Shown piece after piece: positions 1 to 64,000 of a stretch of 64,000 nucleotides of DNA. The DNA is from the human T2T-CHM13v2.0 reference genome, Homo sapiens: NCBI RefSeq assembly GCF_009914755.1, contig NC_060944.1; one strand, written 5' to 3'. The stretch's first letter is position 1. Each line of letters begins with the position of its first letter. The notes beneath the pieces are model-generated. The model had not been told where the DNA came from, searched no databases, and worked only from the letters and a program-made list of their open reading frames with translations. Made by a program: the position numbers and the translations under genes.

Positions 1-52
1 GGCGACAGAGCAAGACTCTGTCTCAAAAATAAATAAATAAATAAATAAATAA
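1..52 (+). mobile_element. Alu 3' end with (AAAT)n tail
   Basis: GGCGACAGAGCAAGACTCTGTCTC plus A-rich tail. Confidence 0.9.
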
Positions 53-54
53 AG

Positions 55-267
55 TCCAACAAGATCTGATGGTTTTATAAAGGGCAGTTCTCCCGCACAC
101 ACTCTTTTGCCTGCCATCATGTAAAATGTGCCTTTGCTTCTCTGCCTTCTGCCATGACTGTGAGACCTCCCAGCCATGGGAAACTGTGAATCATTAAACC
201 TCTTTTTCTTCATAAATTACCCAGTCTTGGGTATTTCTTCATAGCAGTATGAAAATGGACTAATACA
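55..267 (+). mobile_element. MaLR LTR 3' part (THE1/MST type)
   Basis: Typical ...ATTAAACCTCTTTTTC...AATGGACTAATACA terminus. Confidence 0.8.
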
Positions 268-1766
268 ATAGATAAGGATACATTTAGATATTTTCAAAAG
301 TAAACCCACTGAGAGACTTGATCACCAACAGGAGCTTCTTAAGAGTAAATTACAAGGGTTTAAAAATATAATTCCATAGAATGAATAAGATCTGGTATTT
401 GATAGCATAACAGGATGACTGCAGTTCACAATAATTTATCGTACATTTTAAAATAACTAAAAGAGTATAATTGGATTTTATGTAATACAAAGAAGAGATA
501 AGTGCTTGAGGTAATGGATATCCCATTTACCCTGATGTGATCAGTATACACTAAATTCCTGTATCAAACTATTTCATGTGCCCCGTAAATATATACACCT
601 ACTATTTATCACAAAAAATAAAAATAAAACAACTTTTAAGATAAAAAAAATTCACCGAAAACAAAAAAGTAAACTATAAGAAGAAAGAAAAGAGTTCTTA
701 TATGAAGATCTGAGAATCAAAGTGAAGGAATAATAGATATGGTATGGGAAATCAAATCATAGTGGATGAGAGGTGAGTCACAACCACAGTATAAAACATT
801 AAGTTTAAGCAGATATCTGCAATTTGAAAATTGGAATTTGGAAAAAGTGTCCTCTAGTCTGCAAGTGTGCTAATTAGGATCAGCTGAGATCCCTCCATTC
901 TGACATTATCCTCCCTAAATACGTGAAATGTAGACTTTTAACACAAATTTTTAAAAATTTTTTCTAATGTTCAGAAACAGTTTTTCCACTGTTTCCATGT
1001 CACTTCATGTGAGTGGTAAGAACAGTAATGATCATTATCATTCTTTTCTTTTTGTTTTCAACCTAACCTGAGTCAATTCTCTCTGCCTTCTATTTTTGTA
1101 AAATATAGACACCAGAAGACACCATCCCAACTGAATTTAGACAATGTTATTGTAAACTTCAAAAATAAAAGAAAAGAAAACTGAAAAAAATAAGCTACTG
1201 CTCTCACCTTAATCAGAATGAATGTGAATCCACAATACAATTAACAAACATTTCTGCCTTAGACCCCAGGAATACAAATTAACAAACTGCTAGACAAGAC
1301 TATTATTCTGCTAGATGGAGAGTAAAGAAAGTCTAAAAGAGGCAAGGAATGATATCACCTCAAGCCTCACTGTTTTCTCAACTGAAAAATCCTTTTTCTA
1401 CTCCAGATCTCTACTCAGGCCTCATTTTAGGATTCCCTGAGAATTGTTCCTTTCTCATAGAATGCCCATATCAAGTGATAATCCAATGTCTGCCATTACT
1501 CAGTGACAGTTTAGTACCTACTTTGTATCAAAGAAACAAGACAAATAACAAAAGACAAAAAAAAAAAAAAAAAACACAGTTTGATTCCCTGCTCTATCTT
1601 AATACTGTGTGACTTGGGCTAATTATGTCACCTCTCTGGACTTCAGTTTCCTAATAAGTAAGATAGAGATAATAAGAGGATTGTTGTAAGAATGGAATGA
1701 CACATAGCAAGGGTCAATGAGAACTATTATTATAGCTATTATAATTGTTAAGAAATAATGACACAG

Positions 1767-2063
1767 GGCTGGGTGTGGTGGCTCATGACTGTAATCCCAG
1801 CACTTTGGGATGCTGAGGCAGGTGGATCACTGGAGCCCAGGAGTTTGAGAGCAGACTGGGCAACATAGTAAGACCCTGCCTCTAAAAACACAAATAGAAA
1901 AATTAGCCAGGCATGGTAGCGCACACGTGTAGTCCCAGCTACTCAGGAGGCTGAGGTGGGAGGATTGCTTGAGCCTGGGAGGGTTAGGCTACAGTGAGCC
2001 ATGATCGCACTACTGCACTCCATCCTAGGCAACCAAGCAAGACCGTGTCTCAAAAAAAAAAAA
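1767..2063 (+). mobile_element. Alu (J-like)
   Basis: Dimeric Alu structure with A tail. Confidence 0.9.
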
Positions 2064-2589
2064 GAGAGACAGATAGTGAGACAGAGTTTATGTGAAGACT
2101 TTCATGGGTGGGAGCATCAACTGAGCTATGAAGGATGAGAAGGCGTTCATCACAGAGGTGAGCTGAGTGTTGGGGACCAGCTGGAGGGAGCCATGAACAA
2201 ACGCAATGTAGGGGGCAGGAGAGGATGGCGAGAGGGTTGCAGTGGCTGAAGAGAAGGTCTGTGAGGGACAGTCATGGGAGGTGAAACCGGGTCACCACGT
2301 GAGGGCTTGGATGTCTGGACCCCGGGTGGTGATGAGCAAAGGAAGAAATCTAAGCAGGAGAATGACATAGAGAAGTTTCCTACCAAGAATCCCTCTAATA
2401 ATAGAGATTAATGCAGAGAAAACCTGGGGGCAGGGAGACCAGTGAGGAACCATTTTTGGTGTTCTCACCCCGGGCCTCGGGGCACAGGTAGCTCTCATGG
2501 GCAGCCTAAGTGTCCCAGCTCCCAGAGAAGCAGCAAAACTGTGAAAAGATTATGCAGCTCCTGCCTCTGAAGTGGGCTGAAAAATAGAT

Positions 2590-3470
<881 letters not shown>

Positions 3471-3518
3471 TAATTCTTTAAAAGAAATGGGTTATCAGCC
3501 AGAGCAGGATCCAATACC

Positions 3519-4100
3519 AGGCACAACCCTAACATTTGCAGGTCCTGAGGCAAGAAGGCAAATGAAGGCTACTGTGTCATGTCCTTTGTCTGCATACTTA
3601 AATGTTTTAATCAAGCTAATAAAAAGAATACATAAAATATATCTATCCTCATTTACGAGATAGCCCTTCATAATGACCTGAAAGGTCAGGTTTGAATTTA
3701 TAATTCTCTGATTCCTCAGAACTCCATGCAGGAACATGGCATTCCGAGGGAAGCCTGCCCAGCCCACAGCTCACCTCTCTTCTCACCCATCCCTAGCTCT
3801 GCCCACAGACCCTGCAAACAAGAGCATCCCTTGATGCTTCTCCTGCCTAGGGGTCGGCACCCAGTGGGCCCCACCCTCCAGGGAGGGACCTTGAGGAAAG
3901 GCCCCTGCAGCTCCTTGAAGCAGGCACAAGGTTTCTCTGGGCAGGCAATCCCAGGACCCAGCTACTCAAAGCATGACCCAGAAAGGGAGGAGGGCAGGCA
4001 GAGGCTCCTCGTGGGCATATTCCCCTTGCTCCTAGCAACTCCTCACCCCATGAGGAGGGACTTAGCCAGAGGAGGGGCCCCTCTTTCCAGAGTCTAAGGG
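3519..4100. mobile_element. Probable old hAT (MER45-like) DNA transposon remnant
   Basis: Terminal ...GAGGCAAGAAGGCAAATGAAGGC and GGGGCCCC motifs; recognised by eye only. Confidence 0.35.
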
Positions 4101-5161
4101 CAGAAATATTGAGCTGAGAGCAAATAGTCTTCCTGGATGATAATGAACTCCTTCTGTCTGTCTCTATGCCATGAACCATGCTTTACCGAGCACTCTTGGT
4201 CCCTGGCCTCACTGCAGAGGACGCAGTTCAGGGTGAAAAACTAACTGTGTTGGTTAAATGGGGCCCAGAGAATAGGACTTGAGAATAAAGTCTGGGAAGA
4301 CACCCAGATTCTCTAGATTCCCAAACAGGATTCTTAAATGTTCCCCATGAGTGAGTCTTCTCCCCAGCTAAAGTACCAATTCAAATGAGACAGGCTTCTG
4401 TCTCCCTCAGACTCTAACACAGTTGGAAGGCACACAGTTCATATTTCATAAATCCTTGAATAAATCAATGAACAATAGGTGACGACATTTGTTGAGTGCT
4501 TACCTTTGCATTATTATGTCATTTCATCCTTACTGCAATCCTGAAATAGATTCTACAATTACTCTAATTTACAGAGGAGGAAGATGAAGTTCTGAGAGGT
4601 TTATATGCAGAGTCTGCCAGTAGTAAGTGGCAGAGCTGAAGTGAATATGAATGAATGAATCGGTGAAAGAATGGAAAAAATGAATAATGAACAAATTCAT
4701 ATATAAATAAGCAAATCATGTGCTTTATCTTTTTTTAGTACTCAGACACCTTCTAACCCCTGGGGCTGGGCCTCTTGAGCACTAGAAAGCATCAGCTGGT
4801 TTCTCTAGAACCCCAAGGATTTGGGTTATATTCAGCCCCATCCACTCTCAGCCCATTCACTCTCAAGATGGACCAACTCTCCCAGCCTAAGGATTCTCCC
4901 ACTCTTTAGGCATCTGCTATGCCTTTAAATCTCTCAGCTCCCACCATGTTCTCCCCAGTCCACTCCTGACTCAATAGCCTCTCCTGCAGCTGGTAGATGG
5001 GGAATCATCTTCAAGACTGTAATGATCACACCATCGCTATGACCCAGCCCTAGTGACTTCTCTCGACTAGCTCTTCACCTCCCCCTGCCATCCCCCCACC
5101 CTCAATCCATTTGAAGTATCATTCCTTATGATTGACAGACACCAGAAACAAATTTGTGAGT

Positions 5162-5167
5162 TTTAAT
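5162..5167 (-). terminator. ATTAAA polyadenylation signal of the DEFB120-type exon
   Basis: About 40 nt after the stop codon, with GT-rich sequence downstream. Confidence 0.7.
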
Positions 5168-5205
5168 GAAATGTGGACCCTAAGCAACCTGAAACAAAGT
5201 CATTT

Positions 5206-5411
5206 CTATCTATTAGTTATATTTGTCTTCATTTTTGGAGCTGTTGTGGACATCTGAGGAGTGGTCCAGCCAAGGATTCCATGAATTGTTACTGGTTGGA
5301 TTGTTAAATAACGACTAGGAACACAGCACCGTTTACGATTTCGGCAGCGTATGATGCTGTCTTCACCATCTTTGCACAACAACCGGCAGTGTCCATCCAT
5401 CCAACACTCTA
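5206..5411 (-). CDS. DEFB119: Proximal alternative terminal exon of DEFB119 (former DEFB120); gives an 88-aa isoform ...VECWMDGHCRLLCKDGEDSIIRCRNRKRCCVPSRY...TNITNR
   Basis: Acceptor CCCCAAAG|TA in phase with exon 1; six-Cys motif C-X5-C-X3-C-X9-C-X5-CC; stop TAG at 5208-5206; ATTAAA downstream. Confidence 0.93.
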
Positions 5412-5819
5412 CTTTGGGGCATATGAACAACAATTAAGCAGATGTTAGTATCCCTCAAGCGGAGAGAAAAGACAAGGCAGAGGAGGAACAGGAGGACAGG
5501 GAAGAAGAGAAGAAAGCCAGCTGAGTGAGTAATGCCAGACCCAGTCCCAGGAAAAGAGAGAAGAGACCTTGAGAGGGAAGAGAACTGAGACAATGGTTCC
5601 AACTGAGAGCTCCGAAGTTTTTGGGAGAGCCTTTTTTGGACTTCTCACCCTTCTGTCTTCCTATCCCCCAACTTCCTACTCCTTACTTTGGAATCAACTG
5701 AAGCTAATTAATGTCCCACCTAGCAGAGCTAGGGATGAAGGGAAAAGGACATGATCACCTGTAATATTAGGGAACGAAGAGGATTCACTCACATTACACA
5801 GACCCTGTTTCTTATCAAT

Positions 5820-6420
5820 AACCTGACCCTATTTCACATAAGCCCAACAAGCCTCAGCTCCAGCCGCATCCCAATCTGCAATCTTCCTTGACCCTATATT
5901 AACCCAATTCAAACTCAAACTCATTCAGGCCTGCCTTAATTAGAACTCCCAGCCTTACTCAACTCAATGCCCCCAAGCCCCAACTCCAAGCCAAACCCTA
6001 ATCTAATCTAATCTAACCCTAATCTAATCAAGTCACTAACCTCAATTCCCAGCAGTATGCCATGACCAAGCTGAACCCAATCACCCTGCAGCATCCAGCA
6101 CCGACTCCCAGCCTCAGCCCAAGCCCCAGCCTAATCCTCAACACCAGCTCCACTCAACCCCAAATCCCATCCTGTCTCCAACTCTGCCCTAAACCATCAG
6201 GGAAGCCCAGCTCCTCACCTCCAGCTCATCCTAATATTCCTTCTATCACTCCAATCCCAAGGTTTTTCCTCCACATCACAACTCACCCCAGCTTCCACTC
6301 TAGTCTCCCGAAGTCCTCAACAAGTCCCCAACCTGCACCCACGCTTTGCCCCTCAAACCTCTCCCAAGCTCCCACCAGGATACCACCCTGGCCCTCAAGC
6401 ACCAGATGCTCCAAACATCT
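5820..6420. repeat. C/A-rich low-complexity tract with (CTAAT)n/AACCCT units
   Basis: Strong strand asymmetry; AACCCTAATCTAATCTAATCTAACCCTAATCTAATC near 5994-6029. Confidence 0.7.
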
Positions 6421-6603
6421 ATCATCCCACCACTCTGGCAAAAAAGAATCAGAGAGAGATATTAACTTGAGATGATCCTGGGCAAACCTCCCGAAGCTGC
6501 AGGAGAGAAGGAAAGGCTTCAGATGATGCCCACAGTGAGAGGGAAGGGAAAGACGGGAAGCCCATGACCAGGAACCCAGACCCCCGAGACAGGCTCACGT
6601 TAC

Positions 6604-6664
6604 CTGATATCACTGGTTCTTCTATGGCCAGAAGGATGGCAAGAAACAGGTAAAGAAGTTTCAT
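6604..6664 (-). CDS. DEFB119: Beta-defensin 119 exon 1, signal peptide MKLLYLFLAILLAIEEPVIS
   Basis: ATG at 6664 in GCCATG context; 61 nt (20 codons + 1) ending at phase-1 donor G|GTAACG; hydrophobic signal peptide recognised as DEFB119. Confidence 0.95.
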
Positions 6665-6749
6665 GGCTGGCAGACCTGAGAGGAGGAGGTGGCTGAGCTG
6701 CAGGGGAAGGAAATAGGGTTCCCTGCAGCACGGCAGAGATGAGCTTTGC

Positions 6750-6800
6750 TTTTATCAGCAGGGCTGTGGGCAGTGAATTAGAACAGGAGGGGATTTATAT
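6750..6800 (-). promoter_or_regulatory. Candidate DEFB119 core promoter (TATAAA 6799-6794; GATAAAA 6756-6750)
   Basis: TATA-like and GATA-type boxes 90-135 nt upstream of the ATG. Confidence 0.5.
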
Positions 6801-7272
6801 GAGGTCATCCAGGCCAAAGGACAGTGTGTAGCAGATGTCTCAGCAAAGCACAAGATGAGAGTGTGGGAAACTGGCCAGTACCAATGCCAGTAAAGGGACA
6901 GGTCAATTAAAGCCATTTGGCCTGTGAGACCCACAAAGGAATTAATTAATGCATAATAAATACATATCAAGAAATATTTAACTTAAAAATTACTTTGCAC
7001 TTCTCTGATAAATAGTAAGAACATTTATTCAACACATGTATTTGTCTCTTTGTTTCTTCCTTTTGAATTATTTAGTCAGATATCTGGACAATTCTATTGG
7101 GGTGTTGTTGGGTACTTGCTGATTTGCAAGAGCTCTTCAGTGCTGTTATTATATTAACTGTCTTGTCATGTTTGGTGACAATATTGTTCTCCATGATTAT
7201 GTTCTGTTTTAAAATATATTTTTTCCTATAAATGTTTAAAAGATATTTAAATCTTAAAAACTAAATTAAACA

Positions 7273-7584
<312 letters not shown>

Positions 7585-7592
7585 TTACTTAT

Positions 7593-7656
7593 TCTCAGCT
7601 TTCTAACAGAAGGATACACATGTGTCTCAGCTTTCTAACAGAAGGATACACATGTG
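7593..7656. repeat. Perfect 32-bp tandem duplication
   Basis: TCTCAGCTTTCTAACAGAAGGATACACATGTG occurs twice. Confidence 0.95.
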
Positions 7657-8320
7657 TAATGTCTTTCAGAACTTTGAACTTGCCAATCTTGTTTCCAGTT
7701 CAGGGCCTTAGCAGTTGTCATCTGTTCTCCCTGTAAAGCTCTTTCTCCAAATCTTCCCATGAAAATCTCCTGCTCATCATTCCATATCATCCCAAATGTC
7801 ACCTCCTTGGAGAGACTTTCCCTGGCCACCTTAGATAACGGTAACTCCAACCCACAGTCACTCTGGACTGTAATAACTTGGTTTATGATCTTCATATATG
7901 TATCTATTCTTTTAAATTTTATTTTACATGTTTGATTTTTGTCTCTCCACTTAGAATGTCAGAAACCTGGCTTATAACCCCAGTACCCATAACATCACCT
8001 GGTGTATTAAGATACTTATTCAACTGTTTTAACTGATATTCCCCCCAAATAAGAATGATTCCAAAAGACAGACATGGATTTCTTTTTTATGTAAAAGTCT
8101 GGGTATGCAGTTAAGTGTGACAGCTTCACCATTCAGCAGGGATCTAGGTTCCTTTTGGCTTGATGCTCTGCCATCCTCAAGAGGCTGCATCATGTGATGA
8201 CCCTGAGCTGCTCCAGTTCCCACCGTCAAGTTCCCATCCAGCCATCAGGAAAGGAGGAGTGATGGAAGTGAAATGCAACACCTTTCCCTTTAAGGACACC
8301 ACTCAGAAGTTTCACCCCTC

Positions 8321-8630
8321 GGCTTGGCACAGTGGCTCACACCTGTGATCCCAGCACATTGGGAGGCCAAGGTCGGTGGATCATTTGAGGTAGGAGTTCA
8401 AGACCAGCCTGGCCAAACTGATGAAACCTCGTCTCTACTAAAAATACAAAAAAAAAAAAAAAAATTAGCCAGACGTGGTGGTGAGCACCGTAATCCCAGC
8501 TACTCAGGAGCCTGAGGCAGGAGAATGGCTTGAACCCAGGAGGTGGAAGTTGCAGTGAGCTGAGATCGTACCACTGCACTCCAGCCTAGGCAACAGGGTG
8601 AGACACCGTCCCTCCAAAAAATAAGAATAA
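8321..8630 (+). mobile_element. Alu
   Basis: Alu consensus. Confidence 0.9.
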
Positions 8631-10397
8631 TAAGTTGCACCCTTTGCTTCCAATCCTGTCCACCTCCCAGAGCTCATTTAGACCATCATGCGCAGCTGCA
8701 AGGGAGGCTGGAAATATTTTCCTTATTCTAGGCAACCATTTCTAGCTAAAATATAGGGGTTGTCTTATTAAGAAGGGAAAGAGATACATGGGGGGTGGAG
8801 TTCTAGCAATCTCTAACATACCTGACATTAAATATTAAATAATATTTAATAAATATCTGTAGACAAATAAATATAGCTTACTTTAATAAATAATTATAGA
8901 TAAATAACTTATACATTGAGTAAGGCTATGAGAAGTGATCTAGTGGGGAGGAAACCCAAGTCCCTGTAACTCCAGGGCTTTGGGAGGCCAAGGGGGGAAC
9001 CAGATTGAGCCCAGGAGTTCCAGACCAGCCTGGGCAACATATGTGACCTCATCACTACAAAAAAATTTTTTAATTAGCCAAGTGTGGTGGTACACACCTG
9101 TAGTCCCTGCTACTCAGGGGGCCAAGATGGGAGGATTGATTGAGTCTTGGAGTTCAAGGCTGCAAAACATTCAATTGTTGTTTTTCTGCCTTCCCTGCAG
9201 CTAGAATATGGACACGTGGGTAGGTTCAGCCAATCAGATGACTCCATCCTATTTTTTGAATCAGGTGCTCAAGATTCCAGGAAGAAGGAACAGTAGATAA
9301 TTTATCTTAACAAAGGAGTCCATTATGATGTCCAGTTTCCAGGGGCAATAGGGAAGCAGGGCAAATAGGGGTAGAGTTTAGGGTCCTGAGCAATGGCGTT
9401 TGGTGGCAGCTGTGTCCTCACTAGACCAGGTCCATGGGGTGATTTTTCACTCTGGCTCCTCCTACCCTTCCTCCCTGGTTCCTACCCATTTTCTAAGCCT
9501 CGCTCTAGGAATTCTCTGAACTTCCAAACAGCCAAAAGATTCCCTTTGCTAAACACTCTTACGGATGCAGTGACCATGGGCAAGTTGTTTAACCAATTTT
9601 GGAGATAATAATACGGGCTCATGGTTTGTTGTGACCTTTAAGTGATAAGTGCCTATCCAGAGTTCAAAACAGTGCCTGGCAGGTAGTAAGTGCTCGATAC
9701 ATTTTAGTTACAATTTCTTTGTTTCCAGGTAAGGGAGGAGAGAATTTAGAGCCTTGAGCGCATTTGACCTCTACAGCCTCAGTGAAAACGAAGCCAAGTT
9801 TCTCTGTTGTGTCAGGGATTAGGGCTTGGAGAAAATAGGCAAGATCTCAAGAAGCCCCTGTCAGGCATGGAGGAAATACACTGGGCAGAAAGCTGTGAGG
9901 GGGGACCTGCGATCAGGGCTGGATGGCTCAATAGGAGGACTGAGCACCTGCCCAGGCTCAGGGCACTGGCAAGACATGGGCCAAAACAAAGCAAGAAAAT
10001 GTAAAGAACCCCCTTTAATTTCAGTAGACAGGAATGCTTTGTATCATTTCACAGAAGTAAAATTTTATTTCAGAGTTGAATGTTGTTTTATTTTGAATTC
10101 CACTGGGAGTGCTGTAAACTTCTTGGTGTTTAACGTTACTAAAGTTGTTCATGAGGACTTGCTTGGTGTGTAATGGAGCTGACCAGGATAAGGGAATTTG
10201 GGGGTGCTATTCAGCAGTGTGATGAACACACCAGGCATGCAATTTGGTCCAAAACTGAGCAACTTACCATGTGTCCTTAGCATGTCATGCAACATCTACA
10301 GGACTCAATAATGAAATGAGACATCATAGCAGAGGAGTTACAAGCCTATATTCTGGAGTTAGTCTCCTGGCTGTGTTACCTTATAAAAGTTACTTAA

Positions 10398-10693
10398 GGC
10401 TGGGTGCGGTGGCTCACGCCTGTAATCCCAGCAATTTGAAAGGCTGAGGTAGGCAGATCATTTGAGGCCAGGAGTTTGAGACCAACCTGGCCAACATGGT
10501 GAAACCCAATCTCTACTAAAAAATACAAAAATTATCCAGGTGTGGTGGGACATGCCTGTAATCCTGGCTATTCAGGAAGCTGAGGCAGGAGAATCGCTTG
10601 AATTCTGGAGGCAGAGTTGTAGTGAGCCAAGATCACACCACTGCACTCCAGCCTAAGCAAAAGTGTGAGACTCTGTCTCAAAACAAAAAAAAA
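10398..10693 (+). mobile_element. Alu inside a MIR
   Basis: Alu consensus; MIR core (CTCAGTTTCCTC...TAAAATGGGG) resumes after it. Confidence 0.88.
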
Positions 10694-12474
10694 GTTAGTT
10701 AACCTCTTTGAATCTCAGTTTCCTCTTCTATAAAATGGGGGTAATAATATTTCATAGGGTTGATGTTAGGATTAAATGAGTGATTACACATAAGGCACTT
10801 CGAACAATACCTGATACTTGACTTCAATATAAATATGTGGTGTTATTATTGTACTAGACCAGAAGTTCCCAACCTGGAGGTTCCAGGCATTTCCTCACTA
10901 TAGCTCTTTTCAATATTTCATAAGCCCTCTTAGGAATCCCTGTTTGCAAAGGACTGCCCAGGGAGTACTGTGATGACTCAGAAAAATGGCCTTGACCAAC
11001 ATAAGGAGAAATTGAAAAAGATGATTTAATTGCAATAGAACGTTTATATTTCAATATCTGGGTTTATATTTGTGTTGTATTTTGTTTGTGTGTACTTATG
11101 TATACATGTGTAGATTTGTGCAAGTGTTTATATGCTCAAATTTTATATATTTTATGTATATTTTATGTGTTTATATGGTTTATATGTATTTTGCGTGAGT
11201 ATTTGAATGTGTATGTGTACATGCATTGATTCTTACATTAGTTTGCATGTAGACATGTAGAACATGTGTTTCAGTGTTGTTTAGTACCTGTGTACATGTG
11301 CATCTGTTCTCAGATCTCCAAATGCCGTAGCCTGAGCTCCAGTGAGCTCAGTCCCTTTGTTCCTCTCAGGTCTCTACATCCTGTGACTCTGGAACATGAC
11401 AGTTGCTTGATGATTCTTCTATTCAGCTAGGAGATCTGGGCCAAGGCTAAGGGAAGTATGGGGAGCATCGTGGCCAAGAAGCAGAGGCCACTAAGGGAAA
11501 AGAGGCCAGGAGATACGGGATGAGGGGAGTCTTAGTCAGAGAGCCAACTTGGCCCATAATTGCTGCCTGATATCTTCTGGGGCCCACCAAGACTAGAACA
11601 GACTGTAGCTTCAGCCTTTGTAATGCCTCCCACATGGGTACAGCCTGGCCTGGCCAGTTCTGAAGACTGGACACCACCCACTCCCTCGAATCTGTGCAGT
11701 TGCATTTGTAAGTCCTTGAAAAGCCACCCATTCCCTGCAGCCTAAATTCCACAGCAGGGAGAGTAGGGAACCATTCATACTAGTTATCAAGTTCCCAGGA
11801 AGGAGTTCACACAGGCCAGGTATTTTTACCTTATCTCATTTACTCCTCTCACTAACCTATTAGTTTAATAATATGACAAAAAGATGAAAGAAATAAGAGT
11901 CATAAAGTCACAGCCTTTTATGGACATCTTTCACCTCCATGCATTTACACCATCTCCTTCCTTTCCCAGTGACGTAGGAAAAGTGTCCAGGCAAGGGTAG
12001 GTGGTTCAGAGAAAGATAATATGAGGACCAAGTTTGCATAAAATTGTGATGCAGCTATTTTAGAGTGGCTGGATTCCAGAGAAATCCTCTACACCAGCAT
12101 ATCCCCAACTGTGTCCCATTTCAAGCACTGTTCCATGGAAAAAAATAAATGCTAGTGAGAATATTTATCCTACAATTTATTAAAATATTAACAGTCACAT
12201 ACCAGCTATGAATGCCCCCCACACTCAAGCCTCAGGAAATGCTGTAATTACTTATTTGTTTTAAGTGCAGCTCCAAGACACTACTTGCCAAATTAGTGAG
12301 ATGTCCAATGTCAGTTATTATTGGGATTTCATGCCATCCTCCACTTGATCCCACTAGGACCCCATGGTTCTGGGAAATGGGGAAGGATCTGGTCCTTATT
12401 CAATGATGATGACCTTTATTTCCTTGCTCTTCATGGTTGGGATATTGCTGATGGACTCCATTGGCTGTTCATTG

Positions 12475-12858
<384 letters not shown>

Positions 12859-13169
12859 TAGTTCTGGGCAGCTGGAAAATTGCTCTTCATCATGTCTACC
12901 TCCACCAACCACGAGCTCAGCCATCAAGACCTTTGCTGCCCCTCCCAGGGCTATGGTCACAGTGGCTGTCTCCACAGTGACTGCCTTCCATGCAGGCAAC
13001 CCCGTCCAGCACCTGCTACCTTGGGGTGCTTCATCAAACTCCCTTGGAGCCAAACCCCCATCTCCTCTCCCAGTTCTGAGGAAATTCAACACCCTTAGAT
13101 GCCATGACACTCCTCTCTCTTGCCCTCGAAGCTAAAATTCCTCATCTCACTTCTGAAACGATACAATTT

Positions 13170-13462
13170 TTTTCTTCCAAAAGTTTTATACTTTTTTAAA
13201 TTTTATTTTACTTTAAGTTCTGGGATACATGTGCAGAACGTGCAGGTTTGTTACATAGTTATACATGTGCCATGGTGGTTTCCTGCACCCATTAACCTGT
13301 CATCTAGGTTTTAAGCCCCCATGCATTAGGTATTTGTCCTAATACTCTCCCTCCCCTTGCCCCCCACTCCCCAACAAGCCCAGGTGTGTGATGTTCCCCT
13401 CCCTGTATCCATGTGTTCCCATTGTTCAACTCCCACTTACGAGTGAGAACATGCGGTGTTTG
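13170..13462 (-). mobile_element. L1PA 3' end, 5'-truncated
   Basis: TTTAAGTTCTGGGATACATGTGCAG...GAGAACATGCGGTGTTTGG; approximate GAAAC(G/C)ATACAA TSD. Confidence 0.88.
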
Positions 13463-13567
13463 GAAACCATACAAATTAATTGCCCTCTTTGTGCCTACTC
13501 CTCCCAAATAAAAAATTGTAAGGGTTGTCTTCAGGGCAACCCCTGACCTATGCACGCGCACGCGCGT

Positions 13568-13597
<30 letters not shown>
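13568..13597. repeat. (CA)n microsatellite
   Basis: Seen directly. Confidence 0.95.
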
Positions 13598-13599
<2 letters not shown>

Positions 13600-13824
13600 T
13601 TTCAATTCCCCAGTAGAAAAGGAAGGCCAGGATTTAGAACACAAAATCCTGACTTCCTTTCCAAAAACAGGACAGAAAAATATCTTTTCATTCTTTCTGC
13701 TGATATCTGTTCAAACAAAATGAGGAAAAATTTTGAGGTAATTGCTACACTAAATTCTTGATACATCACCCTGCCAAAAAGTTTATTTAAAAAAGCATTA
13801 AATATGTGTATATAGTTGATCTGA

Positions 13825-14865
<1,041 letters not shown>

Positions 14866-16354
14866 CACAACTCTCAGTCTACTCATTGATAATGAAAACA
14901 TTGACTGGTGACTATCACAGTGATGGACGTGACCACCACATATTTCTGTTAAGTGTCTCATCTTATACTTTTAATATATATTTTAGTATCATTCTGTGCT
15001 CATTGAATATCAAACACTCTTCTAATGTGAATAAACCTGAAAGAAGGAATTTTCTTGTGAGGCCATTTCTGCTGTCTATTTTAAGCTAGTTATATATCTC
15101 ATTTAGACCATCAATTGCTCAACTAATATTGGTTGAATATGCAATTTATGCCAGATTCTGTTCCAGGTACAGAAAACAAATCAGTCATGGTCTGTGTCTT
15201 CATGGAGATTACAGTCTATCATGAAGATGAACAGTAAGCAAAGGTTAAGTACAGGTGCAGTGGGTGCTGCAAAGGTGACGTGCAGGATGCAATTGGCAGG
15301 GCTGGATCCAGGGTGAAGTGAGAAGTGCAACAGGTACTTAAAGGGTGACATTTAAGGAGGCATTTGCATGAGCCTGAGAGTGAGTGCCTCTTTATGTGTC
15401 ACACCCTAGACACCTCCTGCTCCTCACCCTAGTCTTGGCCCTGGCTATCAGAAAAGCGAAGGTGGGGTGGAAAATATTCTGCTGTAATATTTGGGGTAAC
15501 ATTCTCTGACAGTTGTCATTTACTGCATCTTTGGACACTCAGTATCTGAGCTCCTTTCCATTAGGGAAGCTAGTCTCTATTTTTGTGGTCTTGGTGGAAA
15601 GGAAGGCTGACCTTCAACTACAGAATATCTTAAAGGCAAAGATTCTCTTTTGCCACCTTGGGAGTTAGCAGACAGGTGCATGACCCAGGCTCAGCCAACT
15701 GGGTGCTCCAACAAGGGACTTGAATCTTAAAGGGCTAAAGCCAAACCACAAGGAAGGTGGAGGAAATACACAGTGGCAGCAGCAATGGCAAGAGTCCAGG
15801 TGTGATACTGATGCACAGTGCTCTGGCAGCAATGCTCATGGTAAGATCTTGGCAGGCTATTTCTGCTGCCCACTCCGTCTCAGTCTTTCCAAGCCTGATT
15901 GTCCAGACTTCTGGTCAATTTTATGAGCTACATGTTATCCTTCCAAGAAATTATCCTGTTTGCTTAAATTGCTCTCTAATGAACTCTTACATTACATCCA
16001 ATAATAAATGTAAGGTGTTTCATCTTCAAATATGTTGAGGGAATGTTGCTATATTCAGTAAGGAACTCTTGTGAGATTGGGTGTCAGAACGTGGGACAAT
16101 CTGACCTGGCAGAGAGATTAGAGGGACAGCAGCAAAACTCAGGGTGGAAGGCCTCAATATGGGAAAGAGGAGGGAGACTGCTAATGAGGGACTGAGCTGA
16201 GATAGCAGTCCCAAAAAGAGTAAGGAGAGTAAGGTTTGCACCAAAACATCACAGAGGAAGAATCAAGGGGCTTCGATGGCTGACTTGATGTGAGAAGTCA
16301 AGAAATGAACATACAAAGTCAGTCTCAAGACAGCATAGAGCTGCCATCAGATTA

Positions 16355-16683
16355 TTTTTTTTTCTTTCTTTCTTTCTTTTTTTTTTTTTTTTTTTTTTTT
16401 GAGATGGAGTCTCGCTCTGTTTTCCGGGCTAGAGTGCAGTGGCGTGACCTCAGCTCACTGCAACCTCCGCCTCCTGGGTTCACATGATTCTCCTGCCTCA
16501 GCCTCCTGAGTAGCTAGGACTACGAGTGGCCACCACCACACCCGGCTATTTTTTTGTATTTTTACTAGAGACGGGATTTCACCACGTTGGCCAGGCTGGT
16601 CTCAAACTCCTGACCTTAAGTGATCCACCTGCCTCAGCCTCCCAAAGTGCAGGGATTACAGGTGTGAGCCACAGCATCCGGCC
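16355..16683 (-). mobile_element. Alu
   Basis: Reverse Alu consensus with poly-T. Confidence 0.9.
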
Positions 16684-17149
16684 TGCCTTCAGATTCTTGA
16701 ATGACTGCCTGTACACAGACAGATCTTTGTGGACTCAAAATATAGAACAAAGGCTTCATGTAAATGTAACCAGAATTTAGATAACTCCAGTTTGGGCACA
16801 AACAGTATTTTCTACCCCTCCCTTCCCACCCACTTCCCATTGCTAGATGTGTTCTATAATGTACTCAAACCCCTGAATGCTCAGATTGAGTCCTTTCTTC
16901 TTGAATCTAATGTTCATCAGAACCTCAGAAAGAAGCGCTTGAATATCTTAGACTTCCCCCTTCTGTAAGGTCCCTTAAACTCATGCTGTGCCACTCCTCA
17001 GAACATCCACATCAAGGAAAGAGGAGTTTTCCTAAATCATGGAGAGTAAAACATGGGTGGAAAAAGAAGGCTTGAGTTTCAGGCAATGGTAAAACACAAG
17101 AACTTGAAAAGGAAAACCTGTTTGAGTGGGAAAGTGACCATCCTTGGAG

Positions 17150-19110
17150 TTTAACTATTCATATAGGTAGCAAATACTTATTGTGTTCTGATAGTGTGCC
17201 AGGCACCATGGAATGGTGAGCAAAACCAACAGGGTCCCTGCGATCATAAAACCCAAATTCTCCTGGAAGAGAGACAAGAAACAAGTAAATGAACAAAATA
17301 ATTACTGATTTTTGAGAAGTGCTAGGACATACATTTGCCTAGTGATATAAAGGACTTCATTAGATATAATAGTCAAGAATGACATTTAAATTAAGGCCTG
17401 GAGGATGGGACAAAAACAGTCATATAAACATCAGAGGCAGAGCCTTCTTGGGAAGAGGGAACAGCATGTAGCAAGGCCCTGAGACAACAAAAGAGCTTGT
17501 TGACATCAAGGAACAGAAAGGAAACCTGGGTGACCTGAGTATAAGGAGGAGGCCAGAGAGGTGAACAAGGCCTGGTAGGGCAGGGCCTCCCAGTCCATGA
17601 CAAGGAGTCTGGATGTTATCTGGATGTTATTCTTAATGAAATGGAAAGCTATTGTTTGGTGCAAAACAGAGTAGTGACAGGATATCCTTTACCTTTCTGG
17701 ATTTAGGACTAGATCTGAAAAAAATGAAAATAATTTACCATTTGGCTGCTATGTGGAAAATTAATTACAGAAAACAGGAGACTATTGTAAAAGATCAGGT
17801 GAAGATAGCAGTGGCCTGAACTAGATGGAGAGAAATGGATAATTTTGATATGTGTTTTGAAGGTAGAGCCACAGGACTTGCTGAGAAATTGAATGCAGGG
17901 AGGTGAAGTGAGGAATCACACATGACTTGTAGGTTTGGTGCATCTGGGCACATGTTGTTACCATTTCCTAAGAAGGGAAATAACAGGGTACTAACAGTGC
18001 CTAGTGAGGTGAGGTCCCCATTAGGAGTTCCATTCTGATATGTTAGGTGACCAGATGGAGATGTCATTTAAGGGGGAAGATATACCAGTTTAGACACTAG
18101 AGAAAGTTTAGGGTAGGAGCTATGAATTTGAGAGTGATCAGCATATAGAGGGTAGTCAAAGTACCTAGTGAAAAAGAGCAGAGAGAAAAGACAAAAGGAG
18201 CCTAGAAACAAGTCCCTGGCCTTTGGAAAGGGAAGGAGGAGCCAGGAGAGAAGACTGAAAATGAATGGCCGAGGTGATCAGAGGAAAACCAGGGGAGTCT
18301 GCCATCTTAGAAGGCAAGAGAAGAAAGCATTTCAATGAGGATGTCGTGGCCTCAATGTCAAACACCTCTTCAGAGGTCAATAAGAGGAAAACAGGGGTGC
18401 CTCTGTTGGGTTTGGCAACACTGGAGATAGTTGGTAATCTTTACTAGAAAAGGTTCAGAGGCACAGTCAAAGCCAAATTGAACTGAGTTGAAAGGTGAAT
18501 GAGAAAAAAGGGATAAAGTGAAGGCAGGCAACATTTTGAGAAGTATTTGTTTAAGCACTGCAAATAAACGAGGCATCGTCCAGAGAGGAATGTGGGACTC
18601 AGGGATCTTTTTTTTTTTTTAATCTGGGAGGTACTCGAACATCTTTGTATGATAGAAATGATCTGGCAGAGAAGGGGAGAATAAGGAGAATAAATGAATA
18701 TGAAGTTATTGAGTAGGGGAGAGGAGACAAATGTGAACAAGTAAGGGGGCCAGTTTCTCAGGTGTAGACATCATTCTTCCACTGAAAACAAAAGGAAGAC
18801 AGGAGCTGTAGGACCCAATACCGGAGTGTGTAGACTTAGTAGAGAGAAGATGAAGGAGTTGCTTCTGATGGCTTCTATTTTCTTGAAATATGAGGCAAGA
18901 AGTGATATTTTGGTGGGGACAGGGAATGGTAGAAGATTGAGGAGAAAGGAAAAATCATGGACTAGTCATTTCAAAGAATGAGAAATCAAGCTTCTTAGGG
19001 AAAAACAGGAGATTAGCTGGGCAGTGTTGAGTGGTCTTTGAGGTTGGAGGCCGTGAATTTCCAGTGAAATCAGTGAGACTAGTTGGATTATTTTTTCTAA
19101 GAACAATCAG
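17150..19110 (-). mobile_element. Long L2 fragment
   Basis: Purine-rich L2 antisense motifs (CAAATACTTATTG, GAAGGTAGAGCCACAGGACTTGCTG, TCAAACACCTCTTCAGAGGTCAA). Confidence 0.75.
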
Positions 19111-19126
19111 CTGCTGACCTATATAG

Positions 19127-19425
19127 GTCAGGCACAGTGGCTTACGCCTGTAATCCCAACCCTTAGGGAGACCAAGGCAGGAGGATGATCACTTAAGGCC
19201 AGGAGTTCAAGACCAGCCTGGGCAACATAGCAAGACCCCCATCTCTATTAAAAAAAAATTTTTTTTAACTGCCAAGAGTGGTAGCACACACCTGTAGTCC
19301 CAGCTACTTGGGAAGCTGAGGCAGGATAATCCCTTGAATCCAGGAGTTTAAGGCTGTAATGAGCTATGATCACACTACTGCACTCCAGCCTGGGTAACAG
19401 AGTAAGATCTTGTCTTGAAAAATAA
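19127..19425 (+). mobile_element. Alu (J-like)
   Basis: Alu consensus. Confidence 0.88.
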
Positions 19426-20569
19426 AGTTTACCTATAGAGAAAGCAAGTAGGTGGTTGTATTCTACCATGGTTGGGAGTTTGGCATTGATACAATGCAGA
19501 GTAGAGCAAGGGAGCTAAGTCTGCAAGAGAAACATTACAGGGCTAGACTGGACGGAAATTGAGTCGGGAGGGTAAGAAAATTAGTGAAAAAATGGTAGGG
19601 TATAGGGCTTTACTTCAACTTTAAGAGTTATTAACTCTGAGAAGTAGGAGTTGGTGGCAACGTAGTGAAGGAGGATTTAACTTTTTCCAGGCAAAAAATT
19701 GCTACGCAGAGCCTAGAAGTAGCAAATTACAAAATGAGATCTACCTAGATTCTACTTACATTTATCAAGAACTGAATGTGGGCTAGATTCTGTGCTGGGC
19801 ACTTTCCTGTCTGTTATCTCATTTAATTCTCATGACATCCCTATGACTTGAGTAGGAAAGTTCCCCATTTTAGAGACAAGAAAATAGAGCAGAGAGGGTT
19901 AAATGGCTTGCCTAGGGTCATGCAGCTGACATGCGATTAAGCAAAGATTTGACTCCAGATCTTCTGATCCTGCTTCGAACGCTCTTCCCTAGACAGCTTG
20001 ATGATACTTAGACACTGACTCTGAGGCTGAAGTTTGTCATCAGAAAGGTGAACTGGGGACATAGGGCTGAAGCCAGGTCAGGACTCCAGTATGAAAGGGC
20101 TGAATAGGAGGCAGGTGACTCCAAATAGAACTTTTCAACTCAGGATAAAGAATCAAGTTCTTTTACATTAGTCAGATAAGTAGCAAGAGTTGGGGATACT
20201 TGGGATCATGGGGCTGAATGTGGTAAAATTCCTGTCGTCTCAGTTCAGGATCTGTCCTGCAAAATGATTAGCCAGCAGTTTAATGTCCCATGGCCACAAC
20301 TAGAGGGAATGGAAAGAGATGGAGCAAGGATCCACAGATGGCCTGATGCCAGCACTGTCCACCATGAGGAAGACTCACAAGAGGCATTGCCCTAGAGCCC
20401 CTGAGGGGCAGAACTGCAGGTGTGATCAAGGGAAAGTTATAACCTTTGGTGTGGGAGTAGAAAGAGGCCATGGGCCAAGAATGGGTTCTTGTGTTCATCA
20501 TACTTGCCTCCTGGACTCCCCTAAAATACTCATAGATTGAGACCCACAGCATGCCTCAGCCTAGACTCT

Positions 20570-20780
20570 AAAGCCATTGCTATACAATACAATCACCACT
20601 AGCCACATTTAGCTATATAAATTTAAAGCTCGATTGAATCAAATTAAAACTTCGGGTCCGCATTCACACTGGGCACATTTCAAGTGCTCAGTAGCCACAT
20701 GTGGCTAGTAGCTACCATATTGAACAACATAGACAGGAAATATTTCCATCATGGCAGAATGTTCTATTGGCAGTGCTGGT
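20570..20780. mobile_element. MER3/MER33-like hAT-Charlie element
   Basis: TAGCCACATGTGGCTAG core. Confidence 0.7.
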
Positions 20781-20931
20781 CTAGAAGAAAACAGGAATCA
20801 AGTAGATATAATGAATATTCTTTAATTCATGCCCTCTTGGACCAGCTATGGGTCAGCAGGCTAGGAGCTATTTGCAAGGTTTAGATTGTTACCACCTACT
20901 GGTCCATCCTGTTCTTCCTAACATGCACACC

Positions 20932-20933
<2 letters not shown>

Positions 20934-20973
<40 letters not shown>
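20934..20973. repeat. (CA)n microsatellite just 3' of DEFB121
   Basis: Seen directly. Confidence 0.95.
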
Positions 20974-20974
<1 letters not shown>

Positions 20975-21053
20975 ACCTTTCTTCTTTATTTACTTGTTTC
21001 TAAATGTAACTAGGTGGAACTATCAGACAGAAACAGGGTGTTGCCAAGAATGA

Positions 21054-21059
21054 TTTAAT
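21054..21059 (-). terminator. ATTAAA polyadenylation signal of DEFB121
   Basis: About 50 nt after the stop codon. Confidence 0.7.
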
Positions 21060-21108
21060 AGAACTGCAGGATCCCATGATGTTGAGACTCAAGGTTGGAA
21101 GAGAGGTG

Positions 21109-21281
21109 TCAGACTGCAGAAGTTGATTCCAGGCTTGTATTTGTGTCTGTTAATTTTGGTTTTACAGGTACATACTTGGGATCCACACAGCACTTAGCCT
21201 CAGTTTTGCATAATATATAGTATACTTCACTTTCTTTACATGTTGTTCTGCACCTGCCTGACTTGCCCCAACATTTCATGA
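21109..21281 (-). CDS. DEFB121: Beta-defensin 121 exon 2 (V)MKCWGKSGRCRTTCKESEVYYILCKTEAKCCVDPKYVPVKPKLTDTNTSLESTSAV; 76 aa in total
   Basis: Pyrimidine tract then TTTTCAG|TC; C-X6-C-X3-C-X9-C-X5-CC; TGA stop. Confidence 0.96.
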
Positions 21282-22290
21282 CTGAAAACAAAAGGGAAGA
21301 AGAGAATAGAGTCAGTTTTGAAAGAAAGCAGAAAGGTGTGAAAGGAAGAGGCTAAAGCCCAGTAGAGGAGTAGGAGGGAAATGAGGAGGTCTGTGGGGAA
21401 GAAGCTCTTACACAGGATCCCCTAAGTTTAAGGGAGATTATAGACCACTACGCTTTCTTCCTTCACTTGTGCCCCCTGTTAGAACCCCCAGAGTCCCCCC
21501 AACTCAGTGGCATAGGACCTACTGGATAGCTTCCCCTCCTTGGCCAGCTCCTTGGGAGGGGGAAGAGGACCCCTCTCCCAAGGGTTTTATCTCCCCCATA
21601 TTATAATGTACCCAGGTGCCCAGTAGCAATTAGCCACCTTTTCTCATTGTTCTTTGGTACCCCCTCTGACCATATCAATGAAAGGTGACAGGAATATTAA
21701 ATAAACTCATTTAACATCTGTAAGTCTTCTAGGGCACCTTTAAAACTCCCAAGAATATCATACTGCCTTCTTCACAACATCCTGGGACTTTTCTCTGGCC
21801 CCAACCAGTCAAGGGAATTAGGAACAGCTATTCCAGGGAACCTACAACCTAAGGTAACCCAGATGATTTGAGGTTGCATTAAAAAGTGGAATCAGAATCC
21901 TCAAACAATCAGAAATTTGAGAACCATTTTCCTAGAGGCAACAATGCATCAAAATTCAAATCCTTTCAATGAATGTTTTTGAAAAAGTCCCCATTTTCTC
22001 TATACTCCATACCCAAGTCTCTCTCTTTACACCCTATCCCATCCTCAGGTCATCACGTTCAGCTTTTCCAGAGCTAACCAGAGATAAGGTTGGAATGGTC
22101 AAGTACTGGGCACTGGGAAGACCATTTGGTACCAGAGAACTCAAACTTCCCCATAACTAGAGAGACTACCTAAAGGCCTCAATGAGCTCTACCAGGCCAT
22201 TCTCCCAGCCCAACCTGTCAGAGTCCCCAGAGTTCTCTGAACATGCATCAGGTTTCCTGACTCCCATCCCCTTCTGGAGATCCTGTTTAC

Positions 22291-22348
22291 CTGGGGTGAC
22301 CTGGGCCAGGAGCAGAGTAACAGTCAAAAGCAGAAGAAGGAGCTTCAT
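22291..22348 (-). CDS. DEFB121: Beta-defensin 121 exon 1, signal peptide MKLLLLLLTVTLLLAQVTP
   Basis: 58-nt coding exon, phase-1 donor CCAG|GTAAAC. Confidence 0.95.
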
Positions 22349-22432
22349 GAATGATGAATGATCAGGGAGGGATAGGAGGCTTCTCAACTGGTAAAACAGA
22401 CAGAGGACTCCATTCTGGGCAGTCCAGACTGG

Positions 22433-22440
22433 TATTTATT
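22433..22440 (-). promoter_or_regulatory. TATA-like AATAAATA upstream of DEFB121 exon 1
   Basis: About 85 nt upstream of the ATG. Confidence 0.45.
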
Positions 22441-22953
22441 GCCTTGAGGAGCATGGCAGAGCCAAGATCAGTGAACCAGAACGGGAACAGTCATTTGAGA
22501 TCAGACAGGCAGGCAAGGAAGGTATCAACCACACTGCCTGAGGAGGCTGGGAGAGGGGGAAGGGACGTTAACAAAGAGAAGATACGGCCTTGCCTCTGAA
22601 GAATTTTATAATACAGCTGGAGAACCAAGAAGGGGAAAAATATTTTCATCTCTAATTTGTTTTTCATTAATGAGAAAAAAAGAGAGAGAAAAAGAGATAA
22701 GACAGAAAAGGAGTGATACTTCTCTGCGCCTTGGGTTCTTCCCAGCAACAAGGACATCTTAGGATGTCCCATATGTTGATGATTCATTATAATACCAAAT
22801 GAAGGGCAGAGCAGGGGAAAATACCTTAATAGCTCCATGGCCATCACCACTGGAAACCAGAATGTCAGTATTCATGGAGTGGAATGAGCAGGAAAGCCAT
22901 AGCCCTTACTTTTAACAGTACATATTTAATAGGAACAAGTAGCACCCTCATAG

Positions 22954-26630
<3,677 letters not shown>

Positions 26631-27013
26631 ATACATCATAGGAGTTAAACATCATAGGAGTTGCCTATGTGAGAGATGGATAGGAGTTGATTATGGGGAT
26701 AAAAGTTAATAAATCAGTAAAATAAAATAAGAGAAGGGCTTTGTATAAGGCCAATGACAATAAATCTGCCATAAATACATAACCCTCTGCAACAGAGGAC
26801 TAAAATAAAGTGCTATATTGACAAGGGGCTTACTTCTAAAGATCATTAGTAAGGTATCAGCCCCGTGGACTGGAACCCATTTCCTCTCCTTCCAGAAGGG
26901 ACTGCAGAGAGGAAACCTGAGATGCCATTCAAGCAAACGGCACAACTTCCTCCACTCTTGAGAAAGGGGATTGTTTCTGGTTGGAAGGGTAGGATACTGG
27001 GCTGAGAGCCTTG

Positions 27014-27019
<6 letters not shown>

Positions 27020-27058
<39 letters not shown>
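27020..27058. repeat. (GA)n microsatellite
   Basis: Seen directly. Confidence 0.95.
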
Positions 27059-28817
27059 CAACTCATGGGAGCACCATCCTTGCAGAAGTCTTAGTCTAGA
27101 AGGTACTTTCTTTATGCATCCAAGGAACCCCCAGTGGCACAGAGTTTCATCTACACTGAATGGTTTTGAGATCTACTTCCCTTCTTTAAAGAACTCCATC
27201 ATAGCCCTGCAAGTTTGCTCTTGTGAACACTGATAAGCAGAATAAGGCTGCCTAATAAAGGGATGACCTGAATCCATTATGTGCATGATTTATCGGAATT
27301 AATAGTAGTTTTCAGCAGTAGAGAAGACTCTCATAAAAGACCCTTTTCCTATCTGTCACAAAAAACTGTGAAACAAAATGCCTTGATTGCTTCGTGAGCT
27401 AAAAAGGACTTCCCACAGCTGAACTATATACATCTACAGTTCTGGAGTGTCCACCATTCTTAGATTCTGCTTAAGATTCCACATCTTAACTTCTACTGAT
27501 ATCCAACCATGTTGCCAAGACTCCCATTTCAAGCTCTCCAAGGAAATAATCTGATTGGCTGAACATAATCTTATTCATTATCTAATAGAGATAAACCATT
27601 TTAAAAGGATAGAAAACTGTGGAACAACCTCCCTTACTGATATCTGCACATTTCAGCTTTTCTTTGTTGCCACACATGAAGTCATATCATATGCTCTCAA
27701 TAGATGGGGTGAATGCCTTTCAGTGAAAAAAGAAAAGTAAAAAAGAATGTATGAACGCAGAGCAAAAAAAAAAAAGAAAGCGATAAAGATCTGAGGAGCG
27801 AATATGTGTTTTCCAAAGATTACAGAACTACAAATGAATCTGCAAATGGTACATTAGGAAAATTATCTGAGGATGAAGAAAGGTAGGAGGCACTCAGTAG
27901 AGAAAGGTTGGTACTGATGAGTGGACGGTGCTGTGAAGTGTCCAGGAGCCTGGAGTCCACATATTAAAGGTGTACGCAGTTACCTGGACCTAAGTCCAAT
28001 TCAGTGTACTCAACCCCTTTAAGTAGGTTTCTGCAGTGCTGTGGTCCTTAATTCAACATCATTCCCCTCTTCTTGAGCCTCAAGTGGGTACCACTGCCAT
28101 CTCTGGCTTAGTAGAAGATAGGGTGGTATCTGAAATTCAGAAAACTCAGAACCTGTTCCCTGCCTGGCCATTGACTCTTGCTTTGGCCCATAAGTCATAA
28201 GTGACCCTAACTGAAGAGTTTGCCCAGCATCCTTCTACTCCCTTCTCAGATTTCTTCCACCCACTTCTGGTTAGTTCCTTGCTCTCAGCACTGCAGCAGG
28301 GAAAGGAAATATATCTACATATCACTTCTTTGTAATCTTTGGGGATAGGAAGCATTGGAGGGTAGTGGGCAAAGAAGATGAAACTTCAGGCCCAAATAAG
28401 GCTTGGAAATTTTCTGGAGTTCTATTATATTCCAACTCTCTGGTTCCTGGTGCTATGTGTAACTAGTAATGGTAATGGATATGTTGGGCTTTTTTCTTTG
28501 ATTTATTTGAAGTGACGTTTGACAATCTATCACTAGGGGTAATGTGGGGAAATGGAAAGAATACAAGATTTGGAGCCAGACAAATCTGGGTTCAAATCCT
28601 CACTTTGCCACATATTAGCCATGTGACTTTGAACAAGTTAGTTAATCTCTCTGAACTTCAGTTTAATTATCTCTAATATGGAGATGATACTACTGACAGC
28701 AGAGGTTTGCTGTGAAGATTAAATTAGGTGATGCTTGTAAAGCTCAGGGAATAGTGCCTGGCATAGAGGAAAGCCTCTGACAACTGGTAGTTACTGTTAT
28801 TTACTATGAATCCTCAC

Positions 28818-28839
28818 CTTCCTTGACTTCTTGAAACAT
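28818..28839 (-). CDS. DEFB121: Candidate alternative first coding exon of DEFB121 (MFQEVKE); gives a 64-aa isoform with no signal peptide
   Basis: ATG TTT CAA GAA GTC AAG GAA G|GTGAGG: strong phase-1 donor, in frame with exon 2. Fits my recollection of a shorter annotated DEFB121 isoform (not verified). Confidence 0.65.
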
Positions 28840-29958
28840 TTGGCTATTGACCTCTTTCCTCCTTGAGGCTCTTCTGGCTTTTCATTGTCAACACAGTCAA
28901 CGCTCAATACAAGGGACATTAGGATTGGCAGTAGCTCAGAGATCTCTCTGCTCACCGTGATCTTCAAGTTTGAAAATTGCATCTCAAATCTAAGACCCAG
29001 AGGGCTCACCCAGAGTCGAGGCTCAAGGACAGCTCTCCTTTGTGTCCAGAGTGTATACGATGTAACTCTGTTCGGGCACTGGTGAAAGATAACAGAGGAA
29101 ATGCCTGGCTTTTTATCAGAACATGTTTCCAAGCTTATCCCTTTTCCCAGCTCTCCTTGTCCCTCCCAAGATCTCTTCACTGGCCTCTTATCTTTACTGT
29201 TACCAAATCTTTCCAGAAGCTGCTCTTTCCCTCAATTGTTCATTTGTCTTCTTGTCCAGGAATGAACCACTGCTCTCTTCTTGTCAGATCAGCTTCTCAT
29301 CCCTCCTCAAGGGCCTTTAACTACTCCACATCCAAAGCTACCCAGGCCATTTTAAGTTTCCTGTGGACTAAGGACAAAGGTGCGGGGAGATGAGGCCAGA
29401 AATGTTCAAGAGGGTTTCTGTCCCTAACATGCTTACCGCTTATTGAGGAAAATGGGAAACAAGTATTTTTAAATGAGCTTCATATCCCTCAAAAGCACAC
29501 ACAAGAAATGTTTTCTAAATAAATCAAATCTTGATTAAGTACCTTTTACATACAGAGCACTCTCCTGAGCACCAGGAATTCAGAGCAGTAAGGATACTGT
29601 CCTCTAACAGCCAGCTCTGTTAGGATAAACCAGGGTATGCCACAGTAACCAAAAAAAGAAGAATCTTGGTGGCTTCTAAGAACAGAGGTCTGTTTGTCTA
29701 TTTCCCATACATGCTGCATATCCACTGAAGGCTGGCTGGGGACACTGCCCCATATCTCAGTGTGGAACCCAAGCTGACTGAGTAGCCACTCATTTGGTGC
29801 TGATCACCATGGCAGAGGAAAAGAGAGCTCTAGAGAGTCTTCAACCAGCCATTATATGCCCTGGCCTTGGAAGTAAAATGTAACCACCTCATAACTCCAC
29901 TGGCTACGACAGTGACATGGCTCCATCCAACCACAAGAGGGCCAAAAGTACAATCCTA

Positions 29959-31400
<1,442 letters not shown>

Positions 31401-31416
31401 TCTTTGAAAAACTTAG

Positions 31417-31758
<342 letters not shown>

Positions 31759-31957
31759 TGACTACCAAATATATCATCACAGTGGTCAGGCAGAATGTCC
31801 ACATACATAAAAATACTGCAAAGTAGGCTGTCTAATCAAAATAAATATATATATATTACAGTAGAACGGAGCATGGGAACAACCACCCAAGGGCCAGGGC
31901 ATTCAGGGAGGGGTTCATGGAGGACCTTCTCCTTCTCCAAGGCTTGAAGGAGAATAG

Positions 31958-32617
<660 letters not shown>

Positions 32618-32699
32618 TGAGTTTCATGTAAGTTTTTGGTTTTAAAAAGTTTTCTGCTCCTTTAAAAATAATATTTGAAAAACCTTAGTTTTGGAAATA

Positions 32700-33200
32700 C
32701 AGAGCCATTTTTTCTTTAAGTTTGTGAGTGTAGAGTCTCAGAATTCAGACCTTAGAAGTTGTTGCATCTGCCACGTATCAAAAGCAAGAACACCCTCTAA
32801 ACAACCCTTGCCTTCTCTCTTAAAGCTCTTCCAGCAATGGAAAAATCAATACATGTCAAGATAATGCATTCCATCACTGGACGCCTCTAATTTTTAGGAG
32901 ATTATATCAATTAAGCCAGAATTTACCTTTCTGTAACATCTACCTATTATTCCTAATTCTGACCTTTAACAGTTCCAGAGAATAAGTCCAAAAACAATTC
33001 CACGTTAAGCGCTTGAAGACAACTATCATGGGTCTATTTGGTCTTTTTTTTCCTAGGCTTATTATCCCAAGTTTCCTCTCCCTATAAAGTAGAACAGTAT
33101 ATTCTCTTATACTGGTGAGGCCTCTCAGTATACTCTGTTTATCTGAGTCCTCTCCCTTTCTTAAAGCAGGGAGACTGATCTCAAGCAAAAACCTTAAAAG
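32700..33200 (-). mobile_element. Probable L3/CR1 remnant
   Basis: CR1-like antisense motifs (CTTGAAGACAACTATCATG, TTTCCTAGGCTT). Confidence 0.5.
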
Positions 33201-33271
33201 GGGTGTTTTAAGACGGATAAGGCCCAGTAGCTTGTCTATATAGGCCTCCCTTCACATTAGAAAAGAAAGAA

Positions 33272-34551
<1,280 letters not shown>

Positions 34552-34628
34552 TTAAGAGCTTTCAGAGAGAAATAACAAGTCACAGACAAAGAGAAGAACC
34601 CGAATGGCTTCGGATTTCTCCACAGTAA

Positions 34629-35000
34629 AGAGGTAGGAGGCAGGACTCAACTCTAGATAGAAAACTGGCTGAAACAGGGAAGAGGCACCAAAATCACCTT
34701 TTCATAAGACTCGCCCACCAATGTCGTGACAGTTTACCATTGCCATGGCAACACCCGGAAGTTACCACCCCTTTTCTAAAAATTTCTAAAAAACCCTTCC
34801 CTTAATTTTCGTGGAATTAAAAATGGATATAAATATGACTACAGAAGTGCCCCTGAGCTGCTACTCTCAACACACTGCCTGTGGGGTGGCCCTGTTCTGC
34901 AGGAGCCTACAAGGAGCTGTAACACTGCCACCGCCTCCATAAAGCTGGTTTCTTCTACCACCGCTCACTCTTGAATTCCTTCGTAAGAATTTGCCCAGCA
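34629..35000 (+). mobile_element. ERV1 solo LTR, MER41 family
   Basis: CCATTGCCATGGCAACACCCGGAAGTTACC signature; TATAAA; interrupts L1 sequence. Confidence 0.65.
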
Positions 35001-35804
35001 TGGGTAACACTAGATATTGGAAAGAACAATGAGGCAATGCCTTCGAAAGTCTAGAGTAAAATAATTTCCAATATGGAGTGACCAACCAAACCACTAACCA
35101 AGTATAAGGATAGTACATTGAAGTCAGACATTTTCAGGAAGCTATCAGGAGGTGCTCTGTCCAAATAAGAGTAAATCAAGAAAGATCTAGGATCCAGAAA
35201 GCAAGACATTGATCTCAGGAGAAAGTCAAAAAGAATCCACAGGATGATACAAACAGAGACCCAGGATAATATCAGGTCACCAGGTGTAATGTCAACCAGT
35301 TCAGAGTGAAGCAGGTCTGAATGCCCAAGGAGAGAAGTCTCCAGGAAGACAAAATTGATAAAATACCTAAAGGTTCTGAACATATTCAAAGGATATGGCA
35401 GACAGCTAAATCCTCATTTTCCATAGCAGAAATCCAATGGAAAGTGCCTAAAACTAAAAAATTAAGAAGTAACCATATAAGCATATTAGTAAATAATGAC
35501 GGAAGAGATGGAAGTGAAATCCAAAGGAAAAAAACAAAAGATGTGAAAGTAGTTTTTTGAAAAGCAGGAAATGAGGAAAGAGAGACAGATGACTCCTATA
35601 TTTTATTATAGTCTTATATTATACTATTATATACTATTATAGTCTCTTATTCAAAGTTGATTTTTAAAACTATGTAGATGTATGGTTTTGATAAACATTT
35701 AAACTAAATATGAAAATTAAAATAACAAATATAGAGAGAAAGCAATGGATAAGAATTAGACCTGTGGATAAATTTAATTTTCCTGCTTAACTGTTCAACT
35801 TGTC

Positions 35805-37520
35805 AAAGGAAGGACTTGGTGGGAGGTGATTGGATTATAGGGGCAGTTTCCCCCATGCCGTTCTTGTGATAGTGAGTTCGCACAAGATCTGATGGTTTTT
35901 GAAAGTGTTTGGCAGTTCCCCCTGGTGCCCTCTCTCTCACCTGCTGCCATGGAAGATGTGCCTTGCTTCCTCTTCATCTTCTGCCCTGATTATAAGTTTC
36001 CTGAGGCCTCCCCAGCCATGCAGAACTGTGAGTCAATTAAACCTCTTCTGTTTATAAATTACCGAGTATCGGGTATTTCTTTATAGCACAGTGAGAACAG
36101 ATAAATGCATGGGTAGATAGCCAAAGGAAATGAATTCAGTATGTTGAAGAGATACCTGCACTCCCATGCTCATTGCAGCATTATTCATACTAGCCAAGAT
36201 ATGGAGTTAACCTAAATGTCTGTTTATGGATGGATGGATAAAGAAAATCTAGTATATTATACAAGGAAGTATTATTCAGCCATAAAAAAGAAGAAAATCC
36301 TGCCATTTATGACAACACATATGAACGTGGAGGATATTATCTTAAGGGAAATAAGCCAATTACCAAACGACAAATACCGCATGATCTCACTTAGATGTGG
36401 AATCTAAAAACGTTGAATTTGCAGACACAGAGAATAAAATGGTGGTTTCCAGGGGCTGAGAGATGTGGGAAATGGGGAGAAGTTGGTCAAAGGATACAAA
36501 CTTTCCATTATAAGAAGAGTAAGTGCTGGAGATCAACTGTTACGCATGGTAATTTTCTGGGATCATTTGTGCTGCCATAACAAAATACCTGAGGCTTAAT
36601 GACTTATAAAGAAGAGAAATTTATCTCTCACAATTCTGGAGACTGGGAAGTCCAAGATCACGGTTTGTGAGGGCCTAGTTTCTCTGGTTCCAAGATGGTT
36701 CCTTGTTGCTGCATCTCCCAGAGGGTAGGAATGCTGTGTCCTCACATGGGGGAAGGGACACATGGGGTGAAAAGGGGTAAACTCCTTCTGTCAAGCCCTT
36801 TTATAAGGTCGTCTAATCCCTTTCATGAGGGTGGAGCCCTCCTGACCCAATCACCTCCTAAAGATCATACCTCTTAATACTGTTGCATTGGGCATTGTGT
36901 TTCAACATGAATTTTGGAGGGAACAAAAACGTCCAAACCACAGCAGTGACTACAGTTAACAATACTATACGGTATACTTGAGAGTTGCCAAGAGAGTAGA
37001 TCTTAAGTGTTTCAACACATTGTTAAAAAAAAAATTGGTAACCATGTGAGGTGATGGATGTATTAATTAACTTGACTGTGGTAATCATTTCACAATGTAT
37101 TTGCATATCAAATCATCATGTTGCATACCTTAAATATACATAATTTTTATTTGTCAGTTATACCTCAATAAAGCTGTAAAAAAAATTTAAGGAATAGATG
37201 AGATTTCTTTTTTCATAAAAAAGGAAAAGCTCTGGGTGTGGCAGCTCCTGCCTATAATCCCAGCACTTCGGGAGACTGAGGCAGGAGGAAAGCTTGAGGC
37301 CAGAAGTTTGAGACCAGCATGGGCAACAGAGCAAGACCTCATCTCTACAAAAAAACAAAATTATCCAGGTATTAGTCCCAGCTACTCGGGAAGCTGAGTC
37401 AGGAGGACTGCTTGAGCCCAGGAGTTCAAGGCTGCAGTGATTCATGATCATGCTACTGCACTCCAGCCTGGGTGAGACAGCGAGACTCCATCTCTAAAAC
37501 AAAAATAAATAAATAAAAAG
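35805..37520. mobile_element. MST/THE1 LTR, L1M 3' fragment, nested MaLR LTR and an Alu (about 37228-37520)
   Basis: Consensus motifs recognised by eye. Confidence 0.75.
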
Positions 37521-37653
37521 GAAAATTATCCAAAATAGCTAGCACATAGTAGGTCCAGTTTCCTCTCATGTATATACAACTTTACCCACACCTTTTCTGC
37601 TTGAGTTTGATTAGGTATACTAAGAGACAAACACAGAAGTCAGCCAAAGATGT

Positions 37654-37659
37654 TTTAAT
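37654..37659 (-). terminator. ATTAAA polyadenylation signal of DEFB122
   Basis: About 75 nt after the TAG stop. Confidence 0.65.
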
Positions 37660-37733
37660 AAAGCCCAGGAATCTACTGACATCAGACTTAAGGCAAGTTT
37701 ATCTTCATTTTTGTGGCCTCAGACTTTAAAGCA

Positions 37734-37882
37734 CTAATTCTTTATATGCTGTGGTAAATGTGGCTGGTCCTTGGGCTTCAAACAGCACAGTTTACCACTC
37801 ACGCAGAAAACATAGACCCTTTCATTCTTCAGGCATTCGTCACGGCAGGAGCCACGAAAATTCCAACATGTTTCAATCCTGC
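37734..37882 (-). pseudogene. DEFB122: DEFB122 exon 2, open frame (G)RIETCWNFRGSCRDECLKNERVYVFCVSGKLCCLKPKDQPHLPQHIKN*
   Basis: Acceptor TTTTTGTAATAG|GC; full six-Cys motif; no internal stop or frameshift; too short for the supplied ORF track. Confidence 0.9.
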
Positions 37883-40013
37883 CTATTACAAAAAGAAAAA
37901 AGAAAGGAGCTGATATCAGTTATGAGGGGAAATGAGTCCTGGACTGAGAAGACTAACAGAGGACCAGACAGAAGAAGGGGGCTGTAGAAGAAGGAGGCAT
38001 TCCCTCTAGGTAACTAGGGTGGTGGTATTGTCTATCACCATATTGAAACTCAGGAAATATCCAGTGAAACCCATGAGCCCTTTCTAAAGAATCTACTAGA
38101 AAAAGAGCTGTAGACAAGCAAATGAGAGGAGCATTGACACAGAACTAAATATTAAATATAAAGATACTTGTAGAACCAAAATGAGGATTTTAAAAGAGGT
38201 AGTAAAGTACATAATGGCTATATGTTCTGACAATATAAATAGAGTACAACATAAAAATGAGAGAATAATGGTGAGAACATATGCAGACATCTTAACTAGT
38301 TTGAGTAATCATGACATTATGGTAGCATTGATATTATTTTACTAAGACTATTGTATATGTAATGAGAGATCAATCAAATGAGTAAGTCATGGGATATTCT
38401 ATCGTCCCCTGTGACCTTGACAACCAGAATTCTCAGTATAGAAAAGAAAATACTGATGTAATATAAAAGTTGATTCTGAATTTGAGTTCTGAATTTGAAT
38501 TGAAAATGCCAATATGAACTCACAAGTATTTTATATTTAAATAGATAAAATAAATAGATGATTGATGGATGGATAGATAGATTGAAATTTTTCCAGCTCT
38601 GGTCACTGAGAAAGTCTAGAAACAATAACTAACTAGTAGAAATTAGTATTCCTAGTACCCATGCTATAATCTTAAAATACTATCTCCCAGTAAACTTTTT
38701 TTAAAAAACAGGACTTCTTGGAGATATGGTGGATTCCAGTTCTTGGGCAGTAAATTACAAGATGATCTTGAAACATTCTGTCGTACCAGATACTAAGAAA
38801 GCATCAAAGATTAATAGGGATATATCTAAAAGACATACGAGCCAAATTAAAGAGACTCCTATTGGCCAAGAATAAGACAATGTGTACTTCAATAGCGAAA
38901 ATAATTGCAATAGATTGAACTCATTGCTTAGAATCATCAGTTCAAAATAAATAATATTTAAGAAAAACTAATGGCTTAACCTCAGAGGCTGATAGAAAAC
39001 TAATTCATTATCTCTCAAACCAATTAAGCAAAGATAAACTCAAGCATTTATCCTGTCTTCCTCTCTGAACTCTCTAAACCCCAAGGTAACCAAACAGATG
39101 AGGGAAAATGCCTCTTTGATAAGGAGTTCAGCTAATAAATGAAGGTTCTTCCCAACATATCTGTACGGCTCACCCCTCACTTCCTTCAAGTCTTCATTTG
39201 AATGTCACCTTCTCAGTGAGGCATTCCCTTGACACCCCTTTTTAAGTTGCAAATTCACGTACCCTGATACTTGCTATCCCCTGCTTACCCTGCTCATTTC
39301 CTCCCCTAATAGAATCATAAGCTCCAAGAGGATGGAGATTTTGTTTGGTTGGTTGGTTAGTTGGTTGATTCATTGCTCTATCTCCAGCACCTGTGCCTGG
39401 CACACGGAATCCACTCAACAATATTTACTGATTGAACGAGTTATTTAAGCAATGACATGTCCACTATCCCCTAAATCCAGCTGCCATCCTGAGAAGAAGA
39501 AGGGGGTGAGGTGAAAGTAGAAATGCTGAAAGACTGAACATTTTAAAGCAAAATGAGCTAATCTGAGAGGTTCTTTTAAATCAAAAAAGATGAATACAAT
39601 TGTCTTCTGAAGTTGTGTACATCCCTGTGCCCTTTCTAACTCCCACTTTTCCTACCAGCAGGATGGGAGTTCCTGGAAACATTCAAATGAATTACAGAAA
39701 ATTTAAAAAGCTATATTTGTTGTACATCAAAATGTCAGTGTCCTCAATGTTGATCCTTCAACCTAATTTATTATTTTAAATTGAGAAAAGAATAAACTGA
39801 AACTCACAGGCACCAAGTAGTTTGCTGGGGGCATCACAGAACTTGCAAATGGTGAGGCAGGTTCTAAACCAGGATCTGGGGACTCTTTCCTCTTCCTCCA
39901 GACAATTAATATTTCACACTGCTCCCTGTCAGCCCATCCTCCCAGGCCCTGGTGTGCCCTGACCAAGACTCACTGTCTACTCCCAGTCCCTCCCCTAGAG
40001 AGGTCTAGGTTAT

Positions 40014-40071
40014 CTGGAATGACTTGGAGGAAGAGCAGCAGCACAGCCAAAGTTACCAAAAAAGTCTTCAT
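40014..40071 (-). pseudogene. DEFB122: DEFB122 exon 1: intact signal peptide MKTFLVTLAVLLLFLQVIP, but donor reads AT instead of GT
   Basis: 58-nt exon, 44/58 nt identical to DEFB123 exon 1; intron starts ATAACC where DEFB123 has GTAACC. Confidence 0.88.
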
Positions 40072-42352
40072 GACTTCAAGTAGCCCACAGAGTAGTCTCG
40101 GCTCTGGTGAAGTGGCAGGAAATGGAGGCGAGCTCAGGACTCTCTGCTGCCTCTAATCAGCTGGGAAGTGTGTCACTCACACGTGCCACTATCTGCCCAT
40201 GGGTACAGTTTGCTCTGGGACAACCTGCCTTTTTTTTTCATGCTCAGTCACCATCCCAACACCCCTGCACCCAGAGTGTGGACCCCACACCCCTGAGCTC
40301 GCACGCCTCCCTTTGTCCACCATCATCTTTTAGGGACCAGCAAAAATAAATCATACAACACCCAGAAGGATACTTTTAAAAATGTATGTCAGCCCTTGTT
40401 ATAATACAGCTTAAAAATCCTCCAAGACTCCACAACTAGAAAAAAAAAAATCCACAATCTTTACTATGCCCTGCAAAGCCCTATATTCTCTGGTTTAGAA
40501 ATCCACCATTATCATGGTTCTAATGTAAATGAAGCAAGCTCCTTTTTTCAAATGCAATTCCCAGTTTGAGAGCAGAGGAGTAAAGAAGAAAGGACGATCA
40601 TTCATATTTTAGGGAGAATGTGTCTATTGGATTATTTCCTAAGAAAGACAGCCCGAGTACCTAAAATCCTCAGTTTCAGGAAGCATTTTGGCATGGAGGG
40701 TGAGAAAAGACAAGCTGAAATATTCAGCTTGTTGTCCTGGCTGTGCCAGTTAGTGGCTGTGTGACCTTGGGAGAGTCACTTCCCTTCTCTGGGCTTTAAT
40801 CTCACCAATGAGCAGATTGGAGCAGATGGGCTGTAGGGATTAACTCAATCCTCATATACTATGATTCTTTGGGTGTGAAAAGGCATGGAAAATGGAATGC
40901 CTGGAACTCTAGGTTTTCAGCCCCAGCCTAGGCAACACTCATTGGGTTTACACCTTAGGATTCTCAGGGCTGCCCTTATCAGACTCCAATTCTCTTTACA
41001 CACTGGGGTCAGAGGCCTCTTCCCCTGATACCTACACCTGATATGCTATATGGTCCCTGCAAAACACAGTCCCTCTTTGGGCCTGCTTCTTGTATAGTCA
41101 AAGCACAAAACTTTACTCTGATTATTATAAAAGCTTAATATTCTCCCTAGAGCCCTTGAAGGGGTCTCATCACAGCAGGCTGTTTTGGACATGAGATCCA
41201 TTAGCTACTGATGAAAGAGCAGGGAAGACCTTGTTCTGTCTGTGTACCTCTGGGCACATGTCAGACATCACAACCTGTTCATGGTGGACCAAAACTCCTT
41301 AGGGCCAAATCTCATCAGGAATTAAAAACAACAACAACGAATTAAAGTGACATCAAGCTATATTTTTCACCTATCAAATTGACAAGAAGCTCTTTTTTTA
41401 TAATGATAATCCCAGAGTTTCATAGGATCAAGGACCTAGTTTCTCAACAAATGGCTATCCTTGTCTTTTCACTTTTGCCCAGAATGCAATGTCCAGAACA
41501 AATGGTAGGGGTCTTCTGTGGTATCCTGAACAGGGAGCCTCAGGATACCATAAGAGGAGTCTCAGGAGCTGTCTCCCATGTTTGTGGCAAAGGCCAGCCT
41601 ACCTATCAGTGAGTCCTTTGGGTTTATTGTCATCTTAGGTGCTACAGGGGTTGTCACACCTTCCCCCAGTTCATGTTTGGCCACTGGCAGATTCTACCTT
41701 TGACAACACCAGCACCTTCAACTAGGATGTGGTGGAGACCCAGATAAAGGTACTCCAGTCTGGATATGCTTCTGGACAAAGTGTAGATGGTCCCTCAGTA
41801 CCATTCCCATCGGTAGCCCAGAATCTCTCCTTCCAGTTGGTTTCATAGAATCTTGATGCTGTCCAGACCACAGGGATATTCAGCCTTAGGGGTTTCTGTG
41901 TTGTCCAGAGCATGATAGGGGCCTGCTTTGTAGCATCACTCAACATTAACTCTTAATGTATCTTTTTTCAATATTTATTCAAGATTTTAAAGATGCAACA
42001 CAAATGCCTTCTTTCCAGTGACTTAATTGGCTGTAGTTGTAGATGGGGTTAGATGGGATGGGACACTCAATACATTTTGTTTCTTTTTCATTGCTCAGAG
42101 GTAAACTCAGTGTCCAAAAAGAGGCAAGAGAATGCATTAAGAATTTCCTTGCCTAAATAGCCTATGGTGGATTTTTCTTTCCTCAGAAATGGGGAAAGAA
42201 CAAGGGTATAGTTGTTTCTATTTGAACAGAAACAACAACACTCTTGTTCATTGCATCATGAACATCTAAAGATATACTAATGCCTTTGTCATAATAAATT
42301 GGTTATCATGAAGTGTTAGTTTCCTAGCACTGCCATAATAAAAGTACACTTG

Positions 42353-45152
42353 TTTTTGTCACCTTGAAAAGATTTGTTCACTTATATTGACTTCAATTTT
42401 TTAAACTGTAAATTGCATTTTATTAGTAGAGCTTGAAAGGTTCAAAAACGCTCTCCCCTCTCCCCTCTCCCCTCTCCCTTTTCTCCTCTCCCCTCTCCCT
42501 CTCGGTCTCCCTCTCCCTCTCTTTCCACGGTCTCCCTCTGATGCCGAGCCAAAGCTGGACTGTACTGCTGCCATCTCGGCTCACTGCAACCTCCCTGCCT
42601 GATTCTCCTGCCTCAGCCTGCCGAGTGCCTGCGATTGCAGGCGCGCGCCACCACGCCTGACTGGTTTTCGTACTTTTTTGGTGGAGACGGGGTTTCGCTG
42701 TTTTGGCCGGGCTGGTCTCCAGCTCCTAACCGCGAGTGATCCGCCAGCCTCGGCCTCCCGAGGTGCCGGGATTGCAGACGGAGTCTGGTTCACTCAGTGC
42801 TCAATGGTGCCCAGGCTGGAGTGCAGTGGCGTGATCTCAGCTCGCTACAACCTCCATCTCCCAGCCGCCTGCCTTGGCCTCCCAAAGTGCCGAGATTGCA
42901 GCCTCTGCCCCGCCGCCACCCCGTCTGGGAAGTGAGGAGCGTCTCTGCCTGGCCGCCCATCGTCTGGGACGTGAGGAGCCCCTCTGCCTGGCTGCCCAGT
43001 CTGGAAAGTGAGGAGCGTCTCTGCCCCGCCGCCATCCCGTCTAGGAAGTGAGGAGCGCCTCTTCCCGGCAGCCATCCCATCTGGGAAGTGAGGAGCGTCT
43101 CTGCCCGGCCGCCCATCGTCTGAGATGTGGGGAGCGCCTCTGCCCCGCCGCCCCATCTGGGATGTGAGGAGCGCCTCTGCCGGGCCGCGACCCCGTCTGG
43201 GAGGTGAGGAGCGTCTCTGCCCAGCCGCCCCGTCTGAGAAGTGAGGAGACCCTCCGCCCAGCATCCGCCCCATCTGAGAAGTGAGGAGCCCCTCCGCCCG
43301 GCAGCTGCCCCGTCTGAGAAGTGAGGAGCCCCTCTGCCCAGCAGCCGCCCCGTCCGGGAGGGAGGTGGGGGGGTCAGCCCCCCGCCTAGCGAGCCGCCCC
43401 GTCCGGGAGGTGAGGGGCGCCTCTGCCCAGCCGCCCCTACTGGGAAGTGAGGAGCCCCTCTGCCTGGCCAGCCACCCCATCCGGGAGGGAGGTGGGGGAA
43501 TCAGCCCCCCACCCGGCCAGCCGCCCCGTCCGGGAGGGAGGTGGGGGGGTCAGCCCCACGTCCGGGAGGGAGGTGGGGGGGGTCAGCCGCCCTGTCCGGG
43601 AGGGAGGTGGGGGGGTCAGCCCCCCGCCTGGCCAGCCGCCCTGTCCGGGAGGGAGGTGGGGGGGTCAGCCCCACGTCCGGGAGGGAGGTGGGGGGGGGTC
43701 AGCCCCCCGCCCAGCCAGCCGCCCCATCCGGGAGGGAGGTGGGGTCAGCCCCCCGCCCGGCCAGCCGCCCCGTCCGGGAAGTGAGGGGCGCCTCTGCCCA
43801 GCCGCCCCTACTGGGAAGTGAGGAGCCCCTCTGCCGGGCCAGCCACCCCGTCCGGGAGGGAGGTGGGGGGCTCAGCCCCCCGCCCGGCCAGCCGCCCCGT
43901 CCGGGAGGTGAGGGGCGTCTCTGCCCGGCCGCCCCTACTAGGAAGTGAGGCGCCCCGCTGCCCGGCCAGCCGCTCCGTCAGGGAGGGAGGTGGGGGGGTC
44001 AGCCCCCTGCCCGTCCAGCCGCCCCGTCCGGGAGGTGAGGGGCGCCTCTGCCCGGCCGCCCCTACTGGGAAGTGAGGAGCCCCTCTGCCCGGCCACCACC
44101 CCGTCTGGGAGGTGTACCCAACAGCTCATTGAGAACGGGCCGGGATGACAATGGCGGTTTTGTGGAATAGAAAGGGGGGAAAGGTGGGGAAAAGATTGAG
44201 AAATCGGATGGTTGCCGTGTCTGTGTAGAAAGAAATAGACATGGGAGACTTTTCATTTTGTTCTGTACTAAGATAAATTCTGCTGCCTTGGGATCCTGTC
44301 GATCGGTGATCTTACCCCCAACCCTGTGCTCTCTGAAACATGTGCTGTGTCCACTCAGGGTTAAATGGATTAAGGGCGGTGCAAGATGTGCTTTGTTAAA
44401 CAGATGCTTGAAGGCAGCATGCTCGTTAAGAATCATCACCACTCCCTAATCTCAAGTACCCAGGGACACAAACACTGCTGAAGGCCGCAGGGTCCTCTGC
44501 CTAGGAAAACCAGAGACCTTTGTTCACTTGTTTATCTGCCGACCTTCCCTCCACTATTGTCCTATGACCCTGCCAAATCCCCCTCTGCGAGAAACACCCA
44601 AGAATGATCAATAAAAAAAATAAAAATTAAAAAAAAAGAAAGGTTCAAAAACATTTACAAAGGGCATAAAAGTGGTGGGTTTCAAAAAATATTAATATCT
44701 AATCATATATTTCGTTATGTTAAAAATTCTTACTTACCTTTTTCTTTCCCAGAGAGAGTTTAGGAATTTTCTCAGGTGTGTTTTCTGTAGGTGATTTCAA
44801 ACAGAATTCCAAGGCTCAGCTTTTAGAATGCTACGGAGGAAAATAATAGGGAAAATCTCCTTTGATTTTGGCTGTAGAAAATGAATACATTTCCACGAGG
44901 AAATATTGTAGATAATTGGTGAGTTACATAAATTTATAAAACATTAGTTCCTCTTTCTGCAGGGTAAATTCCTGAGAGTGAATATCTCTGGTCTGTATCC
45001 TGTTATCTTGATTTCTGAGTTTCATACTAAATTTCATGAGATGAAACTTGGTACCTCCTACAAGTTTTTCCCTATGACTAATTGTTTACTACATTATTTT
45101 TAATAGAAATAATACAATAATAAATTTATTATCTGAAAGAAAATAAATAAAT
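42353..45152 (+). pseudogene. Retrocopy-like AT-rich insert (about 0.6 kb excluding the SVA) inside an MLT1 LTR
   Basis: 12-bp TSD AAAGTACACTTG (42341-42352 and 45153-45164); AATAAA and A-rich tail. Confidence 0.7.
42450..44637 (+). mobile_element. Full-length SVA retrotransposon (D/E/F type)
   Basis: (CCCTCT)n head, antisense Alu-like domain, GC-rich VNTR, SINE-R, AATAAA and poly-A; perfect 15-bp TSD GAAAGGTTCAAAAAC (42435-42449 and 44638-44652). Confidence 0.97.
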
Positions 45153-45164
45153 AAAGTACACTTG

Positions 45165-45900
45165 CCATAACAAACTGAGTGGCTTAAAGTAATAAAAATT
45201 ATTTTCTCTCACAGTTCTGGAGGTCAGAAGTCCAAAATCAAAGTGTTGGCAGTGTTGCTTCCTCTTTAGGGCACAGAGGGAAAATCTGTTCCATGCTTCT
45301 CTCCTAGTCCATGGTGATTGCTAAATGATCATTGGCTTGTAGTGGCGTAACTCCAATCTCTGCCTCTGTGGTCATACAGCATTCTCCCTGTGTGTCTCTG
45401 TCCAAATTTCTCTTTTTTTTTTTTCTTTTTTTTTTTTGAGACAGGGTCTCACTGTGTTGCCCAGGCTGTAGTGCAGTGGTGAGATGTCAGCTCACTGCAA
45501 CCTCCACCTCCCGAGTTCAAACAATTCTCCTGTCTCAGCCTCCCAAGTAGCTGGGATTACAGGCACCTACCACCACACCCAGCTAATTTTTGTATTTTTA
45601 GTAGAGATAGGGTTTCACGCTGTTGGCCAGGCTGGTCTCAGACTCCTGACCTCAAATGATCCACCAGCCTCGGCCTCCCAAAGTGCAGGGATTACAGGCA
45701 TGAGCCACTGCGCCCAGCTGAAATTTCTTTTTTCTTATAAGGACACCAGCCACTGGATTAGAGCTCACCCTTATCCAACATGACTTCATCTTAACTTCAT
45801 TACATCTGCAAATATCCTATTTCCAGATAAGTCACATTCACAGGCACTTGGTGTTAGGACTAGAACATATATTTTGGGAAAGACACAATTCAACCCACGA
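45165..45900. mobile_element. MLT1 LTR with an inserted Alu (about 45410-45718, -)
   Basis: CTCACAGTTCTGGAGGTCAGAAGTCC motif. Confidence 0.8.
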
Positions 45901-46594
45901 CAAATTTTTTTTAAATTCTTATTATGAGTGAAACTGAACATCTTTTCATATGTTTAACGCCCTTTTTTACCTTTTTTTGTGGACTGTCTATTCGTATTTT
46001 TGTCTATATTCAAATAATTTTTAGTAATATCTTCCTCCTCTTTGTATTTTTTTGTTCCCTGTTTCTAGAATTCTTATTTTCCAGATATTGGGCTCTCTGC
46101 ACTGATTCTCTAATTTTATGTATTTTCTCTCCTGATTTCCATCCATTTGGCTTTTTTCCTCTAGTTTCTCAAAAATTTTAATCAAATTTGTCTTCCAGCT
46201 TTTCTATTAATCTTTCTTTTCCATTTTCTGCTATTATATTTTTTATTTCTAAGAGTTCTTATTTATTCCCTAACTTTTCCTTTTTGTAGTATCCTATTCT
46301 TGTTTCATGGTTGTAGTAGCATCTCTAATTTCTCACGAGGCTTTTAATAATGTTTTCCTGTCTGCATAATCTATTTCCTATAACTTGTTTGTTGGTTGGT
46401 TGGATGGTTGATCTGTTTTACATTAGATGTTTGCCTCTCATCAATGATCATATGACTAATGATTCTTAATTATGTACTTATATATAAAAGTGTGCCACTG
46501 CAAAGCTTATTAGAAACTCAATGAATGATTTTGTTCTGTTTGGTTTTGGTATCTAATTTTCATAATAGATACTTTAATGGCAACATTTGTGGTT

Positions 46595-48050
<1,456 letters not shown>

Positions 48051-48351
48051 TAAATTTAAATTTAAAGTGCTATTAATATTGTTTTTTATTTTTAACCAGA
48101 AAGTGTTAATTTGGCAAATTATATTAACTGATTTTCTAATTTTAAATCCAACTTGCATTCCTAGGATAAACCCAACTTAGTCACAAAGTATTGACATTTT
48201 TACATTTTCTGGACTTGCTGTGCCAGTGTTCCATCTAAGATTTCCACATCTATGTTTCTAAGTGAGATTGGCTTTCCTAATTCTGTACTCTTCAGGTTTT
48301 ACAGTCAAGTTATGCTGGTCTCATAAAATGAATGGGGAAATACTCCTTTTC

Positions 48352-48631
48352 TTTTCTTTTTTTTAAAGCATTATTTATACAAATGCATTTTATTGTTTTA
48401 AACAGAACAAAAGAAGAGGCAGAAAATATTTGCATACAACAAATCCTAGCTTATAAATGTAGTTTTTTAGCGGTGATGTCTCTAATCACCATTCAGGGAT
48501 TTTTTTTTTTTTTTTAATTTGCTTCACTGTGTCTTGAGCACTGATATTGGAGAAAAGCACATTCGGCAAAAAGTGTATGCCAGTGTCTCAAACCACTGGA
48601 AGAACTGGGAGAGCAAACATGATTTTTCTTA
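48352..48631 (-). pseudogene. 5'-truncated processed-transcript (3'UTR) retrocopy, source unidentified
   Basis: 18-bp TSD GGGGAAATACTCCTTTTC (48334-48351 and 48632-48649); AATAAA at 48394-48389; T-tract tail. Confidence 0.8.
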
Positions 48632-49369
48632 GGGGAAATACTCCTTTTCATCTTCTCTGGAAAAATTTGTGTGAAGTGAAATTTTTGTTATTATTATTTA
48701 TTATTTGTCCCACAAATGTTTGGTAGAACTTGTGGGTAAACTATCTGGGACTGGGACTTTCACTCTTGACCAAGATGGAGTGACAGGGACTATATTGATC
48801 TTCCCACCTGAAACAACTAAACAATCAGGCAGAAAATATAAATCGATACTTTCTAAAACATTAGACATTGAGGAATGGAGGACAGTGTTTCTTGAGATAT
48901 GATAAATAAACAATGTGGGCTCTGTGATTGCCCCACCTTATTGCCTTGAAAGAAATTTCAGACTATAAGACAGGAAGACAGGAGGCAGGAAAAGTCATGT
49001 TTTTGTGTTTCTTTTTTTCTCCTTTCTTGATCTCATATTTGAATTGTTTTTCTCATTCCACTTTTCCCTTCTGCTATTTTAAAAGTTACGCCTTCTATTT
49101 ATATAGCTAATGGTATGTTTTTCAAAATCTTTTTGACCATGACACAATATCTTTTACATAGTGATCAAGATATATATATTATGGTATATGTAATGACATA
49201 GAAATCATAATATATGATATACATATATTGAATTATTATCATTGAATTCAATTATTGATTGAACCAAAAGTTCTATGAGACATGAGTTGCTTTTACAGAA
49301 AGCAATGTCTTCTTGTCTATTTTATCCTACTCTATCCTGTTTATCACTTTCTAAAATGATTTCTTGACT

Positions 49370-50080
49370 GTGATGGAGAGACTCTAGGAGTCTTTCCCCT
49401 TATCCCTGCCTCCTGTTACTCATGCATTTGAGATCTCCTTCCCTTGAGTGTAGGTAGGATCTGTGACTTGCTGTTAACCAACAGAATACAGGTGGCAAAG
49501 GTGATGGAATGTAATGTCTGGATTACATTGCATAAGATTATAATCTATCTTGCTAGAAGTCCCTCTCCCTTGCTGACTTTGATGAAGCAAGTGACCACGT
49601 TAGGGAGGCACACATGACAAGAAACTGAGAACACTCCCACAAACATCTGGCAAAAAACTGAGACCCTGGGTCTTACAACCTATAATGACTTGCAGGCTGC
49701 CAACAACCACATGAGCATAGAAACATATCCTTCCCCGGCCGGGCGCAGTGGCTCATGCCTGTAATCCTAGCACTTTGGGAGGCCAAGGCGGGCGGATCAT
49801 GAGGTCAGGAGATCGAGACCATCCTGGCTAACACAGTGAAACCCAGTCTCTACTAAAAATACAAAAAATCAGCCGGGCATGGTGGCGGGCGCCTGTAGTC
49901 CCAGCTACTCGGGAGGCTGAGGCAGGAGAATGGCGTGAACCTGGGAGGCGGAGCTTTCAGTGAGCGGAGATCGTGCCACTGCACTCCAGCCTGGGCGAAG
50001 AGTGAGACTCCATCTCAAAAAAAAGGAAAGAAAAAAAAAAAAAAGAAATATATCCTTCCCCAGTTGAGCCTCAGATGAGA
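49370..50080. mobile_element. MLT1-type LTR with a nested AluY (about 49737-50045)
   Basis: Alu TSD GAAA(C/T)ATATCCTTCCCC. Confidence 0.8.
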
Positions 50081-50941
<861 letters not shown>

Positions 50942-50951
50942 GAGAGAGAGA

Positions 50952-53720
<2,769 letters not shown>

Positions 53721-54061
53721 AAAGGTAAGTCTAGCAGCTCAGTAGAGAATGCAAAATCTAAAAGCAAGATGGGAACCCTACCCGAATATCTTGAGCTGAG
53801 AGTGAAGGCGATTTGGCTCCCCAAAGGAAAATTAAGGGGCTGTCACTAGAAGAAAAGGAAATCACTGCTGAGCATGCAAAGGTCCATTACAAAGCCTTAG
53901 AAGTGAAGTTTCTGGATTGCAGGGCCTGCATGTTTTAAGGATTTGATATTGACAAACAACTTCCAAAAAGTCTGGATTTGGATTTGGATTTCTATGATCA
54001 AGGTATCGTTCTTTCCCTGCATCCTAGAAAAGTCTAGGATCATCAATAAAATAATACTCTT

Positions 54062-54791
<730 letters not shown>

Positions 54792-55934
54792 TCACCATGA
54801 ACAGGCCATGATGTCTGAGGTGTGCCTGGTGTCTGATGTCTGAGGTGTGCCTGGAGGTGCACATATAAGTCTCCCTCTGCTCCCTTGACATCTCCCTTAT
54901 CCCCTGCCCATTGTGGATACACAGCTACTCCAGAGTCCTCAGGAGGACTACAAAGGCTTCAAAACAAGAGCAAAATTGCTACATTGACTATGCAAGGAGC
55001 AGGCCCAGAGATGGACAATGATTTTGCAAGACCCACACAGTGTACTTGGGAGTTGGGGTCAAGAGAAAAGACCTGTGATATAAGTGGTTCAGAGACTTGG
55101 GGGCTGATAAGGGCAGGCTAGAGAATCCTTATCTGAAAACCCAATTACCTTGCCCTGTTTTGGTGTTGAAAACCTGGATTGCTGCATTCTTTTACTTTCT
55201 GTGTCTTTTATATAGAAAACCATATAATATGATGGATATATTGATCCCTACTGCACATCTGCCCCAAATCCTTAATTGAAGAGATTGAGACCCAGAAAAA
55301 AAAAAAAAGTAATTCTTCCAAGGTCACATAGAAAGCTAGTAGCAGTGTCAGGACTAGTTACCCAATATTTTCAACTCTGCTGTCACTCTCAATACAAAAA
55401 TCCTCCATATATCCTGGCATTTCAGGCAGTGGGAAAATCTCTTCTTTTAGGGAGAAAAGAATCCAACAGATACATTATTTCTCCAGGCCTGGGCAACAGA
55501 GCAAGACCCTGTATCCAAAACAACAACAAAAACAAAAAGATAAAAAATAGTTTTTAAAATTAAGAAAAAAAAAGAAATGAAATGAGCCTCCTTACCAAAA
55601 ATGAACAGCACAGGAAAGGTGGACTTCCAGGCTTTCCACTGAGTCCCTTCCTAGCCAGTGTCTCTTCTTCTCTTCATTGTAAGGGTTTTAGAAAGAATTA
55701 TTTACACTTGCTGACCTCACTGTTTCACTTACCTTTCAGTTTTCAACCCCATTGACTGTTTTCTGCCCCTACAGTAATGGCTTTCACTGTTGTTGTTGTT
55801 GTTTTTCCCTTGTAATCCCTCTGTATGCTATTATACCCTTGACATCTGTTTCAAGCAGGGTCCAGTCAGAGAAACAGTAACTACAGGATGCAGCTACCAC
55901 CCGAGGGCTGAGGGAACTAAAGGAAAGAGATGCC

Positions 55935-56267
<333 letters not shown>

Positions 56268-56559
56268 TGAGTGGTTGGTTCTCAGATCTCTGAGGAAGCG
56301 GAAGGATGACCCTAGGGGGAGGGCCACCGCATGTTAGAACCCAGCAGGGGGCTGTGACAGACAGGCTGGTGCTCGGAGCTTCATCTCTTTCTGCCGTTTT
56401 CCTCTCAGTTTTTGCTCTGGTTATGTCATATTTCTCATTTTCAACACCAACATGAGCCTTTGTACAGACATTCCTCCACCTGGAACCCCATTTCAGCTCA
56501 TCTACCTGTTGCTTTGTATTTATTCTTCAAAACTCTGCCGTCTTCCCTGACCTTCCGGA

Positions 56560-56834
56560 GCCGGTGTTTGTGGCGCCTCCTGCTGGTCACTGGGTTCAGG
56601 CAGTTTGGAGCTGGGTGGAAGGAACGGGTAGTATATTAAGTCTTGGGCCCTGGACCTTGTTGGCTGTCCTCTCCCTGCTGACCTAAATGACAAAGGGAGG
56701 GGTGTCCAGTCAGAGTGTGAGGGCTGTACCCGTGGGCAGCTGAGGGAGTGCGAGCCACAGGCCAGGCACTCTCCTTCTCCCATTAGCTCAGCCGTGGCAT
56801 CGGACTTGCAGCTTCATTTTGGGCTGCCTTAGCC
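56560..56834 (+). promoter_or_regulatory. DEFB123 promoter/5'UTR region with TATATTAA at 56632-56639
   Basis: Unique GC-richer sequence with several CpGs directly upstream of exon 1. Confidence 0.45.
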
Positions 56835-56892
56835 ATGAAGCTCCTTTTGCTGACTTTGACTGTGCTGCTGCTCTTATCCCAGCTGACTCCAG
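56835..56892 (+). CDS. DEFB123: Beta-defensin 123 exon 1, signal peptide MKLLLLTLTVLLLLSQLTP; exon 2 not in window
   Basis: GCCATG Kozak context, 58-nt exon, donor CCAG|GTAACC. Confidence 0.93.
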
Positions 56893-58731
56893 GTAACCTG
56901 AACCTCCTTAAGGAAGGGGCAGGGCTTAGAGACTAAGGCCTGGTCAGAGAATCCCAAGGGCTAGAAGGATGGGCTGCAGGTTGTCATCTAGCACCACGTA
57001 TAGGAGGCAGGAGGCGCCTCACCAGCAGCAGGTGCCAGCTGATAGATGACAACTACAACATCCAGAGCTGCTCTCTCAGTGGCTCCATCCCTCCTCTTCC
57101 TGCCCAGCTCCAGGGAGCATGTGGGGGTGGCCTAGTGTGTGAGGAGGAGTGGGAGGGGTGAGCAAGAGAAGCAGGAAAGAGGAGAGGCAGGTATGGCCCT
57201 TTTGCAAAATAGTCCCCAGAATGAACGAAGCTTTGTGAAGATCACAGCTACCTTAATGGGAGAGAAAGCTCATTTGTACTTAGCTGTCTCTGTGCCAGAC
57301 TCTGCGCTGGAAGCTAGGACCACGGAGATAAATGACATGGTGCCAGGGGAACTAACTGGAGGAGACAGTTAAATAGCATTTATAACCCAGGGTGACACGG
57401 CTGTGGCAGTGGGAAACCAGGGGGCTGGGTACACATGGTCCAGCCCAGGCTGAGGGAAAGGAGAGTCCTCCTGGAGGGATATCCTGAGTCCTAAAAAGTG
57501 AGTCGAAAATAGAAAAGGAAGGAGAGGGGAAAGCAGAAGGGTGTCCCAGGCAGAGAGGTCAGCCTATGCAAAGGTTGGATGCGGGAGAGAGCATGGGAGT
57601 GTCGGGGACCTGCATAACATGGAGGGGTGGGTTAGGAGAGAGGCGGGGGTAAAGCTGAGGAAGCATTCAAGCTCCAGGTCTCAGTGGGCCTCAAATGCCA
57701 GGTGAGGGACCCATGGGAAGGTTTAAACAGAGAAAGACCCTGGTCAGACCTACCACCCACCAATTCCAGCATGAGCCACCTATCCCTTCCTGCTCATCTG
57801 GCAGAAGTTTCCACCCACCCTAAGGCTGTCGGCTAACCTTTCTACAGAGTCAGAAACGTGTGAATTTCCTAAACAAGCTGACCTCCGTCCTTGTGTCTTC
57901 CTGAGGCCCTAAAACACCACTCACCTGGAGTAGGGAGGAAAGCCCAGACCCCGGGTTAAAACCTGCCCCATCATTTTCTGACTCTGTGAGCCCCAACAAG
58001 AAGCTCAGCTGCTCAGAGTATCAATTTCCTCATTTCTCAAACTGCAATAACATCAAGTGTGTAATAATATCAGGTTGAGGGAACAACATTGAACACACTG
58101 AAATTTTGGTCTGCAAAAGAAATATGGCTTCTCTATTTTCTCTAACTCACCAAACTTTCCCAGGAACTTCCATCCTGACTGTGGGAGTTAGTGGTGGGAG
58201 GAGCAGGACTACAGAGATAAATGACATGGCACCAGGGGAGCAAACTAGGGGAGACAGTTAAATAGCACTTACAACCCAGGGTGACAAGGCACATAGGGGC
58301 TGGGCCTGAACTCAGCAGTTCAATATTTGTCTTTTCTGTTTTAAAATGATTTCTAAGCTAATTCAATCTCTTTTGAATAAGTGTTGAGTCTTTCAGCATG
58401 TCTCTTTCTTCCATCACCCTTTCTCTTTCCTGGGATAGTATCTGGTTACAGGGAAAAGTAACTTGATATGTCATCAAATAATTAATTGCTTCATTCAGTA
58501 AATACAGTTGAATGGATTTCTTGTTCCAAGCACTGTGATGGGTGCTAGAGGTAGAACTGGGAACAAAACAAGATAAGCAAAATCTCTGTCCTCTTGGAGC
58601 TTACCTTCTACTGGAGGACCCAAAGAATTTGAAAAATAAATGAAACATATGGTATGTCAGATAATGAGTACAGTGAGCAGAATAGGCAGGAAAGGAAATA
58701 GTGAACACCAGGGGAAGGGGAAGGTCATTTG

Positions 58732-59042
58732 CTTTTTTTTTTTTTTTTTTTTTGGAGACAGGGTCTTGCTCTGTCACCCAGGCTGGAGTGCTGGAGTGTA
58801 GAGGCACGATCTTAGCTCACTGCAACCTCCACCTCCCGGATTCAAGCAGTTTTCATGCCTCAGCCTCCTAAGTAACTGGGATTACAGGCGCCTGCAACCA
58901 CGCCTGGCAAATTTTTGTATTTTTAGTAGGATACGGTTTGGCCATGTTGCCCAGGCTGGTCTTGAATCCCTGACCTCAAGCAATCTGCTTGCCTCAGCCT
59001 CCCAAAGTGCTGGGATTACAGGCTTGAGCCACCATGCCCGGT
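58732..59042 (-). mobile_element. Alu within L2 remnant
   Basis: Reverse Alu consensus. Confidence 0.88.
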
Positions 59043-59560
59043 CTTTGCCATTTTTAAGGGGTTGTTCATGGAATGTCTCACTGTGACCTGAGGGAACAAC
59101 CGGTGTGAGCATGTGGCTATGGAGGGAAGGAAATTCAAGCTGGGGAAAACAGCAAGTGCAAGGGTCCTGGGATAGGAACATAAGGAGGTGGGGTCAGGTC
59201 CTGTGCTGGACCCTTACTGACTTCTGGGATCACGACCCTCGTTGGATGTGGTTAGTAGCGTCCTGCTAGCACTTACTACTGGATTTCATGACTGATGAAA
59301 TCTCTCAGCCCTTTTGGGGTCCCCACTGACTCGACCCTTCATCTCAGCCAGATCTTCCATCTGGTCCCCAAGTTAAGGCTGTTCACACCCTCCCTTACTG
59401 CCTTCTGCACTAGGGGTGTACTCTTGGCAGGTCCCTCACTGGTTTTCCTATCTCAGCCAGAGACAAGGGAACCTGGGGACCTTCTGGGTCTATTTTATTC
59501 AACAGAGAGCTGACAGTGATGCTCAGCCACTTCCCTTAGCCATTTCTAATCCCCCTTCAG

Positions 59561-59690
59561 GTAGCACCATGCAGTGCTATATCCATGCTAAAGATAAGAA
59601 TTTCTCTGAAGAGCTACCAGTTTCCCTGAGCTATGCTCTAAGAGGCAGAGAGTAAGTGTCTTCTGCGTTGGCAATTTCTTTCGACCAATC
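59561..59690 (+). pseudogene. Degenerate beta-defensin exon-2 relic in the DEFB123 intron
   Basis: Phase-1 acceptor CCCCCTTCAG|GT; GSTMQC start; then, in a shifted frame, ELCSKRQRVSVFCVGN (C-X9-C), resembling DEFB122 ECLKNERVYVFCVSG. Confidence 0.6.
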
Positions 59691-60799
59691 TGGGTATTCA
59701 TAGCAAGAGACTCTCTTGCCCCTACCTTTCTCACATTAATTATCTCTACTTCCTGAGTGTTCAGGTCAACCAGTAGACTGCTAGCAGGAGACACACGAAA
59801 GGCCTTTGTCCCTAGCTTGTTGGTGGGTCCACCATCAGGCTGGCAGAATGAGGCATGGGTTCTAGCAGGGCTCTCAGGCCCACTGCTGCTGCTGCGGGAG
59901 CTGGATTTAAACTTCCAGCTTCCCCAGAAATTATGGGCAGAGTATTTCCCCTCTACTTCCTGTTGGGTATGGTAGTGGTGACAGAGGTTAAATGGAAGCT
60001 ACTTTAGCTGGACCCTCAGCCTTAGCCTCCTATAGCTTATGATGAAGTGGTATTGTCTGAACCCCCCAGGTTCATCTAATAATGTATAAAGGAGCTCTTT
60101 GAAATTTGGAAATCCCTGAACTTCCTTAACAAATGTTGGTCCTTAAAATGGTCTTTCCATGCACAACCCTTATCTCATTTAAGCTGAGCAATGAGTTTGC
60201 TGTTCTGTTGTTCACCATTCCCCCAAAACCCAGAAACTCTGCCCAATTCTGCTTTTTGACAACCAATGGATTTTATGATTAAAGGGGATTGAAATATGCA
60301 TCACTTTAATATTTTCAAAATATTGTCATACTCACCGTTAGGTTAATTGTGGGAATTCAGGAGACATATGTAAAGCCCAGAAACCCAGCAGAGATGAGAT
60401 TTAGGTGGGACACCTGCCCTTCCATTATACATCCTCACAGCACCCTGAGTTCGTTCTTTATAATTTTTATCATACTCTAGTTAATCAAATATCTGGGTAT
60501 CTATTTTTTAATGGCTCTTTCTCCCCTCTTTAGACTGGAAGTTCTCTGAGGGTAGGTGTCTCACTCATTTATAGTTTTATCTCCAGTGTATAGGCCTCTC
60601 AGTCTATACATGTGAGTATTTCCCTGGTGTAGACATCTGGAAAGGAATTGCTAGGTAAAGACTGTGTATAGTTTTAAAATGTGTAAGTTATTGCTCAGTA
60701 GGCTCCACAGATGCTAAAAAAGTGTATGAGTGTCATTCCTTTCACTCACCAATAGTTCCTCTTGACACTCTTAAATTAAAAATTGAGATTTTGTTGTTA

Positions 60800-64000
<3,201 letters not shown>

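What the first reader, a model, noticed from the sequence alone, without database searches (positions are those of the whole stretch)
59545..59740. Decayed beta-defensin exon hidden inside the DEFB123 intron
Seen: a good acceptor (TTCTAATCCCCCTTCAG|GT at 59560/61) in the same phase as the DEFB123 exon-1 donor. It reads G-S-T-M-Q-C, like the usual exon-2 start (DEFB122 G-R-I-E-T-C). After about 26 extra nt and a frame change, 59622-59672 reads F-P-E-L-C-S-K-R-Q-R-V-S-V-F-C-V-G. This keeps the C3-X9-C4 spacing and matches DEFB122 C-R-D-E-C-L-K-N-E-R-V-Y-V-F-C-V-S at 30/48 nt by hand count. C2 appears as TTC (one change from TGC) and the terminal CC is lost. Inference: DEFB123 once had the one-signal-exon, two-defensin-exon layout that DEFB119/120 has in this window, and this is a lost defensin module. 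I do not recall it being annotated.
Basis: partly seen in the sequence, partly recalled or inferred. Interest (0 to 1): 0.85.

Follow-up and report, generated by a model that had tools for sequence, protein, structure and literature searches.

The report
Dead duplicate of DEFB123's defensin exon
Inside the long intron of the human beta-defensin gene DEFB123 lies an unannotated, badly decayed second copy of that gene's peptide-coding exon, an ordinary fossil of the duplication and loss by which defensin genes evolve.

Summary
It is more than chance.

The nearest relative is DEFB123's own exon 2, 6.6 kb downstream, not DEFB122. nhmmer aligns 59455-59672 collinearly with 66043-66248 (window-equivalent coordinates), covering about 105 nt of intron, the acceptor and the exon as far as Cys4 (E 2e-4 to 2e-3). 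None of 1000 shuffles reaches the observed score. An 18-base intron motif occurs exactly twice in the whole genome, upstream of each acceptor. Unrelated human DNA (200 kb) gives nothing comparable.

The copy is dead. It carries a net +26 nt between Cys1 and Cys3, TTC at Cys2, no Cys5-Cys6, and a stop 31 codons after the acceptor. Pfam and general defensin profiles do not detect it. It is unmasked, unique in the genome and absent from RefSeq.

The most likely origin is an ancient short duplication within the gene, giving a layout of one signal exon and two defensin exons, as in DEFB119. Whether the copy was ever spliced or functional could not be tested here, because no other mammalian genomes and no RNA data were available.

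This is a new member of a known kind, of modest interest.

The parts
56835..56892 (+). DEFB123 exon 1 coding part (signal peptide). The donor is in phase 1. This is the only signal exon upstream of the relic.
   Evidence: RefSeq NM_153324.4. The sequence is read. It scores 37.8 bits with the signal-peptide HMM.
59455..59490 (+). Copied intron block, the best-preserved part of the relic. It holds the motif CAAGGGAA-N4-GGGACCTTCT at 59464-59485.
   Evidence: It aligns to window-equivalent 66043-66078, upstream of DEFB123 exon 2. The motif has exactly 2 matches in the whole T2T genome: here and 115 nt upstream of the DEFB123 exon-2 acceptor. The reversed control pattern has 1 match. In the window it matches once even with up to 3 mismatches, against 0.14 expected.
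59491..59560 (+). Rest of the copied intron, with the polypyrimidine tract and acceptor AG (59559-59560). Relative to DEFB123 it lacks 15 nt of the tract and the ACTGAT-type element that DEFB121, DEFB122 and DEFB123 share.
   Evidence: Alignments. The tract has 14/17 pyrimidines. Only 315 of 10,925 AG sites in 74 kb reach a pyrimidine fraction of 0.8.
59561..59568 (+). Exon start GTAGCACC. It matches 7 of the first 8 bases of DEFB123 exon 2 and, read in phase 1, encodes G-S-T.
   Evidence: The pattern TCAGGTRGCACC has its only exact window match at 59557-59568. The site ranks 8th of 10,924 AG sites against the subfamily profile.
59569..59589 (+). Extra segment (net +20 nt against DEFB123 in the nhmmer alignment).
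   Evidence: One search gives an alternative alignment. Positions are confirmed.
59590..59608 (+). Stretch that aligns to DEFB123 codons Q-R-C1-W-N-L-Y, with a 2-nt gap inside the Cys1 codon.
   Evidence: AAAGAT at 59590, AGAAT at 59597.
59609..59616 (+). An 8-nt insertion relative to DEFB123. The exon's net indels (+20, -2, +8) total +26 nt, which changes the frame.
59622..59624 (+). TTC at the position of the Cys2 codon (TGC in both DEFB122 and DEFB123).
59634..59675 (+). Best-preserved coding stretch, C-S-K-R-Q-R-V-S-V-F-C-V-G-N. It runs from Cys3 (59634-59636) to Cys4 (59664-59666) plus 3 codons. 8 of 14 residues are identical to DEFB123.
   Evidence: (12.4 bits, E 0.026, HMM positions 16-30).
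59652..59657 (+). A donor-like GTAAGT. It overlaps the TAA (59653-59655) that ends the reading frame entered from the acceptor. A hypothetical cassette 59561-59651 would be 91 nt long and would shift the frame.
   Evidence: Seen in the sequence only. No RefSeq transcript uses it.
59676..59753 (+). Rest of the open stretch. It has no detectable homology, and Cys5-Cys6 and the C-terminal tail are unrecognisable.
   Evidence: nhmmer of 59660-60000 against the 3' parts of DEFB123 and DEFB122 gave no hit at E<=100.

Best explanation
Window 59455-59672 is a fossil copy of DEFB123's own second exon together with about 105-125 nt of the intron just upstream of it. It lies 6.6 kb upstream of the working exon 2, in the same intron and the same orientation.

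The most likely origin is a short duplication (a few hundred bases) within the gene, in the DEFB122/123 lineage. It is about as old as the DEFB122/DEFB123 split, and so probably predates the primate-rodent ancestor. That duplication gave the gene one signal exon followed by two defensin-type exons, each with a phase-1 acceptor. DEFB119 still uses this architecture.

The upstream copy has since decayed. Indels add a net 26 nt between Cys1 and Cys3 and break the frame. The Cys2 codon now reads TTC, Cys5-Cys6 are gone, and the frame entered from exon 1 stops after 31 codons. Today it is most likely an inert pseudo-exon that the spliceosome skips.

What is shown and what is inferred:
- Shown: the homology, the lesions, and the lack of annotation.
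- Inferred: the mode and age of the duplication, and present inertness.
- Untested: whether the copy ever encoded a working peptide.

The confidence given (0.75) is for the whole statement. For the core claim alone, that this is a true decayed paralogue of DEFB123 exon 2, I put it at about 0.95.
For: **Homology at the DNA level**
- nhmmer aligns 59455-59672 collinearly with window-equivalent 66043-66248. E is 1.9e-4 with a 300-nt query against 9 kb masked. E is 4.4e-4 to 2.2e-3 against the masked 74 kb, in both directions.
- A DEFB123 exon-2 query at E<=1 returns only itself, DEFB122, DEFB121 and the relic.
- 0 of 1000 dinucleotide shuffles reach the observed local score (19, against a null of 9.9 +/- 1.4 with maximum 16).
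- The intron motif has 2 matches in 3.1 Gb, at the two homologous places.

**Homology at the protein level**
- The subfamily HMM gives 12.4 bits, E 0.026, rank 5 behind the 4 real exons. The next piece scores 8.2 bits.
- It is the Smith-Waterman top hit for both DEFB123 and DEFB122.

**Acceptor**
- The site ranks 8th of 10,924 AG sites, with pyrimidine fraction 0.82, the same as the true DEFB122 and DEFB123 acceptors.
- Only 11 AG sites lie in the 120 nt upstream of the C-terminal part.

**Decoys (200 kb of unrelated human DNA)**
- The best HMM hit is 9.9 bits and the best nhmmer hit is 8.1 bits.
- 18 of 28,237 AG sites reach the relic's score, and none of them has a pyrimidine fraction of 0.8 or more.

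**Not a repeat**
- It lies in unmasked sequence (59047-61663) and has a single genomic match.

**Duplication within the gene**
- DEFB123 and DEFB122 are collinear over exon 1, a 700-nt intron block, exon 2 and the 3'UTR. The relic sits inside that frame.
- No second signal exon or second copy of the intron block lies between the relic and exon 2.
- The shared block at 66043-66078 is upstream of where DEFB123 stops aligning with DEFB121 and DEFB122.

**Age**
- K2P is 0.40-0.50 for relic against DEFB123. It is 0.32-0.59 for neutral DEFB122 against DEFB123 blocks.
- Rat has orthologues of both DEFB122 and DEFB123 (PMC1420305, passages read).

**Same layout still in use**
- DEFB119 exon 1 splices to either of two defensin exons in RefSeq.
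Against: - General defensin models do not see it. Pfam PF13841 lists 52 matches genome-wide and none is here. Pfam finds 0 families on the two pieces. My HMM of the chr20-cluster domains gives 1.9 bits, rank 152 of 1841.
- Detectable homology is only about 215 nt with many indels. Each single statistic is modest (E about 1e-2 to 1e-4), so the case rests on their coincidence and on the unique motif.
- In the Cys2-Cys4 stretch the relic is equidistant from DEFB122 and DEFB123 (31/51 each). Its placement as sister of DEFB123 therefore rests on flank and exon-start similarity alone.
- The second collinear intron block (62011-62120 with 38891-38784) is weak at 14.6 bits, and it abuts a masked repeat.
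- Three protein word searches found only DEFB122 and DEFB123 orthologues and no intact third type. That search needs shared 5-residue words, so a blank means little.
- There is no cross-species or transcript evidence of any kind.
Confidence: 0.75

Rival explanations
1. The relic is what remains of a separate, complete defensin gene, a whole-gene tandem duplicate of the DEFB122/123 type. One signal exon was then lost, so that the surviving signal exon now splices past the dead exon to the downstream one.
For: Whole-gene duplication is how this cluster grew. DEFB122 and DEFB123 are themselves whole-gene inverted paralogues, with exon 1, intron blocks, exon 2 and 3'UTR all still alignable. The relic's divergence is of the same order as theirs. 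A signal exon of that age could have decayed or been deleted.
Against: No second signal exon lies in 56893-66166. The signal HMM's best hit there is 3.7 bits, against 37.8, 37.7 and 16.4 bits for the three real ones. The exon-1 DNA tile finds the first exons of DEFB122, DEFB121 and DEFB119 but nothing in the intron. There is no second copy of the 700-nt intron block, although that block is still 74% identical between DEFB122 and DEFB123. Relic homology starts abruptly at 59455 with its best-preserved block, which looks like a duplication boundary.
Confidence: 0.13
2. The resemblance is chance: an AG after a pyrimidine run, plus a short Cys-x9-Cys peptide match in a 64-kb window.
For: Pfam and broad defensin HMMs give nothing. 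Other six-frame pieces reach Smith-Waterman scores of 47-52 against other defensins, mostly in Alu-like sequence. The finding was made after the fact by eye.
Against: Four independent signals fall within 215 nt, in the correct order and on the correct strand. They are the unique intron motif (2 matches in the genome), the acceptor with a subfamily-type exon start (rank 8 of 10,924), the C3-C4 peptide (E 0.026) and the collinear nhmmer alignment. 0 of 1000 shuffles reach the score. 200 kb of decoys give no equal for any of the signals.
Confidence: 0.03
3. The element is still in use. It could be a rarely included, frame-shifting poison cassette (59561-59651, 91 nt, with the acceptor and a GTAAGT donor) that tunes DEFB123 output. 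Alternatively, its conserved intron block could be a regulatory site.
For: The acceptor is as pyrimidine-rich as the real ones. A perfect GTAAGT lies at 59652-59657. The intron block keeps 18 of 18 specified bases although the copies are only about 64% identical overall.
Against: No RefSeq transcript uses either site. The only alternative DEFB123 acceptor annotated is at window-equivalent 66101. No functional element is annotated there. The relic lacks the ACTGAT-type element upstream of the tract that DEFB121, DEFB122 and DEFB123 share. The GTAAGT arises from codons homologous to R-V-Y, so it may be accidental.
Confidence: 0.06
4. The segment derives from a transposable element or other dispersed repeat.
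For: None found. The repeat table lists only masked stretches of 100 bases or more, without family names, so short old fragments could be missed.
Against: The sequence is unmasked from 59047 to 61663. The 501-nt query has one match in the genome, itself. The motif has only two copies. nhmmer of the relic against 74 kb finds only DEFB123 exon 2.
Confidence: 0.01

Closest known systems
DEFB123 exon 2 (NM_153324.4; window-equivalent 66167-66395, just outside the window)
   Same: Same gene, strand and intron phase. They share about 105-125 nt of upstream intron including a motif unique in the genome. They also share the acceptor, the exon start (7 of 8 nt), and the Cys3-Cys4 stretch (8 of 14 residues, 31/51 nt).
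   Different: The relic has a net +26 nt, TTC at Cys2, and no Cys5-Cys6 or tail. It has a stop in the entered frame, no Pfam match, and is in no transcript.
DEFB119 locus (the DEFB119/DEFB120 pair): one signal exon alternatively spliced to two defensin exons
   Same: The physical layout is the same: a signal exon, a proximal defensin exon, then a distal defensin exon on the same strand. In RefSeq, exon 1 (6604-6771) joins 5149-5411 (NM_153323.5) or -6652..-6377 (NM_153289.4). In DEFB123 the spacing is 2.7 kb then 6.6 kb. In DEFB119 it is 1.2 kb then about 11.5 kb.
   Different: Both DEFB119 exons are intact and transcribed. Their DNA is hardly alignable to each other (E 0.18). In DEFB123 the proximal exon is dead and no transcript evidence exists. 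The name DEFB120 for the distal exon is recalled and also appears in PMC2373304 (passages).
DEFB122 (transcribed pseudogene, neighbouring inverted paralogue)
   Same: Same DEFB122/123 subfamily, sharing the signature ..K..RV.V.C. The relic matches it at 31/51 nt. It is another case of defensin decay in this cluster.
   Different: DEFB122 keeps an intact six-Cys exon (52.6 bits with my family HMM; 44.5 bits with Pfam PF13841). It is disabled elsewhere: its signal-exon donor reads AT, not GT. DNA flank homology of the relic to DEFB122 is not detectable (-0.1 bits). In the shuffle test, 41 of 1000 shuffles reach the observed score against DEFB122.
Exon relics of tandem exon duplication (a recognised source of alternative or mutually exclusive exons and of pseudo-exons).
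   Same: A duplicated internal or terminal exon with its acceptor, inside the same intron and in the same phase.
   Different: Here the copy has decayed beyond coding, and no evidence of past alternative use is available.

Membership tests
Beta-defensin domain (Pfam PF13841 Defensin_beta_2) | Six-cysteine array C-x6-C-x3/4-C-x9-C-x5/6-CC in one open frame | tested here: not met
   Only Cys3 (59634) and Cys4 (59664) are in register. Cys2 reads TTC. Cys1 is either in another frame (59575) or broken. There is no CC pair. The two parts lie in different frames.
Beta-defensin domain (Pfam PF13841 Defensin_beta_2) | Profile match at or above the curated cut-off (22.2 bits) | tested here: not met
   Pfam finds 0 families on both pieces, while the DEFB123 exon-2 control scores 32 bits. 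The relic is not among the 52 genome-wide six-frame matches.
Beta-defensin gene family (as a pseudogene or relic member) | Demonstrable homology to a bona fide member | tested here: met
   nhmmer to DEFB123 exon 2 plus intron gives 13.5-15.2 bits, E 2e-4 to 2e-3. 0 of 1000 shuffles reach the score. The subfamily HMM gives E 0.026. The motif is unique in the genome.
Beta-defensin gene family (as a pseudogene or relic member) | Two-exon architecture: the mature-peptide exon is entered through a phase-1 acceptor | tested here: met
   The acceptor is at 59560/61. The phase-1 reading gives G-S-T, like DEFB123 orthologues (G-[GDS]-T). The site ranks 8th of 10,924 AG sites.
Beta-defensin gene family (as a pseudogene or relic member) | Location in a defensin cluster | tested here: met
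   It lies inside DEFB123, between DEFB122 and DEFB123 exon 2 (annotation).
DEFB119-type alternative second-exon gene | One signal exon followed by two defensin-type exons on the same strand, each with an acceptor in the same phase | tested here: met
   Exon 1 ends at 56892. The relic's acceptor is at 59561 and the real one at window-equivalent 66167, both in phase 1. No second signal exon lies between them.
DEFB119-type alternative second-exon gene | Both exons are (or were) spliced to the signal exon and encode intact peptides | not testable with these tools
   There are no RNA-seq reads and no other mammalian genomes. RefSeq has no transcript through 59561. Protein word searches found no intact counterpart, but their sensitivity is low.

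The most novel reading that the evidence does not exclude
DEFB123 is the survivor of a gene with two modules. In the ancestor, and perhaps still in some mammals, the signal exon was alternatively spliced to two different defensin exons, so an unannotated second DEFB123-type peptide may exist at the orthologous intron position in other species. In humans the remnant, which keeps a strong acceptor and has gained a GTAAGT donor (a 91-nt frame-shifting cassette), might still be included occasionally as a poison exon that lowers DEFB123 output.
Probability: 0.12. Interest if true: 0.5.

Novelty: new member of a known kind. Interest (0 to 1): 0.3.

Why it matters
The relic adds one unannotated fossil to the map of the 20q11 beta-defensin cluster. 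It also shows that the layout of one signal exon and two defensin exons, known from DEFB119, arose at least twice in this cluster.

That gives a concrete, datable example of exon-level rather than whole-gene birth and death in defensins. It also makes a testable prediction: the orthologous place in the long DEFB123 intron of other mammals should hold the same relic or an intact exon.

In practice, the retained acceptor and the donor-like GTAAGT mark a possible cryptic exon. This could matter when intronic DEFB123 variants or aberrant transcripts are interpreted.

The finding does not change what is known about defensin function, and gene decay in this family is expected.

Tried and rejected
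**Searches that did not detect the relic**
- Broad defensin profiles cannot see it. This covers the Pfam PF13841 genome-wide search, Pfam on the two pieces and my own HMMs of 34 human defensin domains and of 11 chr20-type domains.
- Plain local DNA alignment with strict scoring found only a 34-nt match.
- Protein word searches gave nothing beyond known genes. The relic piece alone found no candidate. DEFB123 exon 2 found 11 orthologues. A 3-row alignment found 20 proteins, all of DEFB122 or DEFB123 type. No third type appeared.

**Possible second relics, rejected**
- The minus-strand piece 58187-58056 scores 52 by Smith-Waterman against the DEFB120-type exon. I rejected it as a second relic for two reasons. 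It lies in an intron block that is homologous to the DEFB122 intron. It also shows no DNA homology to any defensin exon.
- The minus-strand 51-mer at 61478 was the second-best ungapped match. It is AT-rich with stops, so I judged it chance.

**Extended homology and missing parts**
- I found no relic counterpart in the DEFB122 intron and no homology 3' of Cys4.
- I found no second signal exon in the DEFB123 intron.

**Analyses judged inconclusive**
- Global alignments of very short segments gave meaningless overlaps (5 and 13 aligned nt). I ignored them.
- I considered a codon-position or conservative-replacement argument that the copy was once under selection. Differences are 4:4:6 by codon position over 14 codons, read. 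I judged this inconclusive because DEFB123's own constraint confounds it.
- I also considered reading F-F after Cys4 as former C-C. That match is not significant.

**Literature**
- Six searches found no paper describing an exon relic in the DEFB123 intron.
- I read passages only, using the find mode, of PMC2373304, PMC6098084, PMC1420305, PMC10562630 and PMC4082625. All other papers were seen only as search listings.
- Supplementary files were not requested. The phylogeny in Supplementary Fig. S1 of PMC6098084 and the gene tables of PMC10562630 might bear on DEFB123 copy number in other species.
- The primate and mammalian cluster papers by Radhakrishnan et al. and Patil et al., and Schutte et al. 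2002, are recalled only and were not seen.

**Not done**
- A cluster-wide scan for further hidden relics was not done (see below).
Full report
**1. The observation**

Reading the window confirms every element of the finding.
- The sequence at 59540-59562 is a pyrimidine-rich run ending in CAG|GT. AG is at 59559-59560, and 14 of the 17 bases at -20..-4 are pyrimidines.
- DEFB123 exon 1 carries 58 coding bases (56835-56892), so its donor is in phase 1.
- Entered in that phase, the candidate exon reads G-S-T-M-Q-C-Y-I-H-A-K... and stops at TAA (59653-59655) after 31 codons.
- In another frame, 59622-59672 reads F-P-E-L-C-S-K-R-Q-R-V-S-V-F-C-V-G, within an open stretch at 59610-59753.
- The two TGC codons at 59575 and 59634 start 59 nt apart, against 33 nt between Cys1 and Cys3 in DEFB123. 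That is 26 extra bases and a change of frame.

**2. The closest relative is DEFB123's own exon 2**

The working exon 2 lies just beyond the window, at window-equivalent 66167-66395, and was fetched as L002.
- Its peptide, G-G-T-Q-R-C...C-S-K-K-E-R-V-Y-V-Y-C-I-N-N, resembles the candidate (G-S-T-M-Q-C...C-S-K-R-Q-R-V-S-V-F-C-V-G-N) more fully than DEFB122 does.
- I ran Smith-Waterman searches of each defensin domain against all 4,874 six-frame pieces of 74 kb (the window plus 10 kb), excluding the four annotated defensin exons. The candidate piece is top for DEFB123 (54, next 43) and for DEFB122 (44, next 42). It is unremarkable for the nine other cluster or related domains tried.

**3. Is it more than chance?**

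Negative results:
- Pfam PF13841, searched in six frames over the whole genome, lists 52 matches at E<=10, and none is here.
- Pfam finds nothing on the two open pieces, while the DEFB123 control scores 32 bits.
- My HMMs built from 34 human defensin domains, or from the 11 chr20-type domains, give at best 1.9 bits, rank 152 of 1,841 rows.

Positive results:
- A profile of only the DEFB122/123 subfamily, built from 20 orthologues of named public sources, puts the candidate piece fifth. It comes directly behind the four real defensin exons, at 12.4 bits and E 0.026, and the next piece scores 8.2 bits.
- I scored all 10,924 AG dinucleotides of the 74 kb (both strands) as phase-1 exon starts against the first eight profile positions. 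Site 59561 ranks 8th. Two of the seven above it are the true DEFB123 and DEFB122 acceptors, and the other five have pyrimidine fractions of 0.29-0.71, against 0.82 here and at the true sites.
- Only 315 of 10,925 AG sites reach a pyrimidine fraction of 0.8. Only 11 AG sites lie in the 120 nt upstream of the C-terminal part.
- In an ungapped scan of 147,900 51-mers, the site is the best non-paralogue match for both the DEFB122 and DEFB123 queries (31, next 29 and 28).

**4. DNA-level homology that includes the intron**

- nhmmer aligns 59455-59668/72 collinearly with window-equivalent 66043-66248.
  - E is 0.022 with a 1.5-kb query against about 90 kb.
  - E is 1.9e-4 with a 300-nt query against the masked 9 kb.
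  - E is 4.4e-4 to 2.2e-3 in reciprocal searches of the masked 74 kb.
- At E<=1, the DEFB123 exon-2 query returns only itself, DEFB122 (72 bits), DEFB121 (15.2 bits) and the relic (15.1 bits). The relic query returns only itself and DEFB123 exon 2.
- The alignment starts about 105 nt upstream of the relic's acceptor with its best block, 25 of 31 identical by my reading.
- That block's core is an 8-base word, four free positions, then a 10-base word. It occurs exactly twice in the 3.1-Gb genome on either strand: at 59464, and 115 nt upstream of the DEFB123 exon-2 acceptor. The reversed control pattern occurs once.
- The 12-base acceptor and exon-start pattern has its only exact window match at 59557.
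- Against 1000 dinucleotide shuffles of the relic, the local score to DEFB123 is 19, with a null of 9.9 +/- 1.4 and a maximum of 16. No shuffle reaches it. Against DEFB122, 41 of 1000 shuffles reach the observed score. Against DEFB121, 528 of 1000 do.
- In 200 kb of unrelated human DNA (20 stretches of 10 kb from 20 chromosomes):
  - The best subfamily-HMM hit is 9.9 bits.
  - The best nhmmer hit of the DEFB123 query is 8.1 bits.
  - 18 of 28,237 AG sites reach the relic's start score, and none of them has a pyrimidine-rich tract.
- The segment is not in a masked repeat of 100 bases or more (59047-61663 is unmasked). It also has no second copy in the genome.

I conclude that the homology is real.

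**5. Anatomy of the decay**

In the nhmmer alignment, relative to DEFB123 the relic:
- lacks 15 nt of the polypyrimidine tract;
- keeps TCAGGT.GCACC;
- has a 2-nt gap inside the codon aligned to Cys1 (near 59594-59597);
- has an 8-nt insertion (59609-59616).

The net change in the exon is +26 nt. TTC at 59622 aligns to Cys2. Cys3 (59634) and Cys4 (59664) are kept with the x9 spacing. Beyond 59672 nothing aligns, and no CC pair exists. An alternative alignment that keeps 59575 as Cys1 needs one indel fewer but matches fewer bases, so I leave Cys1 open. A global aligner gives yet another placement of the acceptor region.

The relic also lacks the ACTGAT-type element that precedes the tract in DEFB121, DEFB122 and DEFB123.

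**6. Surroundings and origin**

Tiling the DEFB123 gene against the masked 74 kb shows that DEFB123 (+) and DEFB122 (-) are collinear inverted paralogues:

| Block | DEFB123 | DEFB122 | Score |
|---|---|---|---|
| Exon 1 with flanks | 56723-56977 | 40209-39929 | 77 bits |
| Intron block | 57914-58626 | 39912-39294 | up to 88 bits; 74% identity, K2P 0.32 |
| Second intron block | 62011-62120 | 38891-38784 | 14.6 bits; weak, and it abuts a masked repeat |
| Exon 2 with 3'UTR | 66099-66432 | 37954-37603 | 72-95 bits |

- The relic lies between the two intron blocks and has no counterpart in the DEFB122 intron.
- No second signal exon exists in the DEFB123 intron. The signal-peptide HMM gives 37.8, 37.7 and 16.4 bits for the DEFB123, DEFB122 and DEFB121 signal exons, and at most 3.7 bits inside the intron. 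The exon-1 DNA tile finds the first exons of DEFB122, DEFB121 and DEFB119 only.
- There is no second copy of the 700-nt intron block either.
- Relic homology begins abruptly at its best block.

These points favour a short duplication within the gene, covering exon 2 and its proximal intron, over a whole-gene duplicate that later lost its signal exon.

The block shared by the relic and DEFB123 (66043-66078) lies upstream of the point (about 66097-66103) where DEFB123 stops aligning with DEFB122 and DEFB121. DEFB121 and DEFB122, by contrast, align with each other to about -104. That leans towards a copy made in the DEFB123 lineage. In the Cys2-Cys4 stretch, however, the relic matches DEFB122 and DEFB123 equally (31/51 each). 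By my reading, it sides with each at four of the sites where they differ. Its exact branching within the DEFB122/123 clade is therefore unresolved.

**7. Age (inference)**

- The K2P distance of relic to DEFB123 is 0.40 over the 100 aligned intron bases and 0.50 over 198 aligned bases overall.
- Neutral DEFB122-DEFB123 blocks give 0.32 (intron block), 0.38 (exon 1 flanks), 0.59 (70 nt upstream of exon 2) and 0.37 (3'UTR).
- The numbers are rough because the alignments are short and optimised. They put the copy in the same age class as the DEFB122/123 split.
- Rat has orthologues of both genes, Defb27 and Defb36 (PMC1420305, passages). DEFB123 is reported as one-to-one in human, mouse, cattle, dog and panda (PMC6098084, passage). 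A bat DEFB123 gene of 9,702 bp is reported (PMC10562630, passage).
- The copy is therefore probably older than the primate-rodent ancestor and should be visible in other mammals. I could not test that here.

**8. What it does now**

It most likely does nothing.
- RefSeq has two DEFB123 transcripts, and neither touches the relic. The alternative acceptor it lists is at window-equivalent 66101. No functional element is annotated there.
- Read from exon 1, the exon would give a 31-codon tail with a single cysteine.
- A perfect GTAAGT at 59652-59657 would allow a 91-nt frame-shifting cassette (59561-59651). That is a sequence observation only.

**9. Comparison with what is known**

- The same physical layout is in use at DEFB119 in this very window. 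In RefSeq, exon 1 (6604-6771) joins either 5149-5411 or a distal exon at -6652..-6377. Those two exons are barely alignable at the DNA level (E 0.18).
- The relic fails the tests for a beta-defensin domain (cysteine array, Pfam score). It meets the tests for a decayed family member: homology, phase-1 acceptor and cluster location.
- Six literature searches found no description of it. Older cluster papers that I only recall were not available to check.

**10. Verdict**

This is a real, unannotated and long-dead duplicate of DEFB123 exon 2 with its proximal intron. It needs three corrections:
- the comparator is DEFB123, not DEFB122;
- the extent is 59455-59672;
- the identity of Cys1 is uncertain.

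The claim of a former working two-exon gene remains an inference. Gene and exon decay is expected in this family, so interest is modest (0.3). Novelty: a new member of a known kind.

Noticed in passing
window 40071-40011 (- strand): The ancestral signal exon of DEFB122 (M-K-T-F-L-V-T-L-A-V-L-L-L-F-L-Q-V-I-P, 37.7 bits with the signal HMM) is intact as an open frame. It is followed by AT where DEFB123 has the GT donor. It is not among the exons of the RefSeq transcript NR_045677.1, which uses upstream exons at 44738-44830 and 45213-45375.
   Followed up: partly
window 56723-58626 and 62011-64000 (continuing in L002) versus 40209-37603: DEFB123 and DEFB122 are head-to-head inverted paralogues that are still alignable over non-coding DNA. 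This covers exon 1 flanks, a 700-nt intron block (74% identity) and the 3'UTR. The DEFB123 intron is 9.3 kb, against 2.2 kb between the DEFB122 signal exon and its exon 2.
   Followed up: partly
window 57297-57402 and 58184-58291 (+): A roughly 105-nt direct repeat inside DEFB123 intron 1 (50-56 bits by nhmmer). The downstream copy lies in the block homologous to the DEFB122 intron.
   Followed up: no
window 58056-58187 (- strand): An open piece reads ..E-K-P-Y-F-F-C-R-P-K-F-Q-C-V-Q-C-C and scores 52 by Smith-Waterman against the distal DEFB119 (DEFB120-type) exon. It has no DNA homology to any defensin exon, and it lies in the intron block shared with DEFB122. I judged it chance.
   Followed up: partly
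window 59464-59485 and L002:2052-2073: The shared intron motif keeps 18 of 18 specified bases although the two copies are only about 64% identical overall. It could be a constrained intronic element, or it could be luck.
   Followed up: partly
window 59652-59657: A perfect donor-like GTAAGT arises from the codons homologous to R-V-Y of DEFB123. With the acceptor at 59561 it would delimit a 91-nt frame-shifting cassette. No annotated transcript uses it.
   Followed up: no
L002:3201-3330 versus L002:4612-4740, and L002:1712-1801 versus L002:4944-5033: Unmasked direct repeats lie downstream of DEFB123 exon 2 (91.9 bits and about 22 bits by nhmmer). Their nature was not examined.
   Followed up: no
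window 50745-50849, 63085-63177 and 1830-1988 (- strand): These translated pieces give the highest chance Smith-Waterman scores (42-47) against defensin domains, through C-W-D-Y-type words. They read like translated Alu sequence; that label is recalled, not tested, and only 63085-63177 lies in a masked repeat listed. They are a source of false positives for cysteine-motif scans.
   Followed up: partly
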